Below the pieces are notes generated by a model that made no database searches, was not told where the DNA came from, and saw only the letters and a program-made list of their open reading frames with translations. Source: Chitinophagales bacterium (lineage in GTDB: Bacteria > Bacteroidota > Bacteroidia > Chitinophagales > JADJOU01). From it: a stretch of 64,000 nucleotides of DNA. Of this stretch, positions 1-64,000 are shown piece after piece. Made by a program: the position numbers and the translations under genes. Location of the stretch: assembly GCA_040383345.1 (NCBI GenBank), contig JBEIDU010000004.1:2635-66634 (forward strand). Direction: 5' to 3'. The stretch's first letter is position 1, and each line of letters starts with the position of its first letter.

Positions 1-1661
1 GCCGATTTTATGAAAAAATAAGCAGAGTCCATGTTCTTTTCGTTGTAGTATATGACACCAAGATTGAAATTAGCATCAAAAAATCGCATAGAACGATATT
101 CCATAGCTTTATAGTAATATGATTTTGCTTTTGAATTATCTTTATCTCTTTTAAAATATAAGTTTCCTAATAAAAGCCATGTTTGACTGTTTTTGGGATA
201 AATAGATAATGAATGATTTAGAATATCTTCTCCTTTCTTATACAAATCCTTTTTTAAAGAAACATTTTTGATCGTGTCGCCCATTTCCAAATAAGTACCG
301 CCAAGCGCAGTAGCTACTTTGGCGCTTTGATTGGATGTTTTGTAATCCGCTTCAAATAATGTAAAATTATTTTTCCAATCTTGATTTCTAGCAATCGTTT
401 TACATGAAAGTAACATGAAATAAATCGCTAACAAACCTAATACAATAGATTTGTATTTTGAATTGGATAATTTATATAAAAAATAGGCTACGATCAATGA
501 AAATCCTAATGAAGGAACAAATACAAATCGTTCATTCATAATAATTCCCACTTGGAAAAACACATTGGAAACAATTGAAAAAGTAGTAATAAAAAATACC
601 AAGCCAAACCAAATTATAGATTTAGAGACTCTATTTTTAAAAAGATAAAAACACAACGTTCCTATTGTAAATAAAATAACTAAAGCTATTGGGCTACTGA
701 TACTTTTATATGGAATTTGATTGAAATAATAGTCGTGCGTTAGTGGGTGCGGAACTAATAATAGCTTAAAATAAAGCCAAAATGAATAGAGTACCGTTCC
801 CCATCGTTCAGTACCTTTTGCGAAAATGAAGGGATTGTTTAATATCTCGGAAGATTCCGCAGTGACACTAGACTCAGTATAATAAAATCGGAAACATAAA
901 TATATAATAATAGCTGAAAATATAGCTAAATATGGTTTTAAGTATAGTTTATCCAAAATAGTATTCTTTTTATAATAGAGAATAATGGGGAAAATTGCTA
1001 GAAATGTTATAGCATTTTCCTTGCTAAAAAGTGCAAAAAAAAGTGTAAAAAATAATTTATAAATGCTTTTGGATGATGGCTTTTCAATGTATGAAATAAA
1101 ACATAAAAAGGATGAAACGCCGAGAAGTAATGCCAAGATTTCATCTCGTCCTTTTATATTAGCTACTACTTCAGTGTGAATAGGATGGATACAAAAAAGA
1201 AAAGCACATAGAAATGGAATACTAAATACAAGGTCTTTTATAGATTTGAAAGGCCTGAAATTAAATAATTTGTATATAAAAATGAAAATAAAACTACATA
1301 GTAAACCATATAAAATAGTATTGATAAAATGGCTAATAGAAGGATTTTGTCCAAAAAAAGCCCATTCAATTGCAAACGTAATAAAAGATAAAGGTCTGTA
1401 ACGGCCACCACTTATCAATTTAGCGCCATGTTCTCCAAAAAAACCAACAAATGCATCGTGCGTAATTAAATCTTGAATTCCACCAAATCCTTTTTTAACA
1501 AAGTTGTTTTCATAAATAGCCAATTGGTCATCTAATGTATAATCATGACTCCAAGTATTGGCATAAAGAATTAAGGATGTGATAAATAATAAAATGCTTC
1601 CTAAGAAAAACTCTTTGGCTATAAAGCCATAAATAGAAGAAGTTACTTTTTCTAAATTCAT
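1..1661 (-). CDS. TMTC/DUF1736-like GT-C membrane glycosyltransferase with C-terminal TPRs (3' end runs off the window start; not in ORF track)
   Basis: Manual translation from ATG at 1661: MNLEK...LYANTWSHDYTLDD...GGRYRPLS...HPIHTEVVANIKGRDE...SKENA...HPLTHDY...ERFVFVPSLG...RNQDWKNN, then TPR-like FDANFNLGVIYY in the same frame near base 60. Confidence 0.85.
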   Translation of the reverse strand, partial: MNLEKVTSSIYGFIAKEFFLGSILLFITSLILYANTWSHDYTLDDQLAIYENNFVKKGFGGIQDLITHDAFVGFFGEHGAKLISGGRYRPLSFITFAIEWAFFGQNPSISHFINTILYGLLCSFIFIFIYKLFNFRPFKSIKDLVFSIPFLCAFLFCIHPIHTEVVANIKGRDEILALLLGVSSFLCFISYIEKPSSKSIYKLFFTLFFALFSKENAITFLAIFPIILYYKKNTILDKLYLKPYLAIFSAIIIYLCFRFYYTESSVTAESSEILNNPFIFAKGTERWGTVLYSFWLYFKLLLVPHPLTHDYYFNQIPYKSISSPIALVILFTIGTLCFYLFKNRVSKSIIWFGLVFFITTFSIVSNVFFQVGIIMNERFVFVPSLGFSLIVAYFLYKLSNSKYKSIVLGLLAIYFMLLSCKTIARNQDWKNNFTLFEADYKTSNQSAKVATALGGTYLEMGDTIKNVSLKKDLYKKGEDILNHSLSIYPKNSQTWLLLGNLYFKRDKDNSKAKSYYYKAMEYRSMRFFDANFNLGVIYYNEKNMDSAYFFIKS

Positions 1662-1834
1662 AAGAAATATGAGATATTTTAATAAAATAAGGTTTACAAA
1701 TATATTTGAAAAAATCTTAAAAAAAGTTTTTATTAGATGAATTTCATATTTTTAATTTATATTTGTGAGTTTTTAAAAATAGTTGTAATTTTTGAAAAAC
1801 AAATTTGAATTTAAAGTTGATTTACTAAAATATA

Positions 1835-2860
1835 TTGAACAAAATGAAATCGTTTTTAGTTATATTTTTTATTTCTTTAAGTATGGTTTCGGGCTATGCA
1901 CAGGAATATAATGAAGAAAAAACAATAGCTGAATTAGAGAAATATATGGCCAATCCAAAGGCCTTTTATGATAAAATTCAAGCATTGAATAATAAGATAA
2001 AGGAAGCCAATAAAAATAGCCTTCAAGTAGCAGAAGAATATTCCAAACAACTCAATGAAAGAGACAGTATTATTGATTCGTTTAAGAAGAAAATGAAAAA
2101 AGCAGTGTCGGGACCTTCTATGGCTCAAAAGCCAGTAGGTTTAGCTATAAATCCTGCCAACTCAGCACCTACAGCTACTCCATCAATGGCTATTACAACA
2201 ACTCCAAAATCAGAGAATTCTCCGGCTATGTTACCTGCCAATAATGCGAATTTGCCATATAGGGTTCAGTTATCTTCTTTTCAAAGAGAAGTTCTAAAGA
2301 ATTATTTGAAAGAACCAAAATTATTGACATTTACCACGTTAAATAACAGAAATGTTTTTGAAATTAGTGGTTTTAATAGTCCAGACGAAGCCTTTCAATT
2401 TGCACAAGAATTGCGTATAGCCAATGTTCCTGGTGCATTTGTGACAAAATATAGTGGAGGAGTGAGAGAAGAGGGATACGATTATTTAAGTAATAATCCT
2501 AAAGCAATCGCAACCTACAAATCTTCGAGATTTAAGCCTGCCATTGGGGAAAAGTCTAATGTAAAATATCCGGATTCGGAGCCAAATGGGTATTATGAAA
2601 TAATGGGTTTGCCTATTCCAAATAAAGCAGCTACACCCCCATCTAATTCAAAAGATGCAAGTACAATGAAACCTGCTGAAATAAAATCTAAATCTGTAGA
2701 ATCAGTATCTAATGCAGCACCTACGGGCAAATTCGTGAATACAAGCTCTGCCAATAAAACTTCGCTAAACAAAATTTCTACAAATACAGTACCAAAAATA
2801 GCTAAAAAAGACAAATTAGACGAAGCATTTGAACAAATGTTTGGTACAGTACCACAATAA
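1835..2860 (+). CDS. Exported coiled-coil protein with SPOR-like domain and low-complexity tail (likely start ATG 1844)
   Basis: Signal peptide (..GYAQE), coiled-coil segment, SPOR-like YRVQLSSF...GFNSPDEA...GAFV. Confidence 0.55.
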   Translation: MNKMKSFLVIFFISLSMVSGYAQEYNEEKTIAELEKYMANPKAFYDKIQALNNKIKEANKNSLQVAEEYSKQLNERDSIIDSFKKKMKKAVSGPSMAQKPVGLAINPANSAPTATPSMAITTTPKSENSPAMLPANNANLPYRVQLSSFQREVLKNYLKEPKLLTFTTLNNRNVFEISGFNSPDEAFQFAQELRIANVPGAFVTKYSGGVREEGYDYLSNNPKAIATYKSSRFKPAIGEKSNVKYPDSEPNGYYEIMGLPIPNKAATPPSNSKDASTMKPAEIKSKSVESVSNAAPTGKFVNTSSANKTSLNKISTNTVPKIAKKDKLDEAFEQMFGTVPQ

Positions 2861-2904
2861 TCATCATATTTATTTTTAAATTTAACGCAAGCATTTGACC
2901 CTAT

Positions 2905-3612
2905 ATGAAATTTAAACGGATTCTTTTAAAATTAAGCGGTGAGGCATTAATGGGAGATAAAAACTATGGGATCGATCCCAATAGACTCAATCAATATGCT
3001 TCAGATATCAAAGAAGCTAAAGAATTGGGCGTAGAAATTGCATTGGTTATCGGGGGAGGTAACATATTTAGAGGTGTACAAGCAGCTGATAATGGAATAG
3101 ATAAAGTACAAGGAGATTATATGGGTATGTTAGCTACCATGATAAATGGAATAGCATTACAGAGTGCTATTGAGAATCAAGGAGTATACACTCGTCTTAT
3201 GAGTGCGGTACAAATGGATCAAATAGCAGAGCCTTATATAAGAAGAAGAGCTGTAAGACACTTGGAAAAAGGAAGAATTGTTATTTTTGGTGCAGGTACA
3301 GGAAATCCATATTTCACAACTGATACAGCAGCAGCACTAAGAGCCACGGAAATAGGCGCGGATTTAGTTATAAAAGGAACTAATGTAGATGGAATTTATA
3401 CAGCAGATCCAAAAAAAGATCCAAATGCCTCCAAAATTGATCAATTGACATTTAAGGAAGTATACGAAAACCGTTATTCTGTAATGGATTTGACGGCATT
3501 TACACTGTGTGAAGAAAACAAAAAACCTATTTGGGTTTTTGATATGAATGTGCCAGGTAATTTAAAAAAATTATTGATGGGCGAAAAAATTGGAACTATA
3601 GTAGAAAATTAA
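2905..3612 (+). CDS. pyrH: UMP kinase
   Basis: [40 protein letters not shown] motifs. Confidence 0.98.
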
Positions 3613-3642
3613 TTTTTCTAAATTTTAATCAACGATTGCATA

Positions 3643-5484
3643 ATGGCAAATCCATTGATAAACAATAATTTTTTGTACTTCATTGGAATCTTATATTCCC
3701 TATTCTATCCACAAATTGTATTTGGACAAGATAATATAGATGCTCAAATAGCAAAACAATATTTTGATCAACAAGAATTTGAAAAATCAGAAATCTTATA
3801 CAAAAAACTATATTCTCTGAGTCCAGAAAAATTTTATAAAAATTATTATTCCAATTTAATAGCACTTCGAAAATATACTGAAGCAAAAGAAATAGTTTTA
3901 AAAAAGTCAAAGCAATCATCTATAGGTATTGATTATCACTTAGACTTAGGCTATATCTATATCAAACAAAATGATAGTTTACAGGCTAGTAAAGAATTGG
4001 TTCAAGCAATAGAAAAATCTGGAAAAGATGCGTCAAGTATTGCTTCAGTTTATGAATTTTTGAAACCACTAAGGCAGTATCAATTAATAATTCAGTTATT
4101 TGAAACGGCACAAAAGAAGCAAAATAATACGCAGATATATACTAATGAATTGATTCAGTATTATTTAATTCTATCAGAAAACAAAAAAGCAGCGAATTTG
4201 TTTGTAGAAGAAATTAAAAGATTGAACGACCAAACATTTTTTGTAGCCATACAAATAGTACAGCCTTTTATAGATAATAATTCTTTTTTATTGGCATTGG
4301 AGAAGCAAGTATATGGCATGCTGGCAAAAGAGCCCAATAGTATTAAATGGAATGAAATGGCCTTGTGGCTTTCTTTGCAGACTAAAAATTATGATGATGC
4401 TATTCGTATTTCAAAATCATTGGACAAAAAAAATAACGAAAATGGTAGTAGGCTCATAGCACTAGCTGAAATGGCTAAAAGCGATAGACAATATGAAATG
4501 GCTATAGAATGCTATGACTATGTTTTTCACAAAAAAGAAAAAGCGGCGTTGTATCATCCTGCTTTTTTAAAGAAATCGGAAACGATAATTCAAAAATTGG
4601 AAAATGCTCTCATTTCGGATTCTATTGCCGTTCAAAAAATTAAAAAAGATTTTGAAGATTATTTCAATGAAAATGGATTTACTGCGCTAACGGGTGATTG
4701 TCAAATACTCTATGCTGCCTTCTATTTAAAGCAATTAAATAAACTAGATACAGCAATACATATTCTTAAAAGGCTATTGGCTATTAGTGATATTACAAAA
4801 AATACCCGTTCGATGGCAAAATTGGATTTGGGCGATTATTTAATTATCGATGGCGATATTTGGGAAGCGGCTCTAATTTATGGCCAGGTGGGAAGCGATG
4901 AAAAAGATAGTCCTTTGGGTGAAATGGCTCGATTCAAGAATGCAAAACTTTTCTACTTCAAAGGGGAGTTTGAGTTGTCTCAAGAGTTATTAAATATTCT
5001 TAAATCGGCTACATCAGAATTAATAGCTAATGATGCATTAAAAATATCCGTTTTTATTCAAGATCATTTAGATGAAGAAGCTCAGACAGATGCAATGAAA
5101 CAAGTAGCGGATGCCGAACTATATTTTCTCCAAAATCAACCCGAAAAAGCGTTTGCACTTTTAGATTCTGCAACGTCTATCAAAGCAAGTGAATCCCTTA
5201 TTGATGATATTTTGATGTTGGAAGCCGAATATTACATCTCCAAAAAAATGTTTATCCAAGCTACACAACAGTTGGAATCCTTGGTTAATAAATTTCCAAA
5301 AGAAGTATTGACCGATAAAGCCTTATTTCTTTTAGCTGAATTATATGAAAAAAATCCATCGGATATAGAAAAATCAAAAGAAATGTACATGAAAATATTA
5401 CAAAACTTTAAAGATTCAGTGTATACTACAGAAGCTAGAAAACGAATTAGATGGCTCCGAGGCGAAAATACAAACGAAAGTTAA
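3643..5484 (+). CDS. Exported tetratricopeptide repeat protein
   Basis: Signal-like N-terminus, helical TPR pattern, C-terminal SELIANDA motif typical of a conserved Bacteroidota TPR family. Confidence 0.75.
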   Translation: MANPLINNNFLYFIGILYSLFYPQIVFGQDNIDAQIAKQYFDQQEFEKSEILYKKLYSLSPEKFYKNYYSNLIALRKYTEAKEIVLKKSKQSSIGIDYHLDLGYIYIKQNDSLQASKELVQAIEKSGKDASSIASVYEFLKPLRQYQLIIQLFETAQKKQNNTQIYTNELIQYYLILSENKKAANLFVEEIKRLNDQTFFVAIQIVQPFIDNNSFLLALEKQVYGMLAKEPNSIKWNEMALWLSLQTKNYDDAIRISKSLDKKNNENGSRLIALAEMAKSDRQYEMAIECYDYVFHKKEKAALYHPAFLKKSETIIQKLENALISDSIAVQKIKKDFEDYFNENGFTALTGDCQILYAAFYLKQLNKLDTAIHILKRLLAISDITKNTRSMAKLDLGDYLIIDGDIWEAALIYGQVGSDEKDSPLGEMARFKNAKLFYFKGEFELSQELLNILKSATSELIANDALKISVFIQDHLDEEAQTDAMKQVADAELYFLQNQPEKAFALLDSATSIKASESLIDDILMLEAEYYISKKMFIQATQQLESLVNKFPKEVLTDKALFLLAELYEKNPSDIEKSKEMYMKILQNFKDSVYTTEARKRIRWLRGENTNES

Positions 5485-5496
5485 TAATAAAATGAT

Positions 5497-6762
5497 ATGA
5501 AATCTATTATTGAGAATATAATAAGCTATTGGGGTGGCGAAAGAAAAAATGTGTACTCTTTTGTTTTTTTATTTTTGATCATGTTTTTAATGGTACCAAT
5601 GCATTATCATGCAGATTTACGCCTTTTTATGCAATGGGGCCTGCATAATTATCACAAAGGATTGTCACAAATTTATGTAAATTCGGGTACGGATTATATG
5701 CCTATAACGCATTATATTCTTTATCTTTTTATGGCTGTTCAAGCAGATTTGGCAAGGCTTGAGCCCCATACACTTCCATTATTCAAGCTTATTTTTACGG
5801 CTGTAGAGTTTGTATTTGCGGTTTCGCTTTTACATTTTTTGAAAATTAAGAAAGATTGGCTTTTTTATTTCATTTTCATTGTCCTCAATCCTGCTTTTTT
5901 TTATAATTCATACGTTTGGGGACAAGTGGATAGTTTGTATACATTTATGGTTGTTATTTCATTATTTTTAGCATATAAAAGAAGAATTCCAGCCTCATAT
6001 GCCATGATGACTTTTGCTATTTTGTGCAAGTATCAAGCCATTTTTTATATACCCATATTGGGATTGATAACACTTCCGCATTTTATTTCTAAACCAATGC
6101 AAATTTTGTGGTCTTTATTGATGATAATGACGGTAATATTAGTGTTTACATTTCCGCTTGAAGACCCTACGGCAATTTTGGATGTAATGAAAAATTCGGT
6201 AGATATGTATCCTTTTCCAACGATGAATGCCTTTAATATTTGGTTTTTATTGGAAGATAAAAAAGCATTATTGGAAATAGGAACGCTCAAAGATACCAAT
6301 GCTTTTTGGGGATTGACCTACAAAACGTATGGCTATATTTTCTTTTTTACGGCCTCATTTTTTGCATTATTGCCAATGCTAAATAGAACACTTATAAATA
6401 TAAAGAATAAAACGTATGAAATTTCCTATGAACTTATAGCACTTTCTGGTGCATTGGTGGCATTGAGTTTTTTTTATTTCCTCACTCAAATGCACGAGAG
6501 ATATTGCCACGCAGCGATATTTTTTATCATAATCTATTGCTTTTCAAAACGAAAGTATTGGATATATGGCTTGTTCTCTTATGCTTATTTTGCCAATATG
6601 GAACGCATTCTCAATTTTTTTCATTTCGAAAATTTAGGAACCGTTCCTTTTCAGCCAATTACTATTTCATTAGCTTTTGGAGTTTCTTTGATATTGCTCT
6701 ATAAAGATTTATATCAAAACCATTTTCAAGAAAAATTTGTTTTAACTAAAAAAAGCATTTGA
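5497..6762 (+). CDS. Polytopic GT-C (GT87/Gpi18-like mannosyltransferase-type) glycosyltransferase
   Basis: Many TM segments; DYMP, NSYVWGQVDS, K-x-QA, NAFNIW and TQMHERY motifs. Confidence 0.7.
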   Translation: MKSIIENIISYWGGERKNVYSFVFLFLIMFLMVPMHYHADLRLFMQWGLHNYHKGLSQIYVNSGTDYMPITHYILYLFMAVQADLARLEPHTLPLFKLIFTAVEFVFAVSLLHFLKIKKDWLFYFIFIVLNPAFFYNSYVWGQVDSLYTFMVVISLFLAYKRRIPASYAMMTFAILCKYQAIFYIPILGLITLPHFISKPMQILWSLLMIMTVILVFTFPLEDPTAILDVMKNSVDMYPFPTMNAFNIWFLLEDKKALLEIGTLKDTNAFWGLTYKTYGYIFFFTASFFALLPMLNRTLINIKNKTYEISYELIALSGALVALSFFYFLTQMHERYCHAAIFFIIIYCFSKRKYWIYGLFSYAYFANMERILNFFHFENLGTVPFQPITISLAFGVSLILLYKDLYQNHFQEKFVLTKKSI

Positions 6763-7901
6763 TTTTAGTATATTTTTTCTTTTTTTCATTTCTTTTTAGC
6801 TACATAGTTTACCCTGCTTCGTTGGAATGGATGTATAGACGAAAAAAGGTATTGAATAATGATACTACAACTTCTTTTGATACAATTAGTATTCTGATTT
6901 CTGCGTATAATGAAGAAAAACATATACGAAACACCCTTGATAAATTAGTTCAGTTTGCTTCAAATACCCATATTTATATAGCCTCTGACGGAAGTAATGA
7001 TAATACCGATGGCATTATTAATCAATATTTGAATGAATATACTCAATTTCATTTTAAACGTTATGAGCGAATAGGGAAGGGAAATGCCATTAATCAATTA
7101 GTCGTAGATTTTGAATTGAAGAAGCCTCATTCTTGCTTGATTTTTTTGGATGCAAATATTGAGATAGATGCTAATACTATTAATGAACTTGTGTCTGATT
7201 TGTCTAAATCAAAAAATGGCATTGTGGGAGCAAGCGTTCATTCCACGAATTCGTTACAAAATACAGAAAGTGATTATATAGCCAGAGAGAATGAAATTAA
7301 GTTTTTGGAAGGCGCGGTTTTTGGAAATACGATTGGTGTTTTTGGCGCGTGTTTTGCTATGCGAGCCGAATTGTATGAAGAGGTGCCCCCTTATTTTATT
7401 ACCGATGACTTATTTCATACATTTCAAATTATAGAAAAAAACTACGATGTCGTCTATTCTCAAAAAGCAAAAGTATATGAATTTATTACTGATGATATAA
7501 ATAATGAATTTCAGCGAAAGAAAAGATATGCAGCGGGTAATTTTCAGATTTTTATTCGTTTTACGAGCTTGTTGAATCCATTGAAAACTTCATTTGGGTT
7601 TATTTATTGCTATTGGAATCATAAATTAGTGCGATGGTTTTCGCCTATTGTTTTTTTATTTGTATTTTTGCAGTCATTTTTATTTGAACATCAAAGTTTT
7701 ATTTTTGAATGGATTAATAAAATGGGCATAGCAATTTTGTTTTATTTGGGCTTAAATCTTATCTTATTTAAGCTTGAATTCAAGCCAATATTTGCTAAGT
7801 TTTTTTACTTTTTAGCTATGAATATAGCTATTTTGATAGGATTTTTTAATTATATAAAAGGAATAAAAAGCAATGTCTGGAACAGAAGCAAACGATTTTA
7901 G
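6759..7901 (+). CDS. Glycosyltransferase family 2 (CesA/PgaC-like, membrane-anchored)
   Basis: ISAYNEE, SDGSND, GKGNA, FLDAN, TDD and QRKKRYAAG motifs with TM helices at both ends. Confidence 0.9.
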
Positions 7902-9093
7902 ATTGAATACCATTGAAGAAGCCTTGCACGATATTAAGCAAGGGAAATTGATAATTGTGGTAGATGATGAAGATAGAGAAAATGAAGGGGATTTTATAGC
8001 CGCTGCAGAGTTGATTACGCCAGAATTAGTCAATTTTATGGCTACGCACGGACGTGGATTGATTTGTACGCCTTTAACCGAAAAACGATGCGAGGAATTG
8101 GACTTACAGTTGATGGTGGGGAAAAATACGGTTTTACATCAAACGCAATTTACGGTATCAGTAGATTTGATAGGCGGTGGTTGTACCACAGGGATTTCAG
8201 CTCAAGATAGAGCCCAAACTATAAAAGCATTGACCGATAAGTCAACAAAACCAAATGATTTGGGTCGTCCGGGACATATTTTTCCTTTGATAGCTAGAGA
8301 AGGAGGTGTACTTCGTCGTGCAGGGCATACTGAAGCCGCAGTAGATTTGGCACGATTGGCAGGGCTTCAACCAGCAGGTGTATTGGTAGAAATCTTAAAT
8401 GAAGATGGTACGATGGCACGTTTGCCTCAATTGATTGAATTGGCAAAAAAAATGAATTTGAAAATCATTTCTATCGAAGATTTGATAGAATATAGAATGA
8501 CCCACGATAGCCTTATTCATTTGGAAGAAGTTGTGGATATGCCTACAAAATATGGAAATTTCCGTTTGGCAGCATTTTCTCAAAATAATTCTTCGGACGT
8601 ACATTTGGCACTTATTAAGGGCGAATGGGCTGAAAATGAGTCTGTAATGGTACGAGTGCACAGTAGTTGTGTTACGGGTGATATATTGCATTCGCTACGT
8701 TGCGACTGTGGAGAGCAGTTGGAGCTGGCTATGAAAATGATAGAAAAAGAAGGGAAAGGAGTTGTCCTATATATGCAGCAAGAGGGTAGAGGAATAGGAC
8801 TTATAAATAAGCTCAAAGCCTACAAATTGCAAGAACAAGGCATGGATACGGTAGAAGCTAATCTTCAACTTGGATTTAAGATGGACCAAAGAGATTATGG
8901 AATAGGCGCGCAAATTCTTCGTCAATTGAATATTCAAAAAATAAGGTTGATAAGCAATAATCCGAAAAAACGTGTGGGATTAATTGGTTATGGGTTAGAA
9001 ATAGTAGAAAATATCCCCGTAGTAGCTTGCCCAAATACACATAATGAAAAGTACCTCCAAACTAAGAAAGATAAGATGGGACATGAATTGTAA
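7873..9093 (+). CDS. ribBA: Bifunctional 3,4-dihydroxy-2-butanone-4-phosphate synthase / GTP cyclohydrolase II
   Basis: [32 protein letters not shown]...[15 protein letters not shown] motifs. Confidence 0.98.
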
Positions 9094-9115
9094 AAATTTC
9101 AATCCAATATAAATC

Positions 9116-9148
9116 AAAAAGGAGAGCTAGTATGGCTCTCCTTTTTTT
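9116..9148. terminator. Rho-independent (probably bidirectional) terminator between convergent ribBA and pyrC
   Basis: AAAAA-GGAGAGCTA-gta-TGGCTCTCC-TTTTTTT. Confidence 0.85.
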
Positions 9149-9273
9149 ATAGTATAATATCTAAATCTAAAGATTCATATATAGTATACAAATGTTTATA
9201 AGTATACTTTTTCAAAAAAGTCAAATGATTTTCATCTTAGTAAATAAGAAAGCTCATTTTTTTAATTCTACTA

Positions 9274-10626
9274 TTATCTATCTTTATAGAATAGTAATCG
9301 TTTTCCATTTATTGTAGGGTTAAAAATACCATTATCATATATTAATGATCCATTTACAAAGGTTTTATCAACTTTAGATTGAAAATAAACTTCGTCAAAT
9401 GGAGACCATCCACATTTATATAATATATTTTCATGAGAAACTTTCCATGGATTATGTAAATCAATTAATGCTAGATCTGCATAATACCCTTCTCTAATAT
9501 AACCTCTTTCTTTTATTTTATATATTTCAGCTACATTATGACTTGTTTTTTGAACAATTTCCTCAAGAGATATCATCTTTTGATGGTACATTTCTAGAAG
9601 AGCACTCAAAGAATGCTGAACCAAAGGCCCTCCTGACATAGATTGTCGATAGTTGCCTTTTTTTTCTGAAATCAAATGAGGTGCATGGTCCGATGCAATA
9701 ATATCTATCTTATTATCTAGTAAAGCTTTTAAAAGTTCTTTTTGATTTTCTTTTGATTTGACGGAGGGGTTCCATTTTATCATAGCGCCCTTCGATTCAT
9801 AATCGTCCTCATTGAACCAAAGATGATGTATACATACTTCCGAAGTTATTCTTTTTTTGGATAAAGGAATATTGTTTTCCATCAAGTTGGCTTCATGTCC
9901 TGTGGTTAAGTGAAGAATATGTAGCCTACAATTGGTTCGTTTAGCTATTTTTAAAATCCGTTCTGTCGCTACAATACAGGCTTCTTCAGTTCTAATCTTT
10001 GCATGCATAGAAAATGGAATATTTTCTCCATACTCTTTACTGTATTTTGCTAAATTTTGATTGACAATATGTTCGTCTTCACTATGAAGTGCTATTAATG
10101 AGTTAGAATTTGAAAATAATTTTTCTAAAAATTCAGGATGATTGGCTATAATGCTATTTTCATTATTAAAATATAATCCATCGTCTGAAATGCCGCATAC
10201 TTTTTCATTATCTACTTTTAGCAATTCTTCAAAATTATCTTGGCAAATTCCCATGAAAAATGAATAGTTTGCAAGGGAATTTTTGGATGCAATATCGAAT
10301 TTTTCTTCTAATAAGTCGAGGGTTATCGTATTTGGAATGGTATTAGGCATATCCATAAATGATGTAACTCCTCCAGCTATAGCTGCTTTTGATTCATCAA
10401 ATATTGTAGCTTTATGAGTAAGTCCAGGTTCTCTAAAATGAACTTGATCGTCTATCATTCCCGGGATTAAATGAAGATTTTCCCCATTGATTTCATGAAA
10501 ATTAGATTGGGGATCAATAGAAATAGAGGAGCTTATTTTTTCTATACGCTCATTTTTTATAAAAATATCTGAATTAAATATTTTTCCTTCGTTTATAATA
10601 GTGGCATTTCTAATAATTGTATTCAT
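9274..10626 (-). CDS. pyrC: Dihydroorotase-family amidohydrolase (probable start MNTIIRNA at 10626); atypical metal-bridging motif
   Basis: LIPGMIDDQVHFREPG, GGVTSFMDMPNT, LHSED, HILHLT, KWNPS, ASDHAPH, YKCGWSPF. Confidence 0.85.
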   Translation of the reverse strand: MNTIIRNATIINEGKIFNSDIFIKNERIEKISSSISIDPQSNFHEINGENLHLIPGMIDDQVHFREPGLTHKATIFDESKAAIAGGVTSFMDMPNTIPNTITLDLLEEKFDIASKNSLANYSFFMGICQDNFEELLKVDNEKVCGISDDGLYFNNENSIIANHPEFLEKLFSNSNSLIALHSEDEHIVNQNLAKYSKEYGENIPFSMHAKIRTEEACIVATERILKIAKRTNCRLHILHLTTGHEANLMENNIPLSKKRITSEVCIHHLWFNEDDYESKGAMIKWNPSVKSKENQKELLKALLDNKIDIIASDHAPHLISEKKGNYRQSMSGGPLVQHSLSALLEMYHQKMISLEEIVQKTSHNVAEIYKIKERGYIREGYYADLALIDLHNPWKVSHENILYKCGWSPFDEVYFQSKVDKTFVNGSLIYDNGIFNPTINGKRLLFYKDR

Positions 10627-10630
10627 TTTA

Positions 10631-11584
10631 CTATTTTTTAATGGCTCTTTGTATACGATCATTGATAGTTTTCCCAAGTGAATAATCTGGTAATTGTTCA
10701 ATGATAATTAAATCTAAATTTTCTTTATCTAATCTATGTAAGGCGGCATAAAAGTTTTTGGCAGCTTCCTCTAAAAGTCCATTTTTTGACAATACCTCTA
10801 CATTACAGTTTTCAGGCTCAAAATCTAGCTCTCTAAATGCCACTACCCCAATTTTTCTATTGAAGTATAAGCTCATTTCTTTTTTCAAATCCGACGTAGC
10901 TATTGTGTTAGTGTTGGGCGCATAATGTTTTGACAACATGCCAGGTGCAATAGGTGTTGCATCTTGATGTGTGTTTGAAATAAGCTTTCCTGTAATGGAT
11001 TCTATAGCTTCAATAGATATAGCACCGTGCCTATAGAGTATCACTTGATCATTTTCAAATCCAATAATTGTAGATTCTAATCCACTTTTACAGGTTCCCC
11101 CGTCTAATATTAGTGGAATTTTATTTTTGAAATAGTTGGCTACATGATTCGCTTGGGTTGGGCTAATAGTGCCAAAAGGGTTGGCACTGGGGGCCGCTAA
11201 TGGAAAATCCAGGGTGTTCAATAATTGTAATGTAAGGGGATGATTGGGTACACGAACAGCTACACTATCTTTACCACCTGTAACCCATTCTGGGATAAGG
11301 GATTTCTTTTTTAATATAAGTGTTAAGGGTCCTGGCCAAAACATTTCGGCTAATTTATAGGCAATTGCTGGTATAGATTCGGCTACGGTATCTAATCGTT
11401 CCATAGAAGCAATATGGACAATCAGAGGATTGTAAAAAGGTCTTTTTTTGATTTCAAATATTTTTTTAACGGCTATTTCATTATATGCATTTCCCGCCAA
11501 TCCATAGACTGTCTCTGTGGGAATGGCTATCACTTCGTTCTTTTCTAATAATTCTTTTGCTAAAATTAAGTTTTTATCTTCCAT
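10631..11584 (-). CDS. sua5: L-threonylcarbamoyladenylate synthase, two-domain Sua5 type (probable start MEDKN at 11584)
   Basis: PTETVYGL, KKRPFYNPLIVH, PGPLT, APSAN, STII and the Sua5 linker PGMLSKHYAP, followed by a C-terminal SUA5 domain. Confidence 0.93.
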   Translation of the reverse strand: MEDKNLILAKELLEKNEVIAIPTETVYGLAGNAYNEIAVKKIFEIKKRPFYNPLIVHIASMERLDTVAESIPAIAYKLAEMFWPGPLTLILKKKSLIPEWVTGGKDSVAVRVPNHPLTLQLLNTLDFPLAAPSANPFGTISPTQANHVANYFKNKIPLILDGGTCKSGLESTIIGFENDQVILYRHGAISIEAIESITGKLISNTHQDATPIAPGMLSKHYAPNTNTIATSDLKKEMSLYFNRKIGVVAFRELDFEPENCNVEVLSKNGLLEEAAKNFYAALHRLDKENLDLIIIEQLPDYSLGKTINDRIQRAIKK

Positions 11585-11592
11585 ATTTGTTT

Positions 11593-12435
11593 TTAAGGAT
11601 TGCAAAAATTACAATACATGGGATCTTCGTATTTTTTCTTATTGGGAAACCATTGTATTTCTTCATGTAAACAATGGTTGCATTTATTTATATAAGAAAG
11701 AGTGCTATCAGTGGGCAAATTACATGCTTCGCAAGGCAAGCCCTTTTTAACTTCTACCACATCAAATCCTGGGTATTTACATTTTTTACAAGTAGATTTA
11801 ATTTTTTTTACAAGTTTTTGAGTTAGTTTTTTTAGGATCTTCATTCTCGTAGGGTTAAACATCGCTCTCATATCGGTTAAAACCAAAATGTTTTTATTGG
11901 TTTTTTTCAATTCGTTGAAAGCGCTTTTTAGTTCCTTGAGTTCTATGATTCCCTTTTTAATAATAGGTTCTCCTTCTGTTGATTTTAAGATCAGTCCGTG
12001 TGAAGGAAATTTTGCTTCTTTTGCAAAAATTAAAAGTTCCTCAATATTACTTACCGCTTTTTCATTAAAATTTGTATTCGTTGTAGATTCTTTGGCAATA
12101 ATCTCAATTTGATTTTTCTTGTCATAAATCATCATATATTCTTCTGAAAAAGGAGCAAAAAATATCATTGGATGTGAACCAAAAGATCCCTCTGATCCTA
12201 TTGCAATATCAAAACTTGAGTTCTCGAGCCCCATGATACACTTTTTTCTGAGGGTAGATATAGGATCTTCTTTGCGATCTATTTCGCCACAAAAAGTACC
12301 TAGTATGTCTGTGTCAAAATGATCAGAAACGGAACAGGTTGAATTGAAATATTTTGCAAAAAAAGGCGATATCACTTTTTCTTTTTTGTGTTTTGAGACA
12401 ATCAATATATTTCGTTTTTCAAACATTTTATGCAC
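11593..12435 (-). CDS. DUF6671-family protein with C-terminal multi-CxxC zinc-ribbon
   Basis: KHKKE, DTDILGTF-GEI-R, SEGSFG-HP, FPSHGL, TDMRAMFNPTRM, four CxxC pairs ending DPMYCNFCNP; family name recalled from these motifs. Confidence 0.75.
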   Translation of the reverse strand: MHKMFEKRNILIVSKHKKEKVISPFFAKYFNSTCSVSDHFDTDILGTFCGEIDRKEDPISTLRKKCIMGLENSSFDIAIGSEGSFGSHPMIFFAPFSEEYMMIYDKKNQIEIIAKESTTNTNFNEKAVSNIEELLIFAKEAKFPSHGLILKSTEGEPIIKKGIIELKELKSAFNELKKTNKNILVLTDMRAMFNPTRMKILKKLTQKLVKKIKSTCKKCKYPGFDVVEVKKGLPCEACNLPTDSTLSYINKCNHCLHEEIQWFPNKKKYEDPMYCNFCNP

Positions 12436-12522
12436 CGAATTTCTTTTTTTAACAGGACTTTTATTTGTAAAAAAGTAATTGTAAAAATAATATAAATTTA
12501 ATGATCCTTACTTTTATTTTTG

Positions 12523-12589
12523 CAAAATTATAGCATTGATATATAAATAAATATTTATCTTTGTTATTTTAAATATAAACAGTATTTAT
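12523..12589. promoter_or_regulatory. Divergent Bacteroidota promoters plus LysR-type boxes
   Basis: TAATTTTG on minus (12523-12530), TATCTTTG on plus (12556-12563), ATAA-N8-TTAT (12543-12558) and ATAA-N7-TTAT (12575-12589, overlapping the lysR ATG). Confidence 0.55.
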
Positions 12590-13508
12590 GAACTACACAT
12601 TGAATCAATTGCAAATATTTTTAAAAATTGTACAAACAAATAGTATTACAAGAGCGGCAAAAGAATTAAATCTAACTCAACCTGCAGTTTCCATTCAACT
12701 GAAAAATTTTCAAGATCAGTTTGATATTGCTTTGACCGAAGTAATAGGTAGAAAACTTTATGTGACAGATTTTGGAAGAGAAATAGCAGATACTGTTGAA
12801 AATATAGTCAATCAAGTGTATGCTATTAATTACAAGACACATGCTTTCAAAGGCCAGCTATATGGAAGATTAAAAATATCGGTAGTTTCTACGGGAAAAT
12901 ACATTATGCCTTATTTTTTATCCGATTTTTTGAATCAAAATCCTGGTGTAGAACTCATAATGGATGTAACCAATAAAAATAAAGTAGTAGAAAGTGTAGA
13001 ACTAAACGAAGTGGATTTTGCCCTAGTATCAATAATGCCTAATATTTATGGAATACAAAAGTTGGATTTATTGAAAAACAAGCTTTTTATGGTGGGGAAC
13101 ACAAATTTTAATTCGGTAAATAACCAAAATATAAATGAGAAAAATCTCAGTCCTTTAATCTATAGAGAAAAAGGATCTGGGACAAGACAAATTATGGAAT
13201 CTTATCTTGAACAACATCATATTGCATCCATTAAAAAATTAGAACTAACCTCTAATGAAGCAGTAAAACAAGCAGTAATAGCTGGTTTGGGATGTTCTAT
13301 AATGCCATTGATAGGCATCAAAAATGAATTGTCAAATGGAGATCTAAAGATTATCAATATGAATGGAATGCCTATAGAAACTACCTGGAGTTTGATATGG
13401 CAAAAAAGCAAAAAACATTCCCCCGTATCTATTGCTTTTTTAGAGTATTTGAAGCAGAAAAAAGACGAAATAGTCAAAAATCATTTTAATTGGTATGAAA
13501 TATATTAA
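12588..13508 (+). CDS. LysR-family regulator, CbbR/CmpR-like
   Basis: TLNQLQIF...SITRAAKELNLTQPAVSIQLK HTH; VSTGKY, REKGSGTR, SNEAVKQAVIAGLG are typical of the CbbR/CmpR subgroup. Confidence 0.88.
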   Translation: MNYTLNQLQIFLKIVQTNSITRAAKELNLTQPAVSIQLKNFQDQFDIALTEVIGRKLYVTDFGREIADTVENIVNQVYAINYKTHAFKGQLYGRLKISVVSTGKYIMPYFLSDFLNQNPGVELIMDVTNKNKVVESVELNEVDFALVSIMPNIYGIQKLDLLKNKLFMVGNTNFNSVNNQNINEKNLSPLIYREKGSGTRQIMESYLEQHHIASIKKLELTSNEAVKQAVIAGLGCSIMPLIGIKNELSNGDLKIINMNGMPIETTWSLIWQKSKKHSPVSIAFLEYLKQKKDEIVKNHFNWYEIY

Positions 13509-13525
13509 TGTTTTCAATAAAAAAT

Positions 13526-13855
13526 CTACTTAAATTTTATTGCATAACATATATCAAGTCCTTTCTTATTCAATGCAAGTATAATTCCATCCGCTTCAGA
13601 ATGTTTTTTCTTAGTTCGTTTTATCAAATTTGTTCTGATTGTTTCATATTGAGTGCCACTGATAAATCCTAGCTCAACAATTCCCAATGTGTCATGTTGC
13701 ATAATGGGTTTACTATCCGAAAATATTAATAATCCATCAATTCTTGAAACCTCTGCGGATGCAAAACGAGTGTCATCGCTTCCTGCTTTAAATGCTACTA
13801 GAATAGTAAAAATAATGCTGCAAAAGATGATGTATAAATATTTTTGATAATTCAT
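13526..13855 (-). CDS. Small exported/membrane-anchored hypothetical protein
   Basis: 109-aa ORF with an N-terminal hydrophobic helix. Confidence 0.6.
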   Translation of the reverse strand: MNYQKYLYIIFCSIIFTILVAFKAGSDDTRFASAEVSRIDGLLIFSDSKPIMQHDTLGIVELGFISGTQYETIRTNLIKRTKKKHSEADGIILALNKKGLDICYAIKFK

Positions 13856-13985
13856 TTTAAAAATTTTAGAGGTGTAAAAATATATTTTTATCTAGTTTAA
13901 ATTATTTTAAACCATGGTTTTTTTTATTTATTCAATAATTGGATTCAGTTTTGTATAAAAATAATGAAAAGGACATTCATTGTCT

Positions 13986-15134
13986 TTAAAGATTAAAAAC
14001 ACGTTTTGCACTTCTTTTCTTTCCATCAATTATTACTTCAGAACAAGGTGCTGTTTGTTCTATTTTTTTCTTCACAAATTCTCCTTTTTTATTATATATG
14101 TAGGTAATTACATTACAAAGAGTTCCATCTTGCGAACAATAAGTTTCTTGATGAGTAATTCCGCTTGGCTGATGATATGAAATGCTATAAAATTTTTTGT
14201 CGGGCAATTGCATTTCATACTTTGTTTTTTGCTTAAGTTCATTGTATTTTTCGGTGTACAAAAAACTAGGACACCAATCTGAATATTTCCGATATTCTCT
14301 AATGTCGCTATCCTCAAAACGAGAGATATACTCAGCATACAAATCATTAAAATGGCTATAGAAATATTCATTCTTGATAAAACAACTGTCTGGAGGTAGA
14401 TTGGTGATATGATGGCAGCTTGTATCTGTTGTAATCTGAGGGGTATTCTTAGATAAGTAATAAAATCTATGACCATCGGTTTTAATATAGTATGTTCTTT
14501 GTTCCATAGATACAATTGTATCGTGGCTTCTTTTTATTTTTAAGGTGCAAAACTGGCTTAAATCTCCATTTTGTGGCATGGCCACTTTCCCATTATGTGG
14601 AAGGTCATAGTCAGTATTATTGTAATAATTGTATATGCTGTCGCCTAAAGCTATACCATATGGATTATATGATACTCTAATTTTGTATATACCAGCAAAT
14701 AATGGAACTCCAAAACTATGGTGTGAAACGTTTTGAGTAAGATAGCTAAAATAATTTTCAAAATCATTTAAGTAAATGGGGACTGTAATTTGTTCAAGCG
14801 GCTTCAAATATCTGATCTGAACAGTTCCTGTGTCATGAATCATCATTTTTAACATTTGGTTTTCCGTATATCTGAGTAGTAAGGTGTTTTTGGCCATATC
14901 ATATACATTTAGATAAAACAATTTTTGTCCTACATTTTGAGTATGAGGAATCAAAACAGGGTGTTTATTCTCTTTGTCAGTATTAATTATCGTAATCTTG
15001 AAAGTGATTTTCTCGCCCTCATAATAACTTTCTTTTTCTGTAGACAAAATAAAACGTAAAGGATGATATTTTAAATCTGCCAATGTAAGATTTATCGAAA
15101 GCATCCAATAAAGAAAAGAAATATATATCTTCAT
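13986..15134 (-). CDS. Exported hypothetical protein (N-terminal beta-sandwich, Tyr/Cys-rich C-terminus)
   Basis: 382-aa ORF with signal peptide; LSTEKESYYEGEKITFKITI is Ig-like. Confidence 0.65.
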   Translation of the reverse strand: MKIYISFLYWMLSINLTLADLKYHPLRFILSTEKESYYEGEKITFKITIINTDKENKHPVLIPHTQNVGQKLFYLNVYDMAKNTLLLRYTENQMLKMMIHDTGTVQIRYLKPLEQITVPIYLNDFENYFSYLTQNVSHHSFGVPLFAGIYKIRVSYNPYGIALGDSIYNYYNNTDYDLPHNGKVAMPQNGDLSQFCTLKIKRSHDTIVSMEQRTYYIKTDGHRFYYLSKNTPQITTDTSCHHITNLPPDSCFIKNEYFYSHFNDLYAEYISRFEDSDIREYRKYSDWCPSFLYTEKYNELKQKTKYEMQLPDKKFYSISYHQPSGITHQETYCSQDGTLCNVITYIYNKKGEFVKKKIEQTAPCSEVIIDGKKRSAKRVFNL

Positions 15135-15383
15135 ATAAATTTTAGTAGTTCATATGTTTTTGTTCTTTGTTATATGGCGCAAAAACAAACACAATTATAG
15201 AGTATTTTTAATAAAAGTAATATTATTTTAATAGAAAAAAATTATCTTAAATTTTTAATAAAATAGCATGATGCTTTCAAAAATGAGTAATCTATTTTAG
15301 ATAGTTAAACAATGATTAGAACATCTGTAAAATGTAAGGCGCCAAGTGCTAAAAAATAAAAATTAGTTTAATTGATTTCATTT

Positions 15384-15399
15384 ATCGTAATATTGCAAT
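15384..15399 (+). promoter_or_regulatory. Imperfect palindrome, candidate ArsR operator
   Basis: ATCGTAAT-ATTGCAAT, 17 bp upstream of the DUF6428-arsR-arsC operon. Confidence 0.6.
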
Positions 15400-15416
15400 A
15401 TTAAAATAAATGAAAT

Positions 15417-15875
15417 ATGAAATTATCAGAACTAAAACAAATATTGAGTCAAGTGGATACACTTTTTTTTCAAAAAGAAGATGGAACCAAAATTCCTTCA
15501 CATTTTCATATAACAGAGGTGGGGAAAATTGCCAAAAACTTTATAGATTGTGGAGGAAAAGAGCGTGAACATTCATTGGTAAATCTACAGTTGTGGGAGA
15601 GTGTGGATGTGTGGCATCGGTTGACGGCAGAGAAATTGTTGTCTATTATAGCGCTATCGGAGTCAATATTGCAGATATCGGACGATGAAATAGAGGTGGA
15701 ATATCAAGGAGCTACTATCGAAAAGTACGGTTTGAGTTTTAATGAAGGTGTTTTTATTCTTACTCAAACAAAAACGGATTGTTTGGCGCAGGATAAATGT
15801 GGTATTCCAGAACTTGTAAAGACGGAGAAAGAAAAAATATCTAGCAGTTGTACTCCAGGTGGAGGTTGTTGTTAA
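15417..15875 (+). CDS. DUF6428-family arsenic-operon protein
   Basis: HFHITEVG...FIDCGG...EVEYQ..TI...TDCLAQDKCGIP...CTPGGGCC; adjacent to arsR. Confidence 0.8.
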   Translation: MKLSELKQILSQVDTLFFQKEDGTKIPSHFHITEVGKIAKNFIDCGGKEREHSLVNLQLWESVDVWHRLTAEKLLSIIALSESILQISDDEIEVEYQGATIEKYGLSFNEGVFILTQTKTDCLAQDKCGIPELVKTEKEKISSSCTPGGGCC

Positions 15876-15891
15876 AAAAAAATAAGAAATT

Positions 15892-16218
15892 ATGGGCATA
15901 ACCAAATCTAATCTTTTTAGTGAACATCAAAATCAGTTGTCGCAGATTTTCAAAGCCTTGGGGCATCCAGCACGTATAGCTATTTTGGAATATTTGCTAA
16001 CGGCAAAATCCTGTATTTGTGGCGATATTGTAGATGAATTGCCACTGGCACAGCCTACTATTTCTCAGCATTTGAAGGAATTGAAGTCGGCGGGTATTAT
16101 TCAAGGTACTATTGAGGGAACCTCGATTTGCTATTGTATCAATATGCAACATTTGGAAATAGTAAAGGTTTTTATAGAAGGGATGTCTGTATCTAAAATA
16201 GAAAATAGTTGTTGTTAA
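15892..16218 (+). CDS. arsR: ArsR/SmtB transcriptional repressor
   Basis: KALGHPARI, CICGDIV, LAQPTISQHLKELK, C-terminal CC. Confidence 0.92.
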   Translation: MGITKSNLFSEHQNQLSQIFKALGHPARIAILEYLLTAKSCICGDIVDELPLAQPTISQHLKELKSAGIIQGTIEGTSICYCINMQHLEIVKVFIEGMSVSKIENSCC

Positions 16219-16225
16219 ATATGGT

Positions 16226-16792
16226 ATGAATATGAAATTAGGTAAATATTATTTAGATAAAAAATTTTTAGTTATAATAATTGGGATTGTTTTGTTGAAT
16301 TTTCAGTTTGGACTTGACATAAGATTTACAATTATTAATATTTTATGGATTTTAATAAGTATAAAAAAAAATATGAATATTCTCATTCTTTGCACAGGTA
16401 ATAGTTGTAGGAGTCAAATGGCACATGGCATTTTACAGTCTTTGAATATTGCCCTCAATGTGCATTCTGCAGGCACTCATCCTGCAGATAATGTAAATCC
16501 CAATGCTATCAAAGTACTAGCTGAATTGGGATTGGATATTAGCCATCACAAACCAATGTTAGTTGAAACTTATTTGGATAAATCATGGGATTTTGTGATT
16601 ACTGTATGTGGTGGAGCTCATGAAAGCTGCCCTTCATTTCTCGGACAGGTTAAAAATCGAATTCATATAGGATTTGAAGATCCAGCAGATGCTATCGGAA
16701 CGCCTGAGGAAATTCTAGATGAGTTTCGAACGATACGAAATCAAATTTTGATCGCCTTTTTTAGCTTTTATCATCATAGGTTGAAAAAATAG
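16226..16792 (+). CDS. arsC: Thioredoxin-type arsenate reductase (LMW-PTP fold); canonical domain begins at ATG 16373
   Basis: ILCTGNSCRSQMA P-loop, ITVCGGA.ESCP, FEDPA. Confidence 0.9.
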   Translation: MNMKLGKYYLDKKFLVIIIGIVLLNFQFGLDIRFTIINILWILISIKKNMNILILCTGNSCRSQMAHGILQSLNIALNVHSAGTHPADNVNPNAIKVLAELGLDISHHKPMLVETYLDKSWDFVITVCGGAHESCPSFLGQVKNRIHIGFEDPADAIGTPEEILDEFRTIRNQILIAFFSFYHHRLKK

Positions 16793-16883
16793 ATATTTTA
16801 TTAATCTATCCCAATCTTTCTTATAAAGACAAGAATAATTCTATTAATTATTGTATTTTTGTGCATCCTAAAAATATAATCAC

Positions 16884-18014
16884 ATGAAAAAAATTAAATT
16901 GATTGTTCTCTTTCTATGGACTTGTAACGTTGTTTTTGCGCAAAATAAAGAGTTAAAACAGGCCAAAGATTATTTGTATAATTACCAAGCTTCCAGAAAA
17001 ATAGCAGATTTAGAAAAAGCAATTGAGAATATCAAAATAGCAATTGCTAGCGAAAAATTGGCAAATGATCCATCAACGCTATATTTTCATGGATTAATTC
17101 ATAAAACCTACTATGATGCGTTGGCTGTAAAGTCTCCAGAACTGGTATATACAGCATACAATAGTTTGAAAAAAGCCTTGACAATCAAGCCAAAATTTGA
17201 AGATAAGGATCAAGCCATTATTTTTATAAAGTATTTAGGCTTTGATATGTATGGAATAGGCATAGAACAATTTAATGCAAAGAATAATGATAAAGCTTTT
17301 GAGGCTTATAAAAATTTGATAGATTTAAATCAATTTCTAAATGCTATTGGAGAGAAACTAGCTTTGACCGATCCAAATACAAAGGAATTAGCAGAAGTAA
17401 AAACCAGCGATATTGTAAATAATTATGTAGTTTTTGCTATTAATGCCAATAAGAAAGAAGAAGCCGCAGCTCTATTGAAAAAAGAAATAGTGTCCAATCC
17501 TTCGGAGATAAAATATTTGCAAATAATACAATTATTACAAGAAAATCCAGATAAAACAGAATATAAAAAATGGCTTCAGGAAGCTATTTTAAAATATCCG
17601 AATAATGTAGATATCATTATAGCGGATATCAATTTTAATATTGCTGAAAAAAATACAGCTATTGCTATTGAAAAATTAAATAAACTAATTTCATTGGATC
17701 CAAAAAACAAACAATATTATTTATTGCTTGGAAATTTATACGAAAATCAAAAAGATATGGCCAATGCTAAAAAAACATACAAAACCGGATTAGAAATAGC
17801 GCCAGAAGATTATGAAATGAATTATAACTGTGGAGCTGTTTCATATAATGAGGCCGTAAATGCATATAATAGCACCAAAAATGTAAAAACAAAAACAAAT
17901 AATTATTTGATACTTTTTGCAGAATCAAAAAAGTTCTTTGAAAAATGCAAAGCTTTGAGACCTGAGAAAAGTGAAGTAGATTCATTAATTAAAAAAATTA
18001 ACGAAATTAAGTGA
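16884..18014 (+). CDS. Exported TPR protein
   Basis: Signal peptide (VFAQ), TPR units such as YYLLLGNLYENQ and NYNCGAVSYN. Confidence 0.8.
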   Translation: MKKIKLIVLFLWTCNVVFAQNKELKQAKDYLYNYQASRKIADLEKAIENIKIAIASEKLANDPSTLYFHGLIHKTYYDALAVKSPELVYTAYNSLKKALTIKPKFEDKDQAIIFIKYLGFDMYGIGIEQFNAKNNDKAFEAYKNLIDLNQFLNAIGEKLALTDPNTKELAEVKTSDIVNNYVVFAINANKKEEAAALLKKEIVSNPSEIKYLQIIQLLQENPDKTEYKKWLQEAILKYPNNVDIIIADINFNIAEKNTAIAIEKLNKLISLDPKNKQYYLLLGNLYENQKDMANAKKTYKTGLEIAPEDYEMNYNCGAVSYNEAVNAYNSTKNVKTKTNNYLILFAESKKFFEKCKALRPEKSEVDSLIKKINEIK

Positions 18015-18060
18015 TTTTGGTATAGAATTTGAATAGAAATTCAAAAGAATATAAAAAATC

Positions 18061-19377
18061 ATGAAAAAATTAAATGCTCTAGCCCTTTTGTTCTGGACAG
18101 TCAATGCATTTTCACAATCTTTTATTCCAGTAAAAATAGCTATTAAAGAGGGCCATAGAACATTTTTAAATTTAGAAACCAGAAGTGTAACAGAAAAAAA
18201 TCAAGATGGCTGGGATTTTGCAGTTATTGACGAAAGGCATGAAATAGGTGCTAAAATTAATGATAGCAAAGGTATAAGATTGTGGAAGGTATATAAAGAT
18301 ACAGCATTATTTGGGTCAATTAATCTCAGCGATACCTCTAATCGTATAATAAATAGTACAGCTTATCTATATTTAGGTGCTTTTGATACCACCTATACCG
18401 ACAAAACAAATAGCGTACTGAATCCATACTATCAGTTAGGACTCGGCAAATTATACAATACCATTGATAATCCTTATTTTTGCTTCGGCGATAAATGTTA
18501 TATCATCCAAAGAGCCGATGGGGAATATGGTAAAATGTATTTATCCTCATATAAAAATATCAATAATGAAAGAATATATACATTTAGATATTCAAAAATA
18601 GATGGGACGCAAGATGCTTATTTTCAAGTAAAAAAATCTACTATTTTTACAAAACATCATTCATATGTAAACTTGACCGATAAAAGTTATAACACAAATT
18701 TTGAACTAGATAATGCCAATTCTTGGGATTTAGTCTTTAGTTCCTATGAAGAATGGTCTGGAAATCAAGTTGTTAGAAAACCCATTGGCGTATTTATTAA
18801 TAATGGCGTTTTAAACATTTCATTTTCTGAAATTCCAGGAAGACCTTCTACTTATGATATTCCAAAAATTTATACTCAATCATATGATACTTTAGGAGAT
18901 CCATCTTTATTGACATATGATAAAAGATTTGAAGGGTTTAAATTGGTAAGTAAAAAACAAGATCAAATTTTGACAAAATGGATGGATGCTTCGGACAATT
19001 TGATTTCAAATAATAATTTTTTTATAAAAAATAATGTAGGTACTATTTTTCATATTTATTTTTCAGGATTGGATAAGGTAAACAATACAGTAGATGTAAA
19101 TATAAAAAGAGTATCTAGCGCTATAGAAAATCCTGTAAAAAATGATGCTTACAATATAGAGAATAATACCCATCTTTTGAAAATATATACCAATACTATT
19201 CAAGATAAAGCATTTAGTGTAATTACATATGACATGATGGGTAGAATAATTGCATCTAGCTCCACAAAAAGTGGTGAAATAGTTTTGGATAATTCTTTAT
19301 GGAATACATCTGTTGTAATTTTACAAGTGAAAAATGATCAGAGTATAATTAATTATAAAATTGCTAGCTTGAACTAA
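18061..19377 (+). CDS. HmuY-like protein with putative T9SS C-terminal domain
   Basis: SPI signal; two HmuY-like half-motifs (FLNL..R.V...GWDFA; YVNL......SWDLVF); CTD-like YDMMGR...VILQV...YKI. Confidence 0.6.
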   Translation: MKKLNALALLFWTVNAFSQSFIPVKIAIKEGHRTFLNLETRSVTEKNQDGWDFAVIDERHEIGAKINDSKGIRLWKVYKDTALFGSINLSDTSNRIINSTAYLYLGAFDTTYTDKTNSVLNPYYQLGLGKLYNTIDNPYFCFGDKCYIIQRADGEYGKMYLSSYKNINNERIYTFRYSKIDGTQDAYFQVKKSTIFTKHHSYVNLTDKSYNTNFELDNANSWDLVFSSYEEWSGNQVVRKPIGVFINNGVLNISFSEIPGRPSTYDIPKIYTQSYDTLGDPSLLTYDKRFEGFKLVSKKQDQILTKWMDASDNLISNNNFFIKNNVGTIFHIYFSGLDKVNNTVDVNIKRVSSAIENPVKNDAYNIENNTHLLKIYTNTIQDKAFSVITYDMMGRIIASSSTKSGEIVLDNSLWNTSVVILQVKNDQSIINYKIASLN

Positions 19378-19385
19378 TTTTTCAT

Positions 19386-21638
19386 ATGTACTTAAAAAGA
19401 TTTTTTTTGGTATTAAATCTTATATTTAATATTAATTTAATTAGCCAAAATATATCACAATTTAATATTTTTTACAACGATACAAAAGATCCCGTTTTTG
19501 GAGCCAAGGTATTGTTCTATAAAGGAGTTAAGATTGTAAATAATTCGCTTAGCGATGAAAATGGAAAAGTTGAATTTAATCGTGACTTAGATTTTGAGTA
19601 TTTAGAGATTAAAAAATCGGGATATCAAATAATCTCTTTCTCCAAAGGAACAAATATTAGTGCTATATATCTAAAGCCAAGAGCTAATGAAATAGATGAA
19701 GTTGTCATCACAGGCCAAATTATTCCTGGAAATAAATATCAATCTCCATTCAAATTAAAATTTTATTCAAAAGAAGAAATTGAAAGTAAGAATTCCGTAA
19801 ATCTGGCAGATTTTTTACAAACAGAAAATAATTTTCAAATTACGCAAGATGCCGTTTTGGGTACAAAAGTTTCTTTAAATGGTATGAATGGACAAGATCT
19901 GAAGATATTGATTGATGGTATTCCTGTTGCAGGAAGGCTTAATGGTACAGTTGATTTTTCCCAGATTTTACTCAATAATATTGAACGCATTGAGGTGGTA
20001 GATGGTCCTTTATCTGTTATATATGGAACCAATTCATCTGGGGGTGTTATAAATTTAATTTCAAAAAGTAAAGTAAAAGAAGATATAGCCGTCAATGCTA
20101 ATTTATTTGCTGAGAGCGTGGGACAGATCAATTTTAATGGTTCAATTTCGACAAATAAAAAGGGTAATCAAATTCGTCTTGAATTTGGACGAAATGTATT
20201 TTTGGGTTGGGATCAATTCGCGGATTCTTTAAAAAAAACTATCAAGCCGCTATGGCGCGATGAAGATTGGAATCCAAAAGAACAGTATTTTGCTAATTTT
20301 TCTTTTTATAGAGCCTTGAACAAAAAATCAAAATTACATCTCAAATTTAATGGGTTTTGGGAAGATATACTCAATAAGCAAGACCCCGCTTCGGCATATT
20401 CCGAAAATGTAATTGATGATCAATATAAAACCTCTCGAATCAATATTGGAGGTACATTTGATTATAAAATTAACAATGAATTTGAATTGTTACAAAGTGC
20501 AAATTTTACTACATTTATACGAACTACCTCTTATTATTCCCAAAATTTAACCACAGCTAAAAGATCGCTTTTGAATCAAGTGGATGAAAATTTTTATAAT
20601 TTTTTCTACAGAGCTATTTTGCGACAGGATGCTTTTAAAACCAAGGTAAAGGTTTTATATGGGATGGACCTGAACTTAGATATGCTTCAAGCTCAAAAAA
20701 TCTTAAATCAAACTAAAGCCTTATACGAAGTAGGTTTTTTTTCAATGGTTAATCTTCAGCTTAACGAACAATTATTTTTCCAGCCAGGTCTTCGATTTGC
20801 AAACAACTCTTTATTCCCTAGTACATTGGCTCCTACATTCAATCTTAGATATGACTTTTCTCAAAAAGCAAGCGCAAGACTCTCATATTCACATGGATAT
20901 CGAAATCCTGAAATAAAAGAATTATTCTTTAATTTTGTAGATAATAATCATAATATCCAAGGAAATCAAAATTTACAAACAGAAGAAAATGACAATGTTC
21001 AGTTGGGATTTGATATTAAATCAAATAAGGAAGAAGATAAGCCGCATTCATATTCTACCTCTTTTACCTTATCATTGATTTCAAAAACTAATGCCATAGA
21101 AATAGTGCCTGTAGATGTATCTAAAAATGAATTTCAGTACCAGAATATAGGTAAATATAATTCAATGGTATTTTCACTTGACAATAGGATGAAAATCAAT
21201 AATATTATGTTTGGTTTGGGAGGCAATATATCGGGATTTTCAAGATTTTATAACAACACTGCCAATCAGATAAGTCAATTCCTTTTTAATGGTTCAGTCA
21301 ATTTGAATTGTACGTATACTTATAAGCCATGGAGTACAAAATTTACCTTCTTATCAAAATTTTATACCACCAATACTATTTCTGTTTTGAATATTACAAA
21401 CAATCGTGTAGAAACATCTGAATTTCCAAGTTATATAATGACCGATTTCAATGCATCTCGTAATTTTTTTGATAAAAAATTATCTGTAACCATAGGAGTT
21501 AAAAATATTTTCAATGTCAAAAATTTAAGTGTGCTGGGATACAATGGGAACTTTCATAGTGCTGCTGGATCTAATGAAGTCAATTTCTTATGGGGTCGAT
21601 CAATTTTTACTACAATTAACTTAAATCTAAGCAAATGA
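19386..21638 (+). CDS. TonB-dependent receptor (HmuR/heme- or cobalamin-type)
   Basis: IDEVVITG, ILIDGIP, IERIEVVDGPLSVIYG..SSGGVINLI plug; GYRNP..KEL, GNQNL, GVKNIFN barrel motifs. Confidence 0.9.
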   Translation: MYLKRFFLVLNLIFNINLISQNISQFNIFYNDTKDPVFGAKVLFYKGVKIVNNSLSDENGKVEFNRDLDFEYLEIKKSGYQIISFSKGTNISAIYLKPRANEIDEVVITGQIIPGNKYQSPFKLKFYSKEEIESKNSVNLADFLQTENNFQITQDAVLGTKVSLNGMNGQDLKILIDGIPVAGRLNGTVDFSQILLNNIERIEVVDGPLSVIYGTNSSGGVINLISKSKVKEDIAVNANLFAESVGQINFNGSISTNKKGNQIRLEFGRNVFLGWDQFADSLKKTIKPLWRDEDWNPKEQYFANFSFYRALNKKSKLHLKFNGFWEDILNKQDPASAYSENVIDDQYKTSRINIGGTFDYKINNEFELLQSANFTTFIRTTSYYSQNLTTAKRSLLNQVDENFYNFFYRAILRQDAFKTKVKVLYGMDLNLDMLQAQKILNQTKALYEVGFFSMVNLQLNEQLFFQPGLRFANNSLFPSTLAPTFNLRYDFSQKASARLSYSHGYRNPEIKELFFNFVDNNHNIQGNQNLQTEENDNVQLGFDIKSNKEEDKPHSYSTSFTLSLISKTNAIEIVPVDVSKNEFQYQNIGKYNSMVFSLDNRMKINNIMFGLGGNISGFSRFYNNTANQISQFLFNGSVNLNCTYTYKPWSTKFTFLSKFYTTNTISVLNITNNRVETSEFPSYIMTDFNASRNFFDKKLSVTIGVKNIFNVKNLSVLGYNGNFHSAAGSNEVNFLWGRSIFTTINLNLSK

Positions 21639-22651
21639 AATTGAAGTATAATAGTTTAATTTTTTTTATTTTATCATTGAATTCTTGTATCAAAGTTATC
21701 GATGGACCTATCGATATTCAAAAGCCTAATTTTACTGCTATTGAAATTCCTTTGACAAAAGATTATAGCCAAAAAGTATATTACAGCTTGGCTACTAAGT
21801 CTATAGTCAAAACAACAAATACATATAGCTGGGATATAGCATTTACAAGCGATTTGACAAGAAAAGGAAAAGTTCTTTTAAATTATGCATACGGTGAAAC
21901 CGGTGGAAAAGGGATGAATACATTAAATACGGATTTTGATTCTATTTATACAGCAAGTAATATTGAAGCAAATGCGCTTAAATTTAAATATGCCAATTTT
22001 TATGATATAAATTCTAATTTATTTGATAATTCACTCTCATATATTAATAACGAACTTACTTCAAATCAAAATGTATTTATTCTTGTATTAGAGCCAGGTA
22101 GAGTTATAAAAGTACAAATTCTTCAATATACAAAAACAAATGTAGTTTTTAGACATGGAAAAATTGACAATACAGATACAGTTACAGTTTCTATGCCTTT
22201 AAATCCCAATAATAATTATAATTATTATTCTTTTAAAAATAAAAATATAGTATCCGTAGAACCTTCAAGTAATACTTCTTGGGATATTGAGTTTACAAAA
22301 TATACTACACTATTGACCGAATTTAATAGTACAAGATATTATGCAGTTACAGGCGCTATTTTAAATCCGTCAAAATCACTTGAGTATACAATGATTAATA
22401 ATATAAATATTGACAATGTTGATATTGCAAAAGCTTCAATACAATCTTATAAATTGGATTTATTGGGAATAGGGTATAGTTGGAAAAAATTTAGCAGTCC
22501 ATCAAGCGATGGATTTTATACTATAGAGCCAAGAACCTATATTGTCAAAGAGGGGCCAACATTCTATTCGATTCAGTTTACTGAATTTTCAAAATTGATT
22601 GGAACGACCATGGAGAAAGGTTATCCTCAATTTTTGCAAAATAATTTATAG
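21635..22651 (+). CDS. HmuY-family lipoprotein (tandem HmuY-like domains)
   Basis: Lipobox LNSC; YYSL....V.....SWDIAF and YYSF....V..EP....WDIEFTKY; C-terminal GYPQF. Confidence 0.75.
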   Translation: MKLKYNSLIFFILSLNSCIKVIDGPIDIQKPNFTAIEIPLTKDYSQKVYYSLATKSIVKTTNTYSWDIAFTSDLTRKGKVLLNYAYGETGGKGMNTLNTDFDSIYTASNIEANALKFKYANFYDINSNLFDNSLSYINNELTSNQNVFILVLEPGRVIKVQILQYTKTNVVFRHGKIDNTDTVTVSMPLNPNNNYNYYSFKNKNIVSVEPSSNTSWDIEFTKYTTLLTEFNSTRYYAVTGAILNPSKSLEYTMINNINIDNVDIAKASIQSYKLDLLGIGYSWKKFSSPSSDGFYTIEPRTYIVKEGPTFYSIQFTEFSKLIGTTMEKGYPQFLQNNL

Positions 22652-22766
22652 TACAAAAACTTAAAAACAATGTTAAATCATAAGTATTTTCATATTGAAA
22701 TACAAACAAGAAGCATTGATAAATAAATTATCCTTATTTTTGCATTTTTAATATAAAAAAAATATT

Positions 22767-23684
22767 GTGGCGTTAAATAAAGACTTCAAAGTAGCAATCT
22801 TAGCTATTGTTTCAATCATATTTATGGTATTGGCATATCAATTTATGCGAGGTACGTTGATGCATAATGCAGAGCCAATCTACTCTTCATATTTTACAAA
22901 TGTAACAAGCCTTAAAAAATCAGATAAGGTTTTTTTGAATGGAGTACAGGTGGGTGTAATAAAAAATATTGATTTTGCCGATATCAAAGACCCCAATAAG
23001 ATAAAAGTAGATTTTTCTATAAATCCCAATTTACAAATTCCAAAGAATTCGGTCATTGAAATAATAAGTTATAGTTTGATGGGAAATAAAGGATTGAAAA
23101 TCAATATGGGCACTGGAGAATTTGCCAAAGCTGGCGATTTATTTAACGGAATGAATGAAAAAGGGATGTTTGAGGGAATTACAGAAAATGTAGGCCCCCT
23201 TGCCGATCAGTCTACTATAATGATGCAAAATGTAAATACTTTGTTTGATAGAAAACAACGTGAAAATTTGTATGTTACTATTGGCGAATTAAACAAAACT
23301 CTTACGGCATTGCAGACCATGGTTAATTCCAATCAACATGCTATCAATGGAACACTAGGCAATGTTGAAAAGCTTACAAAAGCTTTGGCCGTAAAGCAAA
23401 ATGATATAGCTCAAATTATTTCTAATACCAAAGAAATGACCTCGCAGATGAAAAATGCCGATTTGTCCAAATCTATGAATAAAATGAATCAATCAATGGA
23501 CGAACTCAATAAATTGATGGTAGATATCAATAAAGGAAAAGGTTCTTTGGGCAAATTGATGAAAGACGAAGAATTGTACAATAAACTGGCAAGCACCTCT
23601 AAAAGTGCGGATGAATTGCTCAAGGATATGAAAGAGAATCCAAAGCGATATGTTCATTTTTCTGTTTTTGGAGGCAAAAAATAA
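22767..23684 (+). CDS. mlaD: MlaD/MCE-family protein
   Basis: N-terminal TM, V.LNGVQVG.I MCE domain, coiled coil, GKGSLGKLMKD..LY, NPKRYV.FSVFG. Confidence 0.88.
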   Translation: MALNKDFKVAILAIVSIIFMVLAYQFMRGTLMHNAEPIYSSYFTNVTSLKKSDKVFLNGVQVGVIKNIDFADIKDPNKIKVDFSINPNLQIPKNSVIEIISYSLMGNKGLKINMGTGEFAKAGDLFNGMNEKGMFEGITENVGPLADQSTIMMQNVNTLFDRKQRENLYVTIGELNKTLTALQTMVNSNQHAINGTLGNVEKLTKALAVKQNDIAQIISNTKEMTSQMKNADLSKSMNKMNQSMDELNKLMVDINKGKGSLGKLMKDEELYNKLASTSKSADELLKDMKENPKRYVHFSVFGGKK

Positions 23685-23686
23685 TC

Positions 23687-25213
23687 TTGATAATACTCAA
23701 TGCCATTCGAATGAAATCTAAAATTGGAATACTATTAGGTGTTTTGTTTTTTTGTGTTTCAAGAATAGCATCCCAGGAAACCGCTCAGATAGAAATTTTG
23801 TGGAGCGATGAAGCCATCCTCGAATTTGTAGAAAATAATCCAGTCAAAAGGCTTTTAGGACATGTAAAATTAAGGCATAAAGGCACCTTATTTTTTTGTG
23901 ATAAAGCCAATATTTATTATACCAATAATGTAGATGCCGAAGGCAATATTCGTATTGTGCGTCCAAAAGGCACAACAATTACAGGCAATATTCTCAACTA
24001 CTTTAGCGATCAAAAATTGGCGTTGATTCGGGAGAATGTAATCCTCTCCGATAAGAAATCGAAGCTCTACACGCCCGATATGACATATGATATGAATATC
24101 GAAACAGCTTATTTCACGAATGGCGGAAAAGTTGTCAATGATTCCACCATCATTACCTCTAGGCACGGAACATATTATACAAAAACCAATCAGGCTTTTT
24201 TTAAGTATGATGTTCAGCTGACCAATCCCAAGTATAAATTAAAATCGGATACACTGGAATACAATACCAAGCAAAAAAGAAATTATTTTTACCAAGCCAC
24301 AACTATTGAAAACGATAGTGGTTATATTTTTTGTAATAGAGGCTGGTACGATGAAGCTACTAATCAGTCCAGTTTTGGAAGAGGAACTATTATTTATAAT
24401 CCCCCTCAATGGATAATGACCGATTCTATTTTTTATGATAAAAAAAATGAATTGTCTCGAATATACAAAACCTTTGAATATCATGATACTGCTACCAAAG
24501 TACATATCTTTGGAGATACTGCAGATTATTATAGCAAAGAAAAACATATTTTGGCATATAATAGACCGTTGCTTTTATATGAAACCGACAATAAAAATCC
24601 TTTGTTTATCCGTGCCGAAATTCTTGAGAGCAAGGAACTAGAAGGTAAAAAATACTTTTATGGACATAAAAAAGTACGAATCTATAATAAAGAGTTTCAG
24701 GGCGTCTGCGATAGCTTTGAATATAATGCTCAAGACTCAATAATGCGAATGCGCATAAATCCTATTTCATGGTTAGTGGACAAAACACAAATCATGCAGC
24801 TGACAGGTGAAGTGATAAATATGAAATTAAAAAATAAAAATCTGGAGAAAGTTTATGTTAATCAAAATGGATTAATCGTTCAAGAGGAATTCAAAAACTA
24901 TTATAATCAAATTAGTGCCGATACAATTAATATATACATGAAAGAAAAGAAAATGGATTATATGCATGCCATTAAAAATGCAAAAAGTATCTATTTTGCC
25001 AAAGAAGAACCCAAAGGATATTTGGGATTAAACAACTCCGAAAGCTATCGTCTCAAAGCCCTTTTTGATGAGGGAAAACTATCTAGAATCATATTCTATC
25101 ATCAGCCCAAAGCCACATTCTATCCTACAAAAGATATTAATCTCCAAAATAGTCGGTTGGCTAATTTTCAATGGCATATCGAACAAAAACCAAAAGATGA
25201 TAAAGACTTGTAA
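23687..25213 (+). CDS. OstA/LptA-like beta-jellyroll LPS transport protein
   Basis: GHVKLRH......CDKA, repeated DTL.Y/DSI.Y/GDT beta-jellyroll units. Confidence 0.8.
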   Translation: MIILNAIRMKSKIGILLGVLFFCVSRIASQETAQIEILWSDEAILEFVENNPVKRLLGHVKLRHKGTLFFCDKANIYYTNNVDAEGNIRIVRPKGTTITGNILNYFSDQKLALIRENVILSDKKSKLYTPDMTYDMNIETAYFTNGGKVVNDSTIITSRHGTYYTKTNQAFFKYDVQLTNPKYKLKSDTLEYNTKQKRNYFYQATTIENDSGYIFCNRGWYDEATNQSSFGRGTIIYNPPQWIMTDSIFYDKKNELSRIYKTFEYHDTATKVHIFGDTADYYSKEKHILAYNRPLLLYETDNKNPLFIRAEILESKELEGKKYFYGHKKVRIYNKEFQGVCDSFEYNAQDSIMRMRINPISWLVDKTQIMQLTGEVINMKLKNKNLEKVYVNQNGLIVQEEFKNYYNQISADTINIYMKEKKMDYMHAIKNAKSIYFAKEEPKGYLGLNNSESYRLKALFDEGKLSRIIFYHQPKATFYPTKDINLQNSRLANFQWHIEQKPKDDKDL

Positions 25214-25286
25214 GTTAAATACGTAGTATTAAATCGTTAATTAACTATACTCAAAATAAAAATATTTGTTTTTGTGAAAAAAAGAT

Positions 25287-25350
25287 TATATTTGCACTTA
25301 AATTTGGAGTAGAAATTGATAAGAAGGGAAGCTTAAGCTTCCCTATTTTT
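25287..25350 (+). promoter_or_regulatory. rimP promoter (TATATTTG) and rimP-leader hairpin/attenuator
   Basis: TATATTTG at 25287-25294; AGGGAAGCT-ta-AGCTTCCCT followed by ATTTTT directly before rimP. Confidence 0.7.
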
Positions 25351-25356
25351 ATATAA

Positions 25357-25851
25357 ATGGGGTATATGGATTTAAGTGAAAAAATAAAATTGAAGTTGAG
25401 AAAATGGTCTGAAGACTATTGTCGTCAGAATGAATTGTTTCTTGTGGATGTTACGGTTATTGGGCTAAAATTTAATGTATACGCGGATTCTATGACCAAT
25501 ATTACCATACAAGAATGTGCCAAGCTTAATCGTTTCTTGCAAGGTAAATTAGATGAGGATTCTGAAGTGCCTGAGATATATACTCTAGATGTATCATCAC
25601 CCGGCATGTCCAATTCATTGAAATTGCCTATTCAATACAAGAAAAGATTGGATAAAAATTTGAAAATTACAAAAATAGATGGGATAGATATTGAAGGAAA
25701 AATTGTGCATGTAGATGATGAAGGAGTAGCGGTTGAAGTTACGATTCCTATGAATAAAAAATTAAAACAACCCGAAAGAATAGAAACATATTCACTAAAA
25801 TATAACGAAATAAAAAAAGCATTAATACCTATAAAATTTAACAAAAAATGA
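25357..25851 (+). CDS. rimP: Ribosome maturation factor RimP
   Basis: ITIQECA..NR, YTLDVSSPG; upstream of nusA. Confidence 0.92.
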   Translation: MGYMDLSEKIKLKLRKWSEDYCRQNELFLVDVTVIGLKFNVYADSMTNITIQECAKLNRFLQGKLDEDSEVPEIYTLDVSSPGMSNSLKLPIQYKKRLDKNLKITKIDGIDIEGKIVHVDDEGVAVEVTIPMNKKLKQPERIETYSLKYNEIKKALIPIKFNKK

Positions 25852-27086
25852 GTAATATAGATTTGATTGACTCGTTCTCCGAGTTTAAAGAACAAAAAGG
25901 AATTGATAAAGTAAAAATGATGCGTCTTCTTGAAGATGTGTTCCGAACTTCATTAAAGAAAAAGTATGGAAATACAGATAATTTTAGTATCGTAATCAAT
26001 ACTGATAAAGGTCAAGTAGAGATTTATCAAAGTAGAGAAATTGTAGAAGACGATCAGGTAGAGGATTCTGTAAAACAAGTAGGAATTAGCGATGCCTTGA
26101 AATTAGACGAAAGTTTTGAGATAGGTGAGGAAACGTATGAGCAAATCGAAATTCATGAATTGTCTCGAAGAGCTATTATGGCCGCAAAACAAACGTTACA
26201 TTCAAGAGTTACGGAGTTGGAAAAAGACGAAGTTTATAAAAATTACAAAGATAGAGTAGGCGAGATTGTAACGGGTGAAGTATATCAAGTATGGAGAAAT
26301 GAGGTTTTAATCTTAGATAGTGATGGCAATGAACTTATTTTGCCAAAAGGTGAGCAAATCAAATTTGATTACTACAAAAAAGGAGATGCTATCAAAGCCG
26401 TTATCAAAGAAGTAGAATTGAGAAATAATCTTCCTAGAATAATCTTAAGTAGAATTGACCCTTCATTCTTGGAAGCTATGCTATCATTGGAAGTTCCAGA
26501 AATTATAGATGGTCTTATAGCCATAAAAAAAGTAGTGCGTGAACCAGGCGAAAAAGCAAAAGTAGCTGTAGAAAGCTATGATGATAGAATTGATCCTATT
26601 GGAGCATGTGTAGGGGTGAAAGGTTCAAGAATTCATGGCATTGTAAAAGAATTACAGAATGAAAATATAGATGTAGTTAATTTTACAAATAATTTTGCAC
26701 TATATATTCAGCGTGCTATGGCGCCAGCCGTTATCAATTCTATTGAAATAGATGAAAAAAATAAGCGTGTAAAAGTATGGTTGGAACCCGATCAAGTATC
26801 GTTGGCTATTGGGAAAAATGGTGTAAACATTAAATTAGCTAGTAAATTGATTAACTACAAAATAGATGTATATAGAGATATTGATAATGATGAAGAGGAT
26901 ATCGATTTAGATGAATTCAATGATGAAATCGATCAGTGGATAATTGATGAAATCAAAAAAATAGGATGTGATACTGCTAAAAGTGTGTTGAGTTTGAGTA
27001 TTGAAGAATTAGCAAAAAGAGCTGACTTAGAAGAAGAAACGGTAAGAGATGTAATGCATATATTAAAAAATGAATTTGAAAAATAA
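25848..27086 (+). CDS. nusA: Transcription termination factor NusA
   Basis: S1 domain, [42 protein letters not shown] motifs. Confidence 0.98.
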
Positions 27087-27130
27087 AAATTTTATTTTTC
27101 ATTCAAATAATAACAATTTTAAAAAAATCA

Positions 27131-29920
27131 ATGGCCGAACAAAAACCAACAAGATTAGCCAAAGCGGCAACATACTTCAACGTAGGTAGAGAGGAAATTT
27201 TGGAATTTTTAATTTCAAAAGGCTTTTCTATTGATAATAATCCCAATGCTAAAATTGAGGATAACATGTTTGCTGCTCTTGCCGAAAAATATCAGGTAGA
27301 GCACAATCAACGTGAAGAATCTAATTTACTAGGTAAGAAAGAATCTGTAGTGTCTGCTTCCGAAGTTATTGAAGTACAAGATATAGCAAAAACTGAGCCG
27401 ACAAAAGAAGTGAAAGAAAAACCTACAAAGTTAGAAGACCCTGAAGCCGATTTGATAGTCGAAGATTCTGAAGAAGATGTCAAACTTGATGCTCCAAAAG
27501 TTGTATTGACGGGACCTAAAGTATTGGGGAAGATGAATTTAGAGGATTTAGAGCCTAGAAAGAAATCTAAATCTAAAAAAGAGGAACCTGCTCCCTTAGT
27601 ATCTTCAAAAAAGAAAGAAAAACTTGAGAAAGAACCTGAATTAGTGGATGAAGAATCAGTGTTAGAAATTCCTGATGCTAAAGAAGAGCAAATTTCTCAA
27701 GAAGAAGAAATTATAGCTCCAAAAATTGAATCCTTGGGCGAAGATACTGTAGAGCATATTACCACAAGATTCCAAAAATTGGAAGGTGCGAAAGTATTGG
27801 GCACCATAAATTTGGATGAATTTAAGAAAAAAGAAACTCAGAAACCTGCCCCAAAAGTTCAAGATAAAAAACGAACGCGTATCTCTGATAATAAAACTAC
27901 TGGAGATAAGACACGTGTCAAATTTGATAATTCTTCAAAAGATAACGCGTTCCAAAAACCAAAGAAAACCTTTGAAAAAGATAAGAAAGAGGTTAAAAAA
28001 TCGGATGAGCCTCAAGTATTGAGCGAAAAAGAAATCGAAGATAATATCAAGAGAACGGAAGCCAGAATGAATGCTTCGTTGTCCAAAGGTCAAAGACAAA
28101 AAATTAGAAAGAAAAAGAGAGAGGAAATTCACGAAAAACTTCGTCAAAATGAAGAAGTAGAAAATGATAAATTGCTCAAAATCACCGAGTTTATTACGGT
28201 GAGCGATTTGGCTAATTTAATGGGACTTTCTGCTACGCAAATTATCAGTTTCTGTTTTGGAATGGGTGTAGTAGTATCTATTAATCAACGTCTTGATGCA
28301 GAAATTATTGAATTGATTGCTTCAGAATACGATTTTGAGGTTGAATTTATTTCTTTAGAGGATAGCAATATAATAGAGGAGGAAGAGGATGATCCTGCTG
28401 ATTTGGAAGGTCGTGCACCTATTGTTACCATCATGGGACACGTAGACCACGGTAAAACTTCATTGCTTGATTATATTCGAAATGCCAGTGTAGCTAAGAA
28501 AGAAGCGGGTGGAATTACTCAGCATATTGGAGCATATGATGTATTAGTGCCAAAATTAGATAGAAAAATTACTTTTATCGATACACCGGGTCACGAAGCT
28601 TTTACAGCGATGCGTGCTCGTGGTGCTAAATTGACGGATATAGCAGTAATTGTAATTGCAGCGGATGACAAAGTGATGCCACAGACTCGTGAGGCTATTA
28701 GCCACGCACTTTCGGCCAATGTACCAATGATTTTTGCTTATAACAAAATGGATAAAGACGGTGCCAACCCTGATGGCGTTCGTACCCAATTATCAGAGAT
28801 GAACTTATTGGTAGAAAGCTGGGGTGGAAAATACCAAGAACAAGAAATTTCGGCTAAAAAAGGAATGGGAATCGAGGATTTGCTCGAGAAAATTCTTTTG
28901 GAAGCAGATATGCTCGAACTCAAAGCCAATCCAAAAAAGCTCGCTACAGGAACTGTAATTGAGGCGTCTTTAGACAAAGGTAGAGGCTATGTAGCTACGG
29001 TATTGGTATTGGGTGGAACAATGGAAGTGGGCGACTTTATCGTAGCGGGTTCTTGCTATGGAAAAGTAAAAGCTATGACCGATCACAAAGGAAATAAAGT
29101 GAAAAAAGTATTGCCAGGAGAGCCAGTACAAATCTTAGGATTGAACGGTGCGCCATCGGCAGGTGAGGTTGTTCGTCAATTCAACGATGAACAAGAAGCC
29201 AAACAAATAGCCTACAAACGTTCACAAATTGAGCGTGAGCAAGGAATCCGTACCAAAAAACACATTACGTTGGACGAAATTGGAAGACGTTTGGCATTGG
29301 GTACGTTCAAGGAGCTCAATATTATTATCAAAGGAGACGTGGATGGTTCGGTACAAGCATTGACCGATTCATTGATCAAATTGTCTACCGACGAAATTCA
29401 AGTAAATATTCTCCACCGTGCGGTAGGAGCTATCTCCGAGTCCGATGTACTCTTGGCTACCGCTTCGGATGCCATTATCATTGGATTCCAAGTGAGACCA
29501 AGTGCACAAGCCAAATTATTGGCAGAGAAAGAACATATCGATATTCGCCATTATTCGGTTATTTATCAAGCTATTGATGAAATCAAAGCCGCTATGGAAG
29601 GAATGCTTGAGCCTACTGTGGAAGAAAAAATCACAGGAAACTTGGAAGTATTGGAAGTATTCAAAATTCCAAAAATTGGTTCAATTGCAGGATGTATGGT
29701 TAAAGACGGTAAAGTATACCGAACCTCCAAAATTCGTATTATACGCGAAGGTATCGTAGTACATACTGGCGTTTTGGATTCATTGAAACGATACAAAGAC
29801 GATGTGAAAGAAGTAGTACACGGACAAGATTGTGGTTTGAATATCAAAAATTACAACGATATTCAATCGGGCGATATCATCGAAGCGTACGAAGAAATAG
29901 AAGTGAAGAGAACCCTATAA
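27131..29920 (+). CDS. infB: Translation initiation factor IF-2
   Basis: [51 protein letters not shown]. Confidence 0.99.
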
Positions 29921-29941
29921 TTTTTTTAGACTATTCCTAGT

Positions 29942-30841
29942 ATGAACTATCAAGAAGTAATTAAAGAAGTTTGCCTCAAAGATGAAAAATTTGTAGTATT
30001 TACAGCCGAAAATAGAGCCGTAGTACGAGAGCTTCCACCCATCCTCAACGATAGATTTATCGATGTGGGAATTACCGAACAAAATATGATAGGAATGGCC
30101 GCAGGAATGGCTTTGAGAGGTCGAGTGCCTATCTGTCATGCCCTTACCAATTTCTTATTGTTTCGTGCCTACGAATTTATTAGAAATGACGCAGGAATTC
30201 CGCATTTACCCGTAAAATTGAGTGGTTGGATTCCCGGTTTTTTGTCCGATGGAAATGGCCCAACGCACCAATCATTGGAAGATGTAGGGATTATGCGCCT
30301 TATCCCAGGTATGCAAGTATTTTGTCCTTCGGATAATGATGATATGGTTATGATGCTTGAAAAAGTATGGAATTCACCCAATCCTTCTTATATTCGTGTA
30401 AATCCTCGCCCTGCCAAAATCAAACATACAATCCCGTTTGAAATAGGAAAAGCCGAAGAATTGGCAAAAGGAAAAGATGTAACCTTGCTAGTATACGGAT
30501 TTTTGTTGGAAGAAGCCCTTGTAGCTAAAGAAATTCTTGAAAAATCGGGCTTGAGTGTAGGACTTGTAAATATGCGAAGTTTGCAGCCTATCGACGAAGA
30601 ATTTGTAGTAAGTCTCAAAAACAAAACGTCTAAATTGGTAGCTATAGAAGATCATTTCCAAGTAGGCGGTCTCTATTCTATTCTTTCCGAAATTATGGTT
30701 AGAAATCAATATGTAATGCCACTTCAAAGCATTTCTATGGGTGCTCGCTGGTTCAAACCCGGTTTGCTTTCCGAAGTCCTCGAATACGAAGGATTTACAG
30801 GTGCAAAAATTGCTGCTAAGGTATTGGAGGATAGGGGTTAG
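29942..30841 (+). CDS. Transketolase-family C-terminal (pyrimidine-binding + C-terminal) subunit
   Basis: RFIDVGITEQNMIGMAAGMALRG, GPTHQSLED, G.DVTL, VAIEDH...GGL. Confidence 0.88.
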   Translation: MNYQEVIKEVCLKDEKFVVFTAENRAVVRELPPILNDRFIDVGITEQNMIGMAAGMALRGRVPICHALTNFLLFRAYEFIRNDAGIPHLPVKLSGWIPGFLSDGNGPTHQSLEDVGIMRLIPGMQVFCPSDNDDMVMMLEKVWNSPNPSYIRVNPRPAKIKHTIPFEIGKAEELAKGKDVTLLVYGFLLEEALVAKEILEKSGLSVGLVNMRSLQPIDEEFVVSLKNKTSKLVAIEDHFQVGGLYSILSEIMVRNQYVMPLQSISMGARWFKPGLLSEVLEYEGFTGAKIAAKVLEDRG

Positions 30842-30900
30842 ATTTTAGGTTTTAGGTTTTTGTGATTAGTAACTAGTAATTTGTAATTAGCAAAACCCCG
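30842..30900 (+). repeat. Degenerate heptamer tandem array (ATTTTAG/TAATTAG type) right after the transketolase stop
   Basis: attttag gttttag gtttttg tgattag taactag taatttg taattag, then caaaaccccg. Confidence 0.75.
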
Positions 30901-30931
30901 CGTTATTCCCTAAAAATAATTATCAATCAAT

Positions 30932-31030
30932 GTAGGGGCGAAATATTTTTCGCCATTTAATAGCATCAGGCTTTAGCCTGATTAGACAAAAATAAATCCG
31001 AAATAGATTTCTCGCACCGCTCGAAACGAC
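30932..31030. repeat. Cluster of REP-like miniature palindromes
   Basis: GTAG-G-GGCGAAA-tatt-TTTCGCC (30932-30954); ATCAGGC-ttta-GCCTGAT (30965-30982); AGATTTCTCG..CGCTCGAAACGAC (31005-31030). Confidence 0.6.
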
Positions 31031-31062
31031 AACGCATCATTATATGCAAAACGGAAAAAATT

Positions 31063-31090
31063 CTAATCACTAATCACAAATTACTAATTA
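31063..31090 (-). repeat. Heptamer array inverted relative to 30863-30890
   Basis: ctaatca ctaatca caaatta ctaatta. Confidence 0.65.
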
Positions 31091-31169
31091 CTCAAAAAAT
31101 ATCTCTTCCAAAACGTCAAAATCTGACACAATAATCCCCTATTTTTATTTTCAATAAAAAGATAGAAAT

Positions 31170-31760
31170 ATGGATTTGGAATACAAAATAAATAAGGCAG
31201 AAAAACTATTCAGTGAAAATGAATATGATAAATCAAATCAACTGTATAAGGAAGTCCTCCGCGAACGTCCCTATAATTTGCAAGCGCTTATCAATATTTC
31301 CGACAATCTCATACGCCAGAACAAAAGCCTAGAAGCAGAGCCTTATGCCTTGGATGCTTACCTGCTCTATAAAGATGTAGACGATATGGCTGTAGCCAAC
31401 TATTCCTGTGTCTTGTTTGACAAAAACGAACTCGACTTAGCTATAGCAGTATGTGAGGAAGCGTGCAGGCGTGGCAGCCAAAATAGCATGGTGATTCAAA
31501 ACCTAGGCTACTACTATATGCACAAAAGTATGTACTCAAAAGCTCTCGAATGCTACAACCGCTCCATAGCACTAAACAAAGATAACCCACTCGCCTACTG
31601 CAATAGAGGTATTCTCCGCTATTTTATCCTCAATGACCAACACGGTATCTCCGACCTCTTCAAAGCCCTCCGCCTCAAAGATAATGAAGCCACCCAAATC
31701 CTCAAAATTATAGCCACCCAACGTAAAGGAATTTTGAAAAAATATTCCAATATGGAATAG
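31170..31760 (+). CDS. Cytoplasmic TPR protein
   Basis: NLGYYY.....YSKALECYNRSIALN....LAYCNRG. Confidence 0.8.
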   Translation: MDLEYKINKAEKLFSENEYDKSNQLYKEVLRERPYNLQALINISDNLIRQNKSLEAEPYALDAYLLYKDVDDMAVANYSCVLFDKNELDLAIAVCEEACRRGSQNSMVIQNLGYYYMHKSMYSKALECYNRSIALNKDNPLAYCNRGILRYFILNDQHGISDLFKALRLKDNEATQILKIIATQRKGILKKYSNME

Positions 31761-31828
31761 TGATATTTTATTTATATTTAAATAATAACTGGATGCTTAT
31801 TAAGATTCTCTAATGTAATTTTTCCCTT

Positions 31829-32173
31829 TTATCTCCCTTTTCGTTCATATTGGCAGCATCCATGTAGGTTATTGTATATTTTATCGTCGGCTGTGAATTT
31901 GTCGTTGTCGTAGCCTACGTCGGCTATTTTTTTGAGTAAAATATCGGATTTCGTTTGTGTACTGTCGAAGAATAGCACTAAAAGTTGTGTCTCTTTATTC
32001 CATCTTCCATAAGTGATGTTTTTTTGGAATACCGCATTCTCAATGTTTTTTTTGCACATACCACAGTTTCCCCATACACGGAAGCTTTCTGTTTTTTTGT
32101 TTTTTATTTGTCCAAATCCTTTAAAAGAAAGAAAAAAGGCAAGAATGAGTATTGTGATTTTAGGAATATTCAT
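31829..32173 (-). CDS. Exported heavy-metal-associated (HMA, MerP/CopZ-like) protein
   Basis: Signal peptide, VWGNCGMCKKNIE, IADVGYD, LHGCCQYER. Confidence 0.88.
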   Translation of the reverse strand: MNIPKITILILAFFLSFKGFGQIKNKKTESFRVWGNCGMCKKNIENAVFQKNITYGRWNKETQLLVLFFDSTQTKSDILLKKIADVGYDNDKFTADDKIYNNLHGCCQYERKGR

Positions 32174-32342
32174 GTTGAATGTTTTTACAAAGATAATGAA
32201 GTTAATGTTAAATACAAAATATTGTCTTTTCGAGCTTTGCGAGAAATCTATAGCAAAAAATATATACGCGAGATCCCCGATAAATTTTCATTTAAAATTG
32301 CCATGGATAAAGAATTTTGTTACTGAAAATTTTTGAGGATGA

Positions 32343-32410
32343 CGGGGTTGGCTAATTACAAATTACTAATTACAAATCGCTACAACCTAACGTCTAAAAT
32401 CTAACATCTA
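32343..32410 (-). repeat. Heptamer array after the metallophosphoesterase stop; inverted copy of the 30842-30900 element
   Basis: Minus strand reads tag atgttag attttag acgttag gttgtag cgatttg taattag taatttg taattag c caaccccg. Confidence 0.75.
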
Positions 32411-32414
32411 TTTT

Positions 32415-33653
32415 CTACGATTCCCCTCTCTTAAACGTAATCTCTGTGATTTCGGGTCTGATGCCTACTCTTCCTGGGTAGCCTATAAAACCAAAACCTC
32501 TGTTTACATATAGAAATTGATTTTTTGCTTTATAAAGTCCTGCCCATTGTTTGTACACCCACTGAACAGGGCTGAAACGAAACCACTTGGTCTCTACCCC
32601 AAACTGCATCCCGTGGGTATGTCCGCTCAAGGTGAGGTCTATGTCGGTGTATTGCTCGCGTACTTCGGCATCCCAATGGCTAGGATCGTGCGAAAGTAAG
32701 ATTTTGAAAGGAATATTTTCGGTACCTTGGTGGGCTTTTTTAAGATTTCCATAGCGCGCAAAACGCATTTTGGCACCCCAATTTTCGATGCCTATCAAGG
32801 CTATTTTTTCGCCATTTTGTTCTATTATAGCGTGTTCGTTGAGCAATAATTTCCAATTGGTGGCGTCATGATACGATTTTAGTTGCTCAAAATTTGCTTT
32901 TTTAGCTTCTTTGGTTTCCCATTGAACATAGTCGCCGTAATCGTGATTTCCCGTAATGGAAAATTGCCCATGCGTAGCATTTATGTTTTTGAAAATATCG
33001 ATGTAGTCGGTATATTCCGAAGAGCGATTATTTACCAAATCTCCTGTGAATACAAAAAGATTTGGCTGGAGGCTATTGATGGTTTTGATAGCTTCTATAA
33101 GGGGTTCTTTTTTTGAGAAAGTTCCTGAATGGATATCGGATAATTGTACCAATTTGAAATTGTCAAAAGCGGCGGGAAGATTGGTGAAATATAAGGTGTG
33201 ACGATGAATTTTGTAGTCATACGCCGTCTTGAGCATTCCGTAGATAAATGAGAAAAATGGCAACGAGGCTATCATCAAAAATATAATATTGAGAAATTCG
33301 CTGCGATTGATTCCGCCTTTAGGAATTGTATTAGTGGCTTTGCCAAATCCAAAACGTAAGAGTCGAGTCAAATCTTCCAATCCTATGAAAAGAACCCATA
33401 GGATTTTAGATATGAAAACACCCATCAATACCCCAAATAAAAATTTGGTGAATCCATTGCCTTGTTCACGGAAATTAAATGCAAAGCTGGCTACAAAAAA
33501 TAGTAATGTGTATGCAATAGTTGCTATATATATGCTATTGGCAAGCACTTTATATTTGGATTGTGCAAAGAGGGATTTGACCGCACTAAATCCATATAAA
33601 TCTATAAGAATTGTAATGAATAAGAATACTATAGGAAAGAAAAGTTTAGTCAC
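32415..33653 (-). CDS. Membrane-anchored metallophosphoesterase (YkuE/YaeI-like)
   Basis: QLSDIH, FTGDLVN, GNHDY, LLSHDP, LSGHTHG; N-terminal TMs. Confidence 0.92.
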   Translation of the reverse strand: MTKLFFPIVFLFITILIDLYGFSAVKSLFAQSKYKVLANSIYIATIAYTLLFFVASFAFNFREQGNGFTKFLFGVLMGVFISKILWVLFIGLEDLTRLLRFGFGKATNTIPKGGINRSEFLNIIFLMIASLPFFSFIYGMLKTAYDYKIHRHTLYFTNLPAAFDNFKLVQLSDIHSGTFSKKEPLIEAIKTINSLQPNLFVFTGDLVNNRSSEYTDYIDIFKNINATHGQFSITGNHDYGDYVQWETKEAKKANFEQLKSYHDATNWKLLLNEHAIIEQNGEKIALIGIENWGAKMRFARYGNLKKAHQGTENIPFKILLSHDPSHWDAEVREQYTDIDLTLSGHTHGMQFGVETKWFRFSPVQWVYKQWAGLYKAKNQFLYVNRGFGFIGYPGRVGIRPEITEITFKRGES

Positions 33654-33819
33654 AATTTTTTATTTGTAATCCAAACAAAAATATACTGAAGAAAGTTCTA
33701 AGAAATGATACTAGTGAAAGGTAAGAGGTATTTTTCCTCCAAAAAAAGTTTGATGAAGATTCCGCATATTTTTTTCATATTTATGTTAATGGTAAAAAAT
33801 TACGGAATGATGTGGTGGG

Positions 33820-33847
33820 CAAATTACTAATCACTAAGACCTAAATC
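33820..33847 (-). repeat. Heptamer array after the C25 gene stop
   Basis: caaatta ctaatca ctaagac ctaaatc on plus, directly before the CTA stop. Confidence 0.6.
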
Positions 33848-33849
33848 TT

Positions 33850-36800
33850 CTATCTCAATATCACCATTTTGCCATAATTATGCTCAAAATATTTGCTGAT
33901 ATCAGTATTTGAATTGTTAATGTCTTTGAAATCAGAGCTATTAATCATATCTACCGCTTTATCATTATCCATTACTACTACTTTGTAGAGATAAACACCA
34001 TTAGCCAATTTATCGCCATATTGATCGGTACCATTCCATGCAAAAGTAGTTCGATTGAGCCCTATTCTAAGTGGACCCAACTCTTCTTTTTGAATTTCTC
34101 TTACTACTTGACCTCTGATATTTAGAATTTGTATTTTAATTCTCTCTGGAATTTTTTCACCCGTAAGAGTAAAAATAAATTGTGTAGAGGTACTGAAAGG
34201 ATTAGGGTAATTGAGCACTTGGCTTACTTGCATTTTTGTAATAACCCTAAATCCAATTTTGTAGTCGTAGCGTGCATTATTCCCGCTACTGTTGCCACTT
34301 TTGTCAGTATCTTTTACAATCAATTCATATTTGCCATCGGTAAGTGTAGGGGTGAATTGAATAGTAGCTACATTGTTTTTGTTGTTTGTAGCAGCTATAA
34401 ATTGAATATTGTTTTGTGCAAAGTAAATAGGATTGGTATTACCTTGAGGATCTTTCAAATAAAGTTGAATTAATGAAGTGTCGTTAAGAAGCAGAAATTG
34501 ATTTTCATCTTTTAATTGAATTTGAATTTGAGGCTTGGAAGAAACTAGCTCATTATTGAGAATGTGAATGCCATCGAATGTGACATCTAAAAGAGGGTTC
34601 ACTTCATCTGGCTTGGTATAAAAAGAGGTTTGAAGGTAATTGTTGAATTCATGTTTTTCGGTTAAATAACCGGTACCTTTTGGATTAATTTCTATCTGTA
34701 CTTGATTGTTTTTTATAAAATAATTGGGATATGGAAGCACAAAGTTGATTTTACCATTTTGGAGTGAATTGATAGGTGCTACTTTTTGAGTAAACGTTTG
34801 GTTTTGTGAGCCACTCGTCAAAATCATTTTTACCCAAAAACTATCTATATTGGCAGGAGACACATTCGTGACGCCAAAACCTAGGTTTGAAGTTTCACCT
34901 GAATAAATACTGTCTTTAAGTTCATAATAATAATCTTTATTGATCAATAATTCGGGGACATCTTCTTCATATAAAACACGCCAGAAATTGAGTTGTGAGG
35001 GATTTCTATTGGTATTGTCTTTGGAGTAATATCTTAGTTTCAGTTTTGGATATTGTACTGCTGATATTCCCGCAAGAGAAGTATCTACAATGTCAGAATT
35101 GAAAGAATAAAGTAGATTTTCTCTATTAGCGTTGTCTATGCCATAGATATAAACCCAGTTTGTATCTTTGCTTGGGGATTCTATTGCTTGAAGATTATGA
35201 TGATATGATCCCCATTTTTTTACCGGGCCGATCACAGTAGAGTTCATGCCACCTTCATTCCAATTTCCAATAATATTTATATTTCCATATGTTTTAGATA
35301 CAAAATCCGATCCATTTACCTGATAAGGAATATAGCTTGGGTCATTTTTTTTATATCCAAAAATTAAAGGGGCCTTGATTGTTCCATTTGTGAAATTGGA
35401 AATATTTTGAAGTCCTGCATTTGTAAAAAAGGAGGTCAATGTATTATCCCATTTTGTATAATCAGGTTTTTTGAGTGAATAGAAAATTAGATAGTCGCCA
35501 TTTGGTACTTGATTGATAAAATTCATCAAGACGGAACTCCACTTTGTATTGGGGACAGGGTGCGTAAAAGGCGTAATTCCTGTGTCTGGAAATACAAAAC
35601 CTTCTCTTGGAATACCATCGTATCCAAATTGAATAGATCCATAGCTGCCATAGCGAGCACCATTTATAATGGTATCTATGCTTTGTTTGGGAATTCCCGT
35701 TTTTCCATCCAGCCAAATTACATTGAGCCCAGAGCCTATTCTACTTGCCTCTCTTAGTACTTGCATCCTTGCCGAATTGAGATACCATTCTACCTCATAG
35801 GTATTTGATGATCCATCTAATCTAATAGAAATGTTTTTCAAATCATCTAAAAATTGAAAGGTTCTATTGGATTTGAGTTGTAAATTGTTATAATTATCTT
35901 TTTGAAATTGAAAATAATGAGATTGATTCCATCCTCCTTTGTTTTTACCCTTTAGATAAATAAAGGAACTTGTGTGCCATACCATAGGTTTTTTTGTGTA
36001 CGAACTATCAATTCCTGTTCTCCAGTAATAAACTGTACTGTCTTTTAGGGCTGTATTTGGAAACCAATTAAAGACACTTCCATCAGTTATAGATTCATTT
36101 GTTCGCAATATTGGAGAATTAAAAAGTTCAGAGGTGTCTATTTGAATTATGTACTTTTTTGGTATTTTGCTTTGATTGGAAATAGAACTATATAGTGTAA
36201 TACTATCATTTCCAATTATTGAAAATTCATAGGGAAATATAGGGAAGATATCTTCTGATTCTATCAATACTTCCAATCCATTTTTGACTTCATTGTTAGA
36301 TTCGCTGATCTCCATGATTTGATCTTCGGCATCAATTTTTATTGTAAATGTATTGAGACCTAAGCCTATATTTTGATCTTTTACGGGAATTTTAACTTCA
36401 AATGTATCTTTGAAATAAGACGCAGGTACTATTTTTTCATATAGTATTTTAGTTCCATTATTTAAGCGTTCTAGCTTAAGTTTTATATCGCGTTTAATAG
36501 CTTTTCCCAAATTTTGAACAATTACAAATACGGAGAAACTATCAATCGAAGCGGATACTAGTTTTGGATTTATATAAAATGAATTTTTATCGATATAATA
36601 GTCTGGAGAATTATATTGATTCATCAAAACACTTGGATCACCATTAATGTTATATTCTAAAGCTGTAGTATAAAGATAATTGAGATTTAAATTTACTTCA
36701 TTGACAAGGCTAATAGTGGATTGTCTAGTCAATTCTCCTAAGGATCTATTATAATATTTATCATTTAAATGTTTGTAAAACCATTTTGAATAATTATAAA

Positions 36801-38883
36801 GTGATGCATCAAGTGCAAAATTTGTAGAGGCAATAAAAGCAATGGCTCCTTTTTGTTTACCATTGATAAATTGTTCGCTATAGGAAGGAGATGAAGAAAA
36901 CACATTCCCAGAATTACAACCATTTGCTAAAAAAGCAGGATATTTTCCTTTGTTTTTGAAATTACTTGGGTCCGTAATTCCTACATCAAAAACTGTAGCC
37001 GAGCTGTGTCCAAAAAAAGTAATCAAACTTACGCCTTTATTAATTCTATTTTCTAGGTCAATTACAGTTTCATCTGGGGCAATATCAGTAACATTTTTAA
37101 ATAATGAAAATACTCTAGCACCAGTAAGCGTGTCTATAATCTGTTTTTCGAATTCTTTTAGATTGGCTTTGAAATTTTGTTGCTGTTCGGTTCCCGTTCC
37201 TCCACCCAAATGGATAACCCATTTCATATATTCTTTATTCACTGGATTTTGAGTTATTGGCACTGTTTTATTATATTCTATATTGTATTCTTTTAGTTTA
37301 TCTAAATAATTTCTTACATCATAAGGAGAAAAAACGGAAAGTCTTCCTATATTAACAAAAGGTATTACCGATGAATCCATTGTGCCTAGAAGAATGTCAG
37401 AGGGGAAATGCCCAAAAGATGAAACATGAAGTGAATTATATATAGTGCTATTGTATCCTCTAAGCCCATGAGGAGCAAATGATTTTCCAATCAATAATAC
37501 ATTTTCTATGCTAGTATCTTGCCAAGAATGGGCAAATTGAAGAAATTTTCGAATAGATAATGGATGCTTTGGATGGCCATAAGCAAACATGTTGTCTAGC
37601 TCGTCTTGGTATACAATACTTACAATAAAATTTCCCCCAGCATTACTTTCTTTATATGTTTTATATTCATCTATTACATTGAGATTATTGCTATCTTTTG
37701 TTAATATTTTATTAGTAATAAGGATGAAATTGCCCTTTTTGATATCTGGAAATGTAATTTTTCGAAGAGAAGTAATAGGCTCAATTTGACTTTCATTTGT
37801 GATAAAAAGGCTATTTTCTGCATTCCCAGAGTCTATAGTGCCCGTAAAATTGCCAGAACTAGGAATCACAAAGCGTTTTTTAGTTGTGAAATTTGTTAAA
37901 ATTATGGATGTATTATTCGATATAAAATTATTGACATAGAATTTTTGTATTTGAGAGTTGGGTTCGCAGTAAAAAAGTAAACTTTGAAGTCCTTGAAAAT
38001 TAAAAGTTCTAGGGTAGTTTAGTTCTATAAATCCTAGGGCATATCCATGATTGTTTGAAATTTTAGGATTGATTTTAAGGGCGTTGGTATTGAGGAGATT
38101 TGGGGTGCTTACAGTAGCTTCATAGGTTATAGCTTTGCTTCCAAAAAAGGAAGTATCTCTTAGTTTACTTGTATTCCATATTATTTCTAATTGATGACTA
38201 TTTGCATTTTTCGCAAATAGTCTAAATTTTAATTTAGAATTATATGGTGCGTCCATTTTGGCTTCTGTAGCCAAAATATTATTTGAAGCTATCGCATTAT
38301 TCCCCCAACCCTCGCCTTCATCATATTCAGGAGATACTACATAGTCCAGAGTACCATAATAAAATCTTCGACCATCTTGAAAAGAATTCCTAAATCCAAC
38401 AAGTTCTTTCCGGATACAATATGAAGAAATTGTATTTACATTTGAAGTATCGATTGGAAGAGATTGTATTCGCTCATTATTACTTCGCAAGGTCAAAAAA
38501 TAGAAATTGCTATCTAAGAAGTAACTTTGGATAGGATTTAGATTGAAATCAGGATTTTTATATAACTTGTTGTCTATAGTTCCGTCTTTTATCTGACCAT
38601 AAAATTCAATATAATCATTATTTGTAGGGATAGTGTTCCAGCTAATATATATAGGAATTTTAGTTCCATTATTAAAGATGCAGATTTCGTTACTGTTTGC
38701 ATTAGCTATATCGGGTGCAATATTCTGCAAAGTAGTATAAGAAATACGATAAAGTTTGGATTGTGTTAATCCTATCTTGTAATGAGGTTTTGTAGGATCT
38801 ATCCACTCATTTCCATATGGTGCTTGACATTGTATGTCTTTTAAACTAAAAAATAAAAAGAAAAAAAGTAATAATTGTTTCAT
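33850..38883 (-). CDS. Peptidase C25 (gingipain/PorU-like, PorU2-type) with T9SS C-terminal domain
   Basis: YGNEWI N-terminus, LLIGK, IGRL, FFGHSS (His) and ANGCNSG (Cys) dyad, NYPNPFSTST...WNGTDQYGDKLANGVYLYKV CTD. Confidence 0.85.
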   Translation of the reverse strand: MKQLLLFFFLFFSLKDIQCQAPYGNEWIDPTKPHYKIGLTQSKLYRISYTTLQNIAPDIANANSNEICIFNNGTKIPIYISWNTIPTNNDYIEFYGQIKDGTIDNKLYKNPDFNLNPIQSYFLDSNFYFLTLRSNNERIQSLPIDTSNVNTISSYCIRKELVGFRNSFQDGRRFYYGTLDYVVSPEYDEGEGWGNNAIASNNILATEAKMDAPYNSKLKFRLFAKNANSHQLEIIWNTSKLRDTSFFGSKAITYEATVSTPNLLNTNALKINPKISNNHGYALGFIELNYPRTFNFQGLQSLLFYCEPNSQIQKFYVNNFISNNTSIILTNFTTKKRFVIPSSGNFTGTIDSGNAENSLFITNESQIEPITSLRKITFPDIKKGNFILITNKILTKDSNNLNVIDEYKTYKESNAGGNFIVSIVYQDELDNMFAYGHPKHPLSIRKFLQFAHSWQDTSIENVLLIGKSFAPHGLRGYNSTIYNSLHVSSFGHFPSDILLGTMDSSVIPFVNIGRLSVFSPYDVRNYLDKLKEYNIEYNKTVPITQNPVNKEYMKWVIHLGGGTGTEQQQNFKANLKEFEKQIIDTLTGARVFSLFKNVTDIAPDETVIDLENRINKGVSLITFFGHSSATVFDVGITDPSNFKNKGKYPAFLANGCNSGNVFSSSPSYSEQFINGKQKGAIAFIASTNFALDASLYNYSKWFYKHLNDKYYNRSLGELTRQSTISLVNEVNLNLNYLYTTALEYNINGDPSVLMNQYNSPDYYIDKNSFYINPKLVSASIDSFSVFVIVQNLGKAIKRDIKLKLERLNNGTKILYEKIVPASYFKDTFEVKIPVKDQNIGLGLNTFTIKIDAEDQIMEISESNNEVKNGLEVLIESEDIFPIFPYEFSIIGNDSITLYSSISNQSKIPKKYIIQIDTSELFNSPILRTNESITDGSVFNWFPNTALKDSTVYYWRTGIDSSYTKKPMVWHTSSFIYLKGKNKGGWNQSHYFQFQKDNYNNLQLKSNRTFQFLDDLKNISIRLDGSSNTYEVEWYLNSARMQVLREASRIGSGLNVIWLDGKTGIPKQSIDTIINGARYGSYGSIQFGYDGIPREGFVFPDTGITPFTHPVPNTKWSSVLMNFINQVPNGDYLIFYSLKKPDYTKWDNTLTSFFTNAGLQNISNFTNGTIKAPLIFGYKKNDPSYIPYQVNGSDFVSKTYGNINIIGNWNEGGMNSTVIGPVKKWGSYHHNLQAIESPSKDTNWVYIYGIDNANRENLLYSFNSDIVDTSLAGISAVQYPKLKLRYYSKDNTNRNPSQLNFWRVLYEEDVPELLINKDYYYELKDSIYSGETSNLGFGVTNVSPANIDSFWVKMILTSGSQNQTFTQKVAPINSLQNGKINFVLPYPNYFIKNNQVQIEINPKGTGYLTEKHEFNNYLQTSFYTKPDEVNPLLDVTFDGIHILNNELVSSKPQIQIQLKDENQFLLLNDTSLIQLYLKDPQGNTNPIYFAQNNIQFIAATNNKNNVATIQFTPTLTDGKYELIVKDTDKSGNSSGNNARYDYKIGFRVITKMQVSQVLNYPNPFSTSTQFIFTLTGEKIPERIKIQILNIRGQVVREIQKEELGPLRIGLNRTTFAWNGTDQYGDKLANGVYLYKVVVMDNDKAVDMINSSDFKDINNSNTDISKYFEHNYGKMVILR

Positions 38884-38910
38884 CTCATTATTGATTAGGG
38901 GGGTAGTAAA

Positions 38911-39990
38911 TTATTTCTTAAATGTATAACTTGCTGATACTACATGCGAATAAAGCCCCACACCTGCATTAGCCACATTGTTGTAGCTATAATTGATTTG
39001 TAAATTCTGAATATTTAGTCCCACACCCAATGAAGGCATAAAACTGATATAAGATTCTCCTAAATCATTTGTTGCTTTTGTAAAATTATAAATACCTGTT
39101 CTCAAAAAAGCAGTTTTCCAAAAACCAATTTCAGCTCCAAAAGCCATATCTATACTAGCGGCTTTGGTAGAAATAAGAACATTCCTTTGGTCTGTATAAG
39201 CAGTGAATTTTATATTGGGTTCTATGCTAATATTACCTTGATTGAGAAGGAATTTATAAGCACCTCCAAAATGAATACTTGGGGCTGTCAGTTCAATTGA
39301 CGTAGAGGGAATATCATTGTTTGTGCTTGCAAATACTTGTTTTTCTTTTTCTGTAAAATTAAAACGCCATGCATTAAAAGAAGTAGTTATATCTTGAAGA
39401 AATAATCCAATTCTGTAATTTTCTTTGGTTATTTGAGCTGATGCATCCAATCCAAATCCCCAAGCAGTAGCAAAGCTTCCATAGCTTCTATGAATAATTT
39501 TGGCGTTTCCTCCTATTTGAAGTCCATTTATTTGGTTCATTTTTTTTGCATAGGTGAAAAATAATGCATAATCCGCAACAGAAAAGGATTTTATATTATC
39601 ATAATTTATGGTATTATCAGGGTTATATAATTCTATAGTATTTGGAATATTATCTATCCCAAATCGAATTAAACTTAGCCCAACTGTCTGCTCATTTTTT
39701 AATGGCATGACCACTCCAGCATAGTCAAAATTGGCAATTCCTGCGAAATAGGATGTATGCATTACTGCCGCAGTTGTATGTTCTGTATTGGCTATAGCAG
39801 CAGGATTGTAGAATACTGCGCTAGCATCATTTTCGCCAGTGGCCAATGCGCCACCCATTCCCAGATATTTTCCCCCAACACCTATTTTTAAAAACTCATT
39901 GCTATATTTTCTGAAATTGGATTGTGCTTCGGCCTGAAAAGTAGCTGAAAACAATATAAAAATTATTAAATATAAAAAATTGTTATTCAT
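38911..39990 (-). CDS. PorV/PorQ-family outer-membrane beta-barrel (PorV2-type)
   Basis: KYSNEFLKIGVGGK.LGMG, FYNPAA, GFGLD, C-terminal SHVVS motifs. Confidence 0.82.
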   Translation of the reverse strand: MNNNFLYLIIFILFSATFQAEAQSNFRKYSNEFLKIGVGGKYLGMGGALATGENDASAVFYNPAAIANTEHTTAAVMHTSYFAGIANFDYAGVVMPLKNEQTVGLSLIRFGIDNIPNTIELYNPDNTINYDNIKSFSVADYALFFTYAKKMNQINGLQIGGNAKIIHRSYGSFATAWGFGLDASAQITKENYRIGLFLQDITTSFNAWRFNFTEKEKQVFASTNNDIPSTSIELTAPSIHFGGAYKFLLNQGNISIEPNIKFTAYTDQRNVLISTKAASIDMAFGAEIGFWKTAFLRTGIYNFTKATNDLGESYISFMPSLGVGLNIQNLQINYSYNNVANAGVGLYSHVVSASYTFKK

Positions 39991-40651
39991 GATACATTTG
40001 TTTGTTCACATCATTAAAACTATATATCTCCTTGCTGGATTGAATGAATTTTAAAAATTCTTGGTGATATATAGCATCATGTTGCCATTGTCCAATATGC
40101 CCAGTTACAGAATGAAGTGCCTTAATAAGATTGGATTCCTCAGTATAAAAGTTCATATATTTTTTATCGATGAAAGCGTCAAAAGTTCTCAAAAATAATA
40201 CATTTGTTTTAGATGAAGGAATACTTTTTTCTATAAAATCAAAAAATATTTTTTGTTGGAATAGATTTAAATCTTTGTAGAAATTGTAAAGTATATTTGG
40301 ATTTTGGATAATACACATATGATCTAATAAAATTTCAAAGAGTATATGGGCTACAAAGTTCTTTCGTTTTATATGGTTCAGCGTTTTGTTATCTTCAAAA
40401 TAGTTGATGGTATTGAGTATAAAGTCTTTAAAAATAGGGAGTTGATGAAAAATTTTATCATCGCTATAATGATTTAATATGCCGTAGTGCAAATCGCAGT
40501 GTTTATCAAGTATATGGGAATTGGGATTTATATGCGATATATATTTGTTGAAATAAAATGAAAATTTTTGATATAAATCGGGTAATAACGTACCAAATTT
40601 ATAATACAATGCTTTGTCTTGTACTCTAAAGTAGTGGGATATAAAATTCAA
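39983..40651 (-). CDS. ACP phosphodiesterase (AcpH)-like metal hydrolase
   Basis: MNFISH, GTLLPD, GILNH...D..FH, AHILFEILLD. Confidence 0.6.
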   Translation of the reverse strand: MNFISHYFRVQDKALYYKFGTLLPDLYQKFSFYFNKYISHINPNSHILDKHCDLHYGILNHYSDDKIFHQLPIFKDFILNTINYFEDNKTLNHIKRKNFVAHILFEILLDHMCIIQNPNILYNFYKDLNLFQQKIFFDFIEKSIPSSKTNVLFLRTFDAFIDKKYMNFYTEESNLIKALHSVTGHIGQWQHDAIYHQEFLKFIQSSKEIYSFNDVNKQMYHE

Positions 40652-40676
40652 TTTTTATAGAATTAGAAGTGATTTA

Positions 40677-41570
40677 TCAAAACGAGGGATCTTGCCAAAA
40701 ATTGTGATGGGGACATAAATCAGCTGCTCGAATATCCAATGAAATTAATCCTAGCTCTTTTAGCACTTGAATGGCACCTTCAATTTTTAATTCAGGTGGA
40801 TCTAGAACATAGTTCCAATCTGTATCTGCTAACCAGAATTTCATATCTTGTATAGAAAATCCAAAAAAACTAGCGATATATTCTATTGACTGTTGTGCGT
40901 TTTGCTTGAATTTGTATGTATATTGGGCTATCATTTCCAGCATTTGGATTAGTACAACTTGATTTTCATACATAAAATCTTCACGAACTACAATGCTAAA
41001 ACTAGGCCAAGGCGTAGCAATTTCGCCTATTTTTCTTAATTGTCCCGAATCTACATATGGTTTCGTCATAAATCGTTCCCAAAGAAAAAGATGATTGGGA
41101 TTTTCTTGCATATTGCCCAATGCACCAATAAAATTACCGATAATACTAAAACTACTATCATCCATTACCCAGCTGAATTTTTTTGATAATAAATAGGCCA
41201 TCAAATGCGATCCTGAGTAATGCCGACTGATGCAAAAATGTGGTACTTTTATATCATCTAATGCGGTCAATGTTGTAGTTCTGTATGCGTAAATCCCCCA
41301 AATTAAAGGTGAATTGACATAGATTTGAATGATTTTGAATTTTTTTCCATCGGAGATTGACTTAATAGCACCTTCTGTAAGCATTATGGCTATATCCAAG
41401 GTCTTATTTTCCAGTGCTTGGATCAAATCGCCCGTTCCACCTCGGTAGTCGTGCCAGTCAAGCTCAATATTTTTGAGTGCAAAGAGTCCTTCGTCTATCG
41501 ATTTTCTCCAAGGAATATTGAAATGTTCGGGAACACCACCAATATTGAAATAATGTGCTTTTTGATTCAA
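40677..41570 (-). CDS. Type 2 periplasmic-binding-fold protein (Ca3427/SsuA-THI5-like)
   Basis: GGVPEHFNIPW, GGTG, LTEG, SPLIWG, ISR..SGSHLMA, FLWE.F.TKP, TPWPSF. Confidence 0.8.
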   Translation of the reverse strand: MNQKAHYFNIGGVPEHFNIPWRKSIDEGLFALKNIELDWHDYRGGTGDLIQALENKTLDIAIMLTEGAIKSISDGKKFKIIQIYVNSPLIWGIYAYRTTTLTALDDIKVPHFCISRHYSGSHLMAYLLSKKFSWVMDDSSFSIIGNFIGALGNMQENPNHLFLWERFMTKPYVDSGQLRKIGEIATPWPSFSIVVREDFMYENQVVLIQMLEMIAQYTYKFKQNAQQSIEYIASFFGFSIQDMKFWLADTDWNYVLDPPELKIEGAIQVLKELGLISLDIRAADLCPHHNFWQDPSF

Positions 41571-41585
41571 AATACAATTTTAATG

Positions 41586-41659
41586 TGACCTCGGAAGGAT
41601 TCGAACCCTCAACCCTCAGAGCCGAAATCTGATATTCTATCCAATTGAACTACGAGGCC
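41586..41659 (-). tRNA. tRNA-Arg (anticodon TCG)
   Basis: Reverse complement GGCCTCG...TCAGA-TT-TCG-GC-TCTGA...GGTTCGAATCC...CGAGGTC-A; no encoded CCA. Confidence 0.95.
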
Positions 41660-41697
41660 TAATATATCTGCAAAAATAATTATTTTTATATTTAAAC

Positions 41698-42429
41698 CTA
41701 ATATTTTCGCTTTTCAAGATTATAAAATGTAAAATATAAAAAAACAAAAATAATAGAACCAAAATATATGATATCTCTTGTATCTAAAACTCCTCTTGAA
41801 ATACTATCGTAATGATATGAAATACCAATATTTTTTATAATATATTCTGGCATACCGTCAAATGAAGCAAAATTAGAAACTAAATCAAATCCCCCAAAAC
41901 AAAAAGCACTCAATACGGCTGCCATAATGAATGCCACAATTTGATTTGTAGTTGCGGAGGATGCAAAAAGTCCAATTGCGCAGAATACACCCGATAACAT
42001 GATGAGTCCAATGTAACTTCCCATAACCCCACCATTATCAATATTTCCTTTTGGCAATCCTAATTGATAAATAGAGAAATAATAAATCAAAGTTGGGATT
42101 AATGATATAATAATCAATGCAATGCTTGCAAAATATTTTCCTAGAATAATATCCCAATCGGTCAAAGGTTTTGTGAAAATCCATTCTATAGTACCACTTT
42201 GTTTTTCTTCGCTTAAAAGTCGCATAGTGATGGCCGGTATAATTATTAAAAGTAAAATAGGTGCCAAAGAAAAGAACATCTCTAAGCTAGAATATCCATA
42301 GTTTAGCACACTATATGTAGGGAAAAACCATATCATAAATCCAGTAATACCCACAAATATCCCTATTGCCAAAAAACCAATTAGCGAAGAAAAAAAGGCA
42401 TGAATTTCTTTAATCAATATACTTTTCAT
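41698..42429 (-). CDS. gldF: Gliding motility-associated ABC transporter permease GldF
   Basis: KEI..FFSSLIG, PAITMRL.SEEK.SGTIE...TKP, T.NQIVAF, HYDSISRGVLDTRD. Confidence 0.9.
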   Translation of the reverse strand: MKSILIKEIHAFFSSLIGFLAIGIFVGITGFMIWFFPTYSVLNYGYSSLEMFFSLAPILLLIIIPAITMRLLSEEKQSGTIEWIFTKPLTDWDIILGKYFASIALIIISLIPTLIYYFSIYQLGLPKGNIDNGGVMGSYIGLIMLSGVFCAIGLFASSATTNQIVAFIMAAVLSAFCFGGFDLVSNFASFDGMPEYIIKNIGISYHYDSISRGVLDTRDIIYFGSIIFVFLYFTFYNLEKRKY

Positions 42430-43343
42430 TATTTTGTTTTTTGAGTCAATTCTTTAAATACAGCTTCTAAATCTCGAGTTTCCTGTTTCATACTCACGAT
42501 GGTCCATTGGCTTGATACAGCCTTATTGAACAGTTCTTGTCTTATATCTATTGTTTTATCTTGACTGTACACTTTATATTCGTTGCCTTCTTTTTCTACT
42601 TTTTTTACTCCTTTCACCGAATTTAGATCCTCTATCTGAATTTTTTCGGCAAATTCTATGCAGATAATAGTTTGATTACTAACATTAGATTTAAGTTGAG
42701 AGGTTTTATCATCTGCTACGATAGATCCTTTATTAATAATAATTACACGCTCGCACATGGCTTCTACTTCTTGCATAATATGTGTAGAAAGGAGAACCGT
42801 TTTTTCATTCCCAATATCTTTGATCAATTTTCGTATTTCTACCAATTGGTTAGGATCTAAACCTGAAGTAGGCTCATCTAAAATCAAGACGTCGGGATTG
42901 TGAATAATAGCTTGAGCTATACCCACGCGTTGTTTATATCCTTTTGATAGCTGATGTATTTTTTTATTCTGCTCTTGTGTCAATCCTGTAATTCCTATCA
43001 TATCTGCCACGCGCTGCATAGGATTGGCTAATTGATATACTTTTGCTACATAGTGAAGGTATTCTTTTACATACATTTCTTTATATAGTGGATTGCTTTC
43101 AGGTAAGTAGCCAATTCGTTTTTTTACTTCTTGTTCTTGTGCTCTTGTATCAAAATCACATACTTTTGCCAATCCTTCTGTTTGTGGAAGATAACAGGTA
43201 AGAATTTTCATCGTGGTTGATTTTCCTGCACCGTTTGGACCCAAAAAACCAACTATTTCTCCTTTTTTGACTTCAAAAGAAATAGAATCTATAGCTTTTT
43301 GTTCGCCGTAAATCTTGGTTAGGTTTTTTACAAGTATTGACAT
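42429..43343 (-). CDS. gldA: Gliding motility-associated ABC transporter ATPase GldA
   Basis: GFLGPNGAGKSTTMK, LSKGYKQRVG, LDEPTSGLDPNQL, LSTHIMQEV; coupled to gldF. Confidence 0.9.
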   Translation of the reverse strand: MSILVKNLTKIYGEQKAIDSISFEVKKGEIVGFLGPNGAGKSTTMKILTCYLPQTEGLAKVCDFDTRAQEQEVKKRIGYLPESNPLYKEMYVKEYLHYVAKVYQLANPMQRVADMIGITGLTQEQNKKIHQLSKGYKQRVGIAQAIIHNPDVLILDEPTSGLDPNQLVEIRKLIKDIGNEKTVLLSTHIMQEVEAMCERVIIINKGSIVADDKTSQLKSNVSNQTIICIEFAEKIQIEDLNSVKGVKKVEKEGNEYKVYSQDKTIDIRQELFNKAVSSQWTIVSMKQETRDLEAVFKELTQKTK

Positions 43344-43352
43344 ATTATGCGT

Positions 43353-44432
43353 TTATAAAAATTTATCTAATTTGTCTCGTTTTAAATCCGATGTGAAATT
43401 TTTTACTTCCTGTTCTTTACTTTTTGATAAAATCATTAAAGTGTCTTCAGTATCTATAATTATTGAATTTTCAATTCCTTCAATAATGGTTAGTTTATCC
43501 TTTTGGGATACAATCAAATTGTTGGAGGCATCATATATTCGAACCAAATTTCCATTAACGCCATTGCCCAAATAATCTTTTTCCATCAATTCATACAACG
43601 AACTCCATGTTCCCAAATCTGACCATTCAAAGTCAGCTGGAATTACACATACTTCTTTCGATCTTTCTAACAATGCATAGTCTATGGATATACTATGAAG
43701 TCTACTATATACATTGTCAACAGACTTTGTTTCATTGTTTGTATTTAAATCATCCTCTATCATTTTAAAAAACTCATAAGTGTCAGGCATATGGGCTTTA
43801 GATTCATTTACAAATGTCATGAAATTCCATACAAAAATACCTGCATTCCACAAGAAATCACCACTCTCTATAAATGTTTTTGCTAACTCTTCATTTGGTT
43901 TTTCTGTGAAGGTTTTTACATGTTTAAATTGCTTAGTATCATCTTCCAAATATTGGATGTATCCATATCCTGTTGCGGGCTTATTGGGTTTTATGCCAAT
44001 TGTCACAAGTTTTTTATTTTTACTGGCAAAGTCAAAGGCATTTTGAACCGTGTTGTTAAAATTAGATTCATTTAATATCAAATGATCAGCCGGTGCTATT
44101 AGTATGTTAGCATCTGGATAATTTTTGCCAATTTTAAAACATGAATATGCAATGCAAGGAGCTGTATTTTTTCTTTCAGGTTCTATAAATAAGTTATCTT
44201 TTGATATTTCAGGAATTTGTTCTATTATAAAATCAGAATATTCTTCAGTAGAAATAATATAAATATTTTTTTTTGGTACAATATTTTTGTATCGATTATA
44301 TGTAGATTGAAGAAGTGTATGTCCAGTTCCCAAAACATCTAAAAATTGTTTGGGTTTACGAACTTTGCTGTGAGGCCAAAAACGTGTTCCCATTCCACCA
44401 GCTATTATTACTACATAATTATTATTGTTCAT
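43353..44432 (-). CDS. manC: Mannose-1-phosphate guanylyltransferase
   Basis: IAGGMGTRFWP.S....PKQF, EP.RKNTAP, PADH, TGYGYI, FTEKP, WNAGIF, WSDLGTW. Confidence 0.93.
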   Translation of the reverse strand: MNNNNYVVIIAGGMGTRFWPHSKVRKPKQFLDVLGTGHTLLQSTYNRYKNIVPKKNIYIISTEEYSDFIIEQIPEISKDNLFIEPERKNTAPCIAYSCFKIGKNYPDANILIAPADHLILNESNFNNTVQNAFDFASKNKKLVTIGIKPNKPATGYGYIQYLEDDTKQFKHVKTFTEKPNEELAKTFIESGDFLWNAGIFVWNFMTFVNESKAHMPDTYEFFKMIEDDLNTNNETKSVDNVYSRLHSISIDYALLERSKEVCVIPADFEWSDLGTWSSLYELMEKDYLGNGVNGNLVRIYDASNNLIVSQKDKLTIIEGIENSIIIDTEDTLMILSKSKEQEVKNFTSDLKRDKLDKFL

Positions 44433-44608
44433 TTACTTTCTTTTCAGTTACAATTTGTTGTATCTAATTTGCAAATATAAAGTAACTTACTTAAATCTAC
44501 ATTCCATTTCTTATAAAACTTGTATTTATTTTAATTAAAATGTTTTAACATCCTTCAGAATTTTATTTTTCTTACATTTGCATCTACTTTGGATAGTTAA
44601 AATACATT

Positions 44609-45616
44609 ATGAGCAATTTTGAATCCTTATTAAAAGAGTTTAACCATAAAAAATATAGTGAATCCTATGTTTTTTATGGCGATGAGCCTTTTTTTATTGA
44701 TAAATTGACTGAAATTGCATTGGAAAATTGTATAGACGATAGTGAAAAAGATTTTTGTCAAAAAGTTTTTTATGGCAAAGAATCGAATTTTCATGATATT
44801 AGAAATTATTGCCTCAAATCACCAATGTCTTTTTCTTCTAATCCAAAACAATTAGTAATAGTAAAAGAGGCTCAAGCTATAACAAAAGATTATGATGTCA
44901 TAGCCAAGTATATTGAATCCCCTAATCCTATTACAACTCTTATACTCGTATTTCGAGATACTAAATTAAACAAAGCCATTCCTAAACAAGCAACTTTTTT
45001 TAAATCAGAAAAATTGCATATTACAAAGGAATTGCCAAAATGGATTCGGGATCAATTTGCTATTCATCAACTCAAGATTACTGAAATTGCTGTTCGACAA
45101 ATAGTTGAATTTCTAGGAAATAATCTTGAAAATATAGCCAATGAAATTCAAAAATTGAGCTTAGGAGTCAAGGATAAATCTAAAGAAATTTCAGAACAAG
45201 ATATTTTTAATAATTTTGGAATTCTTAAAGAGTATACCCCTTTTGAACTTAACGATGCTTTGGGAGATAAAAATGCTTTAAAAACATTTAAAATCATAAC
45301 TTTTCTCTCTAAAAATCCAAAATTAATGCCTGTTGAGGTAATTATATCTAATTTATATACCTTTTTTCTATTATTATACAAAATCAAATTGGCTAAAAGA
45401 ATGCGCCTTGATGATTCCGCAATAGCAAATAATTTAAATATGCCTAGCTGGATGATAAATAAAAACAGTAGTTTTGCGGTAAAATATAGTATAGAACAAT
45501 TAGAAAATGCACTCATTACAATCTCTTTGTTCGATAAACGTAATAAAGGAATCTCAGTTTCACAATTAGAATACGACCAATTTTTAAAAGAATTGTGTCT
45601 AAGATTAATGGCCTAA
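44609..45616 (+). CDS. holA: DNA polymerase III delta subunit
   Basis: YGDEPFFID, DF....FYGKE, LVIVKEAQ, NEIQKL, GILKEY..FEL. Confidence 0.88.
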   Translation: MSNFESLLKEFNHKKYSESYVFYGDEPFFIDKLTEIALENCIDDSEKDFCQKVFYGKESNFHDIRNYCLKSPMSFSSNPKQLVIVKEAQAITKDYDVIAKYIESPNPITTLILVFRDTKLNKAIPKQATFFKSEKLHITKELPKWIRDQFAIHQLKITEIAVRQIVEFLGNNLENIANEIQKLSLGVKDKSKEISEQDIFNNFGILKEYTPFELNDALGDKNALKTFKIITFLSKNPKLMPVEVIISNLYTFFLLLYKIKLAKRMRLDDSAIANNLNMPSWMINKNSSFAVKYSIEQLENALITISLFDKRNKGISVSQLEYDQFLKELCLRLMA

Positions 45617-45709
45617 ATTAGGAGTTTCTTATTTTATTTATCTACTTTGATTATTTGTATTTATATACTTATAAGTCACATAAAACAAAATTATTATTTT
45701 TTTTAACAA

Positions 45710-45758
45710 TTTTACCAAACAAACGTTTGGTAAAATAAAAAATTTTATCGTAACTTTG
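45710..45758 (+). promoter_or_regulatory. Perfect 11-bp inverted repeat overlapping the acyl-CoA dehydrogenase promoter
   Basis: TTTTACCAAAC-aaac-GTTTGGTAAAA (45710-45735); TAACTTTG -7 element at 45751-45758. Confidence 0.7.
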
Positions 45759-45778
45759 CAAAACAAAATAATAAAGTT

Positions 45779-47557
45779 ATGAACCTAGAATCAAAAAACA
45801 TATTAAAAGGGGGTGAATTTTTAATAAAAGAACAAGCTCTTGAGGATGTATTTATCCGAGAAGAATTGAGTGAAGAAGCTATACAGTTTGCTGAAATGGT
45901 AGAGGAGTTTGTACAAAAGAAAATTTCACCCAATTTTGACAAAATAGATAAAGGCGATTATGATTTATTAACCAACTTGCTCAAAGAATCAGGTGAATTG
46001 GGAATGCTCAGCATGAGCTTACCAGAGGAATATGGTGGAATGAATATTGATTTCAATACAGAGTCTGCCGTAGGCGAGGAATTAGGTAAATCCCATTCCT
46101 TTTCTGTAGCTTGTGCTGCCCATACAGGAATTGGTACGTTACCTATTCTGTATTTTGGTACCGATGCTCAAAAAAAGAACTATTTACCTGATTTGGGAAG
46201 TGGAGCTAAGTTTGCCAGCTATTGTCTTACAGAGCCTTGGAGTGGAAGTGATGCTTTGGGTGCCAAAACAAAAGCCATTTTGTCTGAAGACGGACAAAAC
46301 TATATTCTCAATGGACAAAAAATGTGGATAACCAATGCTGGATTTGCGCAAGTTTTTATCGTATTTGCGCAAGTAGACGGTGATAAATTTACAGGTTTTA
46401 TTGTAGATAAAGACACTCCAGGATTGACTTTGGGCGCTGAAGAAGATAAAATGGGTATAAAGGGAAGCAGTACGCGTCAAGTATTTCTTGAAAATGTAAA
46501 AGTTCCGGTGGTCAATGTTTTGGGTGAAATTGGTAAAGGGCATAAGATAGCCTTCAATGTTCTCAATATTGGTAGATATAAATTGTGTGTGATGGCAATG
46601 GGTGGTGCCAAAGAGACCTTTAAACTGGGTGTGAATTATGCTAAAGAAAGAACACAATTTGGGAAACCTATAGCTACATTTGGTGCTATAAGAGAAAAGA
46701 TTGCAGATATGTATGTTTCGATTTATGCTACCGAATCGGCTTCTTATAGGGTTAGTGGGTTGATTGAAGATAAAGTAGCGGAGTTGACAGCGAGTGGTAT
46801 TACAAAACATGAAGCCAAGCTAGCCGCAGCAGAGGAATATAGCATTGAGTGTGCTGCTCTAAAAGTTATGGGCAGCGAAACTCTCGATCTAGTAGTAGAT
46901 GAAGTAGTGCAAATATATGGTGGAATGGGCTTTAGCGAAGAAGCTCCAGCCGCACGTGCATACAGAGATAGTCGTATCAATCGTATTTTTGAAGGAACCA
47001 ATGAAATTAATCGATTGTTAGCGGTTGGAACTATTGTTAAGCGAGCTATGAAAGGCCAGCTAGATTTAATGAAACCATCTATGCAGGCTCAAAAAGATTT
47101 GATGAATATCGATTTTGGCGACGAAAGCAATGCATTATTTGCTACTGAGAAAAAAGCAATTGAACAAGCTAAAAAAGCCGTATTACTTGTAGCGGGGGGC
47201 GCTATCCAGAAATACATGATGGATTTCGAAAATCAACAAGAGGTCATATTGAAAATTTCTGATATGGCATTTGATGTATTTGCAGCGGAAAGTATTTTTT
47301 TGAGAGCCTCCAAATTGGCCCAGAAAAATGGTGGTAAACTCGATGAGAAATCATCTGCTTTACTCAAAATATTTGTAAGTGAAGCTATGGAACGCATCTA
47401 CAGCAATGGAAAAAAAGCTAGTGCTGATTTTGCCGAAGGCGATATGCTTACTATGATGAATATGGGTATAAAAAGATACACAAAATATCCTGTTATTAAT
47501 GTTATAGGATTGAAAAAAACAATAGCTCAATATGCTATAGATAAAGGATTTTTTTAG
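45779..47557 (+). CDS. Acyl-CoA dehydrogenase (FadE/ACAD9-VLCAD-like)
   Basis: YCLTEP.SGSDA, NGQKMWITN, KMGIKGSST, R.QFGKPI, QIYGGMG, YRDSRINRIFEGTNEINR. Confidence 0.95.
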   Translation: MNLESKNILKGGEFLIKEQALEDVFIREELSEEAIQFAEMVEEFVQKKISPNFDKIDKGDYDLLTNLLKESGELGMLSMSLPEEYGGMNIDFNTESAVGEELGKSHSFSVACAAHTGIGTLPILYFGTDAQKKNYLPDLGSGAKFASYCLTEPWSGSDALGAKTKAILSEDGQNYILNGQKMWITNAGFAQVFIVFAQVDGDKFTGFIVDKDTPGLTLGAEEDKMGIKGSSTRQVFLENVKVPVVNVLGEIGKGHKIAFNVLNIGRYKLCVMAMGGAKETFKLGVNYAKERTQFGKPIATFGAIREKIADMYVSIYATESASYRVSGLIEDKVAELTASGITKHEAKLAAAEEYSIECAALKVMGSETLDLVVDEVVQIYGGMGFSEEAPAARAYRDSRINRIFEGTNEINRLLAVGTIVKRAMKGQLDLMKPSMQAQKDLMNIDFGDESNALFATEKKAIEQAKKAVLLVAGGAIQKYMMDFENQQEVILKISDMAFDVFAAESIFLRASKLAQKNGGKLDEKSSALLKIFVSEAMERIYSNGKKASADFAEGDMLTMMNMGIKRYTKYPVINVIGLKKTIAQYAIDKGFF

Positions 47558-47576
47558 TTTTTTATAGTTTAGTTTT

Positions 47577-47614
47577 TTCATAAAAAGCACAATAAATATT
47601 GTGCTTTTTATGAA
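47577..47614. terminator. 18-bp perfect inverted repeat; bidirectional terminator between convergent genes
   Basis: TTCATAAAAAGCACAATA-aa-TATTGTGCTTTTTATGAA. Confidence 0.8.
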
Positions 47615-47662
47615 TTTTTATTCAATTGCTTTGAATTAAATAAAAACAATTTACTTAAAAAT

Positions 47663-48220
47663 TTATTTTAGTAATGCTTCTATATTAGCTATAACTGAAG
47701 AATCCGAAATCTTTGTTTTTGGATTAATAGCTTTGACCATATTCCCTTCTCTATCAATCAAAAATTTTTGAAAGTTCCATTTAATGGATGCATCTTCAAG
47801 GTTATTATATTTTTTTTGAGTTAGAAATTGATAAAGAGGATGGATATCGCTACCTTTTACAGAAATTTTAGAAAACATATCAAAAGTGACGCAATAATTC
47901 ATTTGGCAGAAACTAGCTATTTCGCTATCCTCACCAGGTTCTTGCCATAGAAAATTATTGGCTGGAAATCCTAAAATTACAAATCCTTGATCTTTATATT
48001 TTTTATAAGTTGCTTCTAGATCTTTGTATTGTGGAGTAAGACCACATTTGCTCGCCACATTAACGATTAGAATTACCTTACCTTTGTAGTCAGATAGTGA
48101 TTTTTCGCTCCCATTGAGCATTTTCATTTTGAAGTCATAGATGGATTTTTGTTCCAAATCGGGGAATTTATTTTGGCACAAACCTAATAGGCCAAGAAAT
48201 GATAAAAAAAGAGATTTCAT
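47663..48220 (-). CDS. Glutathione peroxidase family (Cys-type, probably exported)
   Basis: NVASKCGLTPQY, GFPANNF..QEPG, WNFQKFLID. Confidence 0.93.
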   Translation of the reverse strand: MKSLFLSFLGLLGLCQNKFPDLEQKSIYDFKMKMLNGSEKSLSDYKGKVILIVNVASKCGLTPQYKDLEATYKKYKDQGFVILGFPANNFLWQEPGEDSEIASFCQMNYCVTFDMFSKISVKGSDIHPLYQFLTQKKYNNLEDASIKWNFQKFLIDREGNMVKAINPKTKISDSSVIANIEALLK

Positions 48221-48250
48221 ATAAAACTATTTATGTTAACGATTAAAAAA

Positions 48251-49861
48251 TTAAAAATCTTCATTGATAAAATCATTGTCAAAACTGTCATCATTCATTT
48301 TTGAAGGAATCGTTTTTGTAGTTAAATTTTCCCCAATATCATCTAACGCAAAAGGATTTCCCGATCCCGGAGGCCCAAAATTAGTTGTATTTAAGTTATC
48401 AAATCCTCCTGATGGTCCATAACTATCGTCATAATCGGCATATTTTACATATTGACCTATGAAACGTGCTTTTACAGTATCAGTTTCTCCATTTCTATGT
48501 TTTTCTACAATAATTTCAGCAATTCCTTTTAATGAGTTTCCTTCTTCGTCAATAGCTTCTTTATCATAATATTCGGGACGATAGAGAAAAATTACCATAT
48601 CTGCATCTTGTTCTATGGATCCTGATTCTCTTAAATCCGATAGCATAGGTCGAGCACCTTTTTTTCCACTTCCTCTTTGTTCTGCCTGACGACTTAATTG
48701 TGCTAAAGCTATTACGGGGATTTCTAGTTCTTTTGCTATTGCTTTTAAAGATCGAGAAATAAATGCAATTTCTTGCTCTCTATTTGTGATAGATTTACCC
48801 CTTCCGTCACCTACATTGGCAGTCATCAATTGGAGGTAATCTACAATTATTAAGTCAAGTCCTTTTTCACGTTTTATTTTTCGCACTTTTTTTCTAAAAT
48901 CCATTACGCTTAACCCCGCTGTATCATCAATAAAAAGATTAGCTTTGTTTAATGAGCCAATTTTAGTAGTTATTTGTTCTATTTCGGCAGGGGTAAGTGT
49001 CCCGCGTTGAATTTTGGTTTGGTCAATTTCACTTTCCATAGATATTAATCTCTGAAGAATTTGATGTGTAGACATTTCTAGTGAGAAAAACGCCACTGAT
49101 TTTTTGTCTGTTACAGAGGCATTTCGAGCCAGCGCAAGAGTAAATGCAGTTTTTCCCATACCTGGACGACCTGCTACAATAATTAGATCGCTTTTTTGCC
49201 ATCCTCCAGTCAAGTCGTCTAGTTTTTTAAAACCTGTTTGAACTCCTTGAATTTTATTTTCTTTGGCAATATTTACGCGTTCCTTTAATTTGCCTATGGC
49301 TTCTATCAAAACAGAATTAATTTGAGTTGGGTCCTTGCTTGTATAATTATCAGCAAGTTTGTATATTTTGGATTCAGCTTCATCTAATAGTTCGAATACA
49401 TCTTTGGTATTATCATATGCATCTTCGATCGTTTCGTTTCCAAGCTTAATTAGTTCGCGTTGGATATATTTTTGAGCTACAATTCTAGAGTGAAACTCTA
49501 CATTGGCACTACTCGCTACCGTATTCGACAGTTCAATTAAATATGCTGGACCTCCAATCATTTCTAATGTGCCTTCTTTTGCAAGTTGTTCTGCTAAAAC
49601 TCCAATATCTATTGGTTCATTTCTAGCGCTGAGATTGAGTGCAGCAGAAAATATTTTTTGATGATTTGGCATATAAAAAGAAGAATCTGTAAGAATTTCT
49701 CTTACAGTATCTATTGCTTCCTTATCTATCATTATGGCTGCCAAAACGGCTTTTTCCATATCGATATTTTGGGGTGATTTTTTACCTAAATCTATATCTT
49801 TAATCTTCTTATTCAGTAGATTAGATTGAAAACGTTGTATCGTTTCTTTTTGGTCTATCAT
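48251..49861 (-). CDS. dnaB: Replicative DNA helicase
   Basis: AGRPGMGKTA, FSLEM, VDYLQL, LAQLSR, LSDLRESGSIEQDAD, KHRNG. Confidence 0.98.
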   Translation of the reverse strand: MIDQKETIQRFQSNLLNKKIKDIDLGKKSPQNIDMEKAVLAAIMIDKEAIDTVREILTDSSFYMPNHQKIFSAALNLSARNEPIDIGVLAEQLAKEGTLEMIGGPAYLIELSNTVASSANVEFHSRIVAQKYIQRELIKLGNETIEDAYDNTKDVFELLDEAESKIYKLADNYTSKDPTQINSVLIEAIGKLKERVNIAKENKIQGVQTGFKKLDDLTGGWQKSDLIIVAGRPGMGKTAFTLALARNASVTDKKSVAFFSLEMSTHQILQRLISMESEIDQTKIQRGTLTPAEIEQITTKIGSLNKANLFIDDTAGLSVMDFRKKVRKIKREKGLDLIIVDYLQLMTANVGDGRGKSITNREQEIAFISRSLKAIAKELEIPVIALAQLSRQAEQRGSGKKGARPMLSDLRESGSIEQDADMVIFLYRPEYYDKEAIDEEGNSLKGIAEIIVEKHRNGETDTVKARFIGQYVKYADYDDSYGPSGGFDNLNTTNFGPPGSGNPFALDDIGENLTTKTIPSKMNDDSFDNDFINEDF

Positions 49862-49984
49862 CTTATATTTATTTGTAAATGAGTGTATTGTGTATTGAAT
49901 TTATCTATTTTAATATAGAAGTGTTACTTACTGCAAAGTTAATTTAATATTTTTCTAAATAGAACTTAACTTCAAGAACATTAC

Positions 49985-50109
49985 TGTTGATAAGATATTT
50001 TTTTGTGAAAACAGTGTGGATAACTTTGATTTTTTTGTGGATTAAAATTTTAATCAATTGATAAATATGAACTAATTTTGTTTCGTATTAAAAAATTAAC
50101 TGTTGAAAA
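49985..50109 (-). promoter_or_regulatory. Cluster of co-oriented DnaA boxes
   Basis: Plus strand reads TGTTGATAA (49985), TGTGAAAAC (50004), TGTGGATAA (50015, perfect TTATCCACA), TGTGGATTA (50036), TGTTGAAAA (50101). Confidence 0.65.
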
Positions 50110-50471
50110 AAAATACTCAAATCTTGAAAGTTAAAGGCATGGAATTTTATGCATGTCATGGTGTGTACGAATTTGAAAAAAATACACCTACACGCTTTCT
50201 AGTAGATATTGAAGTGCAAGCTGATTTTTCATATGCTATGCAAAGTGATATGATAAAAGATGCAATTGATTACGAGATTATATATCAAAAAGTGTCAAAA
50301 ATTATGAATCAATCCTATAGTTTGATTGAATATATATCAAAAGCTATTTCGGATGAGATTTTACCCATGTTAGAAATTGGTGACCATCTAAAAATTGAGA
50401 TACATAAGATGACTCCTCCTATTCAAGGTAAGGTAAAAGAGACTGCTTTTGAAGTCACTTTTATAAAATAG
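50103..50471 (+). CDS. folB: Dihydroneopterin aldolase
   Basis: EFYACHGVYEFE, F.VD, DAIDY, LIE, K.TPPI. Confidence 0.9.
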   Translation: MKKNTQILKVKGMEFYACHGVYEFEKNTPTRFLVDIEVQADFSYAMQSDMIKDAIDYEIIYQKVSKIMNQSYSLIEYISKAISDEILPMLEIGDHLKIEIHKMTPPIQGKVKETAFEVTFIK

Positions 50472-50530
50472 AGAATAAAAATGTATTGATTTTTAAAAAA
50501 AGCTATATATTTGCACTTCAATTCTAAAAT

Positions 50531-50605
50531 GGAGATTGTAGCTCAGTTGGTTAGAGCATCGGTTTGTGGTTCCGAGGGTCGTGGGTTCGAGCCCCATCAT
50601 TCTCC
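50531..50605 (+). tRNA. tRNA-His (anticodon GTG) with G-1
   Basis: G-GAGATTG-TAGCTCAGTTGGTTAGAGC-A-TCGG-TTT-GTG-GTT-CCGA...GGTTCGAGCCC...CATTCTC-C; TATATTTG promoter at 50506-50513. Confidence 0.95.
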
Positions 50606-50752
50606 CTTTTTTCCCTTTAATTTTTGTAATTTTTGTTTGTCGTGGAGTTCATGATAAAACATTTTTTTATCACATTTTTTTTAAAGAATTTGTTAAATTA
50701 TTTTTTTAATTTTTAATTTAAAAATCTGTATATTTGTCCCAATTTTATTCTT

Positions 50753-53700
50753 ATGGGAAAAATCTACATATTTCTATTATTTTTTATTTTTGGAACATAC
50801 TCTAGTAGCAATGCCCAAATTGTTGTATCTACTTCGCATACAGCCACAGACGTTTTTACAGGTGGTATTTCTTTTAATGTAAGCAACAAGTCTTTATCCC
50901 CAATAAGAATAACAGAAATTTCAAGTATTCACACAGCGAATAATCCGGCTGTAAATCCTATAGTAAAAGTATGGTATAGGGTCGCTCCAATAAACGCAGC
51001 TATTTCATCGGTGTCCACACTTACAGGATGGATATTGGCCAAAACGCAAGTAAAAACAGGAATGTCTACTTCTGTTCAGCCCTTTGCCACTAATTTAAGT
51101 ATAGATATACCTGCAGGAGATACTATTGCTATTTTCTTAGAAACGAATCAACAAAGTGCAGCTCAATTTGTAGCGCCACCCAATGTAGGATTACATACGT
51201 TTGATTCAGTAACTATTCAAACCGGTTTTTTAAAAGGATATACTGGATTGGCATCAAGTCCTAGTTCGCATCCTCGTGGATTTGTAGGGAATATAAAATT
51301 CACAAAACTTACTCCTTGTGTCGGCTCACCTAATCCGGGTAATATTGAATCTGATTTTGGATTTTGTGCTGGGGTAAATAAAACATATTTTCTAAATGGA
51401 GCGTCTTTTGCTAGTAGTATTACATATCAATGGCAAACAGCCCCTACAGCTACTGGACCATGGACCAATGTAGGTACAAATAGTCTTAGTTTTACGGGTA
51501 CTTTTGCAAGTAATACGTTCATTAGAGTCAATGTAACTTGTAATAATTCAGGACAGACATCATCTTCACCTTTATTCTTTGATACATTGAAGCCCCCTGC
51601 ATATTGTATGTGCACGCCTGCATATGTTGTAGATGATATTGAAGAAGAGATTTTAAAAGTAAAAATAAATAATGTAGAACGTTTAACAAATTGTTCATCA
51701 ATTCCTGTAAATGCCGGTCCATCAAGCATACTGGGGAAATATACCGATTGGAGACCATATGGATCAATGGCAGTTTTAAATCAAGGTTCATTTAATGAAC
51801 TTACAATTGATTATAACACTTGTGGCGTTTTAAACAGGGCAAGAGGATTTACTGTTTATATTGATTATAACGCAAATAGAATTTTTGAATCCACAGAAGT
51901 AATTTCAAGTGGAACTATCCTTGCTAATACATCTTTTGGGGAAAGACTCGTTACTTTTATTGTGCCTTCAAATGCTGGAGGCGCTCTAACAGTTTCAAAT
52001 CCTAATGTAGAAGTGTTGATGCGTGTTATATATTACAGTTCCACCACCCCGATGCCATTTTCTGGATGCCCTACTGCAAGTTTTGTTGCTGGTGAAATAG
52101 AAGATCATGTTGTAACGATTCAACTATCAAATAATTGTACAGGAAAACCTGCACCTGGTATTATTGATGGTACAAGAGGGTTTTGTATCGGAACAAATTC
52201 AGTGTTTACAAATTATAATGCTACAATTGCAAAAAATATGTCGAGAACATGGCAAATAGCTTCTACACCAACTGGCCCATGGACTACCCTTGTAGGCCAA
52301 ACAGGGGAACAAGCTTCCTCAATATTGCCAGGAACGACATATGTTCGAGCTATTGTAAATTGTTTGACCTCAGGGCTTTCAGATACTACACCTGTTTTTG
52401 TTGATACGCTAAATCCTAGTTATAAATGTGTATGCCCTCCACCATATTATAGTGTCCCATTGACAAATTTATCAGATTATATAGAGAACGTCTCAATGTT
52501 TGGGAATTATAATACATCAATTGTTCATACCAATACAGGGATGGTTCTCAATCCATTGCGTTTTCAAAATTTTAGGGATTCATTTGATCCAATTAGAGTA
52601 ATTCCTGGAGGGACTTTCACAGGTAATATTTCTTTAAATTCTGCAAATACAACAAATAATAACGTAAGATTTTATATAGATTATAACAATAATGGAATAG
52701 ATAATTTAGATATATTGACTCCAGTACTTTCAACTGTATCCATTACGCCAGCTTCACCTACAAATTTTACATTCTCAGTCCCCGCTTCTACGCCTATAGG
52801 ATTGTATCCATTGCGAGTTCGATATCTAAAATCAACCTCAAATATTGCTCCATGTGTAAATGCTGGAATTATTCCAGGAGAAATACATGATTATGTAATT
52901 GAAGTTTATTTACCTCCATTTGATTTAGTGTTACAAAGTATAGATTCTCCAAAATCAGGTTGTTCGCTAACTCAAGTACCTGTTACATTTAGGTTAAAAA
53001 ATTCTGGATTGAATGGGGTCATTCCAAATATGAGCTATTCTATAGATGGAGGAGCTCCTGTAAATCAATCATTTCCAATTCTTCAAAAAGATTCAACACG
53101 AACGTATTCTTTTACTCAAAAAATTGATTTTTCATCCATTATTGGAAAGAAAACTATAAAAGTATGGTCAAATTTACCTTCGGATGCCCTCAAATCAAAT
53201 GATACACTTGAAATAGAAATGGAAAATTATCTAACGCCTCCAAAACCAAGTGTTCTAAGTGATACGGTATGTCAAAATGAACTTACTTCTACACTAGAAG
53301 CAATTTCTGTACCTGGTTTTACTACAAACTGGTTTAGCGATGCAGCGGGAATTAATAAAATAGATCAAGGCAATTTTAAATTATTTACCCCACCCTATAC
53401 AAATTCTACTTTTTATGTAAACTCTTCTTATGAAAAATTTGATTCAGAGGGGTTGCCAGCAGTTGTAAATGCTACAGCAGAAACCACAACTACAAAAGGA
53501 TTGAATTTTACAGTACTTAGGCCAAGAGTTCGAATTCATTCAGTAAAAGTAGAGTTTACTGTACCAGGATTGTCAAGAGTAGAAGTTAGAACTTCGGCAG
53601 GCGCTTTGATAAAAACAATTAATTATACTGTAGTAAATCCAGGTTTAAATGAAATAGCTTTAAATGTAGATCTTAATGCCGGAACATACAGAATTATGTT

Positions 53701-55696
53701 GACTTTGAATCCTGGAGCTTCACTTACAACAGTAGTTAATGCCAATCCGTTTAATCCCATAGTTCCAAGTAATGGCTCTATCTCAATCACAAGTGCTGTT
53801 GGAACAACGACTCAATATCCTTATTTTTATGATTGGGTAGTGTCTTATGCATATTGTACTTCTGCAATGGATTCTGTTAAATTAGTTAGAGTTCTTGGGC
53901 AAAATTCCCCATCTCTTGATTTGAGAGATTCTAGTTTGTGTTCTTATCCAGCCTTTTTCTTAGACGGACAAAATCCTGGGATGCGCTATAAATGGAGTAC
54001 CAATGATACTACTCAAATGATTGAAATTAAAAACTCAGGTCAATATAAACTTACTGTTACCAATTCATTTGGCTGTAATGTAAGAGATTCAAGTTATATT
54101 ACAATAAGACAATCCCCAGTTTTTAGTTTAGGAGGAGACTCTACAATATGCTCAAACAAGAGTATGAGATTGTATAGTGGATATACAAATAAAGGATATA
54201 ATCATACTTGGTTTCCATCGCAAAAATTGAATCCATATTTAGATGTAAATACTCCAGGCCAAATTATCTGTGAAGTATTTAATACGAATACAAATTGTGG
54301 GTATAAAGATACCATTATGATTAACTCAACAACTGCTCCAACTGTTTTTCTTGGAAATGATACTTTTACATGTAAGAATAATCCTATAATACTTCAAGCG
54401 CCATTTAATGCTAATTATATTTACAAATGGCATGATTTAACAGCTAATGCAACTAAATTAATTTCATCAACTGTGATGGCAAAAGTAACGGTAACTGATA
54501 CTTCTACCAAATATAAATGTAATAATTCAGACTCCATTTTTGTAAGAATATCTAATTTTTCAAAACCTAATCTAGGCGCTGATATAGTTCATTGTGGACA
54601 AGAAAAGAGCATTTCTTACCCAGATACAGGCGGATTTAATTATAAATGGAGCAATGGATATGTAGGTAATATTACATATATAAATAAAGATGGAGACTAT
54701 GTGATGACTGTAACAGAGAATGGGACAACTTGTTCAGAATCAGACACAATCAATGTTAAATTAGCTAATTCTCCAAAATTATCTTTGGGAGAGGATATTA
54801 TAACTTGTAATTCATCTGTAACTCTAAAAGCCAATGCTGGATTTAATTCTTATAGTTGGTCTGGAGGGGGAGCTACAGATACAAAAGTTGTTACATCAAA
54901 TGGATCATATACTGTTACTGCTTCAAATTCATGTGAAACCGTAACTGATAATATCAATGTGACATTTATAGTAGCGCCTACCAATGTAACATTGCCAGCA
55001 GATACTATTATTTGTTCACCATTATTGCTATCGATTCCAAATCAATTAGCGCCAAATCAAATTTTATGGAGCACAAATAGTACATCAAATACAATTACCG
55101 TAGATTCTACTGCTACATATTGGGTTAGTGTTTCAAATTTATGTGGTACAATATCAGATGCTATTTATGTTTTTAAAGAATTGGCACCAATAGCAAATTT
55201 TGATATTTTAAAGACGGGAATGTATGGTGTATTTACGAATAAATCACAACAAGCAAAATCGGTAACTTGGGATTTTGGGGATAATACAACTTCAACGTTA
55301 TACAGTCCTAGTCATCTTTATCTTCAAAAAGGAAGGTATAACGTTACTTTGACAATTACAAATAATTGTGGCGATCAAGCCGTATATTCAGATTCTATTA
55401 TTATAGATGGGAATTCAAGTATAATAAACATTGAAAAAAATAATTTGAAATTATATCCAAACCCTGTTTCAAATTCATTGAATATTGAAATTAATAATAT
55501 TTCAAATGGAACTTATAGTGTATATATTCATGATATTTATGGAAGGAAAATATTGACTGAAGAAATACAAGTTGCGAATTCAAAAATGAATTCTATAATA
55601 AATATGTCAACCTTCACCAATGGAATGTATTGGTTAAGTATAGAAAGTAATAGCAAAAATATAATAAAAAATGAAAAAATTATTATTAATAAATAA
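50753..55696 (+). CDS. Large T9SS-secreted surface protein (GEVED-like x2, CARDB/Ig-like, Cys-paired Ig repeats, PKD, type A CTD)
   Basis: YIDYN.N...GEIEDH and YIDYN.N...GEIHDY; LG.D...C...Y.WS repeats; WDFGD..TS...P.H.Y...G.Y.VTL PKD; LYPNPV...GMY CTD. Confidence 0.85.
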   Translation: MGKIYIFLLFFIFGTYSSSNAQIVVSTSHTATDVFTGGISFNVSNKSLSPIRITEISSIHTANNPAVNPIVKVWYRVAPINAAISSVSTLTGWILAKTQVKTGMSTSVQPFATNLSIDIPAGDTIAIFLETNQQSAAQFVAPPNVGLHTFDSVTIQTGFLKGYTGLASSPSSHPRGFVGNIKFTKLTPCVGSPNPGNIESDFGFCAGVNKTYFLNGASFASSITYQWQTAPTATGPWTNVGTNSLSFTGTFASNTFIRVNVTCNNSGQTSSSPLFFDTLKPPAYCMCTPAYVVDDIEEEILKVKINNVERLTNCSSIPVNAGPSSILGKYTDWRPYGSMAVLNQGSFNELTIDYNTCGVLNRARGFTVYIDYNANRIFESTEVISSGTILANTSFGERLVTFIVPSNAGGALTVSNPNVEVLMRVIYYSSTTPMPFSGCPTASFVAGEIEDHVVTIQLSNNCTGKPAPGIIDGTRGFCIGTNSVFTNYNATIAKNMSRTWQIASTPTGPWTTLVGQTGEQASSILPGTTYVRAIVNCLTSGLSDTTPVFVDTLNPSYKCVCPPPYYSVPLTNLSDYIENVSMFGNYNTSIVHTNTGMVLNPLRFQNFRDSFDPIRVIPGGTFTGNISLNSANTTNNNVRFYIDYNNNGIDNLDILTPVLSTVSITPASPTNFTFSVPASTPIGLYPLRVRYLKSTSNIAPCVNAGIIPGEIHDYVIEVYLPPFDLVLQSIDSPKSGCSLTQVPVTFRLKNSGLNGVIPNMSYSIDGGAPVNQSFPILQKDSTRTYSFTQKIDFSSIIGKKTIKVWSNLPSDALKSNDTLEIEMENYLTPPKPSVLSDTVCQNELTSTLEAISVPGFTTNWFSDAAGINKIDQGNFKLFTPPYTNSTFYVNSSYEKFDSEGLPAVVNATAETTTTKGLNFTVLRPRVRIHSVKVEFTVPGLSRVEVRTSAGALIKTINYTVVNPGLNEIALNVDLNAGTYRIMLTLNPGASLTTVVNANPFNPIVPSNGSISITSAVGTTTQYPYFYDWVVSYAYCTSAMDSVKLVRVLGQNSPSLDLRDSSLCSYPAFFLDGQNPGMRYKWSTNDTTQMIEIKNSGQYKLTVTNSFGCNVRDSSYITIRQSPVFSLGGDSTICSNKSMRLYSGYTNKGYNHTWFPSQKLNPYLDVNTPGQIICEVFNTNTNCGYKDTIMINSTTAPTVFLGNDTFTCKNNPIILQAPFNANYIYKWHDLTANATKLISSTVMAKVTVTDTSTKYKCNNSDSIFVRISNFSKPNLGADIVHCGQEKSISYPDTGGFNYKWSNGYVGNITYINKDGDYVMTVTENGTTCSESDTINVKLANSPKLSLGEDIITCNSSVTLKANAGFNSYSWSGGGATDTKVVTSNGSYTVTASNSCETVTDNINVTFIVAPTNVTLPADTIICSPLLLSIPNQLAPNQILWSTNSTSNTITVDSTATYWVSVSNLCGTISDAIYVFKELAPIANFDILKTGMYGVFTNKSQQAKSVTWDFGDNTTSTLYSPSHLYLQKGRYNVTLTITNNCGDQAVYSDSIIIDGNSSIINIEKNNLKLYPNPVSNSLNIEINNISNGTYSVYIHDIYGRKILTEEIQVANSKMNSIINMSTFTNGMYWLSIESNSKNIIKNEKIIINK

Positions 55697-55706
55697 AGCC
55701 GGACAA

Positions 55707-58700
55707 ATGAAAAAGCAGTTGTTAAGAATTCAATTATATATATTTTCGTTCATATTTATTGGAAATGTAAATGCACAATGTCCTGCAAGTGTTGCAGCGG
55801 ATACAGCTTTTATAAAAAATGGCGTTTGTAATAATGGTTTGATCACATTAGGTGTAACCAAGAATTACTCAGGGCCGAATGTAACTTATTTGTGGCAAGA
55901 GTCAAATGATAATGGATTGAGCTGGGGACCAGCTGGCTCAAATGTAGATACATTGAATATAAATCCCGATAGAATAAATCAGACACCCAATGTCAATAAT
56001 TTTATTTATAGAGTAAGAATCACTTGTGGTACTACCGTATTAGTTTCTACACAGTTAAAATTTGAGTTTTCTTCAAGAAATATATTATTTGGAAATATCA
56101 AATGTACGAGTGTTTTAGGCCAAAAAGATTCAATAACAATGTTCTTGGTAAGAACAGGTGTTTTTAATGACAATGCATTTGTAAAAAACTATAGATGGAT
56201 GAGCACGAGTACAAATGGGTTATTTTGGGGTGATTTGCCTACCAATAAAGATACGATTGTTGTTCCCATCACAAATAATATTATACAATACAGAGCCCAC
56301 GTATCCTACTGTCCATTACCTGCTAACACAAGTACTTTTGATGCTAAGGCACCATTAACCCCAACCGTTAATGTAGGATTGAATGGAACCAACTTGTTTT
56401 TATCGGACAAAGATTGTACAGCAGATAGCGCTAGACTCAGCATAAATGGGCTCAACAGAGATTTATTATCAAAATTAAACAAAGTTTGGTACGAATCAAA
56501 TACTGCCAATGGCCCTTATACAATAATGAGTGGAAAAACAGATACTTTTTTAAAAGTCAAAGTCTCTAAGCAAAATAAATATTATAAAGTTATTTTAAAA
56601 CCATGTCCTATTTCAATAGATTCTGGGGTGTCTTCTTATTTCAGATTCTGGACTACATTGGGACCATTAACAGCTACCTTATCATGTCCAGCTGAAGAAG
56701 CGGTATTAGATTATTTATATAGAGATAGCACTAAAGGAGTCATGAGTGCAATTTGGTCAAAATATGTTGGGCAAGGACCAAAACCATTTCTGAACTATAA
56801 TATTCCTGTAGATTCAATTAGACATAGTGTATTTATTAATAATAATGATACAAATACATATAGACTGGTCTTGAAGTTTTGTCCAAACTCAATTGATACA
56901 ATAGATACTTCAAATCAAGTAATTGTTGGTTTACAAGTATCTGCAGGGAATACATCTATTAATTATAGATCTTGTCCAGATGATAGTGTAGTAATTAAAG
57001 TGTTAGGACAATCTTTTTATTCAACGTTGCCTATTTATTCATCTTGGCAAATTAAAAATAATACAGGAGGATTTGTAGATTATATTGGAAGTTATAATAA
57101 AACAGACTCATTAGTTGTAAGAATGAAAATGGGACTTACTGAGTATAAAAAGTCTATTATGGTCTGTGAAGGTTCTAATAGAACATTTAGTACATCTTTA
57201 TCCACATCTTATTTGCCTAATACGATCCAATTTTTTAAACAAAATTGTGTAGATTCTATTGAAGCAAATGTTTTGAATGATACTATAAAAATAATAGGCT
57301 CAAATGGTACTCAGATAAAACAAGGTCCGTTTTCATATCAATGGTTTGTTTCTCCGAATCAGATAGCTTTTGGAGCTATGCCTGGTCAAGTTTTTCAAAA
57401 AATTAAAATAGATAATGCGTCCTCTAATTTATTCTACAAAAGAACTATTAAAATATGTCCTCTGGGTACAAGAACGGATACTTCGGACGTAAGTAATATC
57501 TTATTCAACGCACCTAATAGTTCAAATGGTAAAGCTGAAGTAATCAGCGAGGTATGTTTAAATAGAAGTATATCTATTACTGTACCAAATGCTATTACAA
57601 GAACAGGAACTCCAATTTTTTTATGGCAAGTATCCAATGATGAAATCAATTGGACTAATATGACCACGCCTACTTCAAATAGAGATACGCTTCAAGATAC
57701 AGCTAGAGATTATTATTTATATTATAGAAGACTCACGATGTGGTGCGATCCTGCCAATCCATTAAATATCATAATAGATTCGTCAAAATCTGTGCCTGTA
57801 GTTTATTTACAACTCTTACCTTGGTGTGAAGGATTTTCTTCACAAGTTCAATTTGGTGCTAATAAATTATTTAACTGTTTTACTCGATTTTCTCCAGCAT
57901 GTCCATTAAAAGGAAATTTTGGGGCTCCTGCAAATATTCATGCTGTTCCAAGTGGTGGAAGAACTTCAAGTGCCATGAAACATTTACCTACACCCCCTCC
58001 AAATCCACCCGGTATAAAGGCAGATATGAAATTAGTATTGCCTGCATTTAAGCTTGACAAGGGAAAAGTGTATCGATTGTCTTTCTGGCATAAACAAGAT
58101 GGTTCAAATATGTGTTGGGACTCACTATATGTTACATGGGGACAACAACTTGATGCTTGTTCTATAGATAATAGATTTGGGGAATCATTAGTAAGATTTA
58201 GTTATGATCAATGGAATCGATATTGGGCAGATTTTACACCACCATCTACAGGTGTATACTATTTTGGTATTGTATATCGAGATAATGATCAAACTACAGG
58301 GGATTTCTTTATTGAAGATATTTGTATAAAAGAAGTACAGCCATGTAATTTAGCCACTCCATTGCCTGGTACTACATTTGCTACCGCAAAGATTATCGAT
58401 AGACCTGCTGAAGTGCCTTTGTATGATAAATATAGAGTAACGCATCAGTATTGTATCGGTGATACTATTATGATTACTTATCAAGATGCTATTTATGGGA
58501 GTGATGAAAAAGTAAATCAGTTTGATTATTATGGAATGAAGTACCAGTTCTACAGAAAAAAATTCGATCCTGATTTTTATGTGAATGATACATTTTTTAG
58601 ACCTTTAAAAAACAATGCCAATTACCAGAATGATTCATTTAGAAATATCAATGTTTATTTTAATACTATAAGATCTTCAAGCTCAAATAGAATAAATAAT

Positions 58701-61700
58701 AATGCTGCAAATTCAATAGAAAATGGACCTTCCGCATGGGCTCCTATTACAGCAAATGATACTTCATGGTTAGAAGTTGATTTAGGATCTGTTCAGCCAG
58801 TATCTTCATTGAGAATATATGGGAATAGAGTTGCCAATGAATGGGTTTCATCGTTTAAATTAGAATATTTCAATGGTACAAATTTTGTAATTGCGGATAC
58901 CTTAAAAGGAAGTATTAATAGTAAAGATACGGCTGTGTCGGAAATAGATTCTACCATACGTGCTCGGAGATTTAGAATTACTCCATTATCTTGGGTCAAT
59001 TATCCAGCAATGAGAGTTGAATTTTTATATGATGTTAGATGTTTTATAAACAGAAGAGACTGGCATGTAACCAATATTTTAGCTACCGATACCAATACTT
59101 TTTATAAAATTGTAGCTACTTGTACGTTGGACGGGAAAGAATATCATTCCGACTCTCTAAAGATAAATGCAACACATAGTTTACCTTATTGTGAAGACTG
59201 GAGTGGTGCTGGAAGAATGCAAAATGGAAATCCGCATACAAATGTTGAAAGACAAGCATCAGGTACCACAAATAAAGTGGTATTTTTAGATGAAGTTAAT
59301 AGGACCGCTTCAAGTTTTAGCGGCATATTTAGACCGGATTCCTCTACATTTATACCTACTACAACATGCTGGAGACCTGCTACAAATAATCTATCTGAGT
59401 TTTTACAAATAAATTTCCCCAATGTGGCTCCTATAAGTGGATTCCAAGTTAGAGGAAATCCAAATGCTGCAGAATGGGTTACCAATTTTTATTTATGGAA
59501 ATCGGATGATGGGGTTAATTTTGTTTTAGTAGATTCATTTGCTGGAAATGTGAATAATACAGCGGTTGTTAATGTTACGCTAACTAAAGCTTTTGGAGCT
59601 AGAGCTATAAGATTATCAGCCAAATCCTTTAGTGGTTATCCTGCAATAAAAGTTTTACCTACATATACCGTAAATAGAGCGTTTTCTAAATGTCCAACAT
59701 GTTGGGCTACCTATGGGACGGGAGGTGTTGAAGGATTCTGGACAGCGACTATGCCTTGGGGACCTTTGCCTCCACCAGCTACAATAGATATGCCCGGAGC
59801 TGCGGCATATGCATCGGGTACTCCACCAAATATTGTTGTTTCAGCTGACGGTATGGCTGCTAATGGAAGGAATAATACAAAGTTGCTCGTGATGCCACCA
59901 GTAAGATTGTATAAAGGAAAAGGTTATAGAGTATCTTTTAAATGGGCTGATAATATTACTAAGCTTGGAACCATTGGAACTTTATTAACGGGACAAACTA
60001 CTCAAGATGTTGATAGTCTATATATAGTAGCCTCAAAAGGTAATTTTTCTCAAGACAATATGAATAATTTTTCTAGAGATAAAGCTATTGGCGTTATTTT
60101 TAGAGATCTACAATCAAATACCATAGTTACAGGTTCGGGAAGATATAGATTGTATTGGGCTGATTTTGAGCCAAATGACACTGCAACCTATGTATTTACG
60201 ATAATGGCAAGAATAAATAATGTAAATCCAGATAGATATAGATTTTATATGGATGGATTTTGTATAGACACAATGCCCGTAGCTAATCCAAACGACTGTT
60301 CGGATTCTCCGGTAATAGCTTCTCCTCTGAGAATAAGAGTAATGCCAGATGGTGCAAAAACATTTCCTTTTACAGTGCCTGATAAAGAATGGTGTAATGG
60401 AGTAGATATAAATGTAGAAATAGATTTTAATTCTCCTAATAATAATACTGCTTGGAAAAAAGGATGGAGAATGATGTGGGAGCGAACTACTGATAATATA
60501 AACTGGGTAGCAACAGGGGATACTTCAAACCAATTGAAATTTAGATTAAGTTATAAATATCAAAACTTTAGACTCAGGTTATTTAATAATTGTGGTAAAG
60601 GTCAAATAATAGGCCCATTAGATATTTTTGCACCTGGAGGATCGTTGCCATGGACAGATGATATGGAACGCTACAATGGCTTGCCTATGCAATGTTGGGA
60701 GCATTCAGCAAATAATATAACAAGAGTAGATTTAAAGACATCTCCAACTAATATTTATGCAAAGTCTGCAAAATGTAGTAATAATTATATAAATCATAAT
60801 TATGGAGCTACTGTAGCTTCAGATATAAGAAATACGGAAATGTCAATGATGACTCCATTAATTGGATTGAAACGAGATACTACATATAGAGTATCTTTTT
60901 GGTATCAAGATCATGGATTTAGCAATATTATCGATTCTGTGCGACTTGGTTGGAGATTAGATAGAGTTACACAGGTAATTGATGGAGATAAAAGACTACC
61001 TAATATTTTGACCAACAATGATATTTTGAAAAATTATTCAACATCTAAATTCAAATATTATACAGCAGAGATTAGACCAGGATCACCTACCGCATCTTTT
61101 CTACCTGCCTCTCGATTAGATACTGGATTTAATTTTATTGTAAAATCGCATAGTAATGCTTTGTATAATTACGATATTCAATTCGATGATTTTGAAGTAA
61201 AACCAAAATTTACAAATGATGCACTGGTCATTTCTATTGATTCACCTGTAAATGCTTGTGCACTTTCAAATAATGAATCCGTAGTAGCTACAATTATGAA
61301 TTTAGGTTTTTCTCAATTAAGCAATGTCCCTGTATTTTGTTCTGTAGATGGATCACCCGCTGTTTCGGCAATTATACCAGGACCAATTCCTTCCAATGGA
61401 ATTGCAACTGTCAGAATTAATGGGGTAGATTTATCTACTCCTGGAATCAGAAATGTAAAAGTATGGACAAATATAGCGAACGATCAAGATAGATGGGATG
61501 ATACCCTTTGTACTACAATTATTCATGAATTTAGAATGCCTAATCCAATAGATACAGGAGATACTTTTTGTGAATATTCAAATCTTCAATATGCTGTAAA
61601 TACTATATACAAGCGTGCATTCTGGTATAAGAATTTTAATGATATGTATCCTTTCCAAGAAAATGATACGATTCGATTAAGTAATTTTACTAGAGATACA

Positions 61701-64000
61701 TCCTTCTATGTTTCAGGAAGTACCGCTTTATCTTATTTCACTACACCAAAAAACTTTAGTGATGGTGCAGCTACTGCAAATTATTCCAATGCAACTGGTT
61801 TTGTAAGATTTGACAATGTAAGTGGAAAATCATTGCGCTTGAAAACAGTTACAATGTATTCCGAACAGGCAGGTAGTGGTAATACTATTTCAATAACACA
61901 ATATGGAAGACCTGTTCCAGGCTGTTTACCTATTAATGTATCCTTTCCAAAACAAGGAAGAATAGATGTAGCTATTAATTGGGATGTTCCACCCGGGACA
62001 GATTATTTAATTACATATACAGGAACAACTCGATGTTTGCGATATACTGAAGTAAACTGGTTTGGCAAAGGTATTGGAAATAGAGTAGCAATAAAACAAC
62101 CGGCAGGTAATGATTTTAATTACAATTATTTCTTTAATATGGAGTTCAGGGATATGGGTTGTGAAACGGATCGTATTAAAGTAGATTTAAAAGTTAAGAA
62201 GTCCCCATTAGTCTCATTAAAAGATACGAATAGAATTTGTTCGTTCCCAGAATATAAAGTATGTGCACAAGCACCACCATCCGCTTCAGGAGATTCTTAT
62301 ACTTATAAATGGCATGACGGAAGTACCGATACATGTATTGTGGTTTCAGCTACAAACAAGTATAAAATTACGGTTACAAATCAATTTGGATGTGAATCGG
62401 TAGATTCAACAAGCATAATAGTAGATCCATCACCCGATTTAGATTTAGGAAATGATACTTTCTTCTGTAGTGGATTGAATCTAACATTGGATAGTAGACT
62501 AGATCCTACCAAAAATTCAATTATTTGGAGTAATGGAGCTAACTCAAAAACAACAACTGTAACACAAGCAGGAACATATTCTGCTATGGCATTTGATCTT
62601 GTCAATTTCTGTCCATCACAAGATACCGTAATTGTATCTATGGTTAATGCTCCTAGTATCAATCTTGGAAATGATAGAGTGTTCTGTGGTAATACCTCAA
62701 ATATTGCTACGGGAGTTAATTTAACTAATTTAACAGCTACTTGGGGAGGGCAAAAACCAATTTCTAACGGATTGATCTCTACTAAAGGAAATTGGAAGTA
62801 CTGGGTAGATGTAACTCATAATACTACAGGATGTAAAAATTCAGATTCAATATGGGCAAATCTTCAAAGTAATCCTTCAATTGATTTGGGGCCAGATATT
62901 AATTCTTGCGGCCCAAGTGAAGTCTTAAAAAATAATTTAACCAATACGGGTACCTATAATTATGTATGGAATACAACGGCCACAACCCCTACTTTAACCG
63001 TATCGCTTCCAGGTACATATAGAATGACAATGACCGATGCACTTTTTGGTTGTTCTTCTACAGATAGTGTAAAAGTATTGTTTAACGCTTTACCAGTATT
63101 TAATCTAGGCAATGATATAGAAGTTTGTCAGGATTCATTTGTTTTGACTGCGCCATTGATTGGAGCAAATTATACCTATAAATGGACAGGAGGCGCTACT
63201 ACATCATCACTTAATGTTAAAAATACAGGGGACTACTGTTTGACTATTTCTAATGGATGTCTGACCTATACAGATTGTATTAGAGTAAATTTAATGAAAA
63301 ATGCAAACATGTATTTTGATAGTTTACCAGATTTTAAGGTAGGATGTAATCAAGCTACCTTAATTGCTACGTCCAATTTGAGCAATAATAGAATCCGTTG
63401 GAGTACTGGGGCTACCACAAATTCAATCATTGTAAATCAATCCGGATCATACTCTGCTTCAATTAGTGGCGTTTGTGGTAATCTAACAAAATCTGTACGA
63501 GTTCAAATTGATAAGTCTCCATCAGCAGCATTCAATATTCAATTCCCAAATGTAGATGATAGTTTAACTATTTTATGTGTAAACTTAAGTTCAGTGGGTG
63601 CTAATTACTATTGGGAGTTTGGAGATACAAAAACAAGTACCGATTTTAATGCCGTTCATACCTATAGTAATGAAGGAAGTTATTTAGTTACATTAAGAGT
63701 GAAAAATGCTTGTGGTGAGAAGTCATTCTCACAGCCAACAGGTATATTGCGTAAGAAAACAATTGGAATAATTGAGAATTTAAAAGATTTAAATTTGAAT
63801 TTATATCCAAATCCTGCAAATGCTACTACTAAATTATTTGCATCGGGAATGCAAAATGGCAAATATAATATTTCTATGTCTAATATTTTGGGTCAGATTG
63901 TCTATACACAAGAAGTAGATATTAAGAATAATTTATTAGATATAAATATAAATGTCAAGTCTATTGCCGCAGGAGAATATTTGATTAATCTATTCAATGA
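55707..64000 (+). CDS. Giant (>2760 aa) T9SS-secreted adhesin-like protein, runs off the window end (not in ORF track): Ig-like repeats, three MAM/cleaved-adhesin-like domains, two F5/8 type C domains, CARDB, PKD, CTD
   Basis: ATG 55707 MKKQLLRIQLYIFSFIFIGNVNAQC; same frame gives LPWCEGF (57.8 kb), WLEVDLG (58.8 kb), LPYCEDW (59.2 kb), WEFGD (63.6 kb) and LYPNPA (63.8 kb). The ORF track shows no terminated plus-strand ORF here, consistent with an open frame to the end. Confidence 0.85.
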   Translation, partial: MKKQLLRIQLYIFSFIFIGNVNAQCPASVAADTAFIKNGVCNNGLITLGVTKNYSGPNVTYLWQESNDNGLSWGPAGSNVDTLNINPDRINQTPNVNNFIYRVRITCGTTVLVSTQLKFEFSSRNILFGNIKCTSVLGQKDSITMFLVRTGVFNDNAFVKNYRWMSTSTNGLFWGDLPTNKDTIVVPITNNIIQYRAHVSYCPLPANTSTFDAKAPLTPTVNVGLNGTNLFLSDKDCTADSARLSINGLNRDLLSKLNKVWYESNTANGPYTIMSGKTDTFLKVKVSKQNKYYKVILKPCPISIDSGVSSYFRFWTTLGPLTATLSCPAEEAVLDYLYRDSTKGVMSAIWSKYVGQGPKPFLNYNIPVDSIRHSVFINNNDTNTYRLVLKFCPNSIDTIDTSNQVIVGLQVSAGNTSINYRSCPDDSVVIKVLGQSFYSTLPIYSSWQIKNNTGGFVDYIGSYNKTDSLVVRMKMGLTEYKKSIMVCEGSNRTFSTSLSTSYLPNTIQFFKQNCVDSIEANVLNDTIKIIGSNGTQIKQGPFSYQWFVSPNQIAFGAMPGQVFQKIKIDNASSNLFYKRTIKICPLGTRTDTSDVSNILFNAPNSSNGKAEVISEVCLNRSISITVPNAITRTGTPIFLWQVSNDEINWTNMTTPTSNRDTLQDTARDYYLYYRRLTMWCDPANPLNIIIDSSKSVPVVYLQLLPWCEGFSSQVQFGANKLFNCFTRFSPACPLKGNFGAPANIHAVPSGGRTSSAMKHLPTPPPNPPGIKADMKLVLPAFKLDKGKVYRLSFWHKQDGSNMCWDSLYVTWGQQLDACSIDNRFGESLVRFSYDQWNRYWADFTPPSTGVYYFGIVYRDNDQTTGDFFIEDICIKEVQPCNLATPLPGTTFATAKIIDRPAEVPLYDKYRVTHQYCIGDTIMITYQDAIYGSDEKVNQFDYYGMKYQFYRKKFDPDFYVNDTFFRPLKNNANYQNDSFRNINVYFNTIRSSSSNRINNNAANSIENGPSAWAPITANDTSWLEVDLGSVQPVSSLRIYGNRVANEWVSSFKLEYFNGTNFVIADTLKGSINSKDTAVSEIDSTIRARRFRITPLSWVNYPAMRVEFLYDVRCFINRRDWHVTNILATDTNTFYKIVATCTLDGKEYHSDSLKINATHSLPYCEDWSGAGRMQNGNPHTNVERQASGTTNKVVFLDEVNRTASSFSGIFRPDSSTFIPTTTCWRPATNNLSEFLQINFPNVAPISGFQVRGNPNAAEWVTNFYLWKSDDGVNFVLVDSFAGNVNNTAVVNVTLTKAFGARAIRLSAKSFSGYPAIKVLPTYTVNRAFSKCPTCWATYGTGGVEGFWTATMPWGPLPPPATIDMPGAAAYASGTPPNIVVSADGMAANGRNNTKLLVMPPVRLYKGKGYRVSFKWADNITKLGTIGTLLTGQTTQDVDSLYIVASKGNFSQDNMNNFSRDKAIGVIFRDLQSNTIVTGSGRYRLYWADFEPNDTATYVFTIMARINNVNPDRYRFYMDGFCIDTMPVANPNDCSDSPVIASPLRIRVMPDGAKTFPFTVPDKEWCNGVDINVEIDFNSPNNNTAWKKGWRMMWERTTDNINWVATGDTSNQLKFRLSYKYQNFRLRLFNNCGKGQIIGPLDIFAPGGSLPWTDDMERYNGLPMQCWEHSANNITRVDLKTSPTNIYAKSAKCSNNYINHNYGATVASDIRNTEMSMMTPLIGLKRDTTYRVSFWYQDHGFSNIIDSVRLGWRLDRVTQVIDGDKRLPNILTNNDILKNYSTSKFKYYTAEIRPGSPTASFLPASRLDTGFNFIVKSHSNALYNYDIQFDDFEVKPKFTNDALVISIDSPVNACALSNNESVVATIMNLGFSQLSNVPVFCSVDGSPAVSAIIPGPIPSNGIATVRINGVDLSTPGIRNVKVWTNIANDQDRWDDTLCTTIIHEFRMPNPIDTGDTFCEYSNLQYAVNTIYKRAFWYKNFNDMYPFQENDTIRLSNFTRDTSFYVSGSTALSYFTTPKNFSDGAATANYSNATGFVRFDNVSGKSLRLKTVTMYSEQAGSGNTISITQYGRPVPGCLPINVSFPKQGRIDVAINWDVPPGTDYLITYTGTTRCLRYTEVNWFGKGIGNRVAIKQPAGNDFNYNYFFNMEFRDMGCETDRIKVDLKVKKSPLVSLKDTNRICSFPEYKVCAQAPPSASGDSYTYKWHDGSTDTCIVVSATNKYKITVTNQFGCESVDSTSIIVDPSPDLDLGNDTFFCSGLNLTLDSRLDPTKNSIIWSNGANSKTTTVTQAGTYSAMAFDLVNFCPSQDTVIVSMVNAPSINLGNDRVFCGNTSNIATGVNLTNLTATWGGQKPISNGLISTKGNWKYWVDVTHNTTGCKNSDSIWANLQSNPSIDLGPDINSCGPSEVLKNNLTNTGTYNYVWNTTATTPTLTVSLPGTYRMTMTDALFGCSSTDSVKVLFNALPVFNLGNDIEVCQDSFVLTAPLIGANYTYKWTGGATTSSLNVKNTGDYCLTISNGCLTYTDCIRVNLMKNANMYFDSLPDFKVGCNQATLIATSNLSNNRIRWSTGATTNSIIVNQSGSYSASISGVCGNLTKSVRVQIDKSPSAAFNIQFPNVDDSLTILCVNLSSVGANYYWEFGDTKTSTDFNAVHTYSNEGSYLVTLRVKNACGEKSFSQPTGILRKKTIGIIENLKDLNLNLYPNPANATTKLFASGMQNGKYNISMSNILGQIVYTQEVDIKNNLLDININVKSIAAGEYLINLFN

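Follow-up and report, generated by a model that had tools for sequence, protein, structure and literature searches.

An Asp-containing motif in a dihydroorotase of Chitinophagales

How does a dihydroorotase (DHOase) that resembles the enzymes of Bacteroidota over most of its length come to carry an aspartate motif at the place where these enzymes have a carbamylated lysine, and what might such an enzyme be for? The gene that raises this question lies in a stretch of 64,000 nucleotides of a Chitinophagales genome, which is referred to here as the window. The gene and its features are the following.

9274..10626, minus strand: Asp-type ('D-type') DHOase paralogue, 450 amino acids, ATG at 10626
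10177..10197, minus strand: C144-G-I-S147-D148-D149-G150, strand-end motif in place of G-[IVL]-K of the Lys type
10183-10185, minus strand: D148, the proposed metal-bridging Asp, from alignment to 2gwn and 3mpg
10141..10176, minus strand: remodelled catalytic loop L151-YFNNENSIIAN162, with clade-specific columns, replacing FMGSSTGNMLVD of the Lys type
10438..10446, minus strand: Q61-V-H63, the HxH metal site in its type III form, with Gln for the first His
9116..9146, minus strand: terminator-like hairpin with a 12-pair stem and then a T-rich tail, a consensus match only

The preliminary description had read CGISDDG at 10177-10197 and, as marks of a Bacteroidota-type scaffold, DDQVHFREPG, KWNP and YKCGWSPF. 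Translation of the minus-strand frame at 9274-10626 gives the former exactly as C144 to G150, and the three other motifs are all present in the same 450-residue protein. The frame can be extended to a TTG at 10701; the homologues have 450 amino acids. The terminator-like hairpin sits downstream of the stop codon, between the DHOase gene and a convergent ribBA. The motif DNA is not an assembly error, because contigs from three metagenome runs, belonging to three different studies, cover it without a single difference (X2, 9429-10447; X4, 9825-10245; X3, 10012-10190). In a further run (X6), which contains a related strain, the sole change at the motif is synonymous and lies in the Ser codon, at 10186.

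A type III scaffold with a type I-like motif

The assignment of the scaffold was borne out by family and structure comparisons. The window protein scores 614.9 bits with NF006688 (type III DHOase, PRK09236), above the cut-off of 535, the Lys-type paralogue of the same genome scoring 671.8, and it matches 2gwn of P. gingivalis with an E value of 6e-131. Its AF2 model (pLDDT 95.8) was aligned by Foldseek to 2gwn with TM scores of 0.94/0.94, an rmsd of 1.9 Å and 48% identity over the model alignment, and has the large β-sandwich adjacent domain seen in 2GWN. With the NCBIfam models of type I, the protein reaches 170-214 bits against cut-offs of 538-576; the highest score is that with NF006837 (213.8 vs 575).

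In the HMMER alignment, 'vcgisddglyf' of the query stands opposite 'vpglk---lfl' of P. gingivalis 2gwn, with the Lys replaced and three residues inserted. Ser147 occupies the Lys column of type III, DDG is inserted after it, and the carbamylated bridging Lys is missing from the window protein in this alignment. Among the clade-specific columns of 124 relatives, none shows a conserved Lys that would be particular to the Asp clade. Against the B. anthracis type I enzymes 3mpg and 4yiw, the string 'isddg' falls on 'ftddg', which places an Asp of the F-[ST]-D-D-G kind at the bridging position; the replacement of the Lys by an Asp motif, as put forward beforehand, is thus upheld by the alignments to both 2gwn and 3mpg. 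In the model, the strand ends at residues 146-147, and from the alignment and this secondary structure we propose that D148 takes the metal-bridging position. In the type I DHOase of B. anthracis, Asp151 is described as bridging the Zn ions (PMC9771888). The long flexible G-S-S-T-G-N loop of type III is absent, L-Y-F-N-N-E-N-S standing in its place, and model confidence is low only at residues 153-156, within this remodelled loop.

The Gln substitution at the HxH site has been described for type III (PMC9771888, PMC11672702). Some Asp-type subclades carry HxH, not Gln-x-His. In an alignment of 60 Asp- and Lys-type sequences, H63, R65, N95, H181, H236, D313 and H317 are invariant. From solved DHOases, we take these residues to be metal ligands, the catalytic Asp and the substrate-binding Arg, Asn and His, with R65, N95 and H317 presumably binding carbamoyl-aspartate as in the B. 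anthracis and human structures. The window protein has these remaining metal ligands, the catalytic Asp and the substrate-binding residues of a DHOase.

A conserved subfamily nested within type III

The Lys-type strand that had been given for comparison is real: the second paralogue of the window's genome has ICGLKIFMGSSTGN, and K stands at the Lys-type position in 28 of the 29 loci read from other genomes. The remaining one (L005, in G110) is an Asp-type variant; nine further places are outside this count. The swap is not peculiar to the window's genome, as might have been supposed, and instead defines a widespread and conserved paralogue subfamily of Bacteroidota. At least 120 genome stretches match, the listed homologues being 62-67% identical and nearly all 450 amino acids long. 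D148, D149 and G150 are present in all 124 Asp-type relatives, position 147 is T in 98% of them, and the whole protein is strongly conserved in this set. Judged from these sequences, the DDG motif is under selection.

Phylogenetic trees were computed with LG+G4 and no mixture model, the bootstrap of the careful tree being unconverged (correlation 0.915). In them the Asp-type rows fall into a single clade, which has the Bacteroidota Lys-type enzymes as its sister group and lies within the Lys-type rows of type III; this clade persists when residues 141-166 are removed. Since the subfamily is one clade nested among Lys-type rows, the Asp change looks convergent, a local remodelling and not a transplanted type I segment.

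Co-occurrence with Lys-type enzymes

The window's genome, which is 89.8% complete, also carries a canonical Lys-type pyrC and, separate from the Asp-type gene, a degenerate DHOase-like gene (L003). The database label of both paralogues is simply 'dihydroorotase'. A Lys type likewise accompanies the Asp type in five of five isolate genomes that have the latter; cultured carriers of the operon include Flavobacterium frigoris (PS1), Pedobacter, Aquirufa and Pontibacter. Clusters of LysR, DUF6671, Sua5 and Sbt genes occur with no DHOase at all (G146, G011 and G094). The Asp type is an accessory copy and the DHOase an optional module of its cluster.

In two genomes of the window's genus, G157 (100% complete) and G166 (93%), an Asp-type variant is the sole DHOase-like gene that is intact. 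The second such gene of each is type I-like but degenerate and without the ligands; no type II DHOase was found in either genome, and pyrB and pyrD are present in both. This variant belongs to a sister Asp-type subclade, outside the LysR-DUF6671-Sua5 type of cluster. With pyrB and pyrD present and no other intact copy, these genomes speak for the Asp type being a working DHOase.

An operon with Sua5 and DUF6671 beside a divergent LysR gene

The DHOase gene is the last of an operon with the order DUF6671-Sua5-DHOase, divergent from a gene for a LysR-family regulator.

10631..11605, minus strand: Sua5-type L-threonylcarbamoyladenylate synthase, YrdC domain and Sua5_C (PF01300 202, PF03481 85 and TIGR00057 193 bits)
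11593..12435, minus strand: DUF6671 protein, ITPase/YjjX-like fold and C-terminal 4 x CxxC region (PF20376, 272.9 bits)
12543..12558: dyad ATAAAT-N4-ATTTAT, candidate LysR box, between the two divergent genes, 29 nt ahead of the LysR start codon
12588..13508, plus strand: LysR-family regulator, HTH_1 and LysR_substrate, divergent from the operon

The Sua5 stop codon lies 4 nt before the DHOase ATG and the DUF6671 frame overlaps the Sua5 start by 13 nt; the three genes are evidently translationally coupled. The Sua5 gene is the third gene with a YrdC domain in the window's genome. The model of the DUF6671 protein has a pLDDT of 92.9, and its best fold matches, to YjjX, ITPase and Maf, are weak (TM 0.3-0.5) and serve as a lead only. 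A literature search found no paper on DUF6671 and, judged by titles and the starts of abstracts, none on such a cluster. The protein atlas returned clusters for DUF6671 only.

This neighbourhood recurs. Upstream sequence of 1.1 kb or more is available for 61 Asp-type loci, and in 55 of them the gene directly upstream on the same strand is Sua5 (38), DUF6671 (12) or isocitrate dehydrogenase (IDH; 5). Where at least 3.5 kb are available (42 loci), DUF6671 is found in 38, LysR in 30, Sua5 in 26, IDH in 19 and Sbt in 18, and none of these five occurs beside the Lys-type gene in any of 35 Lys-type loci.

A CbbR-like regulator had been named as a possible link to CO2, and this held in part. The best NCBIfam match of the regulator is CbbR (NF045990), at 180.1 bits against a cut-off of 450, so that it is not a CbbR equivalog by this model. 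The link to a regulator of this kind is nevertheless conserved, and stronger than the preliminary description could show, in view of the closest solved relatives, a conserved dyad box, and the Sbt_1 permease and β-carbonic-anhydrase-like genes of relatives. The best solved relatives are cyanobacterial: 5y2v, a 'Rubisco operon transcriptional regulator' (E 4.6e-48), and CmpR, 5z49 (E 2.7e-30). We take 5y2v to be NdhR, which, like CmpR, controls low-inorganic-carbon genes of cyanobacteria. The dyad, with at most one mismatch and 28-29 nt before the LysR ATG, is present in 26 of 37 intergenic regions; with any position counted, the pattern appeared in 243 of 7400 shuffles. A scan for σ70 promoters did no better than shuffles (15 found, mean 19.2), and none of the runs listed for the locus is an RNA run.

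In relatives, the cluster often adds a Sbt_1 bicarbonate permease (37 of 78 Asp-type loci) and an NADP-dependent IDH, and sometimes a β-carbonic-anhydrase-like gene (5 of 87 loci) or BioA/BioD. Family scores in these relatives are 378.6 bits for Sbt_1, 787.9 for IDH, 122 for BioD and 526 for BioA; the Pro_CA match is weak (28.2, cut-off 25.7). Neither Sbt_1 nor the β-carbonic-anhydrase-like gene is in the window or was found in its genome, at 89.8% completeness, and the cluster there has no IDH, so that for this genome the carbon theme rests on relatives. IDH, BioA and BioD are housekeeping genes, and their place in the cluster could be due to descent.

Proposed role and alternative explanations

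The best explanation, in our estimate evenly poised between right and wrong, is that the Asp type serves as a reserve DHOase that does not depend on CO2, within a regulon by which heterotrophic freshwater Bacteroidota respond to low inorganic carbon. From the observed sequence, conservation, phylogeny, gene order and box, we infer that the protein is active as a DHOase, that it does not need CO2 and that inorganic carbon regulates the operon, along the following lines. A gene of the type III lineage would have been duplicated, giving a functional DHOase copy, in which the carbamylated metal-bridging Lys was then presumably replaced by D148 in [ST]-D-D-G and the long catalytic loop remodelled. 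Because the carboxylate of Asp forms without CO2, the metal centre should form at any level of CO2. The LysR regulator, taken to be of the NdhR/CmpR/CbbR type and to act through the conserved dyad box, would govern DUF6671-Sua5-DHOase when inorganic carbon is low, and the Asp type would sustain pyrimidine synthesis if carbamylation of the Lys-type PyrC fails, a limitation that is hypothetical in cells.

More tentatively, and with the balance somewhat against it, the cluster may be part of a 'CO2-sparing' regulon of these heterotrophs, by analogy with zinc-sparing regulons. A CmpR/NdhR-like LysR would switch on Sbt_1, carbonic anhydrase, the CO2-releasing IDH and special copies of CO2-using or CO2-dependent enzymes (the Sua5 threonylcarbamoyl-AMP synthase, BioD and the Asp-type DHOase). 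If this is true, the DHOase would be the first case in which evolution has rebuilt an enzyme so that it no longer needs CO2 for a post-translational modification, and DUF6671 would have a role.

Among the alternatives, an unlikely one is that the main Asp-type subclade is no longer a pyrimidine enzyme and acts, as a neofunctionalised cyclic amidohydrolase, with Sua5 and DUF6671 on a different substrate of the carbamoyl or ureido kind, for which a product or breakdown product of threonylcarbamoyl-AMP is a candidate. Sua5 makes a carbamoyl-adenylate, and the DUF6671 fold is nucleotide-pyrophosphatase-like. The tight coupling of the three genes by translation and gene order speaks for this, as do the extra, third YrdC-domain gene that Sua5 represents, the resemblance of the DUF6671 model to YjjX, ITPase and Maf, weak as it is, and the rewriting of the catalytic loop, which in Lys-type enzymes folds over the substrate. 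However, the alignable carbamoyl-aspartate binders R65, N95 and H317 are invariant, G157 and G166 have no DHOase candidate other than the variant of the sister subclade, and in 12 of 61 loci DUF6671 directly precedes the DHOase gene, with no Sua5 in between. A loop just as short is, moreover, found in type I enzymes that are true DHOases (PMC12524618). Somewhat less probable still is a back-up DHOase for limitation of zinc or another metal, in which the new ligand alters metal affinity or preference and not CO2 dependence. Its model is PyrC2 of Pseudomonas, described as sharing about 50% identity with the class III enzyme of P. gingivalis, with the same Gln substitution, and as encoded in a Zur operon with a γ-carbonic anhydrase; the same source considers other low-zinc paralogues possible within class III (PMC11672702). 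The window protein shares this class III lineage and is likewise a second copy. Against this reading, the neighbouring regulatory gene, with its conserved dyad box, codes for a LysR-family protein and not for Zur. The genes that recur in the cluster are those of a bicarbonate permease, Sua5 and IDH, and neither COG0523 nor ZnuABC nor any other gene of a zinc regulon was among these recurrent neighbours.

Two further alternatives concern how the protein arose and whether it is an enzyme. The chimeric part of the 'convergent or chimeric' origin suggested earlier, by which the Asp motif and short loop were recombined from a Bacillus- or Aquifex-like type I gene into a type III gene, has been rejected as the leading reading, and we regard it as improbable. 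The [IF]-[ST]-D-D-G motif and the loop length do match type I without gaps. Residues 128-185 (58 amino acids), searched alone, nevertheless match only the type III 2gwn (E 0.13) and no type I chain, identities with 3mpg over the stretch are few outside [ST]DDG in the pairwise alignment, and with the motif columns removed the Asp-type clade stays beside the Bacteroidota Lys-type rows, which favours the convergent part of that suggestion; a transfer of merely ten residues or so could still have taken place. That the protein lacks catalytic activity and acts as a structural partner, perhaps of aspartate transcarbamoylase, in the manner of PyrC' of Pseudomonas, is hardly to be expected. It is a second copy beside the canonical enzyme, and a degenerate DHOase-like gene does exist in the genome; this gene (L003), however, is not the Asp-type one and has lost the ligands and the catalytic Asp, whereas in the Asp type the other metal ligands and the catalytic Asp313 are all invariant and conservation is strong throughout.

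Comparison with known systems

A back-up DHOase under inorganic-carbon control, as preferred here, has partial counterparts in several described systems. The window protein resembles the type III DHOase of P. gingivalis (2GWN) in its NF006688 score above cut-off, its Gln-x-His, its large adjacent domain and its length, and its subfamily is sister to the Bacteroidota members of type III in the tree. It differs in having Ser/Thr and an inserted DDG in place of the carbamylated Lys, which is described as invariant in type III (PMC9771888). It also differs in that the loop GSSTGNMLVD is changed to YFNN.., that HCE beside the β-site His becomes HSE in the Asp type, and that the Asp type is an accessory copy in a regulated cluster and not a stand-alone pyrC. 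With the type I enzymes of B. anthracis (3MPG/4YIW) and Aquifex aeolicus (3D6N) it shares the Asp in [FI]-[ST]-D-D-G and the short loop after it; identity is 25-26%, however, the window protein has Gln-x-His where type I has His-x-His, and the tree places it inside type III. Structural reviews treat an Asp bridging ligand as a mark of type I (PMC9771888, PMC11672702). Our comparison suggests that the bridging ligand was switched a second time, inside type III, and the natural Lys/Asp pairs within one organism offer a way to test the purpose of the carbamate.

The Zur-regulated PyrC2 of P. aeruginosa is likewise a second, differently built DHOase with a dedicated regulator beside a housekeeping enzyme, is expressed when a nutrient is limiting, and was modelled on the class III P. 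gingivalis enzyme with a carboxylated Lys as bridging ligand (PMC11672702). In the window enzyme, by contrast, the bridging ligand would be changed, and the regulator is a LysR protein beside bicarbonate-related genes. The resemblance to the cyanobacterial CmpR and NdhR/CcmR regulons for low inorganic carbon (cmp operon, sbtA) lies in the regulator's best solved relatives, 5y2v and 5z49, and in the Sbt_1-family permease of relatives. Unlike in cyanobacteria, the Asp-type hosts are heterotrophs without a Rubisco context, no SbtB was seen with the cluster, and the cargo consists of biosynthetic enzymes that use or depend on CO2 or bicarbonate (Sua5, DHOase and BioD), with no CO2-concentrating mechanism. 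The cluster provides a first functional handle on DUF6671, and its neighbourhood suggests, as a testable idea, that a shortage of inorganic carbon may be sensed by heterotrophic bacteria and answered by exchanging their CO2-dependent enzymes.

Identification of the Asp-type dihydroorotase

The window encodes a dihydroorotase of 450 amino acids that carries an Asp motif (DDG) where Lys-type enzymes have a carbamylated lysine. This Asp-type gene and its surroundings comprise the following features.

9274-10626, minus strand: Asp-type dihydroorotase, ORF of 450 aa
10177-10197, minus strand: motif C144-G-I-S147-D148-D149-G150 in the translation of that ORF
Upstream of the dihydroorotase, minus strand: Sua5-type threonylcarbamoyl-AMP synthase, stop codon 4 nt before the dihydroorotase start
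11593-12435, minus strand: DUF6671 gene, 13 nt overlap with the Sua5 gene
Further upstream, divergent from DUF6671-Sua5-dihydroorotase: LysR gene
12543-12558: exact dyad ATAAAT-N4-ATTTAT

The preliminary description had reported CGISDDG in place of the lysine strand; this motif was confirmed, and the other stretches quoted there (DDQVHFREPG, KWNP, and YKCGWSPF) all lie within the same protein. The motif region is identical in contigs from three runs of three studies, and a fourth run contains a strain differing by a synonymous change in the serine codon of the motif. The protein scores 614.9 bits against NF006688 'dihydroorotase' (NCBIfam), above the curated cut-off of 535, and its best solved relative is the Porphyromonas gingivalis enzyme 2gwn (E 6e-131). 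There, 'vpglk---lflgsstgn' aligns with 'vcgisddglyf.nnens' of the window protein, so that Ser147 occupies the lysine column, followed by DDG as inserted residues. In the alignment to the Bacillus anthracis type I enzyme (3mpg, 4yiw), 'isddg' falls on 'ftddg'.

When 124 Asp-type and 15 Lys-type sequences were compared by column, the separating positions clustered in few places: the lysine becomes T/S followed by the inserted DDG, the loop FMGSSTGNMLVD becomes LYFNN.EG-ILAN, HCE beside a metal-binding histidine becomes HSE, SS becomes AT at 220-221, and F369 becomes Y. Both types invariably have H63, R65, N95, H181, H236, D313, and H317. The AlphaFold model (pLDDT 95.8, weak only at 153-156 in the loop) has a TM score of 0.94 to 2gwn and of about 0.82-0.87 to type I enzymes; a short strand ends at 146-147, directly before D148, and from the alignment we infer that D148 sits in the metal site.

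Distribution of Asp-type enzymes

Each of the 120 top-ranking homologues listed (62-67% identity, almost all 450 aa long) contains G-[IL]-[TS]-DDG, and none contains the G-x-K-[IVL]-[FY] strand; several are named Flavobacterium frigoris, Pedobacter, or Sphingobacterium. The lysine-to-aspartate swap is real but not unique to this genome, and characterizes a conserved paralogue subfamily. Asp-type proteins make up 4 of 122 full-length cluster representatives (50% identity), two with Q-x-H and two with H-x-H. When the species-genome collection was scanned with a degenerate DNA pattern encoding C-G-[IV]-x-D-D-G-L-Y-F, at least 120 stretches matched. The 80 loci listed among these are nearly all from Bacteroidota (Flavobacterium, Pedobacter, Pontibacter, Aquirufa, Lacihabitans, Chitinophagaceae, Crocinitomicaceae, and many lake MAGs), and 78 of them contain an Asp-type gene. 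A Peptococcaceae match (L065) has no dihydroorotase gene and is therefore a chance match. Some cluster-carrying MAG records (L055, L072, L043, L042/L049) are titled as unrelated taxa (Bordetella parapertussis, Candidatus Planktophila lacus, Lentimonas), probably through binning or labelling errors. In an even sample of the phylum, 37 of 150 genomes gave a type III match, and the 29 loci read comprised 28 Lys-type genes and one Asp-type variant (genome G110).

A second Asp-type subclade, with G/A-V-S-D-D-G-L-Y-F-T-K-K-G-N and D-G/A-Q-V-H, occurs in the genus of the window organism and elsewhere (L185 in G157, L186 in G166, L184 in G162, L187 in G170, L173 in G110), usually outside the LysR cluster and sometimes as the only dihydroorotase of a genome. 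For the first metal site, the main subclade uses Gln-x-His, and some other subclades have restored or kept His-x-His (loci L045, L055, and L070; proteins P0129 and P0132), indicating that the Gln/His state varies independently of the Lys/Asp state.

Phylogeny and origin

In a tree of 68 rows from which residues 141-166 (motif and loop) had been removed, the 15 Asp-type rows formed one clade (SH-aLRT 97 in a quick search; 92/96 in a careful search whose bootstrap had not converged). Its sister (91/91) comprised 14 Bacteroidota Lys-type rows, including the paralogue from the window genome, and this pair fell within a wider set of Lys-type rows. An earlier tree of 100 rows agreed with this. Residues 128-185, searched alone, matched only type III 2gwn. 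Together, the nesting and this match are best read as one Lys-to-Asp remodelling of a duplicate inside Bacteroidota, convergent with type I. The preliminary description had proposed a convergent or chimeric CO2-independent enzyme: the interpretation is largely borne out, on the convergent side, and a chimeric origin is very improbable, given that no transplanted type I segment was detected at 128-185 and that the clade persists among Lys-type rows without the motif.

Gene neighbourhood and regulation

The gene order LysR-DUF6671-Sua5-dihydroorotase is conserved among Asp-type loci. Directly upstream on the same strand lies Sua5 in 38, DUF6671 in 12, and NADP-isocitrate dehydrogenase (IDH) in 5 of the 61 loci with at least 1.1 kb of upstream sequence; where at least 3.5 kb was available, DUF6671 occurs in 38, LysR in 30, Sua5 in 26, IDH (match of 787.9 bits) in 19, and an Sbt_1 permease in 18 of 42. 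In 21 of the 50 loci that extend far enough downstream, the dihydroorotase gene is directly followed by the Sbt_1 gene ('Na+-dependent bicarbonate transporter superfamily', 378.6 bits). None of these five cluster genes was found in 35 Lys-type loci. BioA (526 bits, 7 loci), BioD (122 bits, 5 loci), and a 165-aa protein marginally matching β-carbonic anhydrase (5 loci; Pro_CA, 28.2 bits with the cut-off at 25.7) also occur. The window cluster has no Sbt_1, IDH, or carbonic anhydrase gene. LysR-DUF6671-Sua5-Sbt clusters lacking the dihydroorotase exist as well. Our literature search found no description of the cluster around the Asp-type gene.

The operon Sua5 is the third YrdC-domain gene of the window genome; in three of five Lys-only genomes only two genes of this kind are present, both short. 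DUF6671, for which the literature search found no paper, has 46 invariant positions, including eight cysteines in four C-terminal CxxC pairs; the N-terminal part of its model (pLDDT 92.9) weakly resembles YjjX/ITPase/Maf nucleotide pyrophosphatases.

The best NCBIfam match of the LysR protein is CbbR, far below cut-off, and its best solved relatives are 5y2v, a 'Rubisco operon transcriptional regulator' (E 4.6e-48), and CmpR (E 2.7e-30). Of 37 intergenic regions, 26 contain the dyad 28-29 nt ahead of the LysR start when up to one mismatch is allowed; of 7400 shuffled sequences, 243 contain it. A second conserved element, (T)GCAAAATTG, is found at 12520-12529 between the divergent genes, some 25 nt upstream of the dyad, and recurs at that position in 35 of the 37 related regions. 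On the opposite strand it could serve as the promoter element of the operon.

Paralogues and possible function

The window genome, 89.8% complete with 1.86 Mb in 98 contigs, contains three dihydroorotase-like genes: Asp-type, canonical Lys-type, and degenerate type I-like. The Lys-type protein, encoded on another contig (442 aa, ICGLKIFMGSSTGN, 671.8 bits to NF006688), is 49% identical to the Asp-type one, and a Lys-type gene is also present in all five isolate genomes carrying an Asp-type gene. Directly upstream of the Lys-type pyrC (L002, contig 49) lies an accC-like gene of 455 aa for biotin carboxylase, a bicarbonate-using enzyme. The degenerate gene (L003, contig 8, 41221-42441, outside the window) has lost its metal ligands, with LNAQ for HxH and FTNGN for FTDDG. 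Such genes, of about 412-420 aa, appear to encode a catalytically inactive protein of the PyrC' type that the genus has conserved.

As indirect evidence of activity, two genomes from the genus of the window organism, G157 (100% complete) and G166 (93%), have an Asp-type variant (LGVSDDGLYFTKKGN) as their sole intact type III-like gene; in G157 it lies outside any LysR-type cluster. Their only other dihydroorotase-like gene lacks ligands (IYCT for HxH and FTNQN for FTDDG; L191 in G157), no type II dihydroorotase was found in either, and pyrB and pyrD are present in both. The window protein is quite probably a functional Asp-bridged dihydroorotase; a dead pseudo-enzyme is the least probable alternative, at most a slight chance.

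Sua5 consumes bicarbonate or CO2, BioD consumes CO2, IDH releases CO2, cyanobacterial Sbt_1 proteins import bicarbonate, and carbamate formation in Lys-type dihydroorotases requires CO2. As inorganic carbon is the simplest common theme of the cluster, the Asp-type enzyme may be a CO2-independent back-up dihydroorotase within a low-inorganic-carbon regulon, a chain of reasoning that we consider evenly balanced between right and wrong. Counting against it are the absence of Sbt_1, IDH, and carbonic anhydrase genes from the window cluster, the marginal Pro_CA match, and the position of the G157 variant away from such clusters. A neofunctionalised amidohydrolase acting with Sua5 and DUF6671, its operon partners, is unlikely, and a metal-sparing paralogue resembling PyrC2 somewhat more so.

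Comparison with known dihydroorotases

Where PMC11672702 deals with these enzymes (section 4.3.2), the Zur-regulated PyrC2 is treated as a class III-like paralogue, and class III is described as having Gln for one Zn-α His, as is type III in the relevant part of PMC9771888. PMC9771888 also describes bacterial type I as having an invariant Asp at the bridging position, Asp151 in the B. anthracis enzyme. For type I enzymes, PMC12524618 gives six-residue loops; it also states that no paper describing the P. gingivalis structure was ever published. The window enzyme shares its scaffold with type III 2gwn but has Ser147 and the inserted DDG where 2gwn has lysine, and it shares with type I (3mpg, 4yiw) the [FI]-[ST]-DDG motif and a loop that aligns without gaps.
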